64,000 nt of DNA from Phycisphaerales bacterium (GCA_020847375.1 JADLCB010000002.1:11877-75876); one strand, 5' to 3'. Positions 1 to 64,000 are shown, counted from the first letter of the stretch. Numbers and translations: made by a program. Notes: generated by a model not told the origin, from the sequence alone.

Positions 1-499
1 CAACTGGCTGGGTGGCCGGCGCGGTTTGCGATTCGCGGCTGGAAACCCATTTGCGCAGGGCATCGCCCTGATCGAATTGCACATCGCTGCGCCCCACCGT
101 GCATTGTGTGGATCCGACAAAACGGATGCGGCCGAGGTTCATCCCGGCATCGCGCAGCATGGTGGTAATTTCATCGAGGCTGATGGTGCGATAAGGCGTC
201 TGCGGTGTCAGGCGCACGAGCACCAGATTTTCAAACGCAGCCAGTTGCTCACCATCGCGCTCGGCCCATCGGCAGATATGCTTCAGCGTCACCTCATTAC
301 CAATGACGTTTGCCTGGGCGCGCAGCTCGATGGTCACGCTCTGCAGCGCGGCATTGGTCGGGACAAATTGTTCCGGTGATGGCGCGGCGCTGGCATGAGC
401 CTGGTGCGGCAGCCCAAACTGAGCGATTATTATCAGGATCAGGATGAAACATCCATGCCATGGGCCGGCGCGTTGGTGGGATCTATTGTTGTTTTGCAT
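1..499 (-). CDS. flgA: FlgA-like flagellar P-ring formation chaperone. Only the 5' part is present: the ORF runs off the left edge and is therefore absent from the ORF track
   Basis: My own reverse-complement translation from the ATG at 499-497 gives MQNNNRSHQRAGPWHGCFILILIIIAQFGLPHQAHASAAPSPEQFVPTNAALQSVTIELRAQANVIGNEVTLKHICRWAERDGEQLAAFENLVLVRLTPQTPYRTISLDEITTMLRDAGMNLGRIRFVGSTQCTV... It is open to position 1 with no stop. The N-terminus looks like a signal peptide. It lies directly downstream of flgF-flgG on the same strand, which is the usual flgA position. Confidence 0.55.
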   Translation of the reverse strand, partial: MQNNNRSHQRAGPWHGCFILILIIIAQFGLPHQAHASAAPSPEQFVPTNAALQSVTIELRAQANVIGNEVTLKHICRWAERDGEQLAAFENLVLVRLTPQTPYRTISLDEITTMLRDAGMNLGRIRFVGSTQCTVGRSDVQFDQGDALRKWVSSRESQTAPATQPV

Positions 500-687
500 G
501 ATGGCGACCTCCTGTCGCTGCAATGGTTGTCAACCAGTTTTACCGGGCGAAACCAGCATCCCGCCGATTTCGCGCTCCCCGGCACTACGTCACTGAGACG
601 AGCGGCCAGCCCTGCTCTGCGAATCGCGTCAGTCGGTCATTCACGCACCGCTCATAGACGCGCCAGACTCGTCATTCGACGCTCCGA

Positions 688-1497
688 TTAGAACCGCCGC
701 AGATTACCGATGGTCTGCAAAGCCTGATCGGCGGTCTGGATCGACTGGCTGTTCAGTTCAAAGGCACGCTGCGTCTTGATCAGTGTCACAAGTTCCTTGA
801 CCGGATCGACGTTGGAGGCTTCGAGAAAACCCTGAAGAATCTGACCAGCGCCATCCTCGCCCGGGTTGGACTCCAGCGGTTCGCCCGTGGCATCGGTCTG
901 GGTATACAGACTCTGGCCCAGCAGACGTAGACCCTGGGGGTTGATGAACTGATACAGACGTAGATTGCCCACTTGCTGCTTGGTGTTCTGACCGGCAATC
1001 GAGGCTTCCACCACACCTTCCTGGCTGATGGAAACATCCGTCGTGCCTGCGGGGATGGTAATGGGCGGAATCAGGCGATAACCATCGCCCATGCCCAGAA
1101 CCAGCTCGCCTTCGTTATTCACAAAAAAATTGCCGTTGCGCGTATATGCCGTGCCATCCCCCACCGTATCCAGCACTTTGACGCGAAAAAACCCATTGCC
1201 GGAGATGCCAACATCGAGCTGACGACCGGTATTTTCCATCGAGCCTTGTTCCGTATCGAGCTGGGTGTTGCTGACGCGCACACCCAGACCGACAAAGATT
1301 CCCGCCGGCGACAAGTCGCCGGCAGCCGTTGTCGTGCCAGGCGGTTTAAGCATGTTGTACATCAGGTCTTCAAAGTTGACCCGGCTGCGCTTGAAGGCGG
1401 TGGTCTCGGCGTTGGCCAGGTTGTTAGCCACCACATCAATGCGCGTGGATAAGGCTCGAAGTCCTGTCGCCGCTGAATGGAGAGCTGTAATTGCCAT
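688..1497 (-). CDS. flgG: Flagellar basal-body rod protein FlgG
   Basis: 269 aa. It has the N-terminal rod signature ALHSAATGLRALSTRIDVVANNLANAETTAFKR and the C-terminal LEASNVDPVKELVTLIKTQRAFELNSQSIQTADQ typical of the Flg rod/hook family. The length fits the distal rod protein. Confidence 0.9.
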   Translation of the reverse strand: MAITALHSAATGLRALSTRIDVVANNLANAETTAFKRSRVNFEDLMYNMLKPPGTTTAAGDLSPAGIFVGLGVRVSNTQLDTEQGSMENTGRQLDVGISGNGFFRVKVLDTVGDGTAYTRNGNFFVNNEGELVLGMGDGYRLIPPITIPAGTTDVSISQEGVVEASIAGQNTKQQVGNLRLYQFINPQGLRLLGQSLYTQTDATGEPLESNPGEDGAGQILQGFLEASNVDPVKELVTLIKTQRAFELNSQSIQTADQALQTIGNLRRF

Positions 1498-1657
1498 GGT
1501 CTACTTTCGGTTATCGGACGAATCAGCCCATTGAATTGAACCATTACGCCGACAAATGTTCTCCGCAACCAAATGAACTCCATGGCGCACCGCCACGGCG
1601 ATGATCTGATGCTGGCGCAACCTCTGCGGTCATGGGCGGGATTTTTCATCCCTCGTG

Positions 1658-2422
1658 CTAACCAATTTTGCCAACATCATTGACCAGCCTGCCCAACATC
1701 GCGTCCTGATAGCGAATCATGTTGGCGTTGGCTTCCAGCAGGCGCTGCGTCTCGATGAGCTGGGTCAATTCGCTGGCGGGAGAGACGTTGGCGCGTTCGA
1801 GAAAACCGCTGCGAACCAGGCCACTGCCCTGAGTCATTGACCCGGCATCAGGGCCGGCCAGAAATCGCCCCTCGCCCATTTTCATCAGTTGTCGATGGTC
1901 GGCCACGTCGTACACACCCAGCCGCCCGACGACCTGTTCCTGCTGATAAATCTGGCCGGTCTCATCGATTTGTGTCGGCAGATTGGGGTTGAGCTGGATC
2001 GGGTTTCCCTGCTGATCCAAAACCCTGGCGGGATTGGTTCCGCCCGTGATCAGATTTCCATCCTTGTCGATGAGCAATCGACCATCGCGCGTGAGCAGGG
2101 TCTGCCTGCCTTCGCGAACCGCAAAAAAACCGTTCCCTTCGATACCCACATCCAGCGTCCGGCCCGTCAGTTCCAGATCGCCGGCGGTAAAATCAATCGC
2201 GGTTGGCGCCAGCTTCAACCCCCCGCCCAGATTTTCCATCAGCGGATTGGATCGACGAGCCAGGGCGCGATTGGCTTGTGCTTCGGTCAATCGTTCCTGA
2301 AAGATCGGCACATCGCGTTTGAAACCGGTGGATTCAGCATTGGCCAGATTGTTGGCGATGACATCCTGACGGTAGCTGTTGGCCATGACGCCGGTCGCAG
2401 ATAGATAAAGCCCGTAATTCAT
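1658..2422 (-). CDS. flgF: Flagellar basal-body rod protein FlgF
   Basis: 254 aa. It has the N-terminal GLYLSATGVMANSYRQDVIANNLANAESTGFKRD and the C-terminal FLERANVSPASELTQLIETQRLLEANANMI. It lies immediately upstream of flgG. Confidence 0.85.
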   Translation of the reverse strand: MNYGLYLSATGVMANSYRQDVIANNLANAESTGFKRDVPIFQERLTEAQANRALARRSNPLMENLGGGLKLAPTAIDFTAGDLELTGRTLDVGIEGNGFFAVREGRQTLLTRDGRLLIDKDGNLITGGTNPARVLDQQGNPIQLNPNLPTQIDETGQIYQQEQVVGRLGVYDVADHRQLMKMGEGRFLAGPDAGSMTQGSGLVRSGFLERANVSPASELTQLIETQRLLEANANMIRYQDAMLGRLVNDVGKIG

Positions 2423-2644
2423 CGCGTTTTATCCCGTCATTCAGCAACACGGACAACTTATCCCGATCTCTTCAGATAAGCGGCGACGGCCCCGGCCATG
2501 AAGACCGGGGCTCGTTCATTCGCCGACGGCATGAGCATCATCCTTGACGCCTGGGCTGATTCCACCAGCCGAGCCAGCACCGTCGATCATCCGCATCTGG
2601 CAGGAGTGACCCTGCTAATTTCTTTTACGCTGCGTCGCCCATCG

Positions 2645-2658
2645 GCAAGGCAGTACCT
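2645..2658 (-). promoter_or_regulatory. Candidate sigma-54 (-24/-12) promoter upstream of flgF
   Basis: The minus strand reads AGGTACTGCCTTGC, compared with the consensus TGGCAC-N5-TTGC. The GG and GC elements are at the exact canonical spacing, and the site is oriented toward flgF about 220 nt upstream of its start. This is a single match by eye only. Confidence 0.25.
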
Positions 2659-2951
2659 ATCCGCGCCATACTCAAGAACCATGCCAGAGAGGCGCACCGG
2701 ATGTGTAAAAATAAAAAAACTGCCTGATGCCATTGATAAATGCTTGGTTTATCCCCTTTTATGAAAACGCCCGCTTCCCTTTTTTTCCATAGCGGCAGTT
2801 CCGACAATCTTTTGTGCAATTCATTTGTGCGCAGAATCCGCCCATCAACGCGCAACAATCGCCCGTGAAAAGATTGAATCTTCGATCATTGACCGGAGCT
2901 GATTACCCCAGGCTGGCTCCATCTGCGACGGCAGACCTGCTGAGAATCGAA

Positions 2952-3797
2952 TCAATCATCACCGCGTTCAATGGGCGCATGATTGTCGGGCAGCAAGTGC
3001 TGCCAGCTATCCGCCTGCACCTCGATGTAATAACGGCCATTGCTGTTGCGAACGTGCAGCGGGCAACGATAGACGCGCGAAAGAAGGTCATCGCGCAAAA
3101 TTTGGGCTGGTGTTCCGCTGCCGGCCAACTGGCCGCGATCCAGCAACAGCACGCTATGGGTGGTGGGGGGAAGTTCCTCGGTATGATGAGTGATGAGAAT
3201 AATGGTTGGACGCTGCCGCTGGGCATGAAGGTGGCTGATCGTTGCCAGAACCTGTTCCCGAGCCAGCAGATCCAGCCCTGACGTTGGTTCATCCAGCAGC
3301 AGCAGTTTCGGCTGTGCAACCAGAGCACGGGCAATCAGGGTGCGGATACGCTCACCGCTGGAAAGTGTGGCGTACTGATGATCAGCCAGCGCCAGCATGC
3401 CAACCTGTTCCAGTGCCTGACGAGCGCGGGTGATCATGGCCGCGGTGGGTTGATCGTATAACGCCAGCGTCGAGAAGAACCCGGTCAGGGCGATGCTCTG
3501 AACAGATAACTCTGGCTGAACATCGTAAGGGCCTGCCGGTTGAACCAGACGAATGTTCTGGCGTAACTGCTGAAGATTCACTTGCCCAAACAGACTACCC
3601 AGTACGCCAACCTGGCCAGCAGTAGGATATAAATGGGCGGCCAGAATGCGGGCCAGCGTACTTTTACCCGAACCATTAGGGCCGAGAATCGCCCCAATCG
3701 CGCCCACGGGTAACTGCCAGTCCACCCCCTGGAGAATCCACCGCTGGGATCGAAGGACACCCACCCCTTTCAAATTAATTGCCAGTTCCGCCGACAT
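2952..3797 (-). CDS. Stand-alone ABC transporter ATP-binding protein (no permease adjacent)
   Basis: 281 aa with Walker A GPNGSGKST, signature LSSGERIR and Walker B LLLLDEPTSGLD. Confidence 0.85.
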   Translation of the reverse strand: MSAELAINLKGVGVLRSQRWILQGVDWQLPVGAIGAILGPNGSGKSTLARILAAHLYPTAGQVGVLGSLFGQVNLQQLRQNIRLVQPAGPYDVQPELSVQSIALTGFFSTLALYDQPTAAMITRARQALEQVGMLALADHQYATLSSGERIRTLIARALVAQPKLLLLDEPTSGLDLLAREQVLATISHLHAQRQRPTIILITHHTEELPPTTHSVLLLDRGQLAGSGTPAQILRDDLLSRVYRCPLHVRNSNGRYYIEVQADSWQHLLPDNHAPIERGDD

Positions 3798-3935
3798 TTT
3801 TTTATTCTGCTCAGATTTTGATCAATCCGACACACACGATGACAATACAACGCAGAAGAATCGCCCAGTCAATGAACCATCGTCTGGCCAAATTGTCCCC
3901 AACTCGCCTGATGACAGAAAAAAATGGCTGAATGC

Positions 3936-3967
3936 AAAAACCCCGGACGCCGTGCACCCGGGGTTTT
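3936..3967 (-). terminator. Intrinsic terminator downstream of rplU (potentially bidirectional)
   Basis: The plus strand reads AAAAACCCCGG-acgccgtgca-CCCGGGGTTTT. On the minus strand the GC stem is followed by TTTTTGC, about 50 nt after the rplU stop. Confidence 0.7.
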
Positions 3968-4016
3968 GAAACGCTCGTTTATTCAATCACGATCAGCCGA
4001 AATCGCCGTCAACCAT

Positions 4017-4328
4017 TCAGGCGTTAATCGCACTGATCTTCAGCTCCACCTGCTCCTGGCGATGGCCTTGCTTACGACGATAACCCTTGCGCCGACGATA
4101 CTTTACAATATCAATCTTCGGCCCTTTGACCTTCCGTAGCACCTCAGCCACCACACTGGCACCGGCTACGGTCGGGGCACCGACTCGAGCTTCGCCCTGG
4201 CCGCCAATGAGCAGCACACGGTCAAACGTGACCTGCTTTTCATCTTCGCCAACCGCCCGATCGATACGGATCGTCTGGCCGCTGGTCACCTTGATCTGTT
4301 GTCCACCACTATCAATAATCGCGTACAT
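4017..4328 (-). CDS. rplU: 50S ribosomal protein L21
   Basis: MYAIIDSGGQQIKVTSGQTIRIDR...GPKIDIVKYRRRKGYRRKQGHRQ is a classical L21 sequence. I prefer the internal ATG at 4328, which has a GGAG upstream, over the ORF-track start at 4343. Confidence 0.95.
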   Translation of the reverse strand: MYAIIDSGGQQIKVTSGQTIRIDRAVGEDEKQVTFDRVLLIGGQGEARVGAPTVAGASVVAEVLRKVKGPKIDIVKYRRRKGYRRKQGHRQEQVELKISAINA

Positions 4329-4512
4329 CGCGGTAATCTCCATCAGAAAATTAAGAGCCGCATATTATGAGGGAACCGAGCGATAACGTCAAGGCGAACG
4401 GAAAAAATGTCAAAATTGGCCATAATTCGGTGTCGCGATGCTTGAATTGTCAGCAATTGGCCGATAAAAGTCCCCCTTCAAGCTGGCCAAATGGTTCCTG
4501 ACAGGCGGATAT

Positions 4513-5004
4513 GTGAAATTTGAACTCATCGACAAGATCGAATCCATCAACGCTGATCGCATCGTGGCGGTCAAGTATGTTTCGCTGGCTGAAGAATATC
4601 TGGCCGACCATTTCCCCAGCTTCCCGGTTTTGCCCGGGGTGCTGATGCTGGAAGCCATTACGCAGGCCGCCGGGTGGCTGCTGCATCAGCGACGCGGCTT
4701 TGCCTGTTCAGTGGCAGTTTTGAAAGAGGCGCGCAACGTTAAATATGGAAATTTTGTCGCCCCGGGTAATAATCTGCGACTGGAAGTCGAGTTTGTGAAG
4801 GATACTGAAGGTGGTGTCAGCTTCCGGGCCACAGGCCAGACCGGGCAGACAACCGCCGTGCAGGCGCGGATCGAGCTGGCTTATTTCAACCTGTCCAAGC
4901 ATGATGCGAGCCTGGCGGAGACTGACGCCAAACTACTGGCTCATACGCGCCGACGCTGGGATGTGATCAAACCCACTACAGCCGCGCGTGATAATCCGAT
5001 ATAA
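4513..5004 (+). CDS. FabZ-like 3-hydroxyacyl-ACP dehydratase (hotdog fold)
   Basis: 163 aa. The motif DHFPSFPVLPGVLMLEAITQAAGW matches the FabZ active-site region, with the His of HFP and the Glu of LEA both present. Confidence 0.8.
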   Translation: MKFELIDKIESINADRIVAVKYVSLAEEYLADHFPSFPVLPGVLMLEAITQAAGWLLHQRRGFACSVAVLKEARNVKYGNFVAPGNNLRLEVEFVKDTEGGVSFRATGQTGQTTAVQARIELAYFNLSKHDASLAETDAKLLAHTRRRWDVIKPTTAARDNPI

Positions 5005-5104
5005 CCTGTTCATACTGTTTGACGTTGACGATTGCGGCAACCGTGCAATCAAATGAGTTGCAAGCCGGGAACAAAAGCTACTACGCCCACGAAAGGGACA
5101 CACA

Positions 5105-5485
5105 ATGGCTATGGATCGTGACGAGATTTTCGCGAAGGTCAAGGAAGTATTGGTGGACGCGCTGGGGGTCGATGACGATGAGGTAACGCCCACCGCCACG
5201 CTACGCGGCGATCTGGGGGCTGAATCAATCGACTTTCTCGATATCGCCTTCCGTTTGGAAAAGGCATTTGGGATCAAGATTCCGCGCGGGGAGATGTTCC
5301 CCGAAGACCTGTTCACCAACGCGGCCTATGTGCAAAATGGCAGGATCACACCGCAGGGCATGCAGGAGATGAAAAAGCGCATGCCACACCTGGATTTCAC
5401 CGAGCTGGAAAAGAACCCTGATGTCAATAACGTCCAGTTCACGGTTGACACCGTGGTGAACTACATCGCCACCAAGGTGGGTTGA
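5105..5485 (+). CDS. Acyl carrier protein with a roughly 45-residue internal insertion
   Basis: 126 aa. The phosphopantetheine-site context LRGDLGAESIDFLDIAFRLEKAFGIKIP is present. The C-terminal FTVDTVVNYIATKV resembles ACP helix IV. The extra residues lie between helix III and helix IV. Confidence 0.8.
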   Translation: MAMDRDEIFAKVKEVLVDALGVDDDEVTPTATLRGDLGAESIDFLDIAFRLEKAFGIKIPRGEMFPEDLFTNAAYVQNGRITPQGMQEMKKRMPHLDFTELEKNPDVNNVQFTVDTVVNYIATKVG

Positions 5486-5545
5486 TGGTCGTTTGCTCCC
5501 TGGAGCGAAATGGCAATCGTTTCTGCTGGATTGTGATCAAATATT

Positions 5546-6040
5546 ATGCGCTGGATCTGGATCGATAAAATCATCGAGCTGGTCTCAGGCCAGTCGGCCG
5601 TCACGATCAAGAACGTGTCGCTGGCGGAGGAACATCTGCACGATCTGTACCCGGCGTTTCCCGTCGTGCCGCACTCGTTGATTGTCGAAGGTTTTGCCCA
5701 GACGGCGGGAATCCTGGTCTGCGAGGCGCGGCAGTTTGCAGAAAAAGTGGTTCTGGCCAAGATCAGCCACGCCACCTTTCATCAGTTGGTCCGACCCGGC
5801 GATTGCATCGAGTTTCGCGCCACCATCGACCAGCTCAGCGAACATGGCGCCAGCACCAGCGGCCAGGTCGTATTGCGCCATCCTGCCGGCGAGCAGCTTA
5901 TCGCCCAGATCAGCATGATGTTCAGCCACATCGATCGCAATATGGCCGGTCTGAGTTTCCCGGAACATAATTTTGTCTTCACCGAACAGTTTGAGCAGCT
6001 CCTGCGCACCTATCAGCGCGACGACGAGATCAAAATCTGA
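5546..6040 (+). CDS. Divergent FabZ/FabA-like hotdog-fold protein
   Basis: 164 aa with the same architecture as 4513-5004. The active-site block reads HDLYPAFPVVPHSLIVEGFAQTAG, so HFP is replaced by LYP and PGVL by PHSL, while the Glu is retained. Confidence 0.7.
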   Translation: MRWIWIDKIIELVSGQSAVTIKNVSLAEEHLHDLYPAFPVVPHSLIVEGFAQTAGILVCEARQFAEKVVLAKISHATFHQLVRPGDCIEFRATIDQLSEHGASTSGQVVLRHPAGEQLIAQISMMFSHIDRNMAGLSFPEHNFVFTEQFEQLLRTYQRDDEIKI

Positions 6041-6110
6041 TTTCGACTGATTTATCAGATAATCCGCATCCGATCACGCGCCATCCCGACGATTAAATCA
6101 CATCTCAAAT

Positions 6111-6144
6111 AAAACTTGAAATACTAAATAAGTTTTCATATACT
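6111..6144 (+). promoter_or_regulatory. Sigma-70-type promoter with an overlapping inverted repeat (candidate TetR operator). It implies a leaderless mRNA
   Basis: -35 TTGAAA (6116-6121), 17-nt spacer, -10 TATACT (6139-6144). The ATG of the TetR gene is at 6151, only 7 nt after the -10. The inverted repeat AAAACTT (6111-6117) / AAGTTTT (6130-6136) overlaps the -35 and the spacer. Confidence 0.5.
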
Positions 6145-6150
6145 ACCTAC

Positions 6151-6771
6151 ATGAAAGTTAAGCGCTCTTCGTCATTTTCAAGGGATGATGATCGGTATGA
6201 CCGTCTGGTTCGCGGCGCCAGACAGCGATTTTTCGCACAGGGTTTCCGCAATGTCACAATGGACGACCTGGCGGTCGAACTGGGGATGAGTAAGCGCACG
6301 TTTTATGCCCTGTTTCGCAGCAAGCGTTTGTTGCTGGAAACGGTGCTGGAACGAAAACTGGCTGACATTGAGCAAGACTTGCAACAAATCAATCAGTCTT
6401 CAAGTAAAACCATTCGAAGCAGACTGACCGAATTGATCGCCACGCTGCAGCGCCATGCTCAGGAATTCCATCCCGCCATCCTGCGCGATTTACAGCGTGA
6501 AACCCCTGACTTGTATGAGCTGTTGAACCAACGTCGCTCCGCACTTATCCAGGAACATTTTGGACAGGCGCTGGGCGAAGCGCAAAAGGCCCGCCTGATT
6601 CGTTCAGATATATCCATCCCGCTTTTGATCCAGATGCTTCTCGGCGCCATTCAACGTCTGCTCGAACCTGAATTGCTGATGAAGTTTCAACTTGGTCCGC
6701 ACGATGTCTTCATCCTGGCAGCAGAGTTTTTCCTGGACGGCGCGGCAGTGCGCCAAGGCAGGTCGTCATGA
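6151..6771 (+). CDS. TetR/AcrR family transcriptional regulator
   Basis: 206 aa with the N-terminal HTH block ARQRFFAQGFRNVTMDDLAVELGMSKRTFYALFRSK. Confidence 0.9.
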   Translation: MKVKRSSSFSRDDDRYDRLVRGARQRFFAQGFRNVTMDDLAVELGMSKRTFYALFRSKRLLLETVLERKLADIEQDLQQINQSSSKTIRSRLTELIATLQRHAQEFHPAILRDLQRETPDLYELLNQRRSALIQEHFGQALGEAQKARLIRSDISIPLLIQMLLGAIQRLLEPELLMKFQLGPHDVFILAAEFFLDGAAVRQGRSS

Positions 6772-7721
6772 AATATTCACGGCTGATCTTATTGATTGCC
6801 CTGTCCTTGCTGGCTGGCTGTCAGCGGGGCAGTCCCGAACTTTTGCAGGGGTATGTCGAAGCGGAATATGTTTATGTTGGCGCGCCGCTGGGTGGAGAAC
6901 TGGAACACCTGCACGTACAGCGCGGGGCAACGGTCAAAGCGGGCGATCTATTATTCGAGTTGGAACGAAGCGCTGATGTGGCCAGTCGTGATGAGGCGGC
7001 ACTGCGCCTGCAGCAGGCGCAAGCGACGCTGGCGGATTTGCAAAAAGGCGTCAGGCCCAGCGAACTGGAGGCACTGCGTGCGCAGATCGCTCAGGCCAGT
7101 GCCCAACTGACCTACGCGCAAACGGAACTGACGCGCATCGAAAAGCTTCGTAAAACATTCAATGCCTCGGAAGATGAACTGCAGCAGGCGCAAGCGCGTC
7201 AGCGCCAAAGTCTCGCCCGCGTTGCCGAAGTAACGGCCAATTTGCAGACAGCGCAACTGGGGGGGCGGGCTGATGTGGTGGAGGCTGCGCGTAATGAAGC
7301 GCTGGCACGGCAGGCGGCCTTGCAACGTGCCCAGTGGAATGTCGATCAGAAGCAGCAAAGCGCCCCCGCTGACGGTGTGGTGTTCGATACGTTATATCGC
7401 GTCGGTGAACAAGTACCCGCCAATCGCCCGGTGGTGGCGCTATTGCCGCCGGAAAATATCAAGGTACGCGTGTTTGTCCCTGAACAGCAGGCTGGCAAGC
7501 TACAGGTTGGCACACCGGCGCGCATAACGGCCGATGGAATCAATGGCGCAATCGATGGCTCGGTCAAATTCATCTCCCCGTCAGCCGAGTACACACCACC
7601 GGTGATCTATAGTCGGGATAGCCGCACCAAACTCGTTTATATGATCGAAATTGCCCTGCCTGACGAGCAACCCGTCAAACTGCGTCCCGGACAACCGGTT
7701 GATGTGGAGCTAAAGCCATGA
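6768..7721 (+). CDS. HlyD-family periplasmic adaptor lipoprotein (YbhG-like)
   Basis: 317 aa. It has the lipobox LSLLAGC, a coiled-coil middle region and a barrel-sandwich C-terminus. It overlaps the neighbouring genes by 4 bp (operon). Confidence 0.85.
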   Translation: MKYSRLILLIALSLLAGCQRGSPELLQGYVEAEYVYVGAPLGGELEHLHVQRGATVKAGDLLFELERSADVASRDEAALRLQQAQATLADLQKGVRPSELEALRAQIAQASAQLTYAQTELTRIEKLRKTFNASEDELQQAQARQRQSLARVAEVTANLQTAQLGGRADVVEAARNEALARQAALQRAQWNVDQKQQSAPADGVVFDTLYRVGEQVPANRPVVALLPPENIKVRVFVPEQQAGKLQVGTPARITADGINGAIDGSVKFISPSAEYTPPVIYSRDSRTKLVYMIEIALPDEQPVKLRPGQPVDVELKP

Positions 7722-8638
7722 ACGATGCCCTGGCAATTGATGTTCGCGGAATGACCAAGCGCTTTGGGTCGCTGGTGGCGGTCGATCACATCGACCTACA
7801 GGTGCGCCAAGGTGAAATCCATGGTTTTCTGGGACCAAACGGCAGCGGAAAGACAACTTTCATTCGCATGCTCTGTGGCTTGTTGAAGCCGGATGACGGT
7901 CACGGAATATGTCTTGATCACAACGTCATCACGCAAAGCGAGGCGATCAAGCGTCAGGTCGGATACATGACCCAGCGGTTCAGTTTCTGGGAGGATTTAA
8001 GCATCCGGGAAAATCTGGATTTCATCGGTCGCATGTATGGCATTGCGCATCGACGTCAGGCGGTGCACGATGCCATGAGGAGGCTGGGGCTGGAAAATCG
8101 TCAGCATCAACTGGCGGGAAGTCTATCGGGCGGATGGAAACAGCGTCTGGCTCTGGCGGCGTGCATGATCCATCGCCCGCGCCTGCTGCTTCTGGATGAG
8201 CCAACGGCGGGTGTCGATCCCGTTGCCCGGCGTGAGTTCTGGGATGAAATCCATGCCCTGGCCGAAGAAGGTCTGACTTTTTTAATCACCACGCATTACA
8301 TGGATGAAGCTGAGCGCTGCCACCGCCTGGCGTTCATCGCTGCTGGCAGGATGCTGACCCGTGGATCGCTTGATGAGGTGGTCGCCGATTCGAAATTGGT
8401 CACCTGGGCGGTAAACGGGCCAGACCTGCAGAAACTGATTGCGCCACTGCAACGGCAACCCGGTGTCGAGCAGGCGACGGTATTCGGTAATTCGCTACAT
8501 GTCAGCGGAATCAACCCGTCGGAGGTTTATCGCGCAATCACCCCTTATCAGCGCAAACCTTACTTCTGGCGGCAGGTCGAACCTTCGCTGGAAGATGTCT
8601 TTGTCCATCTCATGACACGCAAGGCGGTGCCACAATGA
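7718..8638 (+). CDS. ABC-2 type exporter ATP-binding protein
   Basis: 306 aa with Walker A GPNGSGKTT, signature LSGGWKQR and Walker B LLLLDEPTAGVD. Confidence 0.9.
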   Translation: MNDALAIDVRGMTKRFGSLVAVDHIDLQVRQGEIHGFLGPNGSGKTTFIRMLCGLLKPDDGHGICLDHNVITQSEAIKRQVGYMTQRFSFWEDLSIRENLDFIGRMYGIAHRRQAVHDAMRRLGLENRQHQLAGSLSGGWKQRLALAACMIHRPRLLLLDEPTAGVDPVARREFWDEIHALAEEGLTFLITTHYMDEAERCHRLAFIAAGRMLTRGSLDEVVADSKLVTWAVNGPDLQKLIAPLQRQPGVEQATVFGNSLHVSGINPSEVYRAITPYQRKPYFWRQVEPSLEDVFVHLMTRKAVPQ

Positions 8639-9795
8639 ACAGCGCCATGACAATAATGCGCCAAGGGTGGTTCTCTCCAGCACGCTTCTGGTCGATTCTG
8701 GTCAAGGAGTTCATCCAGATGCGCCGCGATCGCCTGACCTTCGGCATGATGATCGGTATTCCGTTGTTACAGCTCATCATCTTCGGTTACGCGATCAACT
8801 CCGATCCCAAGCACCTGCCGACCGCAGTCCTCCTAGCCGATGACGGGCCGCACGTGCGCACGATTTTGTCAGCGATGAAAAACAGCGGCTATTTTGATTT
8901 GACCCTGCTGGCCAGCAGTGAAACCCAAGCCCGGCAACTGCTGGCACGCGGACAGGTGCAGTTCGTCATCAGCATTCCACCCGACTTCACACGCGATCTA
9001 TTGCGCGGCGACCGCCCCACCGTGCTGGTCGAAGCCGATGCAAGCGACCCCGCCGCTACCAGTAATGCCCTGGCGGCGATGAAAACAATCATGAACGGAT
9101 CATTGCGGGCTGATTTGAAAGGGCCGACGGCATCGCTTAATGCCAGCGATGGCCCGATTCATCTGGCCGTGCATGGTCTGTACAACCCCGAGGCAATCAC
9201 GCAATACAACATCATCCCGGGGTTGATGGGCGTGGTGCTGACCATGACCATGGTGATGATTACTTCTGTCGCAATCACCCGTGAAAGCGAACGCGGGACG
9301 ATGGAAAATCTGCTGGCGATGCCAACACGACCTCTGGAAGTACTGATCGGTAAAATTATCCCTTATACACTGGTCGGTTATGTGCAGATGGGGCTGATCC
9401 TTCTGGCCGCCTATTTTATTTTTGATGTATATGTCACCGGGAGTTACCTACTGCTGCTGGCGATCTCACTCCCATTTATCTGCGCCAACCTCGGGGTGGG
9501 CATCACTTTTTCCACCATCGCCCGAAATCAATTGCAGGCGTTGCAGATGTCCTTTTTCTTCTTCCTGCCGTCGCTGCTGCTATCGGGGTTCATGTTCCCC
9601 TTTCGCGGCATGCCGCAATGGGCACAGACCATCGGGCAGATGCTGCCGCTGACGCATTACCTGCGCGTTGTGCGCGGCATTACCCTTAAGGCCAGTGGGT
9701 TGGGGGATATTGTGTTTGAACTCTGGCCGATCGGTGTGTTTCTGGTGCTCTCGCTGGCGGTGGGCGTTGCGCGCTATCGGCGAACCCTGGATTAG
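8635..9795 (+). CDS. ABC-2 type transporter permease (YbhS/YbhR-like)
   Basis: 386 aa. It has an N-terminal TM segment, a large periplasmic loop and a C-terminal cluster of hydrophobic helices. It is translationally coupled to the ATPase. Confidence 0.85.
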   Translation: MNSAMTIMRQGWFSPARFWSILVKEFIQMRRDRLTFGMMIGIPLLQLIIFGYAINSDPKHLPTAVLLADDGPHVRTILSAMKNSGYFDLTLLASSETQARQLLARGQVQFVISIPPDFTRDLLRGDRPTVLVEADASDPAATSNALAAMKTIMNGSLRADLKGPTASLNASDGPIHLAVHGLYNPEAITQYNIIPGLMGVVLTMTMVMITSVAITRESERGTMENLLAMPTRPLEVLIGKIIPYTLVGYVQMGLILLAAYFIFDVYVTGSYLLLLAISLPFICANLGVGITFSTIARNQLQALQMSFFFFLPSLLLSGFMFPFRGMPQWAQTIGQMLPLTHYLRVVRGITLKASGLGDIVFELWPIGVFLVLSLAVGVARYRRTLD

Positions 9796-9815
9796 ATTCT
9801 TCCCCAGCGAATTTG

Positions 9816-12800
9816 CTACCGGACATTGCCGCGAAAATCCGTAACCTGCAACTGATTGGTCCGCAGATTATAGCGAGCCATGCCGAAGGAACCGGTGGAC
9901 AAACCGCGGCTGATGCGCACGGGCCGGGTGTCGCTACCGGTTGCAATCATCAAACTGGCGGCCGGTTCGTATTGAACCTGCGACGCTTCCAGATCAATCC
10001 CGCTGGAGGAAAACTGAACTTCATCCTGGGCGACGAAACGCTGCAACTGGCGCGGGGTGATGGAAGAATCACCGACAATCACAGCTGATGGTTTGCTGGC
10101 AAGCGCAGCCGTTGACGGGAGCATCTGCGCTGTCACGGTCTGAGCCTGCAAAATAAATCCGGGTTGGCTTTGATGTCCGCCAGCCTCGGGTTCATGATTG
10201 ATCAGAACATCCCCCTGCATCGTGATCGTGCCGGCTGTTTCCTCATAGACCAGCCGCTTATCCCACCTCATCGCGGTAGCGCCAGCCAGTTTGTCCTGAT
10301 CGGGATGAGCAGCCAGCGCAGCCGGTGATGGATGATCTTCAAACAACAGCCTGCCCGGGCTGTCAATCGTCATCGTGCGGGCAAGAAGATCGTAAACCAA
10401 CACGCGCCCGCGCAATATGAAGCGGCGCAAAACCTCATCCTTTTCACCGGTACGCAGCGAGTCAACAGTAACTTCGCCGCTGAGTGTGGCCGAGCGCACC
10501 ACTTTATCTGCCAGAAGCGGGCGGTCTGGCTGATCCGATTTTTTGGGCGCCCGATCGGCTGGGGCATCCTGCAGCAGCATGACCAACTGGTCGCCGCGAA
10601 TGGTATGCGTCGTGCCATCAGCCTGTGCCGTCGTAATCACAACGGATTTATTGACATCAATGCGATTGGCCTTGCCATCCACCACCACGCCTTGCTGCCA
10701 CTGTACTGTAACCGGCTGGGCCGATGGGTGGACATCAGCAGATTGTTCATTGCGCGAAGCCTGATCGGGCTGGATCGCATCCCCCTGCACCTGCAGCGTA
10801 CCAGCGCCGATGATGGTGGCTTTCTGTTCAGCCGACGCCACCTGAATCTGCGGGCCGGTGAGACTATTGGCGCCGTCACTCACCCGGGCATTGCCCAGCA
10901 ACGTGATAAACGGCTGGCCAGCGGTCATCAACACTTCGATCTGATCCGCCGAGGCTTGCTTGCCATCAACGCTCGTGTAGTGCGCGCCGTCCATCGCCAC
11001 GAAATGCTCCAGATCAACCCGTTGCAGCGCAGCCGGCGACACCGACTTCGCTGGCGAAGGCGTTTTGCCACCGGCAACCATGTCGGTGTCCGTTGCCGCA
11101 GCTGACGAGGGCAGGAGTGTGGCAATTAAATGCCCGGCTTTGAATGTCTGTCGCGAATCGCTGGCAACGACGTTCCCGTCCGCCTGCGCCTGACGGACAA
11201 ACAGCCGCCCGTTGGTATCAGCCTGGGTTGAAACCATCAGTTGATCAGCGGAGATCGTTTGCTGAACCTGTTGCTCGTTGAGAATCTGACACCACGCCTG
11301 ACCGGTGGCGGTGAGTTGCTTGAGCTGCATCCGCTCGACAGAAGGTGCGGTTGGCGACTGAGCGTGATCAGGCACTGCATTATCAATCGGGTCTGCCCCA
11401 TCATCCATCAGCATATCAAGACGGTCAGCCTTGAGTTTGACCAGTGGATGATCCACATCGACCTGGCCGACCAGTTCGATACGTCGGGCTACCAGCGATT
11501 CAAGCCTGCCGTCAGCCAAATGCAAGATGCACTGCTGATTCCAGCGGGCGGATAGAACCTGGGATTGGGCGACCGTGGCTGAGCGAATCGGCAGGAGGGC
11601 GCGGCTGGGGCCGCTGAATGTAACCGTGCGATTGGGCAACGAGTAGAGCAACGACCGGCTTTCAACGGTTGCGCCCTTGCCATCATCCATCACCAGCGGA
11701 TAAATATCCGAGGCATCGAGTGACAATTGTTCCGCCGAGGTATCGTAGGTCATGGAACGCGCCTGGAGGCGGGCGGTTTCCTGAAATAGTTGCAGGGGCG
11801 AACCAACCATATGGATGTTGGCCGCACCGGCGGCAGGCTGCGGCGCATTCTCGGGTAAAATCTCGACGGTCAGCGGCCCGGTCCACAAGATCGTAATGGG
11901 CTGTGTTTCGGTTGTTGGTTCATCCGCTGACGGCGATGAGGGTGGCACTGGCGAGATTGCGCCGGCGCGTGTTGCTGGCGCAGCGGCTGGTGCCGCAGTC
12001 GATTCTGCAGCAGGCTGCGTCGCGGTTTTCTCGTTCGTCAGCGCTTGACGGGCATGCCCCAGATTAAAATCAACGAATAGTTCATCAGCCCGTGCCGTTT
12101 CCACCTGGCTGCGCAGAATGCGCACATTTTCCGTAAAGGTTGCGCGGTAGGCCGGCGCAGCTTGAGGAACATCGGTTTGCTGTTGCTGATCGGCAGCAAT
12201 CGCGTCACCCATTGCGCGACCGGCAGCAATAGAATGATCCGCGACCGCCAGTTGAATGGCCGGGCGGTTGTTGCCAGCGGTGCCAGAGGCGGTCGGGCTG
12301 TCAGAAGCGGAGAACTGAACCGGCAAAGCCGACGCTGAGACCTCCCGGGTTTGGTGGCTGATTGACGTGCGCTGAAGAACCTGGGGATTTTTAATAACCA
12401 GCCGGTCACCATGCGCAATTTCCAGAAAATCGAGCTGCCGATCTTTTTCGTTCCAGCGGAGGGTCAGCCCCTGGCCGGAAAAATCATAATCCCGACCTGT
12501 CACAACCACCGGCACGCGATCCGCCGAAACAGCGCGCGAATCAATTTCAGTGTCACTGGTAAAAATACGGGCTGTCTCATTGTCAAAAGCAGCGTTATCC
12601 ATTGTCAGGCGCAAAATCTGGGTGGGATTTTCGGGCGAATCCTGATCCAGCGCCTGTTGCGAGTCGAACAGATCGATGCGCACATCATGCAGCTCGCCGC
12701 GGGTGGGTGCCTGGTTGGCGCTGCCGAGATTGCGCGGATTTTCACCGGGCTGAGGCAATCGCGACATCGCAACAATGCCATCGCGACCACTGACACGCAG

Positions 12801-13109
12801 GCGTTGACCGTTGGACATGAAAAAAACCGCCTGAGGGTCGGCCACATGAACGCGCCCATCTTTGCGGGGATCATAGCGCGAAGCGCGAAACCGCGAGATG
12901 ACACGCCATTTTTGATCGCGCATCTCGACCCAGGCGGATTCGCCGCTGCCAATCAGCGTCTGCGGATCATCCGGCGGAGCAATCAGCGGATCATCGCTGA
13001 GGCTCGTCGGCGGTTTCACCACGACCGGGCTGGTCTGCAGCATCGTATAGCCGAAGAACAGGCCGATGAGCAGTGCCAAAGTACCGACAATAAGCAGCGA
13101 TGAACGCAA
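9816..13109 (-). CDS. Giant (1097 aa) N-terminally membrane-anchored protein of unknown function, possibly with repeated OstA/LptA-like beta modules
   Basis: It has a TTG start and a single N-terminal TM segment, LLIVGTLALLIGLFFGYTML. Beta-rich segments recur with the pattern '...ADQLxV...G.V.V...', for example ISADQLMVSTQADTNGRLFVRQAQADGNVVA, IRGDQLVMLLQD, LKADRLDMLMDDG and ASADQIEVLMTAGQPFITLLGNARVSDG. Ala/Pro/Ser-rich linkers separate them. Confidence 0.6.
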   Translation of the reverse strand: MRSSLLIVGTLALLIGLFFGYTMLQTSPVVVKPPTSLSDDPLIAPPDDPQTLIGSGESAWVEMRDQKWRVISRFRASRYDPRKDGRVHVADPQAVFFMSNGQRLRVSGRDGIVAMSRLPQPGENPRNLGSANQAPTRGELHDVRIDLFDSQQALDQDSPENPTQILRLTMDNAAFDNETARIFTSDTEIDSRAVSADRVPVVVTGRDYDFSGQGLTLRWNEKDRQLDFLEIAHGDRLVIKNPQVLQRTSISHQTREVSASALPVQFSASDSPTASGTAGNNRPAIQLAVADHSIAAGRAMGDAIAADQQQQTDVPQAAPAYRATFTENVRILRSQVETARADELFVDFNLGHARQALTNEKTATQPAAESTAAPAAAPATRAGAISPVPPSSPSADEPTTETQPITILWTGPLTVEILPENAPQPAAGAANIHMVGSPLQLFQETARLQARSMTYDTSAEQLSLDASDIYPLVMDDGKGATVESRSLLYSLPNRTVTFSGPSRALLPIRSATVAQSQVLSARWNQQCILHLADGRLESLVARRIELVGQVDVDHPLVKLKADRLDMLMDDGADPIDNAVPDHAQSPTAPSVERMQLKQLTATGQAWCQILNEQQVQQTISADQLMVSTQADTNGRLFVRQAQADGNVVASDSRQTFKAGHLIATLLPSSAAATDTDMVAGGKTPSPAKSVSPAALQRVDLEHFVAMDGAHYTSVDGKQASADQIEVLMTAGQPFITLLGNARVSDGANSLTGPQIQVASAEQKATIIGAGTLQVQGDAIQPDQASRNEQSADVHPSAQPVTVQWQQGVVVDGKANRIDVNKSVVITTAQADGTTHTIRGDQLVMLLQDAPADRAPKKSDQPDRPLLADKVVRSATLSGEVTVDSLRTGEKDEVLRRFILRGRVLVYDLLARTMTIDSPGRLLFEDHPSPAALAAHPDQDKLAGATAMRWDKRLVYEETAGTITMQGDVLINHEPEAGGHQSQPGFILQAQTVTAQMLPSTAALASKPSAVIVGDSSITPRQLQRFVAQDEVQFSSSGIDLEASQVQYEPAASLMIATGSDTRPVRISRGLSTGSFGMARYNLRTNQLQVTDFRGNVR

Positions 13110-13184
13110 TGATGATTTTCCCTAATGCCCGCAGCGGCGAGATCAATCGGCCACCGGCGGAAACGATCAATTCACCCACACAAA

Positions 13185-13682
13185 CTATTCCAGCTCTGTC
13201 TGCAAAACGGTTTGCGTCTGTTGCTGACGATATTGGTTCAAACGTGCCATCAATTCCGGTCGCGCCAGGGCCAGAATCGCAACCGCCATCAGCGCCGCGT
13301 TGATCGCGCCAGCTTTGCCAATGGCCAAAGTGCCCACCGGCACGCCGGCCGGCATCTGAACGATGCTCAACAAAGAGTCCATCCCATTGAGCGCATGCGA
13401 CTGCACGGGCACGCCCAACACAGGCAGCGGTGTCTGGGCAGCGCACATTCCCGGAAGGTGGGCTGCCCCACCGGCACCGGCGATAATCACCTGCACACCG
13501 CGCTGCTGGGCTTGGCGCGAAAACTCCGCCAGCCTGTCAGGAGTACGATGCGCTGAAACAATTTTTGTTTCATGCGGAACCTCAAACTGCTCCAGCATCT
13601 GGGCGGCATGACGCATTGTCTCCCAGTCGCTCTTGGAACCCATGATCACAGCCACCAGCGGTTTAGCGGTTTGCTCTGCCAT
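13185..13682 (-). CDS. purE: 5-(carboxyamino)imidazole ribonucleotide mutase
   Basis: 165 aa with [42 protein letters not shown] and [14 protein letters not shown]. Confidence 0.95.
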
Positions 13683-13710
13683 AATGACGTTTTATCCGTA
13701 AGGCCATCAA

Positions 13711-13748
13711 CGAGCAAACGCCCGCAAGCTCCTCCAGCCTTGCGGGCG
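13711..13748 (-). terminator. Intrinsic terminator after the redoxin gene
   Basis: The 10-bp GC stem CGCCCGCAAG (13719-13728) / CTTGCGGGCG (13739-13748) is followed on the minus strand by TTTGCTCGTT. Confidence 0.55.
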
Positions 13749-13798
13749 TTAAGATCAAAGCACAATTATTGGAACAGTGCGTCAGCCTGGGAGGGGTT

Positions 13799-14422
13799 TC
13801 AAGGAACCATGGGGCAACCATTAACGGTTGTTTCCGGCACTTGAACATCGCTGTAGTTCAGCGTGGCATCAATCGCCAACTGAAGATAGTTCCTGCGGAC
13901 ATTGACATTCTGCCGGTCATCGTCAAGCGCACCCGCATAGCGCAACACGCCATGACGGCCGACCACATAAAATGCAGGGGTCTGGGTTACGCCAAAGGAG
14001 TGGGCAACCTGGCTGGCTGGGTCAAGCAGTGTTGGAAACCTCTGGTCGAGCAGGCGGCGCTGAACACGCAGTTCGGTCAAAAAGGCTGGGTCGATCACCT
14101 TTGAACCTGACACGATCGACACGAATTGAACTGGTTTATCGGCAAAAGTGCTGACCAGTTGATTGATCCGTGTGTTGTAGAGATTGGTTACAGGGCAGCG
14201 TGGATCTGTGAACATCACCACAACCACCTGATCACGAAAATCCTTCAGGTGAACGACATCGCCATCAAGATTATTCAGGCTGAAGTCGCGGACTACCGCC
14301 TGGATCTGAGCCGATGGATAGGTGACTGACATCGAACGCGCTGCCAGCACGCTAATAAATGACGTTATCGCGATGGCTGTCAGGGTTAGACCTGCAAATG
14401 CAGAGAGTTTTCGGGCCGTCAT
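13799..14422 (-). CDS. Secreted thioredoxin-fold (redoxin/TlpA-like) protein
   Basis: It has a signal or anchor segment, then VVVVMFTDPRCPVTNLY (CxxT rather than CxxC) and GVTQTPAFYVVGRHG. I prefer the ATG at 14422, which is preceded by AAGGAGAAAGG on the minus strand. Confidence 0.7.
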   Translation of the reverse strand: MTARKLSAFAGLTLTAIAITSFISVLAARSMSVTYPSAQIQAVVRDFSLNNLDGDVVHLKDFRDQVVVVMFTDPRCPVTNLYNTRINQLVSTFADKPVQFVSIVSGSKVIDPAFLTELRVQRRLLDQRFPTLLDPASQVAHSFGVTQTPAFYVVGRHGVLRYAGALDDDRQNVNVRRNYLQLAIDATLNYSDVQVPETTVNGCPMVP

Positions 14423-14691
14423 GCATTTCCTTTCTCCTTCTCTCGCACTCACGGACATGGTCAAATCAACCGTGCCTTAAAACGACACCAGTCAATTCAA
14501 TCTGGGCTAATCATACTCCAAAAATCAGAATAGACAAGAAAAATTATTTTTTATGTCAAATCACCCCAGAAACACCTCGAATTTCTCCTGTTTTTCTTGT
14601 TTTTATCGATATTAACCGCTGTTGAATGTCAGTGAGGCACTTGATCTGTATTGAACGGAATCAGGAGAATCTTCGCGGTATTTTCGACCGT

Positions 14692-15642
14692 TTATTGACC
14701 ATCGATGGTGCGCACCAGCTCGACCAGATAATCCAGCCCTGGCGTGGCAGCTTTCGCTGCGGCGGCGGCGCGGGCTGGGGCGGCCAGAATCGCTTCGATT
14801 TCCATGGGTCGGCCGAGCTGGCGATCAACCTGCATGCTGGTGCGATAGGCGGCCATTTGCCGTGTTTTTTCGATCTGCTGATCGATCATTGCCACCGGAA
14901 GCGGCAAATTCAAAGCGCCCGCTGCATCGATCACTTCCTGCATCAACTGACGGACCAACTTTTCACCCGCCGGGCTGGCCAGAAGGCGATCCGTGGTTAA
15001 ATCCAACGCTGCGCCAAGGCCATTGAACGGCACGTTCCAGACCAATTTTTCCCATCGTCCCAGCTCGAGATTCTCAATCGCCTGGCAGGGAACCTGACTT
15101 TGGTTGAACAGGCCCGCCAGCCAGCGTGAATAATCCGGTTGGTGCGGGACATACTGACCCAGACGAATCAAACCGTGGGCACTGTGATGAATCTGACCGC
15201 CCGGCAGGCGATTGCAACAAATAAACGCCAGTCCGCCATAGACACGCGCCCCACCAAACGCATCAGCCAGTATCTGTTCATTTCCCAAGCCGTTTTGCAG
15301 CGTGAGGATCAGGCTGGTCGGGTGCAGCAAGGGGGCGACCAGCTCAGGCAGGCGATGATTGGCGGTGGTCTTGAGGGTGACGATCACCACGTCAGCCGGG
15401 GGCATGACAGCCGGATCGCTGTAGACCTGCAACTGCTGCGGCGACAACGAAAAATCGCCGGCATGGCTGGCGATATGCCAGCCGTGCTCGCGCACCTGGT
15501 CATAATCGCTGCGCAACAGGAAGTGGACATCCTGACCATGTTGAGCCAGACGGCCGCCGTAGTAGGCGCCGATGGCGCCGGCGCCGACAATCGCAATCAC
15601 CGGTCGGCGGGCAAAAGAGGGTGTCGGCACGGGCGCTTCCAT
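14692..15642 (-). CDS. panE: 2-dehydropantoate 2-reductase
   Basis: 316 aa with the Rossmann motif IAIVGAGAIGAYYGGRLA and a PanE/ApbA-like C-terminal domain. Confidence 0.8.
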   Translation of the reverse strand: MEAPVPTPSFARRPVIAIVGAGAIGAYYGGRLAQHGQDVHFLLRSDYDQVREHGWHIASHAGDFSLSPQQLQVYSDPAVMPPADVVIVTLKTTANHRLPELVAPLLHPTSLILTLQNGLGNEQILADAFGGARVYGGLAFICCNRLPGGQIHHSAHGLIRLGQYVPHQPDYSRWLAGLFNQSQVPCQAIENLELGRWEKLVWNVPFNGLGAALDLTTDRLLASPAGEKLVRQLMQEVIDAAGALNLPLPVAMIDQQIEKTRQMAAYRTSMQVDRQLGRPMEIEAILAAPARAAAAAKAATPGLDYLVELVRTIDGQ

Positions 15643-15843
15643 AAACAGACAATATCGCTCGCTGGTCAGTGTATCAATTCATCGCGATCATCGTGGGGAC
15701 GGCACCATCATTGCAGCGACGAAAATTTAACACTGGACAATTCTTGCGCGATACTGTTCACTTTTACTGGACAGTATTTACTAAATGCAATGTATAACTA
15801 TACTTGGTATCAGCTCATTTAACTCGGGAAAGGAGATCCGTCT

Positions 15844-17595
15844 ATGGCGGATGAACGGATGACCTTATCAGGCATCAACTGGCGTCAGACTTTTACTTTT
15901 ACCCATCTGTTTCGTGCCTTCAGGGTGGCAATTCACCCCTCGAAACTGATTCTTGGGTTGCTGCTTTTACTGGCAGTCTACTTCGGTGGCCGCGTGCTGG
16001 ATTGCATCTGGCCGGACAAGTATTCAGCCACCACTGCCGAAGTCAGCCGCTATGCGATGCTGATGGGCCAGCCCGAAACCAGCAAACAACTGGACGCGCA
16101 GCGCCAAATCGATCGCAAGATGGTGGCTGATCGCTATCTGAGTCTGTTGCTGCAGTACAAGGTTTATGAATCGCCCAGCGAAGACGCGCGAAAAGCAGCG
16201 GATCGTGGTGAGCGTTATTCGGAACTCAAGGGCAAGATCAAGCTCACCCTGGCAGATCATCTCAAATCAGCTCAGGAGCAGTACGAAAAAGATCAGTCTG
16301 CCGCCAAGGATAAAAGCGGCGATGAAAAGAAAAACCTCCTGAAGCAGGCGCAGGATCGTCATGACACCGCCATCAAGGGCATCTATGCCGGTGCCCTGTC
16401 GGATCTGGACAGCATCAAGGCGATCAGCGGCCAGGGTCTGTTCATCACGTTCTTCAAATACGAGATCACCCAGGTGGACAACCTCGTGGGTAATGTGATG
16501 GACTGGAACTGGGCGCTTAATGGCGGAATTCTGGGCAACGTCTACAACTTCGTCGCGGTTGGCCCGTCGTGGCTGTTGATGATCCACCCGGTCTACTTCG
16601 TCATTTTCTTTGTTTATTTTCTGATTGTCTGGGCCATTTTCGGCGGTGCCATCACCCGTATTGCTGCGGTGCATGTTGCCCGTGATGAAAAAATATCCGT
16701 ACGGGCAGCGCTGAAATTCTCGCTCAGCAAACTGTTGAGTTTTGTGTTTGCTCCGATCATCCCGCTTTTGATTATCGTGGGTATCGGCGTTGCGGTATTT
16801 GTGCTGGGACTGGTCGGAAGCATTCCCTTCATCGGGCCGATCATCCTGGGATTGTTTTTCTTCCTGGCGCTGGCCGCCGGTTTTATCATGACCCTGGTGC
16901 TGCTGGGGTTGATTGGCGGATTCAATCTGATGTATCCGACCATCGCCGTGGAAGGCTCGGACAGTTTCGACGCCATCAGCCGCAGCTTCAGCTATCTCTA
17001 TGCCCGTCCGTGGCGCATGGCGCTGTACACCGCGGTGGCGCTGGTTTACGGAGCTGTCACTTATCTGTTCGTGCGATCGTTTATTTTCCTGACGCTGCTG
17101 TTGTCGCACCGATTCATCGACTGCGGTCTGTTCAAGACCGCGTACAATGGTCGCGACGCCTGGCTGGAAATGTGGCCCAAGCCAACCTGGGCGAACCTGC
17201 CGTATGATTTCAGCACCCTGACCCTGGGTGCCGGTGAAGCAACCGGGGCATGGATGGTCGCGATCTGGAATTATCTGCTCATCGCCCTGCTGGGCGCCTT
17301 TGCCATCGCTTTCTACTTCTCAGCCAACACCATCATTTATTACCTGATGCGGCGTGAGGTCGATAACACGGAAATGGATGATGTCTACGTCGAGCAGGTG
17401 GACGATGATTTCACCGACATCGCCCCGGCCAGCGCTGAACCGTCGCCGGCCAGTTCGTCGATTGCATCCGACGCCCCGGCGTCTGGATCAGCCAATCAGG
17501 CGCATGTCGATACGACACAGGCTCCGCCGACCAGTGAGGGTTCGCCGCCTGATGAAAATCCACCGGCTTCTTCGGAGCAGTCGCAAAATCCATAG
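15844..17595 (+). CDS. Polytopic membrane protein of unknown function
   Basis: 583 aa with a strong RBS (GGAAAGGAG). It has an N-terminal TM segment, a charged coiled-coil-like segment, at least 6 further hydrophobic helices, and an acidic Pro/Ser-rich tail. Confidence 0.7.
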   Translation: MADERMTLSGINWRQTFTFTHLFRAFRVAIHPSKLILGLLLLLAVYFGGRVLDCIWPDKYSATTAEVSRYAMLMGQPETSKQLDAQRQIDRKMVADRYLSLLLQYKVYESPSEDARKAADRGERYSELKGKIKLTLADHLKSAQEQYEKDQSAAKDKSGDEKKNLLKQAQDRHDTAIKGIYAGALSDLDSIKAISGQGLFITFFKYEITQVDNLVGNVMDWNWALNGGILGNVYNFVAVGPSWLLMIHPVYFVIFFVYFLIVWAIFGGAITRIAAVHVARDEKISVRAALKFSLSKLLSFVFAPIIPLLIIVGIGVAVFVLGLVGSIPFIGPIILGLFFFLALAAGFIMTLVLLGLIGGFNLMYPTIAVEGSDSFDAISRSFSYLYARPWRMALYTAVALVYGAVTYLFVRSFIFLTLLLSHRFIDCGLFKTAYNGRDAWLEMWPKPTWANLPYDFSTLTLGAGEATGAWMVAIWNYLLIALLGAFAIAFYFSANTIIYYLMRREVDNTEMDDVYVEQVDDDFTDIAPASAEPSPASSSIASDAPASGSANQAHVDTTQAPPTSEGSPPDENPPASSEQSQNP

Positions 17596-17704
17596 TTCCG
17601 GTGTGACATTTACTTACGGCTTGGCTGATTGGTTGCATGGCCAGTCAGTCAAGCCGCAAGTGTGTCTTGGCAGTATTGCAGCACTATGACCCCAACCGAC
17701 CAAT

Positions 17705-18811
17705 GTGAATCCGACGGCCGATTTTTCCCATCTTCTACCGCATGCCGGCAAACCGCCGCAGCCTGATAATGCGCTGGTCCGATTGGAAGATGGTCTGGAT
17801 CGAAGCTGGTATCGATTAAAATGCGTTGTTGGTCAGGGTGCTGCCAAACAGATCAGGGCATTCACCGGTTATGGCAATGCCCAGGCGGCTTGGATTGGCG
17901 GGCGGGTCTTGTCCGATCAACTGCGCCTGCCGCGCAATGCCGTAAATCACTGGTGGGCCAATCTCATGTCCACCTGGCAGCGTTGTGTGACGGCAGAAGT
18001 TCCCAATGTTCCCGTCCAATGCACCTGGGGCAGCCAGACGATCCAGATCGCCACGGACAGAGAGGGATATTTCAACGTCGTTTTCGAGCCTGCCACCCCA
18101 CCAGCATCGGGCTGGCATGATGTGCAGATCAAATGCGGGACAGTCAGCGCCACGGGTCATATCCTGATCCCGTCGCCAACAGCGCGTTTCGGTGTGATCA
18201 GTGATATGGACGACACGGTCATCCATACCCACCTGGCTGATCCACTGGTTGCACTGGGGTTGACCGTGCTGGCCAATGCCCGCACGCGCCAGCCGCTGGA
18301 GGCCGTTGCGCGGTTGTACCACGCCTTTGAAAATGGCGGGACTAAAACAACCAACGCCCAACGCAATCCGATTTTTTATGTTTCCAGCTCCTCGTGGAAT
18401 CTTCACAACCTGCTGCAGGCGTTTCTTCAGTTCAACGACATTCCTGCCGGCCCGTTGATTTTGCGCGATATTGGTCTGGCCCGCCGGCTGACCCGCGCCC
18501 GCAGCCACTGGCAGAAACTGGAAAACACCTCGCGCATTCTGGCTGCCTACCCACACCTGCCTTTTATTCTCATTGGCGATTCCGGTCAGCAGGACGCCCG
18601 GATTTATCACGAAGTCGTTCGTACGCATCGAGGCCGAATCGCCGCCGTTTATATCCGTAATATCGAACCGCACCGCGTCCACAAGCGCGATGAGCGTGTC
18701 CTTGCCATTGCCCGCCAGGTTCAGGCGCTGGACGTACCCATGCGGTTGGTCAGTGACAGCCGTGAAATTGCGGAACATGCCATTTCGCTGGGGCTGATCA
18801 ATAGTTGGTAA
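17705..18811 (+). CDS. App1-family (DUF2183) phosphatidate phosphatase-like protein
   Basis: 368 aa with a GTG start. It has the HAD-like DxDxT motif ISDMDDTVIHT and a later LIGDSGQQDARIY block. Confidence 0.7.
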   Translation: MNPTADFSHLLPHAGKPPQPDNALVRLEDGLDRSWYRLKCVVGQGAAKQIRAFTGYGNAQAAWIGGRVLSDQLRLPRNAVNHWWANLMSTWQRCVTAEVPNVPVQCTWGSQTIQIATDREGYFNVVFEPATPPASGWHDVQIKCGTVSATGHILIPSPTARFGVISDMDDTVIHTHLADPLVALGLTVLANARTRQPLEAVARLYHAFENGGTKTTNAQRNPIFYVSSSSWNLHNLLQAFLQFNDIPAGPLILRDIGLARRLTRARSHWQKLENTSRILAAYPHLPFILIGDSGQQDARIYHEVVRTHRGRIAAVYIRNIEPHRVHKRDERVLAIARQVQALDVPMRLVSDSREIAEHAISLGLINSW

Positions 18812-18851
18812 GGCGCCGGGCACTAGAGTTAACATAACCAGCCAATCCGCC

Positions 18852-20546
18852 ATGCGCGAACCATCCGCTCAGCCTGCAGGCATCCGGCAACAACTCTGGC
18901 GACGGCCAGCCATCGGCGTTGCGCTAGCCTATATCGTGGGTATCGCGCTTCACACCAGTACGGTGCATCAACCGTGGTTATGGATCAGTATCGCCAGTGC
19001 GCTACTGGCAGGGGCAATCGTGCTGCATCGGCACACCCGATCCGCCACGATCCTGCTGGGCATGACGATGGTTATTCTGGGGATGCTTCACGCCCAGTTG
19101 CGCGACTACGCATTCGACCAGGACGACATCGCCCAGTACACCAGCCCAACGCCAACACTCGTCAACGTGGAAATGCGCATCGATGATCCGCCGCGTAATC
19201 TGAGTGGCGCGTTTGAGCTGTTCTGGCCGCTTCCACCCCGGCAGGTTTTTCGTGCTTCGGTTCAACGGGTGGAGTTGAAGACGGGATGGCAGGCAACCGG
19301 CGGTAAAATAGCGGTGCAGGTTACGCCACCGCATCCTTCACTTGGCGCCGGTCAGATCGTGCGCGCCACCGGAATGATCCAGCGCCCAGCTTCGGCGATG
19401 AACGCCGGTGGATTTGACTGGGCGAATTATTACCGTCAGCAGCGCATCCTGACCACGTTGCAAATCCGCGCGCCAGCGGGTGTGACCATCCTGCATGAAG
19501 GCGGCTTTTCTTTTCTGGATTATTTGCGCCGCCGGGCGCGCAATGCGCTGGCGATGGGGTTTGAGCAGGATCATTCGCTCGATCACGCCCTGCTGGGCGC
19601 GCTGCTGCTGGGTGATGCTGATCCGGAGTTGCGCGATATACAGGAGCAGTTTCGCCGCACTGGTACCAGCCATCATCTGGCGATTTCCGGTATGCACGTG
19701 GCGGTGCTGGGTGGATTTATTCTGCTGCTGTGTCGCCTGCTGGGCTTATCGCCGCGCATCGCCGCGCTAATCACCGGTGGATTTATTCTGCTGTACGGAA
19801 CGGTGACGCTCCCCTCGCCGCCGGTGGTGCGGGCGGTGCTGCTGTGCCTGTCGGTCGGTATTGGCCTGGCTGCCCGCCGATCGATCGACATGCTGCAGCT
19901 TCTGGCGCTCAGTGCCCTGGCCATGTTGATCTATCAACCGCTGGACCTGTTCAACGCCGGCTTTCAACTTTCCTTCGGCACGGTGCTCGGTTTGATCCTT
20001 TTGACCGGCCCGGTAACGGAAGTTTTTCAGCACCACGATCCATTGGATGTGACCATCGTGCCCAGAACCGGCAGCCAGATGGCAATCATCCGGCGCGCAA
20101 CCATCAATTACATGCAACTGATTTTCGCCGGCGCCCTGACGGCATGGCTGGTTTCGCTGCCGATGGTTTCGTATCACTTTGATCGTCTGAATCCGTGGGC
20201 GGTCATCGGTTCGATCGTGCTGGCTCCGCTGGTTTTTCTATCCCTGCTGGGCGGGTTGTTCAAGGTGATCCTCTCATTGCTCCTGCCGAGTTTGGCCGGC
20301 GTCTGGGCAGATATCGCCACCTGGCCGATTGCACTGATGCGCCACACGGTTGACCTGCTGGAAAAACTCCCCAACAGTGACCTGCCGCTGCCGGCTCCTT
20401 CGGTTTTGTTCATCGTCATTTACTATCTAGCGATGTTGCTTCCCCTGCGCGTCGCGTCCATCCGTGACCGTCTGCCCGCCTGGGCCAGGCTGGTCCCCAT
20501 CCTGATCTGCCTGATCCTTTTATGCCTGCCCGCATTTCGGCGCTGA
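18852..20546 (+). CDS. comEC: ComEC/Rec2 DNA internalisation protein, N-terminal OB-like domain plus competence (membrane channel) domain
   Basis: 564 aa with FRRTGTSHHLAISGMHVAVLGGFILLL and many TM helices. It ends at a TGA that is in the same frame as the next ORF. Confidence 0.8.
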   Translation: MREPSAQPAGIRQQLWRRPAIGVALAYIVGIALHTSTVHQPWLWISIASALLAGAIVLHRHTRSATILLGMTMVILGMLHAQLRDYAFDQDDIAQYTSPTPTLVNVEMRIDDPPRNLSGAFELFWPLPPRQVFRASVQRVELKTGWQATGGKIAVQVTPPHPSLGAGQIVRATGMIQRPASAMNAGGFDWANYYRQQRILTTLQIRAPAGVTILHEGGFSFLDYLRRRARNALAMGFEQDHSLDHALLGALLLGDADPELRDIQEQFRRTGTSHHLAISGMHVAVLGGFILLLCRLLGLSPRIAALITGGFILLYGTVTLPSPPVVRAVLLCLSVGIGLAARRSIDMLQLLALSALAMLIYQPLDLFNAGFQLSFGTVLGLILLTGPVTEVFQHHDPLDVTIVPRTGSQMAIIRRATINYMQLIFAGALTAWLVSLPMVSYHFDRLNPWAVIGSIVLAPLVFLSLLGGLFKVILSLLLPSLAGVWADIATWPIALMRHTVDLLEKLPNSDLPLPAPSVLFIVIYYLAMLLPLRVASIRDRLPAWARLVPILICLILLCLPAFRR

Positions 20547-20627
20547 ATAGACCGTCGGCCACCCGTGGCACGATTGCGCTGCGCTATTGATGGCGATTGG
20601 ATTACCCGGCTGGCGATATGACAGGCT

Positions 20628-21608
20628 TTGCCAGTCCCACCACCTTGCAACTGGACAAGCTGCACGAATAACGGCAACTTATTGCTGGTGCAGAACTGGA
20701 AGCAGTCAATTGCGCGCCGGGGCCGGGTTATTGCATGGACCGCAGTGGCTGTCGCTTTTTTTGTCGTGGCGTTCCTTGTTCGTTTTGATGATCTGCACCG
20801 CAGCGACACTACCGATCAGGTGCGCGTTACCATCCTGCCGATCGGTGCCGGAAGCTGCGCGGTTATTGAGCTGCCTGGCCGCCGGGTCTACATCATCGAC
20901 GCGGGATCATCATCGCTGCCTGATCCATTTGGACGCAGCATTGAACCTTTTTTGCGCAGCCGCGGTATTCGGCATATCGACGGATTATTTTTATCACACG
21001 CCGATTATGACCACTTCAGCGCAGCGACTGATCTGCTTGCCCACTACACCGTCAGCAACGTTTATCTGGCTCGCCAGTTTTTCGACAGCACCACAGCCAC
21101 ACCGGCAGTCAGCCGTCTGATGGGCCGCCTGAACAAAAACGGCCCTGTTCCGCACATTGTCAGCGCTGGTCAAAATTTTGTGCTGACAGCCAATACACAG
21201 CTGAACGTACTCTGGCCGGATCCCAGATTCACCGCCAGCGCCAACGATACATCGCTGGTACTGCGCCTGGAACATCATCACCAGCGGGTGCTGTTTACCG
21301 GTGATATTGAAGCTGCAGCCCAGCGGCAACTACTCGATAATGCCGCTGATCTTCAGGCTCAGATTCTGATCGCTCCGCATCATGGCAGCAGCACCAGGAC
21401 CACGGCTGAATTTGTGGCAGCGGTGAACCCGCAGCAGATCGTTTCCTCCAACGGGCGAAGATTGACGCAGCACCAGCGCGATTTTGATGATCTGGTGACC
21501 GTGCCGCATCTGCGCACCAGTCAAGTCGGCGCCATCACCATCACGCTTGGCCCGGCGGAGCAGTTCAACGTCACCAGTTATCTGCCGGTTGATCCGCTGG
21601 ATGAATAA
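20628..21608 (+). CDS. ComEC C-terminal metallo-beta-lactamase domain, encoded as a separate ORF
   Basis: 326 aa. It has one TM segment, then VTILPIGAGSCAVIELPGRRVYIIDAGS and LFLSHADYDHFSA (the HxHxDH-like MBL motif). It is in the same reading frame as 18852-20546, separated by two TGA codons. Confidence 0.75.
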   Translation: MPVPPPCNWTSCTNNGNLLLVQNWKQSIARRGRVIAWTAVAVAFFVVAFLVRFDDLHRSDTTDQVRVTILPIGAGSCAVIELPGRRVYIIDAGSSSLPDPFGRSIEPFLRSRGIRHIDGLFLSHADYDHFSAATDLLAHYTVSNVYLARQFFDSTTATPAVSRLMGRLNKNGPVPHIVSAGQNFVLTANTQLNVLWPDPRFTASANDTSLVLRLEHHHQRVLFTGDIEAAAQRQLLDNAADLQAQILIAPHHGSSTRTTAEFVAAVNPQQIVSSNGRRLTQHQRDFDDLVTVPHLRTSQVGAITITLGPAEQFNVTSYLPVDPLDE

Positions 21609-21624
21609 CCCCAAAAAAGTCGCA

Positions 21625-21649
21625 CGCCGGACAGGTCGTCTGTCCGGCG
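21625..21649. terminator. Bidirectional terminator hairpin between the convergent comEC-MBL and rho genes
   Basis: CGCCGGACAG-gtcgt-CTGTCCGGCG forms a 10-bp stem. It is flanked by CCAAAAAAG on the left, which gives a T-run for the minus strand, and by CGCGTTTGGG on the right. Confidence 0.6.
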
Positions 21650-21703
21650 CGCGTTTGGGATCACATCAAATCTTTCGATTTGAATATTCACTTTTCGTCT
21701 GAA

Positions 21704-23176
21704 TCAGTCCAGATTCATGCTCATCAGGAATTGGGCATTGCTGGGAACCTTTTCCAGCCTGCCCTTGAGCAGCTCAATTGCCTCGACCGGATTCATATCC
21801 GACAGCACCCGGCGCAGACGATACACCAGCTCCAGCTCCTTGGGGTCAAGCAGCAACTCTTCGCGCCGCGTACCGGAGCTGTTGATGTCGATCGACGGAT
21901 AAATTCGACGATCCACCAGGCGCCGATCCAGATGAAGCTCAGCATTGCCCGTTCCCTTGAACTCCTCAAAGATCACTTCATCCATCTTGGAACCGGTATC
22001 CACCAGGGCGGTACCCAGGATTGTCAGCGAACCGCCGCTTTCGATCTGGCGGGCAGCGCCGAAGAACCGCTTGGGTTTCTGCAGGGCATTGGCATCGACA
22101 CCGCCGGACAGAATCTTGCCCGAATGCGGCACTTCCGCGTTATACGCGCGGGCCAGACGGGTGATGGAATCCAGCAGGATCACCACATCCTTGCCAAACT
22201 CGACATAGCGCTTGGCTTTTTCGATCACCATTTCAGCGATCTGCACGTGGCGGCTGGTCGGCTCGTCAAAGGTGGAGCTGACCACTTCGCCCTGCGTGTT
22301 GCGCTTCATGTCGGTCACTTCTTCGGGGCGCTCGTCGATCAGCAGGATGATCAACACCACATCAGGATGATTTTTGCTGATGGAATTGGCGATTTTCTGC
22401 AGCAGCACGGTTTTGCCGGTGCGCGGGGGAGCGACGATCAACATACGCTGACCCATGCCGATCGGGGTCACCAGATCGACGATCCGCATATTCAATTCCT
22501 TGGGATCGGTCTCCAGAATCAACCGGCGGTTGGGGTGCAGCGGCGTCAGGTCTTCAAAATTATTGGTGTCGGTAATGCGCTCAGGGTCTTCACCATTGAT
22601 CGCCTCGACGCGTAAAAGGGCGAAATAACGTTCGGATTCCTTGGGCGGGCGAATCTGCCCCTGAACCACATGGCCATTGCGCAGGCCAAAACGGCGGATC
22701 TGACTGGGGCTGATATAGATATCATCCGGCCCGGGCAGATAGTTCACCTCGGGGCTGCGCAAAAATCCAAACCCATCGGGCAGGATTTCCAGGACACCTT
22801 CACCATACATCAAACCATTCTGACGGATGCGTGCCCGCAGGATATTAAACAGCAGATCCTGCTTCTTCATCCCGATGTAATCGAGAATGTTCTCTTCCCT
22901 GGCGATTTCATGCAGTTGCTGAATATCCATCTGCTGCAGGTCTTTAATAAACAGCTTGCCGCCTTTGACCTGCTCATATTTGGCGTTGGTTTCAGCATCG
23001 AACGCACTGACATCCTGGCCGGTTGCCACCGGCGCCTCCGCGGCCGTTGTTGCCGGGGGGCTTTCAGGCGCTGTCTCAACAGCACTGGACGCCTCGGCAG
23101 CGCGTTCATGGTCGTGGGATGATTCACTCGGGCTGCCACTGGCAGCGCGACGGGTACGGGGTGTGGACTTAGCCAT
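21704..23176 (-). CDS. rho: Transcription termination factor Rho with a low-complexity N-terminal extension
   Basis: Walker [16 protein letters not shown]-binding domain GFGFLR and C-terminal [17 protein letters not shown] prefer the ATG at 23176, which has a GGAGG 11 nt upstream, over the TTG at 23194. Confidence 0.95.
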
Positions 23177-23636
23177 TTTGGCTGGAGCCTCCAAAAGAAA
23201 AAAGGGGTGAAAAAATTCTCGTGTCTCCCTGACTCGCCAGTCACACTGCAGTTTGGGTTGGCTGGGTTTCGGTTTATTCGGCGATGGTGTTTGTTGGTCA
23301 CAATGCGCTGATTGCCGAGGCCAGAACTTGCTGCACCTTCACTTGATGCTGCAAACTACCGTGATTCTGTGAGACATGGGACTTCAATTCGATTATTTAC
23401 GATTATACCGCTGGACAGATCGGAACAGTTCGATCCAGGAAGAAAATGTTACATTTTCTCGCTTGTTAATTCAGTGACAGGCTGAACCATTTCCCATGAA
23501 GCCGTCAACACCGCTCTGCCGGGCGGGCCGCTGAGCAGCACGATCATACAATCGATCGTGCAACGCGGATACTGGAATATTACAGGATTTTCCCAACTTG
23601 CAACAGGCTAAATCGCCCGTGCCCGATGTTTGTTGA

Positions 23637-24275
23637 TTATTTTTCCAGCCGTCCCGCCTTGGAAGCGAGAATATGAAAAAATAGCTGGCGTACCTGCCGT
23701 CCAACAGATTCATCATCGGTGTTGGTGAGAATATATTCGGATAATTTTTGCTTTCTGTCCAGTGGCAACTGCATATTTTCCCGTCGCGTCAGTTCCTGTT
23801 CGTTCCAACCGCGACTTTCGGCCACACGCCGGCGGCGAATTTCCACCGGTGTATCGACAAAAATGACCGCATCGCACTGCTGGTTCAATCCCGTTTCAAA
23901 CAGCAGCGGTATATCCCAGACATACGCCAGAACGCGTGAATCATCGGCTGCCTGCTGCATGGCCTGTTGGCGCAACCGGGCAACATACGGATGCAACAAC
24001 CCTTCCAGCTTCTGCTTATCCTGTTGATCGTTAAAAATCCGGCTGGCCACGAACTGCCGATCCACCGAACCATCCGCCTGTAGCGCCTGCTGGCCCCACC
24101 ACTGGCGCAACTGCTCAAGAATCGCGGGGTCACGGTACGCCTGATCGACCTGATCATCCGCATTGATCACCAGACAGCCCAGCTCGCCGAAAATGCGCGC
24201 AATGTGACTTTTGCCGCTGCCGATTCCCCCTGCCATACCGATGATGGGCTTGCCTTGGTACACGAACCTTATCAT
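23637..24275 (-). CDS. coaE: Dephospho-CoA kinase
   Basis: P-loop IGMAGGIGSGKSHIARIFGELGCLVINADD. I prefer the start at MIRFVYQGKP (24275) over the ORF-track start at 24356. Confidence 0.85.
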   Translation of the reverse strand: MIRFVYQGKPIIGMAGGIGSGKSHIARIFGELGCLVINADDQVDQAYRDPAILEQLRQWWGQQALQADGSVDRQFVASRIFNDQQDKQKLEGLLHPYVARLRQQAMQQAADDSRVLAYVWDIPLLFETGLNQQCDAVIFVDTPVEIRRRRVAESRGWNEQELTRRENMQLPLDRKQKLSEYILTNTDDESVGRQVRQLFFHILASKAGRLEK

Positions 24276-24357
24276 ACCTTGTGCATGATCTGTTGGCGCA
24301 ATTGGAGCAAGTTCATTACACAGGCTACCATGATGCCAGCCCGCGCAATTGACCACA

Positions 24358-24915
24358 ATGGCTGATTCTTCATCAATATTATCCTACGCCCGGCCGTCTT
24401 CGGCTGATCCGCGCCTGCGCCGCTGGGGGGTGGCCAGTTTGATCATCGGGTTCTCCTCCCTCATGCTGACACTGGCTGGTTCCGCGCTGATCTGGACCCG
24501 ATTTTGGTCGGTCTATCAGCTCGGTGCCTCACAGACGCAGCCGTGGAAAGCCATGCTCTACAGCCGCCCGGCACGACTTCAACAACCCAATTTGATACTG
24601 ACGATCATCGTTACCGCGCTTCTGGTTTTGGCGCTGCTGCTGAGTCTGCGCCTGTTGATTCTGGCAGCGCGTCTATTGCGCGGGCGATCGCCATTGGACG
24701 GCCTGCCAATCTGGGCGAGATGGCGCGTAATCCTGTCGCTGCTGATTCCGATTCCGGCCTTTTTACTCGGCCAGAATCTCGATCAGATTCATGCACAATA
24801 TCCATTCAGCCCCCCTGACATCAATTCAGTGATGGTGGTCGGGTGGCTGTTGACGGGTCTGGCGTGGGCGGAATTGATTCTGCCCGTTATCATCTGGCGT
24901 AAAATTCGTCGATAA
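24358..24915 (+). CDS. Small integral membrane protein, unknown function
   Basis: About 185 aa with 4 predicted hydrophobic helices. No recognisable motif. Confidence 0.5.
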   Translation: MADSSSILSYARPSSADPRLRRWGVASLIIGFSSLMLTLAGSALIWTRFWSVYQLGASQTQPWKAMLYSRPARLQQPNLILTIIVTALLVLALLLSLRLLILAARLLRGRSPLDGLPIWARWRVILSLLIPIPAFLLGQNLDQIHAQYPFSPPDINSVMVVGWLLTGLAWAELILPVIIWRKIRR

Positions 24916-24985
24916 TCGACAACTGACGATCATCAACGGTCAGCCCCTGCTCAACACGCAGCGGCTGACAAAAGGCAGTCCGACC

Positions 24986-25699
24986 ATGAGCAATTCTCCA
25001 CCGCGCATCGGCATTTCCACGGATTACATCAGCACCAAACGATGCTACAGCCTCGGTTTTGATTATGTGCGCGCGGTGTTGCGGGCTGGCGGCCTGCCGC
25101 TGCTCATCCCCTTTCAGATACCACTGGAGCAGATCGGTTCGGTGCTGGATTCATTGGATGGCATTATCATTTCCGGTGGGGATGATGCTGATCCTGCGCG
25201 TTGGGGTGAAGCACGCCACCCAGCGGCTGTACCTCTGGACCCCGACCGTGAGCGCTTCGATCTGGCCCTGTTGGAACAGGCGCAAAAAAGAACCATGCCC
25301 ATTCTGGGTATCTGTCTCGGCAGCCAGTTGATCAACATCCAGCGCGGCGGTTCATTGGTGCAGTATCTGCCGGATATCGCCACCAGGGGCTCGCTGGAAC
25401 ATCGCACGTTGACCGACCCGACTCGCCATGAGGTGCGTCTGGTTGATGGTTCCAGATTAGCCGGTGTCATGGGTTGTGTGACCTGTTCGGTCAACACCCG
25501 TCACAAACAAGCGATTAGCACGCCCGGGCGTGGTCTGAAGGTGGTGGCCACCGCGACCGACAACGTTATCGAAGCTGTTGAAGACCCGGATTACCCCTTT
25601 CTGCTGGCGGTGCAGTGGCATCCGGAAAATCTGACCGATGAACCGCCCCACCTGCGCCTGTTTCATGCCCTGGTGCAGGCGGCTGGCCAGCGCGGGTAA
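24986..25699 (+). CDS. Class I glutamine amidotransferase / peptidase C26 (gamma-glutamyl-GABA hydrolase-like)
   Basis: 237 aa with the nucleophile elbow ILGICLGSQLIN and the catalytic His block AVQWHPE. Confidence 0.85.
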   Translation: MSNSPPRIGISTDYISTKRCYSLGFDYVRAVLRAGGLPLLIPFQIPLEQIGSVLDSLDGIIISGGDDADPARWGEARHPAAVPLDPDRERFDLALLEQAQKRTMPILGICLGSQLINIQRGGSLVQYLPDIATRGSLEHRTLTDPTRHEVRLVDGSRLAGVMGCVTCSVNTRHKQAISTPGRGLKVVATATDNVIEAVEDPDYPFLLAVQWHPENLTDEPPHLRLFHALVQAAGQRG

Positions 25700-25753
25700 T
25701 AAATCGGCGATACGCTGAATCATCACCTCCATCAATGGGCGGCCAAATTGTGG

Positions 25754-25922
25754 CAGGGAGTACCCCAGGACAAACGCAAGTAGGTGTCCGATAGGCAATC
25801 TCTTTACGAGCCGCGACCGTAAGAGAGCGGTTTTTGAGCCGATCACCGCTCCCTGACGGTCGCGGCTCGTTAATACATCGACCATCGCGGGCTACTTGCG
25901 TTCGCCCTGGGAGAGTACCCTG
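25754..25922. repeat. REP-like nested palindromic element, copy A
   Basis: Inner arms ACGAGCCGCGACCGTAAGAGAGCGG / CCGCTCCCTGACGGTCGCGGCTCGT surround the loop TTTTTGAGCCGATCA. Outer arms are CGCAAGTAG / CTACTTGCG. The same family recurs at 52.3, 54.0-54.4, 55.0-55.2 and 56.5 kb. Confidence 0.85.
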
Positions 25923-26089
25923 CGCCGGCGGAGGAGTTTGCCACCTGGTCTCATCTGGCGCATTAACCGGCTTGAATTGTGGCAATCCGGGATTAACCGT
26001 TAAGATACTTTTCCTCGTTCACGGATGAAAAGTCAGTCTTTGCGCTGGCAAGCGGGCCAACAAACAGAAATTATCGGAGATTCAAGAGG

Positions 26090-27778
26090 ATGAAAGATAC
26101 CATCAAGCGTTCAGGCGTTGTGCTGATTTTGACTCTGGCCAGCGCAGCAACCGTGTCGCTGGGGCAGGATGCGCCGACGGAACCGACGACTGAAGCGGTA
26201 ACGCCGGTGGACCAAACTGACGCCAGCCAAGCGCCGGCGCAAGGGACACAAGCCGAGCCGCAAGCCCATTTTTCGCGCTCAGCCGAAGGGGAAATCCTCT
26301 TTCAGGAAACGCAGGGTAAATATTATCGCAATGATCTGGCTGGGGCCGAAGCTGGTTTTAGCCAGTTGACCCAGCAGGATGGTGGCGATGTGCAGGCGTG
26401 GTATTTTCTGGGGCTGGCGCAACTGGATCAGGGCAAATACAACGATTCGGTCGCTTCGTTCGATCAGGCGCTGCGTCTTGATCCCACGCTGACGGAAGTT
26501 CATGCTGCCCGCGCCAAGGCGCACATCGCGCTGCAGCAGTATGATCTGGCGGGGAACGATATTGCTGAATTTGAAAATGACCCCGCCTGGCAGGCGCAGG
26601 CGGCTTATCTGAAGGGTCAGATTTATTACGCCCGCGGCGATCTGGATCAGGCTGCCCGCTCTTTTGAAGTTGCGCGAAAGGCTGGCGGCGTTGAGGAGGA
26701 GTCAGCCGAGTTTTACCAGGGTCTGACCTACCTGCGCATGCGTGACCTCGTGCGTGCCCGCAGCATCTACCGTGAAGCGGGGCTGGGCGGGGCGGATCGT
26801 GATCCGACGGTGGCAGCGGCGTCGCGCCAGTTGGATGATGTGCTGGCGTCCCAGCAGCGCAGCAGCCGCCCGTGGGAACTGCAGATCACCACCGGTTACG
26901 AATATGACACCAACGTGCTGCTGATCGGTTCCAACATTGCGCTGCCGACGGAAATTTCCAACCGGGAGGATGGGCGTTTTGTGCTCCAACCCCGCGGCAG
27001 TTACAGCTTCTATCGCAAACCCAACATCGACGTTGGCGTTGAAGCCAACGGTTATTTCACGTTTCAGCAGGATATTACCTCGTTTGATATTTCCAGCTAC
27101 CAGATCGGCCCGTATGTCAATTACAAGCTGGCTGAGAACCTGCACGCCAGCGCCCGTTATGGTTTCAACTACGTTGAGTTTGGACATGAAAAATATCTGA
27201 CGCGCCACCTGATCACCCCGCAATTGACGCTGATCAACCCCAAGGGGGGTTATACCTCAGCCTATTTTCAGTATCAACTCAATGATTTCGCCACTGAATA
27301 TGACGATCCGCTCAAGACATTTGATCGCGACGGCAACAGCTATGTGCTGGGTCTTGTGCAGGGCATTCCCGTGCCGTCACTGTTTGATGCGCAGCAGAAG
27401 GCGAATATCGACCTGAGTTATCGCGTAACGTATCAGGACACGCAGGGTCAGGAATATCAGGGCATCTTGCAGACGCTGGGCGTGGCTTATTACACGCCCC
27501 TGCCCTTCTGGAATCTGCGCCTGGATCTGGGCGGTACACTGACGTACGAAGCGTATCGCAATCCCAGCCAGTTTGACGATCCGGGCAATCGGTCGCGGCG
27601 GCGTGATCTGGAATATGTGCTATCAATCGGCGTAACCCACAAAATCAACGATAAAGCATCATTGCGGGTGGATTACGCGTATACCAATCATAATTCCAAT
27701 ATTGAAATGACGGGTTCCGGTGATCCGTTTGACTATAATCGCAGTATCGTGGGTGTACGATTTATCTACACCTTTTAG
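26090..27778 (+). CDS. Secreted TPR-repeat protein with a C-terminal outer-membrane beta-barrel-like domain
   Basis: 562 aa. It has a signal peptide and TPR-like repeats (WYFLGLAQLDQGKYNDSVASFDQALRLDP). The C-terminal half has alternating hydrophobic beta-strand periodicity and ends in a terminal aromatic, ...VGVRFIYTF. Confidence 0.65.
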   Translation: MKDTIKRSGVVLILTLASAATVSLGQDAPTEPTTEAVTPVDQTDASQAPAQGTQAEPQAHFSRSAEGEILFQETQGKYYRNDLAGAEAGFSQLTQQDGGDVQAWYFLGLAQLDQGKYNDSVASFDQALRLDPTLTEVHAARAKAHIALQQYDLAGNDIAEFENDPAWQAQAAYLKGQIYYARGDLDQAARSFEVARKAGGVEEESAEFYQGLTYLRMRDLVRARSIYREAGLGGADRDPTVAAASRQLDDVLASQQRSSRPWELQITTGYEYDTNVLLIGSNIALPTEISNREDGRFVLQPRGSYSFYRKPNIDVGVEANGYFTFQQDITSFDISSYQIGPYVNYKLAENLHASARYGFNYVEFGHEKYLTRHLITPQLTLINPKGGYTSAYFQYQLNDFATEYDDPLKTFDRDGNSYVLGLVQGIPVPSLFDAQQKANIDLSYRVTYQDTQGQEYQGILQTLGVAYYTPLPFWNLRLDLGGTLTYEAYRNPSQFDDPGNRSRRRDLEYVLSIGVTHKINDKASLRVDYAYTNHNSNIEMTGSGDPFDYNRSIVGVRFIYTF

Positions 27779-27981
27779 CTTTACCGCTTTGCTCACCCAC
27801 TGGGATAAGCGGAGCAAGACGTAAAATTATTAAAGTTGTCTGGAAAAATGAATTTTCTTATCCTGTCAACCATAATGGCCAAACCAAATGCCGGTTCGTG
27901 CTGTCTACTTCAACAGAAGCAGCACGCGCCAGCGGTGCGCGCCAGTGCGCCAGCAGGCTGTTTTGACATGGGAGTGTCGCC

Positions 27982-30027
27982 ATGAATCGTATCGCCAAAT
28001 GGTCGGTCCGTACCGCCCTGGTACTCGCAACTGCGGCTCCTGCAACACTTTACGCAGCGTCGAATCAGCCCATCGGGCGCGTTACCGCTGCGTTCGGTTC
28101 GGGAAGTATCTTCGCCGAAGAACAAGCCCGACCAGCCGATCTGCACGCGCTGGTCAACAATAATGAACTGATTACCACCGGTCAGGGAGGGCTATCGATT
28201 CTGCTGGCCAGCCGCATCGTCCTGAAAATCGACTCCCATAGTGCGGTGCGCATCTGGGAAGGAACCGGCCAGACCAATATCCAGGTTGATTATGGTACGG
28301 CGCATGTATTTGTTGGTCGTCGGGCAGTTACCAATGGGGTTGTGCAGGTACATGACGGTAATGCGGTAATCGAAGCGACGACTGCGGTTTTCCTGGTCAG
28401 CTATGATCCGGACTCGCGTAAGAGCTATTACGCCTGCGAAGAAAATTCCGTCCTGGTTCGGCCTCGACGCGATGGGATTCAGGCATTCACGCTGGCCAGC
28501 AATCAGCAAGCCCAGCTTGCGGCGGACCAACCGGCAGCCCAGGTGGCGGCGATCAGCGCGCACGATTTTCAGCTTCACAAGCAAAACCTTGAACGCCTCG
28601 GCCAGGTAGCCACCCAGCAAGGCGGGCAGGTGTTCCGTTTGCGTTCGCGCACACAGGACTTGCAGTCGGCGATCAATGCCTTGTCAGCCCAGGGTTGGAT
28701 CGACGCCAACACGCTGGCTGCCAACTTGCGCGGTAAAACCGAACTCACCGCCTCGGGTTTAAGCTCATCGGCAGCCACAGGGCAAACCGCCAGTGATATT
28801 TCCAGCGCCCAACCCAGAACCGATTCAGATAAAAGCTCAGCAGCTCCGAACTTGAGCGTTGTTTCCCCGGTGGCATCGGTAGATTCCTCCACGTCGGTCG
28901 AAGTGGGGTTGACGGGGACCAGCGCTAATAACAGTCTTGAACTACCGACACAGGCAAGCCTTGATTTACCGGTCAGCCAGCCACCGGCAGTGGCTGGGCT
29001 TGACGTGGCGGCTGACACTGCTGCGACAAATTCTGAAATTGACCGTCAGCCTGCCGTGGAGATTCAACCATCCGTCGCCAGCATCGCCCCGCCGGTTGAC
29101 GCTGCAACCCTACCGCCGGTGACCGATATCGGTTTGGCGGCTGGTGCGCAAATCCCAGTTGAAATCCCGACGGTTGCCACCCTGGAGACTTCAGCCGCGC
29201 CGGCCGTGGATGTGCCACCGGCCGCTGTTGCTGCAGTGGCGGTTAATCCTGAGATTGAAGCGCCAGTGGCTTCAGCCGGTCGGCATCCTCACAGGCCAAG
29301 CGATGCTGGTTTGCCTCTGGCAGTTAAACCTGTTGAAACCATCACCATGCCGGTTGAAACCGTGGTGCTGCCACCGCCAGTTGATCTGGGTCTGGATGCC
29401 AGCACAGCCGTTGCGCCTATCTTGGCGAGTGTTGCTCCGGTCAAGATCGAGCCAGCGGTTCAGCCGGTTGTACCACCTGCGGCCGTAGCGCCTCCGGTCG
29501 AAATCACACCGCCAGTTACAGTGGCTGCACCAACTCAAACCGTTGTCCCACCGGCTGCGGTAACACCGCCGGTTGATGTGGTTCCACCGGTTACGGTAAC
29601 GCCGCCACCAACGGATATTGGCGTAACCCCGCCTCCGGTTGTGGCGCCTCCGGTGGTTGTTGCCCCGCCTGTCGTTACTCCGCCGGTTAATGTGGTTCCA
29701 CCGGTTACGATAACGCCGCCACCAACGGATATTGGCGTGACCCCGCCTCCGGTTGTGGCTCCTCCGGTGGTTGTAGCCCCGCCGACCGTTACTCCGCCGG
29801 TTAATGTGGTTCCACCGGTTACGATAACACCGCCACCAACGGATATTGGCGTGACTCCGCCTCCGGTTGTGGCGCCTCCGGTGGTTGCGCCGCCGACAAC
29901 GCCGCCGGTGAGTGTGGTTCCGCCCCCCGTGGTGGAAGTGCCGCCGGTCGATACGATCGTGCCGCCGGTTACACCACCGGTTACAACGCCTGATGTCACG
30001 CCACCACCGACGGACGTGATCAAATAA
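27982..30027 (+). CDS. FecR-domain protein with a long Pro/Val-rich repetitive C-terminal region
   Basis: 681 aa. It has a signal peptide and a FecR-like beta domain (ELITTGQGGLSILLASRIVLKIDSHSAVRIWE). The C-terminal roughly 350 aa are Pro/Val/Ala-rich and include three 38-aa repeats. Confidence 0.7.
   Translation: MNRIAKWSVRTALVLATAAPATLYAASNQPIGRVTAAFGSGSIFAEEQARPADLHALVNNNELITTGQGGLSILLASRIVLKIDSHSAVRIWEGTGQTNIQVDYGTAHVFVGRRAVTNGVVQVHDGNAVIEATTAVFLVSYDPDSRKSYYACEENSVLVRPRRDGIQAFTLASNQQAQLAADQPAAQVAAISAHDFQLHKQNLERLGQVATQQGGQVFRLRSRTQDLQSAINALSAQGWIDANTLAANLRGKTELTASGLSSSAATGQTASDISSAQPRTDSDKSSAAPNLSVVSPVASVDSSTSVEVGLTGTSANNSLELPTQASLDLPVSQPPAVAGLDVAADTAATNSEIDRQPAVEIQPSVASIAPPVDAATLPPVTDIGLAAGAQIPVEIPTVATLETSAAPAVDVPPAAVAAVAVNPEIEAPVASAGRHPHRPSDAGLPLAVKPVETITMPVETVVLPPPVDLGLDASTAVAPILASVAPVKIEPAVQPVVPPAAVAPPVEITPPVTVAAPTQTVVPPAAVTPPVDVVPPVTVTPPPTDIGVTPPPVVAPPVVVAPPVVTPPVNVVPPVTITPPPTDIGVTPPPVVAPPVVVAPPTVTPPVNVVPPVTITPPPTDIGVTPPPVVAPPVVAPPTTPPVSVVPPPVVEVPPVDTIVPPVTPPVTTPDVTPPPTDVIK
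29566..29907 (+). repeat. In-frame tandem repeat, 3 x 114 bp, inside the FecR-domain gene
   Basis: Units start at 29566, 29680 and 29794. Each encodes PPV(D/N)VVPPVT(V/I)TPPPTDIGVTPPPVVAPPVVVAPP.VT. The copies differ by only a few nucleotides. Confidence 0.9.
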
Positions 30028-30363
30028 TCAGTTGCCCGCGACAGACAAACGTGCATCCACGCGCGCTATGACGGTGGCTGATGGAGCGGCGCAATTAGCG
30101 CATGCGTGGATTGTATTGTCGCTGCCAAGCACCGCACCAATCACGGATCAGGCACGAGCAACTGAACATCGATCGCCGCAGAAGCCGTTTTGGCAATTCG
30201 TTGCCGCGGCCATATCCCTTTTCACGACAGGGGCTGTTGACCATAACTACTTGATTGGCCGAGTATTATCGTTTGTGATCCTATCGCCTATTGGATAATA
30301 CTCGACAATCTGAACAGCCTGAGCGACAATATCGGACCAACGCTGGCCTATCATCTTACCAGC

Positions 30364-31491
30364 GTGTGGTGTGAAAAAATTGAGGTACTTGAGCCGGCCA
30401 GCCAAGGCCAGCACAAAAGTGACGTGGAACTAACAATAGCGCTTGAACAACCTGATAAGAGGCTGGCTCTGTTTGGAGCATCCGATCGGCATTTACGAAT
30501 GATTCGTGACACCTTCGCGGTGCGCACGATCAACCGCGACCATGAGCTGAAACTCATTGGCGATACGCAATCGGTGAATCAGGCTGCGTTGGTTTTTGAG
30601 CAACTGCAGAGAAAATTGCGTCGCCAGGACTGGATCAGCCTCGATGAGGTTGGATCGGCGATTGCCCGCGTGATCGAACAATCGCAGGTCAGCACCAATG
30701 GCGCGATCGATATTTACGCTCGTGGCCGCTCGATTGTGCCCAAGACCGAGGGTCAACGGGCATACATCGAGGCTATTTTCGAACATGATCTGACATTCTG
30801 CACTGGCCCGGCGGGCACGGGAAAAACGTATCTGGCGGTCGCAGTGGCAGCGTCAATGCTGAAAAAGGGGACGATCAAACGCATCGTGCTGGTTCGTCCA
30901 GCCGTCGAGGCGGGCGAGCGTCTGGGCTTTTTGCCCGGTGACCTGCAAGCCAAGGTGAACCCGTATCTTCGCCCGTTGTTCGATGCCCTGCATGACATGA
31001 TGGATTTCGAGCAGGTCAAACGTTTCATGGTCAATGATGTCATTGAAGTCATTCCGCTGGCGTTCATGCGCGGGCGGACCCTCAATGACAGCGCGGTCAT
31101 CCTTGATGAAGCGCAAAATACAACCGTCAGCCAGATGCTGATGTTTTTGACGCGCCTGGGACACAACAGCAAAATGATCGTCACGGGCGATTCATCACAG
31201 ATCGATCTGCCCGATGGAACAATCAGCGGACTGGTTGACGCGATGCGTAAATTGCGCGGCATTAAACAGATCGCGACCATCGAGCTGGATAAGGCGGACA
31301 TTGTCCGTCATCGGCTGGTGCAGCATATCGTTAATGCGTATGAGCAGGCGAGTGCTGCTGGCGCTACCGGCGCAACTTCGAGCGTAACGAGCGCCCGACG
31401 ACGCCGGGGCGATCCGTCGGCTTCAGCGACAGTGCCGGAAACTCGTCGGAGACTGCAACCGACAGGTCAGGCATCCGGGAGTGTCGGGTAA
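30364..31491 (+). CDS. phoH: PhoH-family ATPase
   Basis: Walker A FCTGPAGTGKTYLAVA and DEAQNTT. The exact start is uncertain (GTG at 30364). The C-terminus has an Ala/Ser/Arg-rich tail. Confidence 0.9.
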   Translation: MWCEKIEVLEPASQGQHKSDVELTIALEQPDKRLALFGASDRHLRMIRDTFAVRTINRDHELKLIGDTQSVNQAALVFEQLQRKLRRQDWISLDEVGSAIARVIEQSQVSTNGAIDIYARGRSIVPKTEGQRAYIEAIFEHDLTFCTGPAGTGKTYLAVAVAASMLKKGTIKRIVLVRPAVEAGERLGFLPGDLQAKVNPYLRPLFDALHDMMDFEQVKRFMVNDVIEVIPLAFMRGRTLNDSAVILDEAQNTTVSQMLMFLTRLGHNSKMIVTGDSSQIDLPDGTISGLVDAMRKLRGIKQIATIELDKADIVRHRLVQHIVNAYEQASAAGATGATSSVTSARRRRGDPSASATVPETRRRLQPTGQASGSVG

Positions 31492-31522
31492 AAGCAATCG
31501 CGACGTTTGATGATAACAAGGT

Positions 31523-33886
31523 GTGGACATGAGCTGGACATCACTATTTCATCGTTCTCCTGCCAAGCGCCGGGTCAAACCGGAGGAACGCGCGCATTGG
31601 TGGACACGTCTGCAGGCTGATGGAACAGCCGGTTCACTGGGTATAGCAGCGGTGTTCTGTTTTCTGGCTGCCCTTATTTTTGTGTTGCGCGAAGAGGCGC
31701 CGGATCTGCGCGTGCATGACTGGGTGGGCCAGGATATTTACAGCCGGGTCGATTTTGTTTACCGCGATGCCGAGGTACTGGAAGATGCCCGTACCGAAGC
31801 GCGCGATCAGACGCCGCCGATCTACCAGCCGACGGATGTCTGGCAAACGCTGGAACAGGAATTGCGCGATCTGCCGGATGATATGAAAGGGCGCAAGCTC
31901 GACCAGATCGGCACGGCGCTGCAGGCGGAGTTCAGTTATGACACGCCCGCGCTGAAGACGCGGTTGAGCGAGACGGCGGTTACGGCGTTTGACCAGTCCA
32001 CCAACGCCACACTGCGCAACGGTTACAACGATGGTGTGGAAAGTTTCATTCGCACGTTGCGCCCGCTGGTGGTCATCAGCGCCGAACAGCGCTCAACCGA
32101 GATGACACGCCAGGAAAATCTGCGCCTGCGCCCACCGAAGATCGTTCTGAAAGCCGATGCCAACCAGCCCAAACAGACGATTGAATTAAGTCGGGCATAT
32201 CCCCAGCCGGGTAATGACCCGGACAACCGGTTGATTCTGGATGTCAAGCAGACGGCTGCCGCCAGTTTTTCCAGCGCGCTGCAGAACTCCATCGCTGCCT
32301 ACACCCTGAACAAACTGCATCAGACGCCGACATACAAACTGGACACCGACGCCACCGGTCAGGCGCGGTTGCAGGCCTATCAGGCTGTTTCGCCAACGGT
32401 TGGCGATCAGACCAAGAGCACCGGTTCGCTGCTGGTATCACGTGGTCGGGCGCTGAGCGTCAAGGATTTCAAACTGCTGAAGCTGGAGAATGATGCCTAC
32501 ATGTCCACCCTCTCCACGCTGGCGTGGTGGCGGATGAAAATCGGGATGGTGGGTCTGGTGCTGCTGGTCACCATCGCCCTGGGTGGTTATATCAAAAGCT
32601 ACCAACCGCGCATTGTGCGCAATCACGCCCGCGGCCTGGCGATCGCACTGTTGCTGCTGGCCATGCTGTTGCTGGCGCAACTGGCGGCCATTGGCAGCGG
32701 CCCGCTGTATCTGTTCGGCATTGCCCCGACCATGCTGGTGGCGTTTATCCTGGCTATTGCGTATGACAAGCGCTTTGCCATGGGGGTGGCGCTCACCCAC
32801 GGCGTGCTGGTGACAACGGCCCTGGGGCAGGGAATCGGATTTTTCCTGGTGTTGTTCATCGGCATTCTCACCGCGTGCTATTTGATCGATGACATTCGCA
32901 GCCGCAGCCGCCTGATCGAAATCGGGGGCGCTTCAGCCTTGTCGATGATGGTCACAACCCTGGCTGTCGGCGTTACGCAGATTCATCCGGATCAACCCTT
33001 TACCTATGTCGGCCTGGATGTGCTGCTTGTCGGTGCAGCCGGCATTGCGGTGGGATTCTGCGCCCTGGGCATTCTACCGTTCATTGAAAAGGCATTCCGC
33101 ATCACCACGGGTATGACGTTGTTGGAACTGGCTGATGCTTCCCAGCCGCTGTTGCGCCGGTTGAGCATCGAAGCGCCGGGAACCTACAACCACAGCCTGC
33201 AGGTGGCCACCCTGTCTGAAGCCGCTGCCGATGCCATCGGTGCCAATGCCCTGCTCTGCCGGGTCGGCAGCTACTATCACGACGTGGGCAAGATCAACAA
33301 GGCTGATTATTTTGTTGAGAATCAGAACGATGGTGTCAATCGCCATATCAACCTCAGCCCCAGCGTTTCGCTGCTGATCATCATCGGACATGTGAAGGAC
33401 GGCATTGAGCTGGCGCGCGAATACAATCTGCCCACCGTGCTGATGCAGTTCATCCAGCAGCATCACGGCACGACGTTGGTGGAATACTTCTACCATCAGG
33501 CGGTGCAGAAGCAGGATCAAATCGCCTCGGATCAACCGCAGGTCAGCGAAACCCAGTATCGCTATCCCGGCCCCAAACCGCGCAGCCGCGAAACCGGCAT
33601 TGTCATGCTGGCCGACGCCTGCGAAAGCGCCACGCGGGCCATGAACGATGTCACGCCAAATCGAATCGAATCGCTCGTACACGATATCATCCTGCGGCGG
33701 TTGCTCGACGGACAACTCGATCAGTGCGACCTGACCATGCGCGATATCCATGGAATTGAACGAGCGCTGATCAAGACGTTAATTGGCATTTATCACGGGC
33801 GCGTTCAATATCCTTCAACGACCAACCTGACTTCGGGTATCAGCGACAACACCACCAGCGAAGCGGCTGCGGTCAAAACGGCATGA
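31523..33886 (+). CDS. pgpH: 7TM-receptor HD-domain (HDIG) phosphohydrolase, PgpH-like
   Basis: 787 aa. It has a large extracytoplasmic N-domain, 7 TM helices, and an HD domain with HSLQVATLSEAAA...YYHDVGK and QQHHGT. The position after phoH is the classical arrangement. Confidence 0.85.
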   Translation: MDMSWTSLFHRSPAKRRVKPEERAHWWTRLQADGTAGSLGIAAVFCFLAALIFVLREEAPDLRVHDWVGQDIYSRVDFVYRDAEVLEDARTEARDQTPPIYQPTDVWQTLEQELRDLPDDMKGRKLDQIGTALQAEFSYDTPALKTRLSETAVTAFDQSTNATLRNGYNDGVESFIRTLRPLVVISAEQRSTEMTRQENLRLRPPKIVLKADANQPKQTIELSRAYPQPGNDPDNRLILDVKQTAAASFSSALQNSIAAYTLNKLHQTPTYKLDTDATGQARLQAYQAVSPTVGDQTKSTGSLLVSRGRALSVKDFKLLKLENDAYMSTLSTLAWWRMKIGMVGLVLLVTIALGGYIKSYQPRIVRNHARGLAIALLLLAMLLLAQLAAIGSGPLYLFGIAPTMLVAFILAIAYDKRFAMGVALTHGVLVTTALGQGIGFFLVLFIGILTACYLIDDIRSRSRLIEIGGASALSMMVTTLAVGVTQIHPDQPFTYVGLDVLLVGAAGIAVGFCALGILPFIEKAFRITTGMTLLELADASQPLLRRLSIEAPGTYNHSLQVATLSEAAADAIGANALLCRVGSYYHDVGKINKADYFVENQNDGVNRHINLSPSVSLLIIIGHVKDGIELAREYNLPTVLMQFIQQHHGTTLVEYFYHQAVQKQDQIASDQPQVSETQYRYPGPKPRSRETGIVMLADACESATRAMNDVTPNRIESLVHDIILRRLLDGQLDQCDLTMRDIHGIERALIKTLIGIYHGRVQYPSTTNLTSGISDNTTSEAAAVKTA

Positions 33887-33993
33887 ACCGCCGTGCCGGT
33901 GCTTTGCGCCGGCGCGGGAGGAATGAACCGGGGAATCGTCGCGGCGCAGCCAGCACTTGGCGGATCGTGGGCAAAGCGTAGACTTGGATCATT

Positions 33994-35082
33994 ATGCAAC
34001 TGCGCCAAATCGTTGACGTTCTGGAGGAAATCGCCCCGACCCACCTGGCTGAATCGTGGGATAATGTCGGCCTGCTGGTGGGTGACCCCAGCCAGAATAT
34101 CCAGCGTGTCGTGCTGACCATTGATTACACCAGCGCAGTGGCTGAAGAGACGATTGCGCTGGATTGCCAGCTTGTCATTGCGTATCACCCACCTATTTTC
34201 AACCCGATCAAGCGTCTTGTGGCGGGCGGCCTGATCTTCGACGCGGTGCGCCGCGGAATTAGTCTTTATTCGCCGCATACGGCGTTGGACATTGCCACGG
34301 GCGGCACGAATGACATGCTGGCCGATGTTCTGGGTCTGATCGACCGCCAACCGCTGCGCCGATTGGAACCGCGCAGTCGCCATTACAAGTTGGTGACGTT
34401 CGTCCCCGCGGCGCATGTCGATGCGGTCAGCCAGGCGCTATTCAATGCCGGTTGCGGACAAATCGGCGATTATTCGCAGTGCAGTTATCGATCCAACGGC
34501 ACGGGTACTTTTTTTGGCAATGCCCAGACAAACCCAACCGTCGGTCAGTCAGGACAACTGGAGCATGTTGACGAAATCCGTCTGGAACTGCTCGTACCCA
34601 TTCATCACATCCATGCAGCGCTTTCGGCACTGATGCAGTCGCATCCGTACGAAACGCCCGCGTACGATCTGGTGCAACTGGCGGAGGTGTCAACCGAGCT
34701 GGGCATGGGCCGGATCGGCGCGATCAAACCGCTGCCGCGACGGCAGTTGATCGAACATATCCGCCGTGAACTGGCCGTGGATCATCTGCTGGTGGCAGGG
34801 CCTTTGGATGGGCAGGCGACATCCGCGGCGTGCTGCGCCGGGGCATGTGGCAATCTGCTGGATGCAGCCATCGCCCAACGTGCTGACGTTTATCTCACGG
34901 GGGAGATGCGTCATCATGATGCACTCAAGGCTGCTGCCAGCGGGATGACCGTTGTCTGCGCTTTGCACAGTAATTCTGAGCGTCGGGTGCTCAAGCGCCT
35001 GGCTGACCGCCTGCACAATCTGTTGCCTGACGTGCAATTTCACCAAAGCAAAACCGATCACGATCCATTTACGATCGTGTAA
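33994..35082 (+). CDS. Nif3-like dinuclear metal centre protein (YbgI/YqfO family)
   Basis: 362 aa with IAPTHLAESWDNVGLLVGDP and VIAYHPPIF, a central PII-like insert, and C-terminal YLTGEMRHHD. Confidence 0.85.
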   Translation: MQLRQIVDVLEEIAPTHLAESWDNVGLLVGDPSQNIQRVVLTIDYTSAVAEETIALDCQLVIAYHPPIFNPIKRLVAGGLIFDAVRRGISLYSPHTALDIATGGTNDMLADVLGLIDRQPLRRLEPRSRHYKLVTFVPAAHVDAVSQALFNAGCGQIGDYSQCSYRSNGTGTFFGNAQTNPTVGQSGQLEHVDEIRLELLVPIHHIHAALSALMQSHPYETPAYDLVQLAEVSTELGMGRIGAIKPLPRRQLIEHIRRELAVDHLLVAGPLDGQATSAACCAGACGNLLDAAIAQRADVYLTGEMRHHDALKAAASGMTVVCALHSNSERRVLKRLADRLHNLLPDVQFHQSKTDHDPFTIV

Positions 35083-35098
35083 CGGTTGTCGATTGGAC

Positions 35099-36178
35099 TC
35101 ACCCCCCCACCCAGCGGGCGACGAGCGTTCTGGCCCGGGCGGGATCGCGCGTACCGGAAACAATCACCCGGCCGTCGGCAAAAATCGTGAGCATTTCCGG
35201 CGTATCATGCGGATAAAGGCGGACAAAAAAACGATCCTGCTGCACACGCCCGGCGGCCTGCAGGCTCTGCGCCAACTGCGCCAGATTCAGATGCGACGCG
35301 CAACCGGCTGAGGCATGGCTCAAACCCTGGCCCGCGGTGGACGACCGAACCTGCACCGCATCGCGTCCGCACAAGGTGGCAACTGCGCCCGCGGCTGGAG
35401 CGTTAAGAAACACAAAATCTCTTTTCCCGCAGCACGGGCAGGCGTGGCACCGGGCATCCTCAAGCGCCACTCGGCGCGCTTGTCCTTCCCATACGTCCAG
35501 CACGATCAAACCCATCTCCAGCGCGTTGGTTCCTTCAACGAGTATCCGCAAAGCCGCAGTTGATTCCCACGCGCCAACAATCGCCGCAGCCGGCCCCAAC
35601 ACCCCCGCCACATCACATGTCGGCAACTCGCCCGGGACTGGCGGTGTTGGGAACAAACAGCGCAGGCATGGGCCGACGCCAGGCCAGATGGGCATGACCC
35701 GCCCCTGCACCCCCACCACGCCCCCATACACCCACGGAATATTCTGCTGAACCGAAAGATCGTTGATCAGATAACGAATCTGGGCGTTGTCACTGCCATC
35801 GACAATCAAATCAATCTTTTGCCCCTCAACGCTCAGCAAATCGCGGATGTTGCCGCTATCGACATCCATCACCACCGGATCAATCACAACCTGGGAATTG
35901 ATCCGCGCCAGGTGGCGGGCAGCAGCCACCGCCTTGGGCAGGGCATCACGCACATCCGTTTCATCAAACAGCACCTGTCGCTGGAGATTGGTCAGCTCGA
36001 CCAGATCACGGTCAACAATACGGACAAATCCCACACCGGCGCGCACCAGTTGCTGACTGATGATCGAACCCAAAGCGCCGCAGCCGACAATCAACACGCA
36101 GCTATGCGCCAGTTTTTCCTGACCCGCCTGGCCGATCTGTGGCAGTATGGTTTGTCGCTGATAACGCTGGTCAGTCAT
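35099..36178 (-). CDS. ThiF/MoeB/HesA-family E1-like adenylyltransferase with a C-terminal extra domain
   Basis: YQRQTILPQIGQAGQEKLAHSCVLIVGCGALGS (nucleotide-binding motif), RIVDRDLVELTNLQRQ, and two CxxC pairs (CLRC, CPCC). I prefer the start at MTDQRY (36178), because the longer ORF would overlap the ribH promoter region. Confidence 0.8.
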   Translation of the reverse strand: MTDQRYQRQTILPQIGQAGQEKLAHSCVLIVGCGALGSIISQQLVRAGVGFVRIVDRDLVELTNLQRQVLFDETDVRDALPKAVAAARHLARINSQVVIDPVVMDVDSGNIRDLLSVEGQKIDLIVDGSDNAQIRYLINDLSVQQNIPWVYGGVVGVQGRVMPIWPGVGPCLRCLFPTPPVPGELPTCDVAGVLGPAAAIVGAWESTAALRILVEGTNALEMGLIVLDVWEGQARRVALEDARCHACPCCGKRDFVFLNAPAAGAVATLCGRDAVQVRSSTAGQGLSHASAGCASHLNLAQLAQSLQAAGRVQQDRFFVRLYPHDTPEMLTIFADGRVIVSGTRDPARARTLVARWVGG

Positions 36179-36269
36179 GGTATGAATCGTTGGTTCCACT
36201 ACTGATTTTACCGCCAAAACGCCTGGCGGCACTTGGCAACACGCGCCATCTTCGCATACTCTCGACGAT

Positions 36270-36749
36270 ATGAGTATCCAAGCGCCTGCTTTCGTGCCCG
36301 ATGATATTCCGTCCAGCGCCCGTATTGCCATTGCCGCAGCCCGTTTCAACGAAACGATCGTCAACCAACTGCTTGATGGTTGCCGGGCGCGGTTGGGTGA
36401 ACTGGGTGTTGGCCAGGAGCGCGTCGTAGTCGAGCGCGTTCCCGGCGCTTTTGAACTGCCGCTGGCTGCGCTGGCGCTGGCGGAAACGCGCCGATATGCT
36501 GCGGTGATCTGCCTGGGTGCGGTTATTCGCGGCCAGACGCCACATTTTGATTATGTTGCCGGTGAGGCTGCCCGCGGCATACAGGACGTTGCCCTGCGCA
36601 CGGGTCTGCCAATTATTTTTGGCGTTTTAACCACCAACGACGAGCAACAGGCGTATGACCGTCTGGGCGGCAGTCACGGCCATGCCGGCCAGCGCGCCGC
36701 CGAGGCAGCGCTGGAAATGATCGCACTACTGCACCGGATCAAATCCTGA
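36270..36749 (+). CDS. ribH: 6,7-dimethyl-8-ribityllumazine synthase
   Basis: 159 aa with IAIAAARFNETIVNQLLDG, VPGAFELP and GQTPHFDYVA. Confidence 0.95.
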   Translation: MSIQAPAFVPDDIPSSARIAIAAARFNETIVNQLLDGCRARLGELGVGQERVVVERVPGAFELPLAALALAETRRYAAVICLGAVIRGQTPHFDYVAGEAARGIQDVALRTGLPIIFGVLTTNDEQQAYDRLGGSHGHAGQRAAEAALEMIALLHRIKS

Positions 36750-36802
36750 TTGCCCCACGAGACACCGACATCATCTCACCAGTCCATTACGGCGCCCGCC
36801 CA

Positions 36803-37357
36803 CTATAACCCGCGTCGCCGGGCCATTTCCCGGCCGATTCCCGCCAGTGCATCGGAACCGAGCACCTCGCCGGCGAGTGTAAAAACCTGCTGATCCTCCA
36901 GCTCGATGTGCTGGGCGTACAACCGCTGCAATTCCTGCAGAAGTTCGCGCAACTGCTGCAATTGATCAGCCGCCAATGTCCCTTCCTTCAGCCACTGCTC
37001 AAAAATCTGGCGAACCCGATCCAGCCCGGCGTTGGTCGTCTGATGATCCGCTTCCAACTGGTCAAGGCGGTCCATTGTGCGGGCAACGCGCTGATCGGTC
37101 TGGCTGAGCTGACGCAGACGTGGGAAAAGCGACTCCTCCTCATCGGCATTGTGGCGCGGGGCAGCATGATGAAAATAATGCAAACTCGTCTGCACGGCGC
37201 GACGATGCTCCTCATCCAGCACCTGCCCCGCCTGCCGACTCATCGCCACCTTGGTCAGAATCCCCAGAAAATTCTCGATGCGGCGATGACAATCCGACAA
37301 CAACCCCAGCGGTTCATTGAAATCAGCCTGCGGTTTGGCTCCTAATTTTACGGGCAT
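36803..37357 (-). CDS. Hemerythrin-domain protein
   Basis: 184 aa with LLSDCHRRIENFL and HNADEEESLFP, H/E ligand patterns typical of hemerythrin-like cation-binding domains. Confidence 0.7.
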   Translation of the reverse strand: MPVKLGAKPQADFNEPLGLLSDCHRRIENFLGILTKVAMSRQAGQVLDEEHRRAVQTSLHYFHHAAPRHNADEEESLFPRLRQLSQTDQRVARTMDRLDQLEADHQTTNAGLDRVRQIFEQWLKEGTLAADQLQQLRELLQELQRLYAQHIELEDQQVFTLAGEVLGSDALAGIGREMARRRGL

Positions 37358-37457
37358 TTTTAATCATCCTCACTTTCAACGTGCGGCGTTGATCACAAGC
37401 GCACTGGTTCAATTCAATTTCGTTTAGCACCGTTGAACCGACGCTGCGATCGCAAGG

Positions 37458-38603
37458 TCAGTTGCCGATCTCAGCCGCTGCAGCCAGATTTTTATCCGCA
37501 GCACTGTTGGTTGGCTCGTAAATACAATCCGGTTCCGCTGCCAAGGGATCACCCAGTAGACCATAGGATCGTGCCCGCGAACCACCGCAAATATGGCGGT
37601 ATTCGCACACACCACACTTGCCGCCCAGCAGATCGCCATCACGCAGGCTGCGGAACAGCGGTGAATCCTGATAAACGCTGACCAGCGAATCCTGGGGAAA
37701 TGTGCCGCAATGGATCGGTAAAAACCCGCTCGGGAAAATTTCGCCGGTATGACTGACGAACATGATTCCCTTGCCGTCGTTGGTTCCCACCTGACCAAGG
37801 GCGATACCGCGCCGGCTGGCTGGTGGCGCACCGCGTGCAGCGGCTGATTTCTGTTTTTGCAGCAGGAATCGCCGAAAATGTGGTGCTTCGGTGGTTTTGA
37901 CCGCCAACCGCCCGCTTTGCTGCCAGCGGTACATGATCTCAAAAACATCCTCGTATTGCTGGGCGGACAGGCGCAGCTCGGCTGTCGCCCGACCGGTGGG
38001 AACAATGAAAAAAATCGAACACAAGCAGGCTTTGGCGTTGGCAGCCAGTTCCAGCAGCGCATCGACCTGGTGCAGATTGTGACGCCCTACCGTGCAGTTC
38101 ACCTGCAGGGGCAGGCCCATGGCGCCCGCGTCGCGCATAATCTCCATGGTGCGCTGATAGCTGCCCTGAACACGGCGGAACGTATCGTGGGTTTTGGCGT
38201 CTGCCCCATCGAGACTGACGGCGACGCGATGCAACCCCATCTCCTGCAATTTTTTCAGGGCGTCATACGTCACCAGCGAGGTGGCTGACGGGGTCATGGC
38301 CACCGCCACACGCTGACGGCGGCAATAGTCAACCAGATCAAACACATCATCGCGCTTGAGTGGATCACCACCGGTCAAAACGATCAGCGGCGGCCGGGGG
38401 AAGGTGAGCATCTGATCGACCAACTCACGCGCCTGCTGCGCGGAAAGCTCATCGGGATGGCGAAACAACTGGGCATTGGCCCGGCAATGCACACACGCCA
38501 GATCGCACGCCCGGGTCATCTCGTAAAAGACGATCATCGGGCTGTGGTTGAAATCCGTACGGGTGTAGGGCAATGGTCGCATGGCGCCTAACCATGATAA
38601 CAC
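37458..38603 (-). CDS. Radical SAM / SPASM-domain protein (NirJ/AhbD-like)
   Basis: 381 aa with the CxxxCxxC cluster motif TRACDLACVHCRA and a C-terminal auxiliary-cluster region, GGKCGVCEYRHICGGSRARSY...EPDCIY. Confidence 0.8.
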   Translation of the reverse strand: MLSWLGAMRPLPYTRTDFNHSPMIVFYEMTRACDLACVHCRANAQLFRHPDELSAQQARELVDQMLTFPRPPLIVLTGGDPLKRDDVFDLVDYCRRQRVAVAMTPSATSLVTYDALKKLQEMGLHRVAVSLDGADAKTHDTFRRVQGSYQRTMEIMRDAGAMGLPLQVNCTVGRHNLHQVDALLELAANAKACLCSIFFIVPTGRATAELRLSAQQYEDVFEIMYRWQQSGRLAVKTTEAPHFRRFLLQKQKSAAARGAPPASRRGIALGQVGTNDGKGIMFVSHTGEIFPSGFLPIHCGTFPQDSLVSVYQDSPLFRSLRDGDLLGGKCGVCEYRHICGGSRARSYGLLGDPLAAEPDCIYEPTNSAADKNLAAAAEIGN

Positions 38604-38653
38604 TTGTGTCCACGATCGTCAGCGACAACGGTTGGCATCAACCGCGCCAGGGG

Positions 38654-39394
38654 TTAATTCCCGGCTGTTTTCAGCTTCCAGTGCTTGGCGGCTGCCCGGG
38701 GGAACAGAATGCTGTTTTCCTTATGCACATGACGATGGGTGTCATGTTCCAGTTCCTGCAGGCCTTCAAACATGGCCCGGTAGCTGTTGCAGGCATCGGG
38801 CGGCAATTTATAGTCGTCGGTCAGACGGCGGATTATCGCCAGATCTTCGCCCGTGGCGGTATGTTCATGCACCAGCTCCTTAATGGGATCGTCCAGTTCG
38901 GTGACATAGTTTTCAGGGAGCTTGTCGGCTGTCTCCAGCATCCGGCACAGGGGGAACATCATGCGTTCCTCCTTGACCATATGCTCTTCAAATTCGGCCT
39001 TGAGCTTGATGAATGTATCACGAACCTGCACGAGATAGGGGTGATTAGCGCCATGAACATTGGCCACCTTGGCCACCAGCATCCCCAGCCTCGGCAGATC
39101 ACGCTTGAGATAAGCATGGTGCGTATGCTCGATATTCGAGCAAAGCTCAGCCATGCTGGCTTGTGACCAGTCACGCTCGGAGCTGTCGCTGGAACGATCT
39201 TCCAGCATTTTCAGAACGCCCAGAACTGTTTTGGGGTCAATCCCCTTTTCCTGACACGCCTGAGTTACGGTCTTGTTCCCCCCGCAACAATAATCCAACC
39301 CAAATGTCTCAAAAACCTTCGAGCGGCCCGGTTTTTGCGCGACCAATTCACCGATTGTCTGTTCTACAGTCAGATTACTCATCGTGTTATCCAT
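38654..39394 (-). CDS. ric: Iron-sulfur cluster repair di-iron protein (RIC; ScdA/YtfE/DnrN family)
   Basis: 246 aa with the N-terminal ScdA_N motif FETFGLDYCCGGNKTV followed by hemerythrin-like His/Glu blocks (HHAYLKRDLP, HEHTATGE, HVHKEN). Confidence 0.85.
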   Translation of the reverse strand: MDNTMSNLTVEQTIGELVAQKPGRSKVFETFGLDYCCGGNKTVTQACQEKGIDPKTVLGVLKMLEDRSSDSSERDWSQASMAELCSNIEHTHHAYLKRDLPRLGMLVAKVANVHGANHPYLVQVRDTFIKLKAEFEEHMVKEERMMFPLCRMLETADKLPENYVTELDDPIKELVHEHTATGEDLAIIRRLTDDYKLPPDACNSYRAMFEGLQELEHDTHRHVHKENSILFPRAAAKHWKLKTAGN

Positions 39395-39598
39395 CCTGTT
39401 TATGGTGTTAACGGATATTTATCATCACTCATGGCTGAAAAGCCATCTCTTAACCAAGCCATACAATAAGACAAAAATATCTCATTTTCGGTAGTTGAGA
39501 CTCAATCCAGCTTGACTAGGAACAATAGCACCTATATTCTGGATATCAAGCTCCAGAAAAGAAATTTGATCTTTTGGCTCGATTTCAGGCTTAAAATC

Positions 39599-40102
39599 AT
39601 GATCTCACAAGCAGCCGAATATTCTCTGCGTGCGATGCTTTTACTGGCCGGTGGTGAGTCATTGCCGATGACAACCACCCAGATCGCGACGCATACGCGC
39701 GTGCCCAGCGGTTATCTGGCCAAAATTCTGCAAGGGTTGGTCAAAGCGGGTCTGATTACCAGCCAGCGTGGCGTTAATGGCGGTTTTACGCTCAACAAAC
39801 CCGCCCACCAACTAACCTTGATGGACGTGGTGCGGGTGACGGATTCGTCGCACCGGATTCATGTCTGTCCGCTGGGCAACCCTGACCATTACAGTTTGTG
39901 TCCGCTCCACCGGCGACTCGATGCTGCCGCCGCCGCAGCTGAGCGCGAGCTGGGTGATGTGACCCTGGCCGATCTGGTGGCGGAGCAGAAAAGGCCCTTT
40001 CTTTGCAAAACGCACGAAACAGTGATTCCTGCTCAGCCACTGACGATCAACCAACAGGCTGCTTCGGCCGATCAACCTGCCCAACCAAAAGATAAAAAAT
40101 AA
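39599..40102 (+). CDS. Rrf2-family transcriptional regulator (NsrR-like by context)
   Basis: MISQAAEYSLRAMLLLAG...TQIATHTRVPSGYLAKILQGLVKAGLITSQRGVNGGFTL, plus three Cys (CPLGNPDHYSLCPLH) compatible with an Fe-S sensor. I prefer the ATG at 39599. Confidence 0.8.
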   Translation: MISQAAEYSLRAMLLLAGGESLPMTTTQIATHTRVPSGYLAKILQGLVKAGLITSQRGVNGGFTLNKPAHQLTLMDVVRVTDSSHRIHVCPLGNPDHYSLCPLHRRLDAAAAAAERELGDVTLADLVAEQKRPFLCKTHETVIPAQPLTINQQAASADQPAQPKDKK

Positions 40103-40210
40103 CCGGCAGAAAATCAGACCCAGCGTGCTTATGATCTGTTGATTTTACCGCTGATATGATTGGTTGATGATTGAAACAATGACGAACCGGCAACAGCATC
40201 AGGAGTGACC

Positions 40211-40708
40211 ATGATCGAAATGTCCCGTGCGGAAATTGATCTACTGTTGAATAATGCCCGTGTCGGGCGGATCTGCATGGCTGACAGCAGCGGCAAACCG
40301 TATATCGTTCCGATGCCTTTTTACTGGAACGGTCAGACGGTATACATCCGTCTGGCGCTGTCAGGGCGCAAAGGCGAAGTGCTGCAGCAGAACGATCAGG
40401 TCTGTTTTGAAGCCGACGACTACAGCGATAATTTTGATCAATACGCATCGGTTCTGATCGAAGGCCGACTGGTGCCTGTGGACGATATTGAAGAAAAAAT
40501 ACGGATCAAGGAGCTGAATTCCGCGAAATACAATCGCCTGCGTCAAGGTTATCGGCCCGGACATGGACGATCCAAACCTATTTCGGAACTGCCCATGCGA
40601 AAAATCGAAGTTGCGCAGATCAGCGGCCGGCGCAAAGAGGAATCGGAGAGTCAGCAAGCTGCTCCGGTTGCCCATCCAGCGGCCAATCGGCAAGGGCAGC
40701 CGGCCTGA
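40211..40708 (+). CDS. Pyridoxamine 5'-phosphate oxidase-like flavin-binding protein
   Basis: EIDLLLNNARVGRICMADSSGKPYIVPMPFYWNGQTVYIRL matches the PNPOx-like split-barrel N-terminus. AGGAG lies 5 nt upstream of the ATG at 40211. Confidence 0.7.
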   Translation: MIEMSRAEIDLLLNNARVGRICMADSSGKPYIVPMPFYWNGQTVYIRLALSGRKGEVLQQNDQVCFEADDYSDNFDQYASVLIEGRLVPVDDIEEKIRIKELNSAKYNRLRQGYRPGHGRSKPISELPMRKIEVAQISGRRKEESESQQAAPVAHPAANRQGQPA

Positions 40709-40799
40709 TGCCCGCAGACTGCCCGCCGGCGTCAATTAATGCCAAATAATGCCAGGCGACATAAAATAAGTTTGATCCGTCCAGACGGAAGCACGCCCC

Positions 40800-42683
40800 A
40801 TGACCAGCACAGCCATTGATCCGGAAATGATGATTCCTGAGTTGTTCCGCCGGCATCCGCAGGCCAGACAGATTTTTAATCGTCACGGTCTGACCGGTTG
40901 CGGCGGGCGTTTCGGGCCGGTGGAATCCATCGGTTTTTTTGCCCGTGCCCACGGTGTCGATCTTGAACAGTTGCTGGGTGAAATTCATCAAACCATTCAC
41001 AACCCGGAACTGGCGCAGTCGCCGCAGTTCGCTCATGATTTGCACGCGGCGGACAGCATCTACCGGCGTTATTTCACAGCTGGTATTCTTGTCCTGCTGA
41101 CGGTGGGGGCAAGCTGGGGTTTGTGGTTGCTCTGGCAGATCGGTTTTGCCCAGACGTTCAGCAAGGGCGCCAGCATCTACAACATCAACGCACACGGCCA
41201 CGCCCAGATTTATGGCTGGGTGGGTCTGTTCATCATGGGTTTTGCCTATCAGGCGTTTCCGCGCATCTGGCATACATCCCTGGTCTGGCCGCGGATGGCG
41301 GTGGTGAATTTCGGGTTGATGATCGCAGGGATTTTGATCCGCACGTTTGGCATGTCGGCCCAGCCGCTGGGGGGCATGGCGATTGACTCAGCCATGTTCG
41401 GCGGCGCGCTGGAAATGATCGCGATTGTCACGTTCGCTGCTCAGATCGTGTTGACGTACCGTCACGGCGACGTGCCGATGCTGCCCTATGTCGGGTTTAT
41501 TTTTGCGGCCCTGTTCTTCTTCTTCGCTCAGACCGCGCTGGATTTGTGGCATACCTACATGACCATGAGCGCCGCACCGGGCAACGAGCTGGTCTGGTAT
41601 GTTTCGACGTATCAGGCGCCACTGCGCGACCTGCAGATTCATGGGTTGGCGCTGTTTATGATTCTGGGTGTTTCGCTGCGAATTTTGCCCGCGCTGTTTG
41701 ATGTGGCGGAAATCCCCCACCGCCGCGCCTGGTGGGCGTTGGGCGTGCTGCTGACAGCGGTGGTTGGCGAAACGATTTTGTTTGTCGCCTATCGCTGGAC
41801 CAACAATCATGTCCTGGCGGCCTTTTTATTGGTTCCGTGGTTGATGCTGCTGATCGGATGCTGGATGGTGGCTGGACCATGGAAATTATGGCGACCCGCG
41901 CCGTCCAAGGATCGTTCGGTTAAATTCATTCGCGCCGCCTACGGCTGGTTGGCGCTGTCGCTGGTGATGTTGATCTTGTTGCCCGTTTATCAGCAACTGG
42001 TCAAAATTCCATTCAGCCATGCTTATTTCGGCGCGATCCGTCACGCCATCACAGTCGGCTTTATCTCGCTGATGATTATCGGGGTGGCCTCGAAGGTTGT
42101 ACCAACCTTGAATGGGGTTGATCCGCGCAAGCTCACACCCTTGTGGGGGCCGTTCATTTTGATCAACATCGGCTGCGCCCTGCGTGTCAGCCTGCAAATC
42201 CTGACCGACTGGAATCCGGTCTTTTTCGCCCTGGTGGGGATCAGTGCGCTATTTGAAATTACCGCCCTGACCTGGTGGGGTGTGCACCTGATCGGCATGT
42301 TGCGCAGCGGCAAGCGTCTGGAAAAACAGATGGATGCGGCGGTCGCGACCGAGCGCCCGGGCACGATTGACGCGGACATGCGTGTCACGGATGTGCTGGA
42401 CTGGTATCCCGCGACCATGAACGCCTTTGATGCGCATGGTTTTTCAGCACTGCGCAATCCGCTCATCCGTCGCACGGCGGCGCGGAGCGTAACGATTCGT
42501 CAGGCGGCGATGATGAAAGAGGTTGATCTGGAAGAGCTGCTGGGCGCGTTGCGTTATGCCGCTTTTGATGGCAAGTGCTGCGCAGCCGATCTGGCGTGCT
42601 GCGAAGATCAACCCGGAGATAAAAGCGATTGCTGCCCGGCGTGTTCAACCCCGGCTGGCGCTGGCCAAACTGTCAGCGATTAG
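40800..42683 (+). CDS. DUF1858-NnrS-DUF1858 fusion membrane protein with a Cys-rich C-terminal tail
   Basis: 627 aa. The N-terminal MIPELFRRHPQARQIFNRHGLTGCGG is ScdA_N/DUF1858-like. The core has about 12 TM helices with NAHGHAQIYGWVGLFIMGFAYQAFPRI (NnrS-like). A C-terminal second DUF1858-like module (VTDVLDWYPATMNAFDAHGF) follows. The tail reads GKCCAADLACCEDQPGDKSDCCPACS. Confidence 0.75.
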   Translation: MTSTAIDPEMMIPELFRRHPQARQIFNRHGLTGCGGRFGPVESIGFFARAHGVDLEQLLGEIHQTIHNPELAQSPQFAHDLHAADSIYRRYFTAGILVLLTVGASWGLWLLWQIGFAQTFSKGASIYNINAHGHAQIYGWVGLFIMGFAYQAFPRIWHTSLVWPRMAVVNFGLMIAGILIRTFGMSAQPLGGMAIDSAMFGGALEMIAIVTFAAQIVLTYRHGDVPMLPYVGFIFAALFFFFAQTALDLWHTYMTMSAAPGNELVWYVSTYQAPLRDLQIHGLALFMILGVSLRILPALFDVAEIPHRRAWWALGVLLTAVVGETILFVAYRWTNNHVLAAFLLVPWLMLLIGCWMVAGPWKLWRPAPSKDRSVKFIRAAYGWLALSLVMLILLPVYQQLVKIPFSHAYFGAIRHAITVGFISLMIIGVASKVVPTLNGVDPRKLTPLWGPFILINIGCALRVSLQILTDWNPVFFALVGISALFEITALTWWGVHLIGMLRSGKRLEKQMDAAVATERPGTIDADMRVTDVLDWYPATMNAFDAHGFSALRNPLIRRTAARSVTIRQAAMMKEVDLEELLGALRYAAFDGKCCAADLACCEDQPGDKSDCCPACSTPAGAGQTVSD

Positions 42684-42735
42684 CGCAGACAATGGTTGAT
42701 GATACACCCTCAGCAATTTACCGGCCGGATGAAAA

Positions 42736-44217
42736 TTATTTGTAGGCTTCGAGAATGCGCTGAATAACAGCCGAGGTGCTGCGCCCATCCACCAGCGGAG
42801 CCAGTGCAATCTGCCCGCCGTGCTGCTCGACAAAATCAGCCCCGACAACATTTTCGCGGGTATAGTCCGCCCCTTTGACCAGCACATCCGGGCGAATCGC
42901 TTCGATCAATTTCAGCGGCGTGTCATCATCAAATGTGATGACGTAATCGATGCTTTCCAGTTCCTCCAGCACGCTCATGCGATCATGTTCATTGATGATC
43001 GGGCGTTTCTTGCCCTTGAGCCGGCGGATGGAATGATCGGTGTTCACCGCGACCACCAGCACTTCCCCCTGACTTCGGGCAAAACGAAAATAGCTGACAT
43101 GGCCGAGATGGATCAGATCAAAACAGCCATTGGTGAAAACAATGCGCCGACCGGCGGCGCGATGCCGCGCCAGTTCCGGCAAAAGCGCCTCCAGCGTCCG
43201 CTGTTTACCCATTGTCCGTCGGTCATCGATCAGGATTTCAGCAATGATTTCATCGCGGGTCAGGGGTACGGAGCCGAATTTTTCCACTTCCAGACCACCG
43301 GCAATATTGCCCAGCACCACCGCTTCCTCCCAGCTCGCCCCCACCGACCGCGAAGCGGCCAGCACCGCCAGCACCATGTCGCCGGCACCGGCCACGTCGT
43401 AGACCTTGCGCGGCCGGGTTTTCAACCAGCGCCGTTCGCCGGAGCTGGCTGCGAAGTAGGCCCCGTTTTTATCAAGTGTCAAAACCGCGCAATCGAGCTG
43501 CAAATCGGTCAGCAGTCGCTCAGCCACGCTGCGATAATCAGCTTCACTGTCACAAGGCAGCTCCGCGGCGCGGGCCGCTTCGACACGATTGGGGGTAATG
43601 GCACTGGCACCGGTGTATTTGCGATAATCATCCAGGGCGGCGGGATCAACAAATACCGGCTTTCCCGCCTGGCGCGCCAGGTCGATCAGTTGCTGGCAGA
43701 GTGATTCGGTCAACAGCCCCTTATTGTAATCTTCCAGGCAGACCGCATCGCACTGACTTAATTGCTGCTCAAATACCTGCAACACACGCTGGGCAATCGA
43801 CGGATCAATCGGCGAGGAATCTTCGTAATCCAGCCGAATCAACTGCTGGGCATGGCGATGCTGCGCCAGACCGACCAGGCGAACCTTGCTGGTGGACAAG
43901 CGCCCGGGGGTTTCCACCATGCCGGTGGTATCACAACCGATCTCCTGGAGCATGGCCCGAAGCTGGCGACCGGTCTGATCATCACCCACGATCGACACCA
44001 CCGACACCTTGACACCAAGCATCGCCAGATCAGCAGCCACGCGACCAGCCCCACCCAGGCGCGAATCCTCGTGTCTGTAGTTCAGCACCGGTACAGGCGC
44101 ATCAGGACTCAGACGCTCAGCATTGCCGTAAAGATAGCGATCGATCATCAAATCGCCGACCAGCACAATCCGGGCCTGCGCCAAACGCTCAACCAGTTGA
44201 ATCAATCGCGTTGACAT
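42736..44217 (-). CDS. hldE: Bifunctional D-beta-D-heptose 7-phosphate kinase / heptose 1-phosphate adenylyltransferase
   Basis: 493 aa with an N-terminal ribokinase-like domain and a C-terminal cytidylyltransferase motif, IVFTNGCFDLIHLGHVSYF. Confidence 0.9.
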   Translation of the reverse strand: MSTRLIQLVERLAQARIVLVGDLMIDRYLYGNAERLSPDAPVPVLNYRHEDSRLGGAGRVAADLAMLGVKVSVVSIVGDDQTGRQLRAMLQEIGCDTTGMVETPGRLSTSKVRLVGLAQHRHAQQLIRLDYEDSSPIDPSIAQRVLQVFEQQLSQCDAVCLEDYNKGLLTESLCQQLIDLARQAGKPVFVDPAALDDYRKYTGASAITPNRVEAARAAELPCDSEADYRSVAERLLTDLQLDCAVLTLDKNGAYFAASSGERRWLKTRPRKVYDVAGAGDMVLAVLAASRSVGASWEEAVVLGNIAGGLEVEKFGSVPLTRDEIIAEILIDDRRTMGKQRTLEALLPELARHRAAGRRIVFTNGCFDLIHLGHVSYFRFARSQGEVLVVAVNTDHSIRRLKGKKRPIINEHDRMSVLEELESIDYVITFDDDTPLKLIEAIRPDVLVKGADYTRENVVGADFVEQHGGQIALAPLVDGRSTSAVIQRILEAYK

Positions 44218-44309
44218 GCGGATTTTTTATCCTTTTATCAATCCATATCCAGCCGTCGGGCTGCTGGTCGGACTGGCGGCTTGTGTCATCAAGCTGCGCC
44301 CGAAAACAA

Positions 44310-45062
44310 CTACTTCGCCGGATCCAGCGCACCAAAACGCCGATTGCGCTGGCTGAATGAAACCAGCGCTTCCTGCAGATGCGCCTCGGTAAAATCAGGC
44401 CATAAAACCGGGCTGACAAACAGCTCAGCATAACTGATCTGCCACAACAGATAATTGCTGATGCGCATTTCGCCGGCGGTACGGATCAGCAGATCAGGAT
44501 CAGGCATGCCCGCGGTGTAGAGGTTGTCGCTGACGGTCTGCTCGTCGATCTGGTCAGGACGAATTTTGCCCGCAGCCGCCAGTTTGGCGATGGCGCGCAC
44601 CGCATCGGTGATTTCCGCCCGGCTGCCATAGTTCAGCGCCAAGGTCAGGGTCAGGCCGGTATTATTCTTGGTCTCATCCAGCGTGGCGTACATTTCATCC
44701 AGCACTTCGGGGGGCAGATGATCCAACCGCCCGATCTGGTGAAAACGAACATTATTTTCCATCATGGTCGCCCGTTCCAGGCGCATATATTCGATGTACA
44801 TCTGCATCAGCGCAGCCACTTCGGCAATCGGCCGCTTCCAGTTTTCCATCGAAAACGAATAAAGCGTCAGATAATCAGGCCCGCCATTTTCCTTATGCAG
44901 ACGGGCACACTCCGTCACGATGGTGCGAACCGTTTTGGCTCCGGCCCGGTGCCCCAGGGCGCGATCCAATCCACGACCCAGCGCCCAGCGACCATTGCCA
45001 TCCATGATAATGGCAATATGCCGGGGCAGACGCCCGCCGAATTGATCAACCTTGTCACTCAT
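44310..45062 (-). CDS. uppS: Isoprenyl transferase (undecaprenyl diphosphate synthase)
   Basis: HIAIIMDGNGRWA and the C-terminal RISNYLLWQISYAELF. The start is the ATG at 45062 or the GTG at 45065. Confidence 0.95.
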   Translation of the reverse strand: MSDKVDQFGGRLPRHIAIIMDGNGRWALGRGLDRALGHRAGAKTVRTIVTECARLHKENGGPDYLTLYSFSMENWKRPIAEVAALMQMYIEYMRLERATMMENNVRFHQIGRLDHLPPEVLDEMYATLDETKNNTGLTLTLALNYGSRAEITDAVRAIAKLAAAGKIRPDQIDEQTVSDNLYTAGMPDPDLLIRTAGEMRISNYLLWQISYAELFVSPVLWPDFTEAHLQEALVSFSQRNRRFGALDPAK

Positions 45063-45149
45063 CACGTCTCATTCAATGCGTCATTTTCGCTTCATTCAAC
45101 CCGCTGCCACCACCTGCCGTCAGCTATCGCACCGGCCAGTGCAGGCATC

Positions 45150-46370
45150 CTACCGTACCAGTGCTGGTTCCAGCCAGAGAAGCTGATCCTGCACATCAAA
45201 ATTTTTACCGTAGTCCACCTCCAGCGTGAGCTGGCGCGCCCCGTTCAGATCCAGTTGAACCGGTGGATTAACCTGCTGTGCCACCACATCCTCCTGTTGA
45301 TGTACAAGTCTTTCATCCAGCCAGATTTTCACGGTTACATTCGCCAGCGGTCGATCGCCGGCCATGGCATAACCCACCCGCAGTTTGGAAAATCCGTGCG
45401 GCAATTCATAGACGAGTCGGGATCGCGACTGAACAATAATATTTTTATCATGTCGTGCCGTTTTATCGGTTGGACGCCGGTCCGTTGGCGCGGGCATCCG
45501 CGATGGTGATGAGGCCAGATATGGCGTTTGTTCGCTCTGCTTCGGTGTCAGATCGCTGATCCACACCATCGGCCCGTTGATCTGTTCAATCGCATCGACC
45601 CGATCCAATGGCAATTTCCGCGGCACTTCATCAACCACCAGCCTGACCTGCGCCTCTTGGCAAACAACCGTTGGGCTGTTGATCACCGTGCCATCGTCCA
45701 GGCTCAGACGCAGACATCGAGATTGACGCGACGAATCCGTCTCAGAAGTGAGCGACGAAAAATTGATTTGCGCAACACTTTGCAGCGGCACGTTGATGCT
45801 TTGTCCCGTGGAAAGCACCGTTATCGTCTGAGGGGAAATATCCGTGACGATCCCATCCAGTCGATCACCGTTGACCAGTTGCAGCTCATCGGTGGATCGG
45901 GTTGGCACTACCGGCGAATCAGTTGATACCCGATCGGTGGCGGGTTGCCGCACGATGGCACGAACCGAGCGCAGATCGATCTCGATATCGCCAATGGCAC
46001 GGCTCCGCCAGGTCAGTCTGTCTCCATCGCTCAGTACGGGCGCGCCGGGATAACGGCTGTCATCCACCAGTTCAAGCACAAAAGTGTTGACGGGCTGGGT
46101 TGCCGGATCCGGTTGCGCAACGGGCACACTGTCCGCGCGGCGGGCAATCCGCTGAAGGCGAAGAAATTGGCCAAGTGGAATCAACACCGGCGCAGCATCG
46201 CCAGTCTGAACGGTCAACCCTTTTTCGTCGCTGCCCAGAAAATCAACGGGCTGGCGCGCGAAACTGGTGGTGGTTAAAATCCATGCCGGCGAGCCGCCCA
46301 TGACGTGGACGGCCATCAGGCAGGTGGTTATCGCACTCAGGATCAGGGGGGAAACAAGTCGCATCATCAC
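45150..46370 (-). CDS. Secreted protein with a C-terminal NPCBM/NEW2-like domain
   Basis: 406 aa with a signal peptide. The C-terminus RLVYELPHGFSKLRVGYAMAGDRPLANVTVKIWLDERLV...LTLEVDYGKNFDVQDQLLWLEPAL resembles NPCBM-type modules common in Planctomycetota. Confidence 0.55.
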   Translation of the reverse strand: MMMRLVSPLILSAITTCLMAVHVMGGSPAWILTTTSFARQPVDFLGSDEKGLTVQTGDAAPVLIPLGQFLRLQRIARRADSVPVAQPDPATQPVNTFVLELVDDSRYPGAPVLSDGDRLTWRSRAIGDIEIDLRSVRAIVRQPATDRVSTDSPVVPTRSTDELQLVNGDRLDGIVTDISPQTITVLSTGQSINVPLQSVAQINFSSLTSETDSSRQSRCLRLSLDDGTVINSPTVVCQEAQVRLVVDEVPRKLPLDRVDAIEQINGPMVWISDLTPKQSEQTPYLASSPSRMPAPTDRRPTDKTARHDKNIIVQSRSRLVYELPHGFSKLRVGYAMAGDRPLANVTVKIWLDERLVHQQEDVVAQQVNPPVQLDLNGARQLTLEVDYGKNFDVQDQLLWLEPALVR

Positions 46371-46425
46371 ACTCGTCGATCGATTCTACGCGCAGTATCG
46401 CCGGTTGCGCTATCTTCATCAGCGC

Positions 46426-47508
46426 TCAACCGCCCGGGCCTTTGCCATTAAACACAGGCAGATAACGGTTGGGCATCTGCAGCACAATCAAGGCACAGGC
46501 GGTGCTGTATTCCTGACTGATTTCCCCGACAAACGCGCCCGTTTTCTGATCCTGACGGATGTTGATCAGTTCATCGCGCACGGGGGGATACCAGTTGCTC
46601 CACCAGTTGCCGCCGGCCAGAAACATCGCCTGGACGGCATAATAGTGACCGTAATAGTAATGCGGAAATTTTTCCGTTTTCATCCGACCCGGTTGAAACT
46701 GGCTGACATACTGCAGGGCGTGTGTCAGATCATCACCCTGAAACACACCCGCGTAGTACAACGTCGCCGCACCAGCCGCCGAGCGCTCAAAGGCGCTGAC
46801 ACCGGCATTATTGGCGATATACCTGAATCCGCCGTCTGCGTTCTGGCAACGACGCACATACGCCAGCGCCCGTTGCATCACCTGCGGGTCAACGTTCAAT
46901 CCCGCATCGATCGCGCCGCGCAGCGCCATGACCTGGCAGATGGTGACGGAAATATCCGCATCCAGCGGTACCGGCGTATATCGCCAGCCCCCCTCGCTGT
47001 TTTGACTTTGAATAATGAGGGCCACGGCTTTATGCAGTTTTTCGCCGACGCGCGGATCAGCCGTCATGCCGTAGACCTGGCTGAGAAACAACGTGGCGTA
47101 TCCGTGGGCATACATCGCGCCGCGCGCCAATTGCGGCGCCAGCAAACCCGATTCCTTCGCGATGTTGCAGAAATAATCGACCGCCGCCGCAACCACCGAA
47201 CCATACTGCCCGCGCCCGGGCAGGTGTCCAGCGGACATGAATGCCAAACCCGCCAGGGCTGTGGTGGCGGGAACATCGCCGTAACCATGATCGACGCCAA
47301 ATGATCCATCAGCCAGTTGGTGGCTGGCCAGCCACGCCAACCCGCGCGCAATCGCCTGCTGCGCCTGTGGGGTCAGCTCATCACCGACCACCTGGCTTGG
47401 CTGGGCGGCGATAACCCGGTCATCCGCCGAGGCCGATGAGATCATCGCCACCAGCGAGGCGCTCATCGCCACCATAACGGTCAGTTTTTGCAGGGAACGT
47501 CGATTCAT
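46426..47508 (-). CDS. Prenyltransferase / squalene-oxidase repeat protein (secreted)
   Basis: 360 aa with a signal peptide and repeated alpha-alpha toroid motifs (QLADGSFG, QNSEGGWRY, QNADGGFRY). Its start overlaps the stop of the upstream gene (ATGA). Confidence 0.75.
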   Translation of the reverse strand: MNRRSLQKLTVMVAMSASLVAMISSASADDRVIAAQPSQVVGDELTPQAQQAIARGLAWLASHQLADGSFGVDHGYGDVPATTALAGLAFMSAGHLPGRGQYGSVVAAAVDYFCNIAKESGLLAPQLARGAMYAHGYATLFLSQVYGMTADPRVGEKLHKAVALIIQSQNSEGGWRYTPVPLDADISVTICQVMALRGAIDAGLNVDPQVMQRALAYVRRCQNADGGFRYIANNAGVSAFERSAAGAATLYYAGVFQGDDLTHALQYVSQFQPGRMKTEKFPHYYYGHYYAVQAMFLAGGNWWSNWYPPVRDELINIRQDQKTGAFVGEISQEYSTACALIVLQMPNRYLPVFNGKGPGG

Positions 47509-50500
47509 TTTTCCCCACCTGACTCGCCGGCCAGGGCGCGATAATAATCATCGGTAACGGTTTTATACTGCTCGATAGGCTGCTCGAAATTACCCTCGAT
47601 CAAATCCTGATCGCGCAAGCGCGGGGCAATTTGCAGGAGATGTTCGCGCAGATCATCCAAGGCAATGCCGGATCGACCAACCACAACGCCCGGCGACGCT
47701 GAATCAGAAGCAGAAGCCGCTGACGAGGTTTGCTGCGCCAAACGATCGGTCTGACCAGCGGCTGGCGCCATCTGCTGCGCCGGGCCAGACTGGCTGGACG
47801 AGCTGGGCGACGCTGCCTGACTCGATTGCTGTGCACTGGCGCTGGCTGGGACTGATTGACCCTGCCCGCTTGACTGCATCGGCGGCGAATTTGGTGCTGA
47901 ACCGGCTGATGACTGGGCGCTGGCGGATGAGGTCAACTGCTGATCCAGTGCTGCGATCAACTGATCGAGCTGGTTGACAATTTCACCCTGGTGCGACTGC
48001 ACCATCTCATCCGTGTGCGCCAGCGCCAGTTGCTGCTGCACCTGATCCATATTGGCGGCGATTTGCTGATTGGCCTGGGCCATCGCCCCGCTGAGCGTCG
48101 GGAGCAGTTCCGCCTGCAATTGCTGCATCTGCTGCGCCAGTTGCCCCTGCGCCGGCGCCAGTTGCGATTTAACCATCAGTTCATGGGCACGACTCAGCAG
48201 CCCCCTGTCATTGCGCTGCGCCTGCATTGCCTGCGTCGGCTGATTGATCCTGTTGATCTGCTGATCACGAATGGCTGCATAATGCTGGCGCAGGTTCACG
48301 AGTTGTTGAAGTTGTTGCCAAGACTCTGATGATGCCTGCTGCTGTTGACTTGTTTGCTGCATCTGTGGCATCGACCGTCGCGGCAACAGCGCATCATTCG
48401 GCTGCTGACCCAGTGCTTCGAGCATGGCGGCTAGACCGGACGCAGCATCGTGCTGACTGGTGCTGGTCTGCCCCTGCAGATTCTGCCCCAGCGCCGCCTG
48501 CGCCTGTTGTTGATGGGCGGGCACAGCGTGCTCATGACCGACCGCCACCGACAGCGCCAGCCTCGTCGCCGTTGCCGGGTCCGCCATGTGCAACCGGGTT
48601 GCATCCCGCTGCATCTGATCGATGGTTGATTGCGTCTGATCAGCCAGCCCCCCCTGCTCCTGCGCCAATTCGCGCAACTGCCGACGATCCTGATCGTTCA
48701 TCTGATCGGGCGACAAACCAAGATTTTGCTGACCCAGTTGACCTGTCTGTTGGATCAGTTGTTGCTGGTTCTGCAACAATTGGGTCAGACGGGCCTGCGC
48801 CAATTGAATGGCGCCGGCGCGATCCAGTTGCGCCAGCGCCTGATTGAGTTGATCGGCAGCGCGCAACTGATCCTGATTCGCCTGCGCCAGTTGCCGGGCC
48901 AATTCCGCTGCGTCGCGCGCCGACTGACGGGCCGAGTCGATTCGATCCGCCGCTGGCTTCATCAATTGTTGCGCGGTTTGATCGAGCAGGCGCGCAACCT
49001 CTGCGGCGCTCTGCTGCAAATCACCCGCCTGGGATCGATTATCCTTCATCCGCCCCAGCAGTCGGTGCAACTGCCCGGCCAGTTGCCGCGTCTGATCGGC
49101 GATGGCTGATTGCCGATCGGCCAGACGCTGGGCGCTGGACTGATCGGACGAATCGAGCGCTGGTTTATCCGCGGTTGAGCTGGCCAGTTGGCGCGTCTGC
49201 TGAGAGGCAGCCTCCTGCTGCTTTTTCAATTCCATCAACCGCTGTTTTTGCAACTGCAACTGAACCGCGATCTGCCCCGCCAACTCCTGCTGGGTGACAA
49301 TCGTGATGCGCAATCGTCCGCTGGCCGCAGGCTCGTGACGCTGCCCATCCAGCGCGAAGTTGTCGCGCGCTTCCAGGTGATATTCCAGCACATCGCCGCT
49401 GCGCAGGTGGGCATCGGTCAACTGCGCCAGTGGCCACACCCAGACCATCTGGTAACGCTGACGACCCGCCGGCGCAGCAAGCGATTGCCACGACACCAGC
49501 GGCGCGGGCTGGGCATCGCGCAGCAGATCGATTTCCCATCGCTGCTGATCGCGCTGACGCTGCACGATGAGTTTGAGATCGGCGAGACCAAAATCATCCT
49601 CAGCTGCCGCCTGCAGCGTGATCTGCGCCTCGGGCGTATTGGACTGATCGGCGCGCGGCGATTCGATGTACACCAGCGGCGGTTGGTCGGCGCGCACCAT
49701 CCACTGAAACTGCTGCGGGGCTGGATTGGTAAAACCATCAACATCATGCGCCTCGATACCAAAGCGCAGTGACTGGTCGATACGAGCCGAGCCCACCGCC
49801 TGCGCCGGGGCAGCATAGGTCCAATCAAACGGCGGTGGCGCAGATGACTCAACGGACAACAGATGAATCGGTCGATCAACCTCCAGCGGCCGATTGAACG
49901 ACAACGACAACTGCATCGATGAACCGGCTGTTAATACGGGCACGGTCGTCGCCAGATCCACGTGGGTTGGTTGCTGCGGCGCATACGGTGGCGGGAGGAT
50001 CAACGCCTGCGCCTGCTGGATGAGCAGTTGCGGAACGATGATGACGGGCGGCAATAACAGGCGATCATCACCCGATTCCACCCAGGCGCGCAGCACGCGG
50101 GATTGCCTGACCGCATCAGCGCCGGTCTCCAGGGCCGCAGTCAATGTTCCATCGGTGGCGCGGGCCATCGCCACGTCGCGCAGCGGCGCATCATCCAACT
50201 GATAGTGAACCCGCGCAACGGCTGACGGAAAATCGCCCTTGACCAATTTCACGCGCACAGGGACAGACTGTCCGGCGGGCAGACGATCCGGCCACGGCCC
50301 GGCCAGGGCGATGTTGGTTCGGCGCGGCCAGTCCGGGGCATGCAACGGCGAAAAAATCCGCAACAGCGCTGTGTCACGATAGACCCGCGGCACCAGCAGC
50401 GCCACCAGCAACAACAGCGCCACCGCGCCCCCAGCCCCGGCGCAGGAATATAAAACCGGCCGACCGGTCAGGGCGCGGCGCAGATCGACCTGCCCGGCTA

Positions 50501-50897
50501 GTTGAACCGTCTGGGCAATGACCCGGTTTTTTAATTCATCACGATCCGGCGCACCGGCGCCCAGAAAATTCACCGTGCTGCGCAGCCGGTCTTCAAACTG
50601 CGGAAAGACTTGCTCCAGATGCTGCGCCACATCATCCAGCGTCAACCGGCTGGTCAGGGGCGCCAAAACAAAACGCCCCAGCCACCAGGTCCAGACCCCC
50701 ACCGCGGCGCAAAGCATCACCAGACGCGGGCCAGCCGGTAAATTCAAAAGATAATCCACCGACGCCAACAGCAGCACCAGCCCCACCGCGACAACGCCGG
50801 CCAGGCCCAGCCCCCAGAGCATCCCCATGAACCGGATGCGCCGGCGCACCGCTTTGAGCAGGGTAAGTAACCGGATTGGCGGGGTGGTTTGACTCAT
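47505..50897 (-). CDS. Giant membrane-anchored protein with a Gln-rich coiled-coil C-terminal half (DUF4175-like)
   Basis: About 1130 aa from the ATG at 50897 (MSQTTPPIRLL...). It has two N-terminal TM helices and a beta-rich middle region. The C-terminal roughly 500 aa are dominated by Q/A/L heptad-like low complexity, with a Ser/Ala/Gln tail. Confidence 0.65.
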   Translation of the reverse strand: MSQTTPPIRLLTLLKAVRRRIRFMGMLWGLGLAGVVAVGLVLLLASVDYLLNLPAGPRLVMLCAAVGVWTWWLGRFVLAPLTSRLTLDDVAQHLEQVFPQFEDRLRSTVNFLGAGAPDRDELKNRVIAQTVQLAGQVDLRRALTGRPVLYSCAGAGGAVALLLLVALLVPRVYRDTALLRIFSPLHAPDWPRRTNIALAGPWPDRLPAGQSVPVRVKLVKGDFPSAVARVHYQLDDAPLRDVAMARATDGTLTAALETGADAVRQSRVLRAWVESGDDRLLLPPVIIVPQLLIQQAQALILPPPYAPQQPTHVDLATTVPVLTAGSSMQLSLSFNRPLEVDRPIHLLSVESSAPPPFDWTYAAPAQAVGSARIDQSLRFGIEAHDVDGFTNPAPQQFQWMVRADQPPLVYIESPRADQSNTPEAQITLQAAAEDDFGLADLKLIVQRQRDQQRWEIDLLRDAQPAPLVSWQSLAAPAGRQRYQMVWVWPLAQLTDAHLRSGDVLEYHLEARDNFALDGQRHEPAASGRLRITIVTQQELAGQIAVQLQLQKQRLMELKKQQEAASQQTRQLASSTADKPALDSSDQSSAQRLADRQSAIADQTRQLAGQLHRLLGRMKDNRSQAGDLQQSAAEVARLLDQTAQQLMKPAADRIDSARQSARDAAELARQLAQANQDQLRAADQLNQALAQLDRAGAIQLAQARLTQLLQNQQQLIQQTGQLGQQNLGLSPDQMNDQDRRQLRELAQEQGGLADQTQSTIDQMQRDATRLHMADPATATRLALSVAVGHEHAVPAHQQQAQAALGQNLQGQTSTSQHDAASGLAAMLEALGQQPNDALLPRRSMPQMQQTSQQQQASSESWQQLQQLVNLRQHYAAIRDQQINRINQPTQAMQAQRNDRGLLSRAHELMVKSQLAPAQGQLAQQMQQLQAELLPTLSGAMAQANQQIAANMDQVQQQLALAHTDEMVQSHQGEIVNQLDQLIAALDQQLTSSASAQSSAGSAPNSPPMQSSGQGQSVPASASAQQSSQAASPSSSSQSGPAQQMAPAAGQTDRLAQQTSSAASASDSASPGVVVGRSGIALDDLREHLLQIAPRLRDQDLIEGNFEQPIEQYKTVTDDYYRALAGESGGEK

Positions 50898-51189
50898 ATC
50901 GACCTGTTGATACGAACCGGTTCCGGTTGGATCAGGCAGTTGTCCGATAATACAATACCGTGGTCGCGTAAAAGTTGTACGTTCAATGTGGTGGCTGGTT
51001 CGAGACGCGCCAACAACGATCCGGGCAGGCGATGGATGCGCGACGCGAATCGGCTTGAACAAGTTATCGGCGATTACGGACGTTGTGGCCGCTGGTCAAT
51101 CAGCCGATAATCCCTGATAAGGCGTCTGATCAGACAAGCAATCAACCCGCGCAGCGCACAGCGCAGCAAGCCAGGTCAACGGATCGATC

Positions 51190-52326
51190 ATGCAAAGCAG
51201 CACCAGCATCAGCTCCAGTGCCGCAACCACCGGTGACTCGGTCGCGGGCAGCGCCGGTGTCAGTGGAGGCGGTTCGGCCGGAAGCGCTCCCAGCGCCGCC
51301 TCCGCCGAGCGCGTGCGCGAGCGTTTCAGTGCTGAAGAGCTGGCGGTGGTTCTGTCGCATTTCGACATCGGCATCATTGAATCGGTGACGGAATATCCGC
51401 GCGGTTCGCGCAAGGCGCCCAAGCTGCTGATCACCAGCCAGCAGGGGCAGTTCCTGCTCAAACGCCGGGCCAGGGGGAAGGATGATCCCTTCAAGGTCGC
51501 CTTTGCCCACGCCCTTCAGCTTCATCTGGCCCAGCGTCAGTTTCCCCTGCCGCATCTGATTGGAACCCGGCGTGAAAACAATTCCATGCTGCAACTGCCC
51601 AGCGGCGTTTACGAATTGTTCGAGTATATCGCCGGTCAGCCCTACCCGCAGACGCTGGAATCGACCTTCGACAGCGGGCGCGTCCTGGCGCTGTATCACA
51701 AACTGCTTCTGGATTTTCAAAGTCAGTGGACACCCCCCAGCGGGTCTTATCATGCAGCGCCGGCGGTCGATCAGGGTCTGCGCACCATTCAGCAGCAGAT
51801 GCGCAACAACGCCCAGATCAATCCGGTGCTGGAGTTCCTGCACCAAAGTTACAGCCACGCGGTGGATCAGGTTGAAACCCAGGGGTTGCGCCAGTGGCCG
51901 CGGCAGATCGTGCATGCCGACTGGCACGCGGGAAACATGCTGTTTCGTGGCAATCATGTGGTGGCGGTGATCGACTACGACGCGGCGCGGTTGTTGCCGC
52001 GCGTGCTGGATATCGCCAACGGGGCGCTGCAGTTTTCCATCGTGGGGGGCAATGAAGATGTGGGCAAGTGGCCGGAATATATCGACGAAAGCCGCTTCAA
52101 ACGTTTTCTGCGCGGGTATGACGGGGTGATGCTGCTCAGCCAGGCGGAGGTGCGCACGCTGCCCTGGTTGATGATCGAAGCATTAATCGCCGAAGCCGTT
52201 TTCCCCATCGCAGCCACGGGCAATTTCGGGCGACTGGCGGGACAGGCGTTTTTGCTCATGGTGCAGCGCAAGGTGCACTGGTTGCAGCGCACCAGCGATC
52301 ATCTGATCGAACTGGCGGAGGGGTAG
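51190..52326 (+). CDS. Aminoglycoside-phosphotransferase-fold kinase (APH / type II homoserine-kinase-like)
   Basis: 378 aa with the catalytic loop IVHADWHAGNMLF and the metal-binding VIDYDAA. The N-terminus is a low-complexity Ser/Ala/Gly stretch. Confidence 0.75.
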   Translation: MQSSTSISSSAATTGDSVAGSAGVSGGGSAGSAPSAASAERVRERFSAEELAVVLSHFDIGIIESVTEYPRGSRKAPKLLITSQQGQFLLKRRARGKDDPFKVAFAHALQLHLAQRQFPLPHLIGTRRENNSMLQLPSGVYELFEYIAGQPYPQTLESTFDSGRVLALYHKLLLDFQSQWTPPSGSYHAAPAVDQGLRTIQQQMRNNAQINPVLEFLHQSYSHAVDQVETQGLRQWPRQIVHADWHAGNMLFRGNHVVAVIDYDAARLLPRVLDIANGALQFSIVGGNEDVGKWPEYIDESRFKRFLRGYDGVMLLSQAEVRTLPWLMIEALIAEAVFPIAATGNFGRLAGQAFLLMVQRKVHWLQRTSDHLIELAEG

Positions 52327-52336
52327 TATTTACACC

Positions 52337-52438
52337 TTACGAGCCGCGACCGTGAGGGAGCGGTTTTGAGCCGATCCCCGCTCCCTCACGGTCGCGGCTC
52401 GTTAATACATCGACTCTCGCGGGCTACGTGCGATTGCC
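52337..52438. repeat. REP-like palindromic element, copy B
   Basis: A perfect 25-bp stem, ACGAGCCGCGACCGTGAGGGAGCGG (52339-52363) / CCGCTCCCTCACGGTCGCGGCTCGT (52378-52402), has a 14-nt loop and starts 11 nt after the kinase stop. The right-hand tail is TAATACATCGACTCTCGCGGGCTACGTGCGATTGCC. Confidence 0.9.
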
Positions 52439-52587
52439 TTGGGGCCAATCCGTCCATTTTTCGTTATTTTGACGTAAATCAAGCAAAATCAATCGTTTGC
52501 ATTCAAACCTTGCTGTTTTTATCGGACGACCATGCCGGTTTAACCGATACAATCGTACCAGCTTACGCAAAACTGAAAAGATTTTTG

Positions 52588-52617
52588 TTGACCTGCCGAA
52601 AGCAACGTTGGTAAAAT
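52588..52617 (+). promoter_or_regulatory. Sigma-70-type promoter with an extended -10
   Basis: -35 TTGACC (52588-52593), 18-nt spacer, TGG-TAAAAT (-10 at 52612-52617). It lies in a 570-bp gene-free region upstream of the DUF1559 gene. Confidence 0.45.
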
Positions 52618-52623
52618 ATGCCC

Positions 52624-52815
52624 GCTAACTGAGTGCTGGTTAAAACTGAATCAACAGACGCTTTGTAGCAGGCGTATCGTTTGTAGCAACCTATTGTTGA
52701 TCAAGAGCACCAGCAATGATCGGTATGTTTTTGAGGTACCGGGCATTCGTGAGAACTGTGAGTCATAATTTACTTCGTTGATTCCGACTCCGGCGATGGT
52801 CGCCGGGGTTATTTT
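52624..52815 (+). ncRNA. Candidate ~190-nt small RNA or terminated 5' leader
   Basis: It runs from the predicted start after the 52588 promoter to a terminator-like hairpin, CCGGCGA-tgg-TCGCCGG (52790-52806, extendable to about 10 bp), followed by GGTTATTTT. It contains the direct repeat TTTGTAGCA twice. It is non-coding in all frames by eye. Confidence 0.25.
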
Positions 52816-53010
52816 CCATTGTCCGTCGCAAGGCTGATTGAAGCAGCATGAGGTGACAGGTTTGTGAAGAGTCCGATGAAAACCAATCTGAAGCTTTGAT
52901 TGGGAAAAACGGCATCATATCTTAACTTTTTACGCCGTCGGATTGCTCACACGACTTGAAACCAGATGCCCGATTCAACCAGCAGCGACTGTTTGAAAGG
53001 AGCGTCTACC

Positions 53011-53868
53011 ATGACGCAACGTAAGAACCGAGGGTTTACCCTCGTCGAGTTGCTGGTCGTCATCGGCATCATTGCCCTGCTGATCAGCATTTTGCTGCCC
53101 TCGTTGAACCGTGCCCGTGAAACGGCCAACCGCGTGAAGTGTGCCTCGAACCTGCGCCAGATCGGCCAGGCGATGCTGCTCTACGCCAACGAAAACCGTC
53201 AACTGTGGCCGCGAACGATCGGAGATGGTACCAATGGCTACAATACTGGTACAGGCATCACCGATGATGATCCGTTTGTCACGGGCCACACGGTACTTAA
53301 CAACGACGTGACGGCTTCGCTGTTTCTGCTGATCCGTACGCAGGATATCGGCACGGAAGTCTTCACCTGCCCCAGCGACAACACGGAAAAGGACAACCTC
53401 GCCAACGAGTCAGCTCAGTTGCGCAGCAACTTCACCAAGAGCAATAACCTCTCGTTCGGTGTGACCAACCCCTTCCCGGCGAGTGCTGCAGTCGGTTTGG
53501 GTTATCGCTGGACCTCCAACCAGAATCCTGATTTTGCCGTCATGGCCGACCAGGGTAGCGGAAACGCAACTGCACCCACGCCGGCTTCGCTGACTACAAG
53601 TTCCACCCAGGCACAGATCAAGGCTGCCAAGGGTAACAGCCCCAACCACAATGGGGATGGACAGAACATTCTGTTTGGTGATGGGCACGTTGAATTTGCC
53701 AATACCCCCTTCGCCGGGTCCAGCAAGGACAACATCTATACCATCACAGCGCTTAACGGCACGAACATCGACGCCACGGCGGCAAGCACCGCTCCGTCGA
53801 AGACTGCTGCCCAGCCGAAGCATCAGAATGATTCGGTCATCATCCCGACCAAGGACATTACTTGGTAA
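53011..53868 (+). CDS. DUF1559 / prepilin-type N-terminal cleavage-methylation domain protein
   Basis: [37 protein letters not shown] is a type IV pilin-like leader. The C-terminal [17 protein letters not shown] is an H-X9-DG-like motif. AAAGGAG lies upstream of the ATG at 53011. Confidence 0.9.
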
Positions 53869-53927
53869 TTTTGCCTGGTATGAGATGACGGTAACGCAGC
53901 GTTACCGGATTTCGTAAAGCGTTTAAT

Positions 53928-53966
53928 CAGCCGCCGATGGCCCCACGCCACCGGCGGTTGTTTTTT
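53928..53966 (+). terminator. Intrinsic terminator after the DUF1559 gene
   Basis: The stem CAGCCGCCG (53928-53936) / CGGCGGTTG (53952-53960) is followed by TTTTTT (53961-53966). Confidence 0.7.
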
Positions 53967-54026
53967 GCGCTGATTTTCTGATTTTTACCACCTTGGCCCT
54001 GGCGTCCGCCAGGTAATCTCTTACGA

Positions 54027-54404
54027 GATCACCGCTCCCTGACGGTCGCGGCTCGTTAATACATCGACCCTTGCGGACTACTGGCGATTGATCACCGCTC
54101 CCTGACGGTCGCGGCTCGTTCATACATCGACCCTTGCGGACTACTTGCGATTGATCACCGCTCCCTGACGGTCGCGGCTCGTTAATACATCAACCCTTGC
54201 GGGCTACTGGCGATTGATCACCGCTCCCTGACGGATGCGGCTCGTTCATACATCGACCCGCGCGGACTACTGGCGATTGATCACCGCTCCCTGACGGTCG
54301 CGGCTCGTTCATACATCAACCCGCGCGGGCTACTTGCGATTGATCACCGCTCCCTGACGGTTGCGGCTCGTTCATACATCGACCCGCGCGGACTACTTGC
54401 GATT
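54027..54404 (+). repeat. Phased tandem array, 6 x 63 bp, built from the right half of the REP-like element
   Basis: Units start at 54027, 54090, 54153, 54216, 54279 and 54342, exactly 63 bp apart. The consensus is GATCACCGCTCCCTGACGGTCGCGGCTCGTT(A/C)ATACATC(G/A)ACCC(TT/GC)GCGG(A/G)CTACT(G/T)GCGATT. A truncated left arm, CTCTTACGAG, precedes unit 1. Confidence 0.95.
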
Positions 54405-54440
54405 GCCCTGGATCGGGGGAGAAGAAAAAATATTTTATAC

Positions 54441-54468
54441 TTGACATTTCCCTAACATCGGTTAAGGT
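54441..54468 (+). promoter_or_regulatory. Candidate promoter for the HTH/ATPase/GNAT/TerL cassette
   Basis: -35 TTGACA (54441-54446), 16-nt spacer, -10 TAAGGT (54463-54468). It lies in a short AT-rich patch right after the tandem array and about 130 nt upstream of the first ORF. Confidence 0.35.
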
Positions 54469-54595
54469 TAGGTTGTCTTATCTTGGGGGGATTGATTCAG
54501 CGCAGCGGGCGCTGAAATCGTTATGGAACGGGTCGTGATCGGGAACACCGCACGACGGGGCAACAGATGGGAAAATCATTTCCCGGGGTGAAATC

Positions 54596-54997
54596 ATGGT
54601 TCATGGGATCAATTATGCGGATGTGGAACAGGCGCAGCAGACATTGTTGCAGCGGGCGCGATATCTGGCGCCACGCGATACGGTGCTGGTGCAAAACGCG
54701 CTTGAACGAAAACTGACGAATGTGCAGATTGGGCGGATCGTGGGACGGCATCCGGGGAATGTCGGTCGGCGGGTGCATCGATTGTTGCGGCGGTTGAACG
54801 AACCGTCGATTGTGTTGCTGATCGATTATGGCAACCAATTCCCCAGGGAACTGTACGACGCGGGGATCGAACGTCATGTCCGGGGGTTGAGTCTGGCTGC
54901 CATTGCGCAGAAACATGGGATCAGCCGCAATGAGGTGCGCGAACGCTTGGCGCAGTTGCGGGGATGCCTGCGCACATTTCGGCGCTTCGGTCGCTAA
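54596..54997 (+). CDS. Small DNA-binding protein with two sigma-70-region-4-like HTH units (TerS-like role possible)
   Basis: 133 aa with LTNVQIGRIVGRHPGNVGRRVHRLLRRL and LSLAAIAQKHGISRNEVRERLAQLRGCL. There is no sigma region 2. Confidence 0.6.
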   Translation: MVHGINYADVEQAQQTLLQRARYLAPRDTVLVQNALERKLTNVQIGRIVGRHPGNVGRRVHRLLRRLNEPSIVLLIDYGNQFPRELYDAGIERHVRGLSLAAIAQKHGISRNEVRERLAQLRGCLRTFRRFGR

Positions 54998-55019
54998 GGC
55001 GCCCACGGGTGGATTGTGG

Positions 55020-55194
55020 GTTGATTCGGCGTAGCGCTGCATGGGGGCGGTTTTTGAACCGATCACCGCTGCCTTACGGCCGCGGCTCGTTAATACATCG
55101 ATCCTTGCGGGTTACTTGCGATTGCCCTGCCGATCACCGCTACCTTACGGTCGCGGCTCGTTAATACACCGACCCGCGCGGGCTACTTGCGATT
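55020..55194. repeat. REP-like element, copy D (degenerate left arm plus two tandem right-half units)
   Basis: GATCACCGCTGCCTTACGGCCGCGGCTCGTTAATACATCG... starts at 55061 and GATCACCGCTACCTTACGGTCGCGGCTCGTTAATACACCG... at 55132. It lies between the HTH gene and the ATPase gene. Confidence 0.85.
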
Positions 55195-55228
55195 GTTCTG
55201 GTTTTTTACACGTCGAGAGGGTTTTGTC

Positions 55229-55855
55229 ATGTCATCACGAACGGATCTGGTTCGCCAATGGTTTGGCGTAGGGCAGTTGCAGGCAGCGCCGATGATTCCG
55301 GTGGATTCTACCCTGCCCAAGATCGAGGCTGGGCAGATTGTTTTGATCACCGGCGCCAGTGGTTCAGGCAAGACGACACTTTTACGCCGAATTACGGATC
55401 AGTGGCCGGGCGAAGTGGTGGATATTGACCGGATCGAGTTTCCCGCCGGGGCAGCGGTGGATTGTTTTGGGTCAATGCCGCTGGAGCAGGTGCTGGAAAT
55501 TTTGGGGCGTTGCGGGCTGGGGGAAGTCTGGACCTATCTCAGTCCGGCGGGTCGGTTGTCGCAAGGTCAGCAGTGGCGTTTGCGTCTGGCGATGGCGCTG
55601 GGGCAGGGCCGGATGAATCGTCCGGCGAAGCTGGCTGAAACGGGGAAGGTTCAACTATTGGTCAGCGATGAGTTTGCCGCGATTCTGGATCGGGTGACGG
55701 CGTGCGTGGTCGGGCGCATGCTGCGCAAAATGTTCAACGGTCAGCAGCCGGTGGCGATGGTCTGTTGCACCAGTCAGGATGATCTGGCAGGCGCGCTCAA
55801 GCCCGATATCACCATCACCTGCGATTTCGGTCAGTTGCAGATCGTGGGGCGCTGA
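55229..55855 (+). CDS. Minimal soluble ABC-type ATPase (no transmembrane partner)
   Basis: About 208 aa from the ATG at 55229, with GAGAGGG upstream. The longer ORF-track start lies inside the REP element. It has Walker A ITGASGSGKTTLL, signature-like LSQGQQWRLRLA and Walker B LLVSDEFAAILD. The canonical H-loop His was not seen. Confidence 0.7.
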   Translation: MSSRTDLVRQWFGVGQLQAAPMIPVDSTLPKIEAGQIVLITGASGSGKTTLLRRITDQWPGEVVDIDRIEFPAGAAVDCFGSMPLEQVLEILGRCGLGEVWTYLSPAGRLSQGQQWRLRLAMALGQGRMNRPAKLAETGKVQLLVSDEFAAILDRVTACVVGRMLRKMFNGQQPVAMVCCTSQDDLAGALKPDITITCDFGQLQIVGR

Positions 55856-55934
55856 AGCGCGCCGGCGCATGACGGGGCTGGGCTGGGCTGGACTGGACGG
55901 ATTGGGCTGATCGGGGGAACGCCTTTCGGGGGGA

Positions 55935-56522
55935 TTGATGATGTTCAAACCAGATAATTATGCCTTTTTACCCGGGTCGATCACGTTTGCGCCAGGTTGC
56001 TGGGGGGATTATCTGGCGCTGCAGCGGTTTCATTATCGTTGCGGCGCGCCGGCGACGGTGGCGAAAATTGTCAGCGCCTGTTACCAGCCCGTCAGTGGCT
56101 GTGCGATTGGGCAAAACAGCGCTGTGAGGGTTGTCGGGGTGGCGGTGTTGTCGTGGCCGATTCCCAATGCCGGTGCGCGGAATCGTTATTTTGGTTGGGG
56201 CAATCTGTCACCGTCGCAACGGGCGCACCAGGCCAACGCGCAGGTGCGCACGATCAGCCGGGTGATTGTTCATCCGCAGTTCCGCGGTATCGGATTGGCC
56301 AGCGAACTGGTGCGGTTGATGATCGAGCGTTGTCCGGTGCGTTATGTCGAGGCGCTGGCGCATCTGGGCCGGTTTCACCCCTTTTTTCTCAAGGCGGGCA
56401 TGACCTGCCTGGACGCGGGCGACGAAAAACGGGCAGCCTATTTCCTGATTGACCGGTTGGGACGGGCAGGGCAATCGCAAGTAGCCCGCGAGGGTCGAAG
56501 TATTAACGAGCCGCGACCGTGA
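55935..56522 (+). CDS. GNAT-like acyltransferase
   Basis: 195 aa with the acyl-CoA-binding loop pattern ISRVIVHPQFRGIGLASELVRLM. The last ~17 codons (AGQSQVAREGRSINEPRP) are contributed by REP copy E. Confidence 0.6.
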   Translation: MMMFKPDNYAFLPGSITFAPGCWGDYLALQRFHYRCGAPATVAKIVSACYQPVSGCAIGQNSAVRVVGVAVLSWPIPNAGARNRYFGWGNLSPSQRAHQANAQVRTISRVIVHPQFRGIGLASELVRLMIERCPVRYVEALAHLGRFHPFFLKAGMTCLDAGDEKRAAYFLIDRLGRAGQSQVAREGRSINEPRP

Positions 56523-56606
56523 GGGAGCGGGGATCGGCTCAAAAACCGCTCCCTAACGGTCGTGGCTCGTAAGAGATTACCTATCGGACGCCTACTTGCA
56601 TTTGCC
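56467..56606. repeat. REP-like nested palindromic element, copy E (inverted orientation)
   Basis: Outer arms are GGGCAATCGCAAGTAG / CTACTTGCATTTGCCC. Inner arms are AACGAGCCGCGACCGTGAGGGAGCGG / CCGCTCCCTAACGGTCGTGGCTCGT. The loop GGATCGGCTCAAAAA is the reverse complement of the loop in copies A and B. Confidence 0.9.
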
Positions 56607-56658
56607 CGGTCGGGACGGGGCATTGAATGAATTGTCCATTGTAAAAGGATCAATAACC

Positions 56659-58131
56659 ATGAGTGATGGGGTGTATGGTCAATTGACGACTCCTGAGGGG
56701 CTGCACCGCTGGATTGGGCAGCATCTGGAATTGCAGATCAGCCGCCGGGCGGTCTGCCCGGGGCATAGCGCGCCATTTGAATATCTGGTGCGGTCTTATT
56801 TCGAGCCGTCGCAGGATATGGTGGTCTGGGCGCCGCGCGGCGGTGGCAAGACGCGGCTGGCGGCGATTGCGACGCTATTGGATCTGATTCATAAACCCGG
56901 GTTGAAGGTCTGTATTCTGGGCGGAAGTCTGGATCAATCCAAGCATGTCTGGTGGCATTTGCTGGATGATCTGCAGCGCCTGGGGGTTGAGCTGAACCAG
57001 GGGCGCAGCCGGCGGTTGCAACTGGAAAACGGGTCGCTGGCGACGATTTTGGCGCAGTCGCAGACGAGTGTGCGCGGTCAGCGGGTGCAGAAGCTGCGTT
57101 GTGATGAGGTGGATCTGTTTGACCCGGATGTGCTGGAGGCGGCGCAACTGGTCACACGCAGTTTGACCATTGCGCCCGTGTCAACACAGGAAAGGCCGGG
57201 GTTGATTGCTCCGCTGGGAAAACAGGCGGAACATCAACAGGTGGTGCGCGGGGCGGTGGAGCTGATTTCGACGTTTCACCATCAACATGGCCCGATGGCG
57301 CAGCAGGTGGAACTGGCGCGGGCCAGCGGCCGACCGATTGTACACTGGTGTTTGATGGAGGTGCTGGAGCGCTGCCCGGCCGAGCGATCCTGCGAGGGTT
57401 GCCCGCTGTGGGAGGAGTGCCGGGGGGTCGCCAAACACTCCTGTGATGGGCATTTGAAAATCGACGATGCGATCAGCCTGAAGCAGCGTGTCAGCGTCGA
57501 TACCTGGCAATCGGAGCTGCTGTGCCGGCGGCCACGGGTGCGGGGCCGGGTGTTTGACGCATTTGATCGGTCGGTGCATGTGAAAGAAACGTGTGGGGAC
57601 GAAACAGCGGCGGACGCACAGATGAGTCTGGGGATGGATTTTGGTTATGCCAATCCGTTCGTCTGTTTATGGGTTAGAAAAATTGGGGCGATGGTTCATG
57701 TGATGGATGAATATGTGCAAAGGCAAAAGACGCTGGATGCGCATCTGGATGAGATTCAACAGCGCAGCGGTTGGGGGAAAATCACGCAGGTGCATTGCGA
57801 TCCGGCTGGCGGGGCGCGCAACGAACAGACAGCGCGATCGAGCATTGATCTATTGAGACGGCGCGGGTATCGGGTTTTGTATCGGCGCAGCCAGATTGTC
57901 GAGGGTTTGGAGCTGGTGCGCAGTGCGCTGCAACCGGCCTGGGGACAGCCGCGGCTGGCGATTCATCCGCGCTGCCAGCACTTGATCGAAGCCATGGAAA
58001 ATTATCGATATCCTGATGGAGGTGGGGAGTTGCCGCTGAAGGATGGGGTTTATGACCACCCGATGGACGCGCTGCGGTATTGGTTTATTAACGCCCGGCG
58101 CGGCGGGCTGGTCGAGGTGCTGCGGTATTGA
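56659..58131 (+). CDS. Terminase-large-subunit-like ATPase/nuclease (orphan TerL)
   Basis: About 490 aa from the ATG at 56659. It has Walker A VWAPRGGGKTRLAA, Walker B KLRCDEVDLF, and the coupling-like motif ELISTF. A Cys-rich insert reads CPAERSCEGCPLWEEC. The RNase-H-like nuclease half carries GMDFGYANPFVCLWV, VHCDPAGGARN and YDHPMDALRYW. Confidence 0.8.
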   Translation: MSDGVYGQLTTPEGLHRWIGQHLELQISRRAVCPGHSAPFEYLVRSYFEPSQDMVVWAPRGGGKTRLAAIATLLDLIHKPGLKVCILGGSLDQSKHVWWHLLDDLQRLGVELNQGRSRRLQLENGSLATILAQSQTSVRGQRVQKLRCDEVDLFDPDVLEAAQLVTRSLTIAPVSTQERPGLIAPLGKQAEHQQVVRGAVELISTFHHQHGPMAQQVELARASGRPIVHWCLMEVLERCPAERSCEGCPLWEECRGVAKHSCDGHLKIDDAISLKQRVSVDTWQSELLCRRPRVRGRVFDAFDRSVHVKETCGDETAADAQMSLGMDFGYANPFVCLWVRKIGAMVHVMDEYVQRQKTLDAHLDEIQQRSGWGKITQVHCDPAGGARNEQTARSSIDLLRRRGYRVLYRRSQIVEGLELVRSALQPAWGQPRLAIHPRCQHLIEAMENYRYPDGGGELPLKDGVYDHPMDALRYWFINARRGGLVEVLRY

Positions 58132-58614
58132 ACCGTGAACAGGGACGGATCGAAAACAAAAGCATGATTGCGTCAGGAAAATTATTGATTATAATGCTCC
58201 ATATTGATTTGTAAATTGTTATTTTGCAATATGTTATGACTTTTTTACTGTCATTTGATTTGATTCCGTACTGATCATTTCAGATTTATTTTTCAGGCCG
58301 TTTTGGGTTGGCGTTGGATCCGATCCAAGGGAGGGAAATAGAGATTTATGCCACATGGCAATGGCGTCCGATAAGCAGATAGGTTTGAGCACGAAAAAGG
58401 TGCGTCAAAGCAGGCTTGAGATCGGGTGTGCTTTGACGAAAACGGACGAATGCCTATGATAATAGGGCTATCAGTCTGACACGGGTAGACACTGAATCAT
58501 GGACGTTCAGCACCGGAGGTTCTTTCGGTGAGCGTAGGACAGGCCGATAAAATCCACGGATTTTATATCGGTTGACAGGGAAGCATCCCGGCCAGTGTTT
58601 GAACGAGAGAAAAT

Positions 58615-59496
58615 ATGATTGTCGATTGTCATACCCATATTTGGCAAAGCCCTGAACAGCTTGGTTCGCTGGAACTGGGCGAGACGGTTCGATCATCACG
58701 TACCAAGCCGCAGCCGCGCGTTTCGCTGGGTCGATCCAACTGGCGAAACACCCCCGCTGCTGATGCCGATCATCACTGGGCGCAGACTTCGGCGGTGGAT
58801 AAGAGCATTGTGCTGGGTTTTAAGAGCCGGTACATGCAGGCGGAGATTCCCAACGTTTACGTGGCGGATTATGTCAAGCGTTTTCCGCAGAAGTTGATCG
58901 GATTTGCGGGTATTGATCCAACGGAGTCGGCGGCGGTTGAGGAAGTGAATCTGGCCAAGACGGAACTGCAACTCAGCGGGATTACCATCAGCCCGGCCAA
59001 TCAGGATTTTCATCCTTGTGATACGCGGGCGATGAATGTGTACGCCGAGGCGGAAAAACTGGGCATGCCGGTGTTGTGTCACTTCGGCGGTCAATTCACG
59101 CAGAACAGCAAGTTGGAATATGCCCGGCCTTATCTGTTTGATGAAGTGGCACGGACGTTTCCGAACCTGAAACTGGTGATCGCGCAGATGGGTCAGCCGT
59201 GGGTGGATGAGACCATTACGCTGCTGGGCAAGCATCAGAATATTTACGCGGATGTTTCCGGGCTGCTGGGCCGGCCGTGGCAGGCGTATAACGCGCTGGT
59301 CTGCGCGTATCAGTATGATGTGATCGACAAGCTGCTGTTCGGCAGCGATTTTCCCTACACCAGCGCCAATGAGTGCATCGAAGCGCTCTACAGCATCAAC
59401 CAGATCGCGCAGGGGACGAACCTGCCGGTGGTTCCGCGGGAAAGCCTGCGCGGGATCATTGAGCGTGATGCGTTGTCGTTGCTGGGTCTGGAGTGA
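58615..59496 (+). CDS. Amidohydrolase-family (TIM-barrel metal-dependent hydrolase) protein
   Basis: 293 aa with the N-terminal metal-ligand motif MIVDCHTHIW, then VLCHFGG and GSDFPY. Confidence 0.8.
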   Translation: MIVDCHTHIWQSPEQLGSLELGETVRSSRTKPQPRVSLGRSNWRNTPAADADHHWAQTSAVDKSIVLGFKSRYMQAEIPNVYVADYVKRFPQKLIGFAGIDPTESAAVEEVNLAKTELQLSGITISPANQDFHPCDTRAMNVYAEAEKLGMPVLCHFGGQFTQNSKLEYARPYLFDEVARTFPNLKLVIAQMGQPWVDETITLLGKHQNIYADVSGLLGRPWQAYNALVCAYQYDVIDKLLFGSDFPYTSANECIEALYSINQIAQGTNLPVVPRESLRGIIERDALSLLGLE

Positions 59497-60178
59497 TCAT
59501 CGCGCGCAGATGACTATCCTGCGGTAATTGCAGCCTGTCGATAAACGGCTCGTGGCTGCGCGTTGTGGTCAGTTTTAGTTCAGGGGCCAGGTCTGGCGGA
59601 ACGGGGCTGAAGCTCAGCATGATCCGGGGCAGACGCTGGGGCGGAGTCAGATACCCCAGCAGGCGCAACTGCGACTGCACCGGCGCGGGCAGATCAACTT
59701 CAGTCATCGTCATCTTTTGGGCAGCCGTTCCATCCAGCGTAAATGACGCGCGAGTCAGATCGACGCGCTGATCCCAGATCAGCAGTTGCAACTGGAGCTG
59801 GTGTTGATCGTCAAGCGACTGGTGGATCAATTCAAAACTGCGGTGCTGGCTGATCCAGGCGGTCTGCAGCGGCGCATCGGGGGCGAGGGTTGCCACCCAC
59901 TGGCGCAAAAGCGGCGGGAAGGTCAGATGCGTCTGCGAACCCAGCGGCAGCGGATTGACATACGGCACGTCCATCTTGACCGGCGATAAAATTCCGGTCT
60001 GATCGCCGGTTGGTTTCTGCAAGCGGCGCTGAATCATGATGACCAGCCCGGGGGCACTTAAAATCAACAAGGCCACGATAAAAATCAGATTGTTCCTGAC
60101 ATCCTTTTTCACTGCACCAGAGTGTACGGCATTGCATTGCGCAAAACACGGGGGGAGTCGGGACAAATCATGAATCAT
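59456..60178 (-). CDS. Membrane-anchored hypothetical protein
   Basis: I prefer the start at MIHDLS (60178), 10 nt after the stop of the upstream DHOD-like gene. It has a single TM segment, LIFIVALLILSAPGLVIMI. No recognisable motif. Confidence 0.5.
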   Translation of the reverse strand: MIHDLSRLPPCFAQCNAVHSGAVKKDVRNNLIFIVALLILSAPGLVIMIQRRLQKPTGDQTGILSPVKMDVPYVNPLPLGSQTHLTFPPLLRQWVATLAPDAPLQTAWISQHRSFELIHQSLDDQHQLQLQLLIWDQRVDLTRASFTLDGTAAQKMTMTEVDLPAPVQSQLRLLGYLTPPQRLPRIMLSFSPVPPDLAPELKLTTTRSHEPFIDRLQLPQDSHLRAMITPDPATTTHHAQ

Positions 60179-60188
60179 CGCGCCGGGG

Positions 60189-61199
60189 CTACACGACCAC
60201 CCCGCCCTGCACGCGCCAGCTATGCAGGGTGCGCATGTAGTTGGCACGTTCAAACGCCTGCGGGTCGGGACAATGACTCTGGCTCATCGAACCGAGCATC
60301 TGCTTGAGCGAGCGATATTCCTTCTGGATCAGCCAGTTTTCAAACTCCCTGACCACTTCAGCCAAATGACGAATACCATTGCGGAGAATGGCCGAAACCA
60401 TCTGCACGCAACTGGCGCCAGCCATGACGGCTTTGATCGCGTCTTCGTGGGTATGCACCCCGCCGGAACAGGCCAGCGTGGCGTGGGTCTGCCCGAAGAG
60501 GATCGACAACCAGCGCAGGCGCAGCAGCAGTTCGCTGCTGTCACTGAGGCGCAGGGTGGGACGGGTTTCCAGCTCGGCGATATCAATATCGGGCTGATAG
60601 AACCGGTTGAACAGGACCATGCTGTCGGCGCCGGCGTCATCCAGTCGGGCGACCAGATGCGGCAGAGCACCGAAAAACGGCGAGAGTTTGACCGCCATGG
60701 GGATTTTGATCACTTTGCGCACGCTGGCGGCGGTCTCCACGATCCGGTCTTCAAGCTGCCAGCAGGTTTCCTGCGGATCGGTTGCGATGTAATAGACATT
60801 CAGCTCCAGGGCATCGGCGCCGGCTTGTTCCATCAAACCGGCCCAGTCGGTCCAGCCGCCGGGGCTGGTGCCGTTGAGCGAGGCAATAACGGGAATGGAG
60901 AGGTTCTTCTTGAGCTTGCGAATGTGATCGAGATATTCATGTTTTCCCAGCCGATAATCGCTGACGGGTGGGAAATAGCTGTGCGCTTCGAGGTGGGCAT
61001 TGGCGTACAGCTCCATGTGATAGATGGAGGCATGGCGCTCGCCGATGAGTTGCTCCTCAAACAGCGAGTGCATGATGATCGCGGCAGCACCGGCATCCTG
61101 GGCGCGCTGGGCGGTCTCCAGATCCGCAGCCACCGGTGAAGCGCCGACAACCAGCGGGTGTTTGAGTTTCAAGCCGCAATAGGTGGTGCTCAGATCCAT
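60189..61199 (-). CDS. Dihydroorotate dehydrogenase-like TIM-barrel flavoprotein
   Basis: MDLSTTYCGLKLKHPLVVGASP and a PyrD-like barrel, but the ELN(L/V)SCPN catalytic block reads ALELNVYYIATD. It lies directly downstream of nifJ. I prefer the ATG at 61199. Confidence 0.75.
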   Translation of the reverse strand: MDLSTTYCGLKLKHPLVVGASPVAADLETAQRAQDAGAAAIIMHSLFEEQLIGERHASIYHMELYANAHLEAHSYFPPVSDYRLGKHEYLDHIRKLKKNLSIPVIASLNGTSPGGWTDWAGLMEQAGADALELNVYYIATDPQETCWQLEDRIVETAASVRKVIKIPMAVKLSPFFGALPHLVARLDDAGADSMVLFNRFYQPDIDIAELETRPTLRLSDSSELLLRLRWLSILFGQTHATLACSGGVHTHEDAIKAVMAGASCVQMVSAILRNGIRHLAEVVREFENWLIQKEYRSLKQMLGSMSQSHCPDPQAFERANYMRTLHSWRVQGGVVV

Positions 61200-61343
61200 G
61201 ACAAACTCACTTTCGGAAAGTGCCTGCTTTACGTTGCGCGCCCGTTGTGGCAGGCGCAGCAATCAAACGCACCGGTTCGATCATTTATTTTTTCGCAACT
61301 CGCGCCGCGTGCTGATCCAACCCAGCTCGGCGGCAACATCCTC

Positions 61344-64000
61344 TTATTCTTTCGTTTTCGGTTGTCCATCCGTCGGTGGCTCGCCACTGGCCATCCGCTG
61401 ATACAGGGCGATGCGCTCATCAATCTGCTGACGCGCCTTGCCCACCAGCACATCGTAGCGCTGCTTGTCCATCTGTTCGACCATGCGGAAGCGCGTTTCA
61501 TTGCGCATGTATTCCGTCAAATCGCCCTTGGGCAACGACGAATCGAGCTGCATGGCGGGTTTATTCTGCTCTGTCAGGCGCGGATCGTAGCGATAGAGCG
61601 GCCAGTAGCCCGTATCCACCGCCAGCTTCTGCTGATTCAATCCAGCCGCCAGATCATAACCATGAGCAATGCAGTGGCTGTAGGCGATAATCAGCGATGG
61701 TCCCGGATAACTTTCGGCTTCACGCAGCGCCTTGAGTGTCTGGGCATCTTTGGCGCCAAAGGCAATCTTGGCGACATAGACATTGCCGTAACTCATCGCC
61801 ATCAACCCCAGGTCTTTTTTACCGCTGGATTTACCCAGCGCCGCGAACTTGGCGGCTGCGCCGATGGGTGTGGCTTTGGATGCCTGACCGCCGGTATTGG
61901 AATAAACCTCGGTGTCCATCACCAGGATGTTGACATCCTGACCGGTGGACAGCACATGATCCAGACCGCCGAAACCAATGTCGTACGCCCAACCATCGCC
62001 GCCGAGAATCCAGACCGTCTTGCGCACCAGATAATCAGCCAGCAACTCCAATCGCCGCGCCAGTGGCGCATCAATCGCTGCCAATCGGGAGCGCAATTGC
62101 TCAACCCGGCTGCGCTGTTGGGCGATGCCGGCTTCTTCCCAATCCTGATGAGTCAGCAATTCATCCACCAGTGTCTGACCGATGGGTTCTGCCAGACTCA
62201 CCAGCAACCGGCGGGCTTCGTCGGTCAGGGCATCAACGCCCAGACGCATGCCCAGACCAAACTCCGCGTTATCCTCAAACAGCGAATTGGCCCAGGCTGG
62301 CCCGCGACCTTCGGGGGTCTGGCAGTACGGGGTGGTGGGCAGATTCCCACCATAGATGCTGGAACAACCCGTCGCATTGGCAATGAGCATGCGATCGCCA
62401 AACAGTTGCGTCAGCAGTTTGATGTAAGGCGTTTCGCCACAACCGGAGCAGGCGCCGGAATACTCAAACAGAGGCTGGAAAAACTGGCTGCCCTTGATAT
62501 CAAGACGAATGCGCGTCCGGTCAACTTCCGGCAGCTTCAGGAAGAAATCATAATTTTCACTCTCCTGCTGGCGCAGGGGAAGCTGGTCAACCATGTTGAT
62601 GGCTTTGTGTTTGGGTTGGGCTTTGTCCTTGGCTGGACAGACATCAACACAAAGGCTGCAGCCGGTGCAGTCCAGCGGCGAAACCTGAAGGGTATAGATA
62701 CTGCCGCGCAGATCGGGCGCTTTATACGGCACATGGGCAAAGGTCGCTGGCGCATCCGCCAGTTCCGAAGGATCGTAGACCTTGGCACGAATGGCTGCAT
62801 GTGGGCAGACCATGGCGCACTTGTTGCACTGGATGCACAGTTCCTTGTCCCAGGCGGGAATCTGATCCGCCAGATTGCGCTTTTCCCACTGGCTGGTCGC
62901 GGTCGGCCAGGTTCCATCGACCGGAAAGGCGCTGACCGGCAGCAGATCACCCTTGCCGGCCAGCATGACGGCGCTGATGCGCTTGACGAAATCGGGCGCG
63001 TTGTCGCTGATCAATGGTGGCATGCGGCGCGCCGAGGTGGCGACGGACGGAATCTCCACCTGATGCAGATGCGCCAGCGTCTGATCCACCGCGGCGAAGT
63101 TGCGCTGGACCACTTCCTGACCCTTGCGACCATATGTTTTTTCAATCGACTTTTTGATCTGTCCAATCGCTTCATCGCGCCGAAGCACACCGCTGATGGC
63201 AAAGAAACACGTCTGCATCACCGTATTGATGCGTCCGCGCATGCCGCTGTCACGGGCGACTTTCAGCGCATCGATCACGAACAGGCGCAGCTTCTTTTCG
63301 ATGATCTGCTGCTGAAGCTCGACGGGCAGTTCGTCCCACGCCTGCTGAGGCGCAAAGGGTGTATTGAGCAGCACCGTCGCACCGTTTCCGGCGTAGCTGA
63401 GCATTTCATATTTGTCGAGGAAGGTCGATTGATGAATGGCGACAAAATTGGCCTGGCCTTCGGCGATAAGATAACTGCTGCGAATCGGCCGCGGGCCAAA
63501 GCGCAGGTGGCTGATGGTTATGGCGCCGGATTTCTTGGAATCATAGACAAAATAACCCTGGGCGTAGTTGTCGGTTTCTTCGCCGATGATTTTGATCGTG
63601 TTCTTGTTGGCGCCAACTGTTCCATCAGCGCCCAGACCAAAGAAGACCGCCCGAAAAACATCATCGGCTTCGGTGGTAAAACCCGGATCAACCTTCAGCG
63701 ACAAACCCGTCACATCATCATTAATCCCAACGGTGAAACGGCGTTGTGGTTGCTGGGCGTGCATCTGATCATAAACGGCCTTGACCATCGCGGGCGTGAA
63801 TTCCTTGCTGGACAACCCGTAACGACCACCGATGGTGGGAATCTGCCGCCCGGCTTCAAACAGGGCGCTGACCACATCCAGATAAAGTGGTTCGCCACCA
63901 GCACCGGGTTCCTTGGTGCGATCCAGCACCGCGATATGCGTGCAACTGGTGGGAATCGCCTGCAGCAGCGCGGTTGTATCAAACGGCCGATACAAGCGAA
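61344..64000 (-). CDS. nifJ: Pyruvate:ferredoxin (flavodoxin) oxidoreductase, C-terminal ~880 residues (the gene continues beyond the right edge)
   Basis: Ferredoxin-type motifs CIQCNKCAMVCPHAAIR and CTGCSLCVDVCP, plus the TPP-binding GDGWAYDIGFGGLDHV. The frame is still open at 64000, and full-length PFOR is about 1200 aa. Confidence 0.95.
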   Translation of the reverse strand, partial: RLYRPFDTTALLQAIPTSCTHIAVLDRTKEPGAGGEPLYLDVVSALFEAGRQIPTIGGRYGLSSKEFTPAMVKAVYDQMHAQQPQRRFTVGINDDVTGLSLKVDPGFTTEADDVFRAVFFGLGADGTVGANKNTIKIIGEETDNYAQGYFVYDSKKSGAITISHLRFGPRPIRSSYLIAEGQANFVAIHQSTFLDKYEMLSYAGNGATVLLNTPFAPQQAWDELPVELQQQIIEKKLRLFVIDALKVARDSGMRGRINTVMQTCFFAISGVLRRDEAIGQIKKSIEKTYGRKGQEVVQRNFAAVDQTLAHLHQVEIPSVATSARRMPPLISDNAPDFVKRISAVMLAGKGDLLPVSAFPVDGTWPTATSQWEKRNLADQIPAWDKELCIQCNKCAMVCPHAAIRAKVYDPSELADAPATFAHVPYKAPDLRGSIYTLQVSPLDCTGCSLCVDVCPAKDKAQPKHKAINMVDQLPLRQQESENYDFFLKLPEVDRTRIRLDIKGSQFFQPLFEYSGACSGCGETPYIKLLTQLFGDRMLIANATGCSSIYGGNLPTTPYCQTPEGRGPAWANSLFEDNAEFGLGMRLGVDALTDEARRLLVSLAEPIGQTLVDELLTHQDWEEAGIAQQRSRVEQLRSRLAAIDAPLARRLELLADYLVRKTVWILGGDGWAYDIGFGGLDHVLSTGQDVNILVMDTEVYSNTGGQASKATPIGAAAKFAALGKSSGKKDLGLMAMSYGNVYVAKIAFGAKDAQTLKALREAESYPGPSLIIAYSHCIAHGYDLAAGLNQQKLAVDTGYWPLYRYDPRLTEQNKPAMQLDSSLPKGDLTEYMRNETRFRMVEQMDKQRYDVLVGKARQQIDERIALYQRMASGEPPTDGQPKTKE

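Follow-up and report, generated by a model that had tools for sequence, protein, structure and literature searches.

A terminase-centred cassette in a Phycisphaerales chromosome, candidate packaging operon of a gene-transfer-agent-like system of Planctomycetota

The four-gene cassette found at 54441-58131 of the window (the whole 64-kb stretch of DNA analysed) is the DNA-packaging half of an ancient gene set of phage origin, which is a fixed part of the chromosome in hundreds of Planctomycetota species. We regard it, with a probability of about 0.58, as the packaging operon of a dispersed, vertically inherited element resembling gene transfer agents (GTAs). Because the phage-derived set is fixed in chromosomes, while capsid genes are usually located elsewhere in the genome, the cassette is a candidate for a new GTA-like system, rather than for a defence system or a dying prophage. 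Full-text searching of the literature found no such system in Planctomycetota.

Genes and repeats of the cassette

Four same-strand ORFs occur at the positions originally predicted, and all the motifs quoted for them are found in the translations (GASGSGKTT, LSQGQQWR and LLVSDEF in the ATPase; RVIVHPQFRGIGLASELV in the GNAT; APRGGGKT, KLRCDEVDLF, DFGYANPF, HCDPAG and DHPMDALRY in the large terminase, TerL). Profile and structure searches, which the original prediction had called for, upheld the families of all four proteins, i.e., tandem sigma-70-region-4-like HTH, ABC-type ATPase, GNAT and TerL. The G+C content of the cassette matches that of the flanks. The features of the region are as follows:

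54027..54405, + strand: tandem array of a 63-nt REP-like unit (six copies), 5' of the cassette (Tandem Repeats Finder)
54441..54473, + strand: conserved box, putative promoter/operator (motif conservation among related loci)
54596..54997, + strand: double-HTH protein, 133 aa (Pfam, NCBIfam, PHROG, solved-structure profiles)
55052..55200, + strand: pair of REP-like units in direct orientation, separating the HTH and ATPase genes (period 71, 1.9 copies)
55229..55855, + strand: soluble ABC-type ATPase, 208 aa (Pfam ABC_tran, PHROG 11143)
55935..56522, + strand: GNAT-fold acyltransferase, ORF of 195 aa (Pfam Acetyltransf_1, PHROG 886, predicted model)
56506..56570, no strand: inverted REP pair, 24-bp hairpin, between the GNAT and TerL genes (RNA fold)
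56659..58131, + strand: TerL, 490 aa (PHROG 2, Foldseek, solved-structure profile)

TerL, which is identical to protein P0001 of a Phycisphaerales MAG, has its packaging ATPase at the N-terminus, its RNase-H-like nuclease at the C-terminus and a Cys-rich insert at residues 231-262. It matches PHROG terminase families at E-values down to 3e-18 (PHROG 2) and the solved phage D6E terminase at 5e-8 in profile searches, and its homologues carry the Pfam Terminase_6C domain. The top 38 fold matches of the predicted model (pLDDT 81) are all large terminases, D6E (Foldseek, 5.7e-18) being followed by T4 gp17 and HK97. Its hallmark residues are intact, as had been claimed, since the Walker A and B motifs and the nuclease acidic residues (D327, D381, D466 and D470) are invariant in 25 homologues. 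The Cys-rich insert is clade-specific and absent from the TerL of phage-plasmid SSU5.

The ATPase matches Pfam ABC_tran and PHROG 11143 (4e-19), and its family profile matches solved ABC nucleotide-binding domains at 1e-24. The Walker A, LSxGQ signature and Walker B DEF motifs are intact, a Gln aligns with the H-loop His, and no permease partner accompanies the protein. In the GNAT, the Acetyltransf_1 match exceeds the Pfam cut-off, PHROG 886 is matched at 4e-8 and the acetyl-CoA loop HPQFRGxGLA is conserved. All top fold matches of its predicted model (pLDDT 87.6, pTM 0.83) are GNATs, with TmcA (7.7e-6) ahead of Naa50, AtaT, YhbS, RimI and NAT10. Translation probably starts at ATG 55938 or 55941, not at 55935, and the final ~18 codons of the ORF lie inside a REP-like repeat. 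The GNAT family includes 1,611 cluster representatives at E <= 0.001, and ATPase-GNAT fusion proteins account for 10 cluster representatives. A GNAT-ParB fusion also exists, and in some genomes the GNAT is physically joined to the terminase (single GNAT-TerL ORFs in loci L025 and L044). These fusions, together with the kept adjacency to TerL, show that the ATPase and the GNAT make up one functional unit; the ATPase is half of a two-part ATPase-acyltransferase, the GNAT being its partner.

The HTH protein features two sigma-70-region-4-like units and lacks region 2. Sigma70_r4_2 and HTH_AsnC-type matches both exceed Pfam cut-offs; the NCBIfam sigma70-ECF match (1.6e-9) stays under the cut-off of that model. 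PHROG anti-terminator-Q-like and regulator families are matched at ~3e-6, whereas small terminase PHROG families yield E >= 0.17 at best. Among solved structures, the family profile best matches region 4 of ECF and FliA-type sigma factors (RpoE, WhiG and FliA). The protein, the gene of which is the first of the operon at 46 related loci, likely activates transcription in the system and is less likely to serve as a small terminase.

The box upstream of the HTH gene includes a -35 element (TTGACA, 54441-54446), CCTAACA (54451-54457) and a -10-like TAAGGT (54463-54468), with GTTAGG at 54467-54472 inverted relative to CCTAAC. The arrangement TTGAC-N5..22-CTAAC is found 5' of the HTH gene at 22 of the 46 loci (shuffles: mean 0.2, maximum 2), and CCTAAC/ACCTAA at 32 of the 46 (shuffles: mean 5.7). 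The candidate promoter of the original prediction is thus a site conserved in relatives (TTGACA...CCTAACA), from which we infer a promoter/operator function, but its -10 element is weak, and a generic sigma-70 scan did not call a promoter at 54441-54473. A divergent CI/LexA-like repressor gene (HTH_3 + Peptidase_S24) lies beside the HTH gene in 11 loci, those of the closest relative (L006) and ten others; here, its place is occupied by the REP copies at 54027..54405. Besides the repressor, the copy in the window lacks the Zn-ribbon protein p173 and the small protein p149, which precedes TerL in relatives; all three are present in many relatives.

The tandem array has a period of 63, 6.0 copies and 93% matches. 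The same 63-nt unit, for which 14 core matches were counted versus 0 expected, also occurs at 25806-25870, 52339-52402, 55052-55200 and 56506-56570. No Rfam family reaches threshold with the unit, and a single unit folds no better than shuffled sequence. The hairpin at 56506..56570 (-51.1 kcal/mol, z = -8.1) covers the last GNAT codons and has no T-run behind it; a matching hairpin at 52339-52402 (-57.6 kcal/mol) follows an APH-family phosphotransferase gene. As the REP hairpin separates TerL from the GNAT gene, the four genes are not certain to share one transcript.

Distribution, inheritance and the head operon

Relatives of TerL are present in at least 495 species-level genomes. The best 80 of these matches come from 80 different assemblies, nearly all labelled Planctomycetota (labels are those given by MAG submitters), and include the cultured Fontivita pretiosa. 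Protein searches returned at least 3,130 homologues, the top 120 sharing 50-62% identity, on contigs of up to 5.5 Mb. In IMG/VR, a TerL relative occurs on only 2 of 2.9 million contigs, and one of the two TerL genes is interrupted by an insertion. Of the 48 loci with 4 kb or more of upstream sequence, 33 show the order HTH, ATPase, GNAT, TerL, as do 20 of the 29 that extend 9 kb or more on both sides. The four-gene arrangement thus recurs, and the cassette, which also has a probable partner in the head operon described below, is no orphan.

The four genes are under purifying selection, another of the checks suggested at the outset, with dN/dS values of 0.09-0.48 (0.12-0.42 for the HTH gene, 0.10-0.46 for the ATPase gene and 0.09-0.28 for the TerL gene). 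Pairs of closely related loci have syntenic flanks with an identity similar to that of TerL (88 vs 89-94%, 84 vs 77-95% and 82 vs 76-86%, respectively).

The products of the head operon are a portal of the SPP1 type, a scaffold-like protein, a capsid protein of the SU10/DUF5309 type and four small proteins, among them a membrane protein and a lipoprotein. It adjoins TerL, at varying positions, in ~10% of loci (L001, L002, L018, L096 and others), whereas ~90% of well-flanked loci have no head gene within 10 kb. The original prediction had equated continuation into portal and capsid genes with a truncated prophage. Such continuation does occur in that ~10%, but the flanks are cellular, tail, integrase and lysis enzyme genes were not recognised within +/-10 kb, and the truncated prophage is not borne out. 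Elsewhere, the head operon stands alone among cellular genes (L089, L091, L177-L179). TerL and capsid genes were found on separate contigs of one assembly in CAYVKG (L048 and L177) and JBIQLO (L036 and L179), and 47 kb apart on contig Ga0078972_1000077; co-occurrence per genome is thus shown directly for a handful of assemblies only. On true viral contigs encoding a capsid protein of 37-40% identity, a TerL of this family lies 3-6 kb upstream of the capsid gene, so the packaging and head modules share one phage ancestry. The box upstream of the head operon is conserved and unlike that of the packaging operon. No tail genes were recognised beside the Tepidisphaerales-type head operon, which leaves no evident way of delivering DNA. 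Sediment metagenomes contain longer clusters that also encode a lectin-fold protein and a podophage fibre protein (GP4 gp80, 6e-45).

Neither tblastn nor a scan of every ORF of 45 aa or more with family HMMs detected a portal, capsid or head-accessory homologue in the 64 kb, in agreement with the original prediction. The window has no tRNA gene, and the genes outside the cassette are, as predicted, ordinary housekeeping genes. The head operon sits elsewhere in most genomes and apparently in this one, although it may also be absent here.

Proposed mechanism and alternative explanations

Motif and gene conservation suggest that a sigma-70-type promoter with a CCTAACA box would drive the packaging operon, next to which many relatives carry the divergent CI/LexA-like S24 repressor gene. 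Since the head operon lies far away behind a different conserved box, a trans-activator would be needed, a role that the HTH protein may play for the dispersed operons. The ATPase and the GNAT would act as one ATP-dependent acyltransferase attached to the packaging machinery. TerL, to judge from its fold and catalytic residues, would cut DNA and pump it into procapsids. The genes are too scattered for one particle to carry them all; should particles form, the system would therefore behave as a gene transfer agent (viriform) rather than a virus. Points that weigh against this reading are the absence of portal and capsid genes from the 64 kb, the three genes that this copy lacks, the unrecognised tail genes, the Gln at the H-loop position of the ATPase and the strong hairpin before TerL.

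Exaptation of an ancient prophage remnant is possible but clearly less probable. The cassette would then be a capsid-free DNA translocase/nuclease serving repair, chromosome maintenance or another process, regulated by the ATPase-GNAT. This would fit the lack of head genes within 10 kb in ~90% of well-flanked loci and in the window, the selection on all four genes, the missing tail genes and the TerL insert, which suggests functional change. Yet the head operon is equally conserved in the same taxa, is found in the same assemblies as TerL in every case that could be checked, and recurs beside TerL or HTH-ATPase-GNAT in varied arrangements. Such recurring co-location is difficult to account for if the modules no longer work together. 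A neutral leftover awaiting erasure is the least probable origin, even if the window lacks structural genes, several genes of the relatives are missing and REP elements occupy all intergenic regions of this copy. ORFs are intact and catalytic residues invariant across hundreds of species, dN/dS values lie well under 1, orthologues showed neither frequent frameshifts nor frequent stop codons, and G+C content matches the flanks. Uninterrupted ORFs had rightly been taken to argue against decay, and the same selection speaks against the relic packaging module with two morons that had been listed as one hypothesis. The ATPase and the GNAT are no morons either; they are conserved members of packaging modules in bona fide phages, and the statement that the combination fits no mobile element is therefore incorrect.

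An anti-phage or self/non-self system, with TerL as effector nuclease, the ATPase as sensor and the GNAT as modifier, had also been put forward and is improbable. A compact ATPase, nuclease and modifier cassette without nearby structural genes does resemble a defence island, and PADLOC matched the ATPase, in the P-loop only, to mad3, PtuA and similar proteins. These matches span ~25 residues, however, and TerL, GNAT and HTH had no PADLOC matches. The same ATPase-GNAT-TerL order occurs within morphogenesis modules of real phages, and neighbourhood and ancestry tie the cassette to portal and capsid genes. Moreover, defence islands are patchy and mobile, whereas the 80 best matches come from 80 assemblies and close relatives share the chromosomal position. 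Slightly less probable still is a mobile element, either a fragment of an active temperate phage or a helper-using, capsid-forming satellite of the cf-PICI kind. The CI-like repressor gene adjoining the operon in relatives, head genes without tail genes, and the sediment clusters with fibre and lectin-fold proteins are compatible with it. Conversely, the family is almost absent from viral-contig collections, the syntenic flanks diverge about as much as TerL, and housekeeping genes lie between TerL and head genes, which a packaged mobile genome could not tolerate. No tRNA, replication gene or integrase was seen near the cassette, the integrase search being non-exhaustive. The hypothesis of a satellite or GTA-like packaging module thus divides: its GTA-like half is favoured, and its satellite half conflicts with vertical, syntenic inheritance, with the lack of a recognised integrase or replication gene nearby and with the 80 best matches coming from 80 assemblies.

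Comparison with known systems

Capsid-forming satellites (cf-PICIs) encode terminase, portal, capsid and head-completion genes and no tail; they are mobile, contiguous islands with integrase, regulatory and replication genes. The Planctomycete set likewise has terminase, portal and capsid genes, without recognised tail genes, but is dispersed, syntenic and vertically inherited. The coupling of a P-loop ATPase to a GNAT is reminiscent of TmcA/NAT10, ATP-dependent RNA cytidine acetyltransferases. TmcA (2zpa) is the best structural match of the GNAT model (7.7e-6), many other GNATs scoring nearly alike. In contrast to TmcA/NAT10, the ATPase is ABC-type rather than a RecD-like helicase and forms a polypeptide of its own in the window, and the cassette proteins have no tRNA-binding domain.

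A match in gene content and order is found in SSU5-like phage-plasmids, Nickievirus and Rhizobium phage RHph_N1_10, siphophages of ~100-115 kb. Their order is ParB, ABC ATPase, GNAT-like protein (annotated as 'ABC-type ATPase fused to a predicted acyltransferase domain'), DNA-binding protein, TerL, portal and capsid, i.e., the same families in the same order as in the Planctomycete cassette. Homology is significant, as Planctomycete family HMMs match SSU5 proteins at 9e-50 (ATPase), 3e-25 and 2e-31. These phages, however, are mobile and complete, having both tails and replication genes. Their TerL shares only ~22% identity with that of the window and has no Cys-rich insert, and their capsid protein is not of the SU10 type.

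Compared with the GTAs of Rhodobacter capsulatus (RcGTA) and Caulobacter crescentus, the candidate system belongs to another phylum and has a capsid of the SU10/DUF5309 lineage. Its packaging module carries ParB, the ABC ATPase and the GNAT, no tail genes were found beside the Tepidisphaerales-type head operon, and a CI/LexA-like repressor adjoins the operon in relatives. As in those GTAs, head and packaging genes of phage origin have become fixed in the chromosome, pass vertically through a large taxon under purifying selection, and are split over several loci without integrase and replication genes. It is plausible that the system has a dedicated activator, sigma-region-4-like or anti-terminator-like, comparable to the GTA activators GafA and GafYZ (PMC6363796, PMC11150451).

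The cassette and its inheritance

The four ORFs of the cassette lie on the forward strand at the predicted positions, and all motifs quoted for them in the original prediction are present in the translations. These ORFs and the associated features are as follows.

Features of the cassette and REP-like repeats (positions within the window)
54596-54997, forward strand: HTH ORF, two sigma-70-region-4-type HTH units
55229-55855, forward strand: ABC-type ATPase ORF, ABC-type nucleotide-binding domain
55935-56522, forward strand: GNAT ORF, 3' end within a REP-like repeat
56659-58131, forward strand: TerL ORF, large terminase
57349-57444: Cys-rich insert of TerL (residues 231-262), WC-x7-C-x5-C-x2-C-x5-C-x7-C, between the ATPase and nuclease domains
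54027-54405: six-copy tandem array of a REP-like element of ~63 nt
25806-25870, 52339-52402, 55052-55200 and 56506-56570: other REP-like copies, in direct or inverted pairs

Outside the cassette, both close by and farther off, the window consists of housekeeping genes, in line with the ordinary chromosomal flanks originally described. Genes for an APH-family phosphotransferase, a DUF1559 pseudopilin-like protein, an amidohydrolase, a DHODH-like protein and a pyruvate:ferredoxin oxidoreductase are found near the cassette, and flagellar rod, PhoH, UppS, PurE, ComEC, CoaE and Rho genes are found farther away. Homologues of portal, capsid and head-accessory proteins are undetectable in the 64-kb window, which bears out the claimed lack of portal and capsid genes, and the window contains no tRNA gene. 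The reverse strand upstream of the cassette region (47505-51062) encodes a Gln/Ala-rich protein of 1,185 aa that matches DUF4175 weakly and appears to be unrelated to the finding. Across the cassette (55000-59000), GC skew is strongly positive (+0.18 to +0.24), versus approximately 0 in most of the window. Downstream of TerL lies a non-coding, AT-richer stretch of ~480 bp (58132-58614; G+C of 0.50 at 58-59 kb), in which two of the three matches to a sigma-70-like consensus in the scanned region are located, one on each strand.

Of the 14 core copies of the REP-like element in the window, 10 are concentrated within or close to the cassette. Inverted pairs fold into 24-25-bp hairpins (-51 to -58 kcal/mol) at gene 3' ends. 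When translated, the element gives rise to spurious ORFs ("SPLPYGRGSLI"). The repeats match no Rfam family at threshold, and a CRISPR nature was rejected, as the whole unit is repeated and spacers are absent; they are treated here as a genome-wide, genome-specific REP-like element. The six tandem units occupy the place of a repressor gene found in relatives. A hairpin of -51 kcal/mol separates the GNAT gene from TerL, so the four genes may not share a single transcript.

Pairwise dN/dS values range from 0.09 to 0.28 for TerL and from 0.09 to 0.48 for the HTH, ATPase and GNAT genes (over-long ORF calls raise some of these values), indicating purifying selection on all four genes. In close locus pairs, flanking chromosomal genes are syntenic and have diverged about as much as TerL, flank versus TerL identities being 88.5% versus 89-94%, 84% versus 77-95%, 82% versus 76-86%, and 71% versus 73-81%. 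The cassette and its flanks have the same G+C content. Low dN/dS values, syntenic and about equally diverged flanks and matching G+C indicate a resident gene set, not a mobile or a decaying prophage.

The cassette had been described as an orphan, a view that the searches did not sustain. At least 3,130 TerL homologues were identified, the best 120 of which share 50-62% identity with TerL; many are from Phycisphaerae, and their contigs measure up to 5.5 Mb. When a single genome was scanned for each GTDB species, TerL relatives were found in at least 495 genomes. The best 80 of these matches come from 80 different assemblies, nearly all labelled as Tepidisphaerales, Phycisphaerales, Sedimentisphaerales, Pirellulales or plain Planctomycetota, and include the cultured Fontivita pretiosa. 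Among the 2.9 million viral contigs of IMG/VR, only two carry TerL relatives, and one of these TerL genes is probably shortened by an inserted element. In the better match (L092, IMGVR_UViG_3300034175_000195), TerL ends at approximately residue 272 of the query, and the sequence beyond matches none of the families of the system, so TerL is probably interrupted by an insertion; the classification of the contig as viral may be owed to that element.

Family HMMs were built and run on the 80 genomic loci. The modal order HTH > ATPase > GNAT > TerL was observed in 33 of the 48 loci with at least 4 kb of upstream sequence, and in 20 of the 29 flanked on either side by 9 kb or more. Optional members are a Zn-ribbon protein (p173, opposite strand), a ParB_N protein following GNAT in one subclade, and a protein of ~150 aa encoded just before TerL (p149). 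The window lacks p173, p149 and the CI-like repressor.

The terminase and its ATPase-GNAT partners

Profile and structure searches both identify the TerL-like protein as a large terminase. TerL matches PHROG terminase families with E-values down to 3e-18, its homologues carry Pfam Terminase_6C, and the top 38 fold matches of its model (pLDDT 81) are all large terminases. Matches to the ATPase domains of D6E, T4 gp17 and P74-26 place the N-terminal part among ASCE packaging ATPases, and comparisons with solved structures and Foldseek relate the C-terminal RNase-H-like nuclease to the nuclease domains of D6E, SPP1, P22 and G20c. The catalytic residues, predicted to be intact, are invariant among 25 homologues both in the ATPase domain (Walker A APRGGGKT and Walker B KLRCDE) and in the nuclease domain (D327, D381, D466 and D470). 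In the same homologues, five of the six Cys residues of the Cys-rich insert are invariant, and the sixth is kept in at least 90%. The insert, modelled at pLDDT ~90, may be a metal-binding site; it is specific to this clade, and is missing in TerL of the siphophage SSU5.

Assignment of the second ORF to ABC-type ATPases is supported by an ABC nucleotide-binding domain match (family profile versus solved ABC domains, 1e-24). The H-loop position is occupied by Gln. In agreement with the original prediction, no membrane permease is encoded beside the ATPase in the window, nor is one found among the recurrent gene families of 54 ATPase-carrying loci. An ABC transporter was rejected on these grounds; the ATPase is instead partnered by a GNAT, the two being fused in 10 cluster representatives. 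The GNAT itself, identified by a profile match, was modelled with AlphaFold from 44 homologues (pLDDT 87.6, pTM 0.83), and its top fold matches are all GNATs, led by the tRNA cytidine acetyltransferase TmcA. Matches to TmcA, NAT10 and AtaT hint at a nucleic-acid-directed, ATP-coupled acyltransferase, their scores being not separable from those of other GNATs.

Source names, motifs and fusions all place ABC ATPase and GNAT modules in one protein or in adjacent genes. JGI and phage records feature the name "ABC-type ATPase with predicted acetyltransferase domain", which we take to be COG2401. An exhaustive profile search for the GNAT family yielded 1,611 cluster representatives; the best 150 include ten ATPase-GNAT fusions of 419-579 aa, one GNAT-ParB fusion and one truncated GNAT-TerL protein. 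Moreover, GNAT and TerL are encoded by a single ORF at two related loci, L025 (1248-3395; 715 aa, with a Pro-rich linker between the two modules) and L044 (2074-4032). Both ATPase and GNAT were also detected by tblastn in annotated phages, i.e., SSU5-like phage-plasmids, Pseudomonas Nickievirus and Rhizobium phages. The phage gene order is ParB-like protein(s), ABC ATPase, small ORF, a ~295-aa protein, small ORF, DNA-binding protein, TerL, portal and capsid, and the ~295-aa protein is named "ABC-type ATPase fused to a predicted acyltransferase domain". HMMs of the planctomycete proteins match SSU5 proteins at 9e-50 (ATPase), 3e-25 (GNAT) and 2e-31 (TerL). The fusions, the GNAT-TerL ORFs and the phage gene order indicate that ATPase and GNAT form one functional unit, in physical association with the terminase.

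Head genes and regulation

TerL has no portal or capsid gene beside it in the window, but such genes adjoin it in related viral contigs and in approximately 10% of orthologous loci; the original prediction had taken continuation into head genes as the mark of a truncated prophage. For instance, in a 5.5-Mb Tepidisphaeraceae contig (L001), the four cassette genes run straight on into genes for an SPP1-type portal, one small protein and a major capsid protein of the SU10/DUF5309 type, with four small ORFs after these; L002, L018 and L096 are arranged similarly. Pfam and PHROG confirm the portal and capsid identities (SU10_MCP, 2e-85; portal, 2e-18), and none of the small proteins of the head operon gives a significant match in either database. 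Head genes lie within 10 kb of TerL in 3 of 29 well-flanked loci, either downstream, upstream or on the opposite strand.

The capsid family, with at least 4,572 homologues sharing 53-60% identity, resembles the TerL family in size and conservation. Head operons, in the order portal, scaffold-like protein, capsid, p222, p88, p141 and p84, are usually solitary among housekeeping genes. TerL and the capsid gene coexist wherever co-occurrence was directly testable: they are 47 kb apart in contig Ga0078972_1000077, and map to separate contigs of the same assembly in CAYVKG (L048, L177) and JBIQLO (L036, L179). Sub-modules recombine, as several metagenomic loci feature HTH-ATPase-GNAT beside the head operon without TerL. 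In viral contigs encoding a capsid protein of 37-40% identity, a TerL of this family is located 3-6 kb upstream of the capsid gene, which gives the dispersed TerL and head genes a common origin in one phage lineage.

Tail genes were not recognised beside the Tepidisphaerales-type head operon. In this operon (e.g., L089:11896-12699 and L001:15535-16223), two small proteins have a membrane-associated look: in p88, a coiled-coil-like region comes after a short hydrophobic stretch, and p141 is a lipoprotein, with a Cys-ended, lipobox-like signal peptide in all seven members read. The two could be spanin-like release factors or membrane anchors. A longer head operon, with ~10 extra same-strand genes, was observed in sediment and freshwater metagenomes (L156:4536-11744, L151, L164, L170 and L134). 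The extra genes may be tail/fibre genes missing from the Tepidisphaerales version; among their products are a homologue of the podophage GP4 fibre protein gp80 (6e-45), proteins with Ig-like domains and one with a Laminin_G_3 lectin fold.

The small DNA-binding protein matches Pfam Sigma70_r4_2 and an HTH_AsnC-type domain above cut-off, consistent with the two HTH units predicted; the match to NCBIfam sigma70-ECF (1.6e-9) is under the cut-off of the model and covers C-terminal profile positions only. Among solved structures, region 4 of RpoE, WhiG and FliA is matched by the family profile. Since region 2 is absent, the protein is not a full sigma-70 factor. Matches to PHROG TerS families have E-values of at least 0.17, and two genes separate HTH from TerL; in relatives, the TerS position is occupied by p149. 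Homology of HTH and p149 to phage TerS-like DNA-binding proteins is unsupported (hhalign probabilities of 11% and 3.6%, respectively).

The candidate promoter upstream of the HTH gene, TTGACA (54441-54446) followed by CCTAACA (54451-54457), holds as a site conserved in relatives; its -10 element is weak, and a generic promoter/terminator scan, in which sites were no more numerous than expected by chance, makes no call there. The signal was obtained by cross-species k-mer conservation. TTGAC-N5..22-CTAAC precedes the HTH gene in 22 of 46 loci (shuffle mean 0.2) and CCTAAC/ACCTAA in 32 of 46 (shuffle mean 5.7), and the CCTAACA-type pattern is absent upstream of portal and TerL genes. In contrast, the sequence preceding portal genes carries another box, ACGCGCA/TGCGCGC, in 31 of 43 loci (shuffle mean 3.8), often as repeats. 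This box, e.g., in L156, L097 and L134, reads AAACGCGCA / TTGCGCGCGCAA, and is also written AAACGCGCA / TGCGCGCGCA for the head operon. It differs from the CCTAACA box upstream of the HTH gene and suggests a separate late promoter. At 11 loci, including L006, the closest relative of the window, an HTH_3 plus Peptidase_S24 (CI/LexA-like) gene is divergently oriented upstream of the HTH gene. In one genome, such a gene (L177:6709-7542) lies directly upstream of the portal gene, away from the packaging operon. To judge from these motifs, a repressor-guarded early promoter could control a sigma-region-4-like factor acting on the distinct late box, a cascade plausible for a dispersed regulon. The HTH protein would be the activator, and the CI-like protein would confer damage induction.

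Nature of the system

Our preferred interpretation, with a probability of approximately 0.6, is that a GTA-like element with dispersed genes has been domesticated and that the cassette is its packaging operon. As in GTAs, the genes are chromosomal, vertically inherited and under purifying selection, each of the best 80 matches being from a different assembly. They are flanked by cellular genes, with no integrase or replication module in a window searched non-exhaustively for integrases, and could not be transferred as one unit, given the separation of TerL and capsid genes by 47 kb or by contig boundaries. As for the gene set, related genomes provide a head operon, next to which no tail genes are recognised. 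Particles may form, and the head operon may still be present in the MAG of the window.

The chief competitor, to which we assign perhaps one third of that weight, is exaptation of the operon for a capsid-independent role; head genes are distant from TerL in most loci, and TerL and capsid genes coexist in the three cases directly testable. A defence system, as originally hypothesised, is improbable: the ATPase does match PADLOC-DB 2.0, but over the P-loop only, and HTH, GNAT and TerL have no match there. A phage or satellite that is still mobile is slightly less credible again; the family is nearly absent from viral-contig collections, and the planctomycete loci are resident. A neutral relic is the least likely reading next to invariant catalytic residues and low dN/dS. 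An intact or decaying prophage was rejected, as neither contiguous phage modules nor pseudogenised remains were found, dN/dS is low and flanks are cellular. Two features fit none of these readings well, namely, the Tepidisphaerales-type head operon, in which a membrane/coiled-coil protein and a lipoprotein are found instead of tail genes, and the clade-specific Cys-rich insert of TerL.

The GTA-like reading can be tentatively extended, with odds that we consider to be against it, to a phylum-wide, SOS-type-regulated, dispersed capsid-terminase system, representing an undescribed GTA-like family that may be tail-less and membrane-associated in Tepidisphaerales. In such a system, TerL would work with an ATP-dependent acyltransferase (ABC ATPase plus TmcA-like GNAT), the putative target of which would be the packaged DNA or the packaging machinery; the same activity would have gone unrecognised in related siphophages.

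Planctomycetota have an unusual cell biology and few genetic tools. To our knowledge, GTAs have been described from few lineages only. A full-text literature search revealed no GTA reported for Planctomycetota and no description of such a system in the phylum, nor of an ATPase-GNAT-terminase association. If the GTA-like reading is correct, a terminase-portal-capsid set vertically inherited by hundreds of species would add a new virus-derived machine, domesticated independently, and might provide for horizontal gene transfer among Planctomycetota of soil and freshwater. The unexplained association of ABC ATPase, GNAT and terminase, whose conservation reaches from enterobacterial phage-plasmids to Planctomycetota and which is backed by gene fusions, raises the testable question of whether some packaging motors use an ATP-dependent acyltransferase, and F. 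pretiosa, as a cultured carrier, makes experiments feasible. Of interest are the phylum-wide extent, the occurrence in a lineage without a known GTA and the unexplained enzymatic accessory of the packaging motor. The system is not categorically new, because every part has clear phage homologues and its overall logic is like that of known GTAs.
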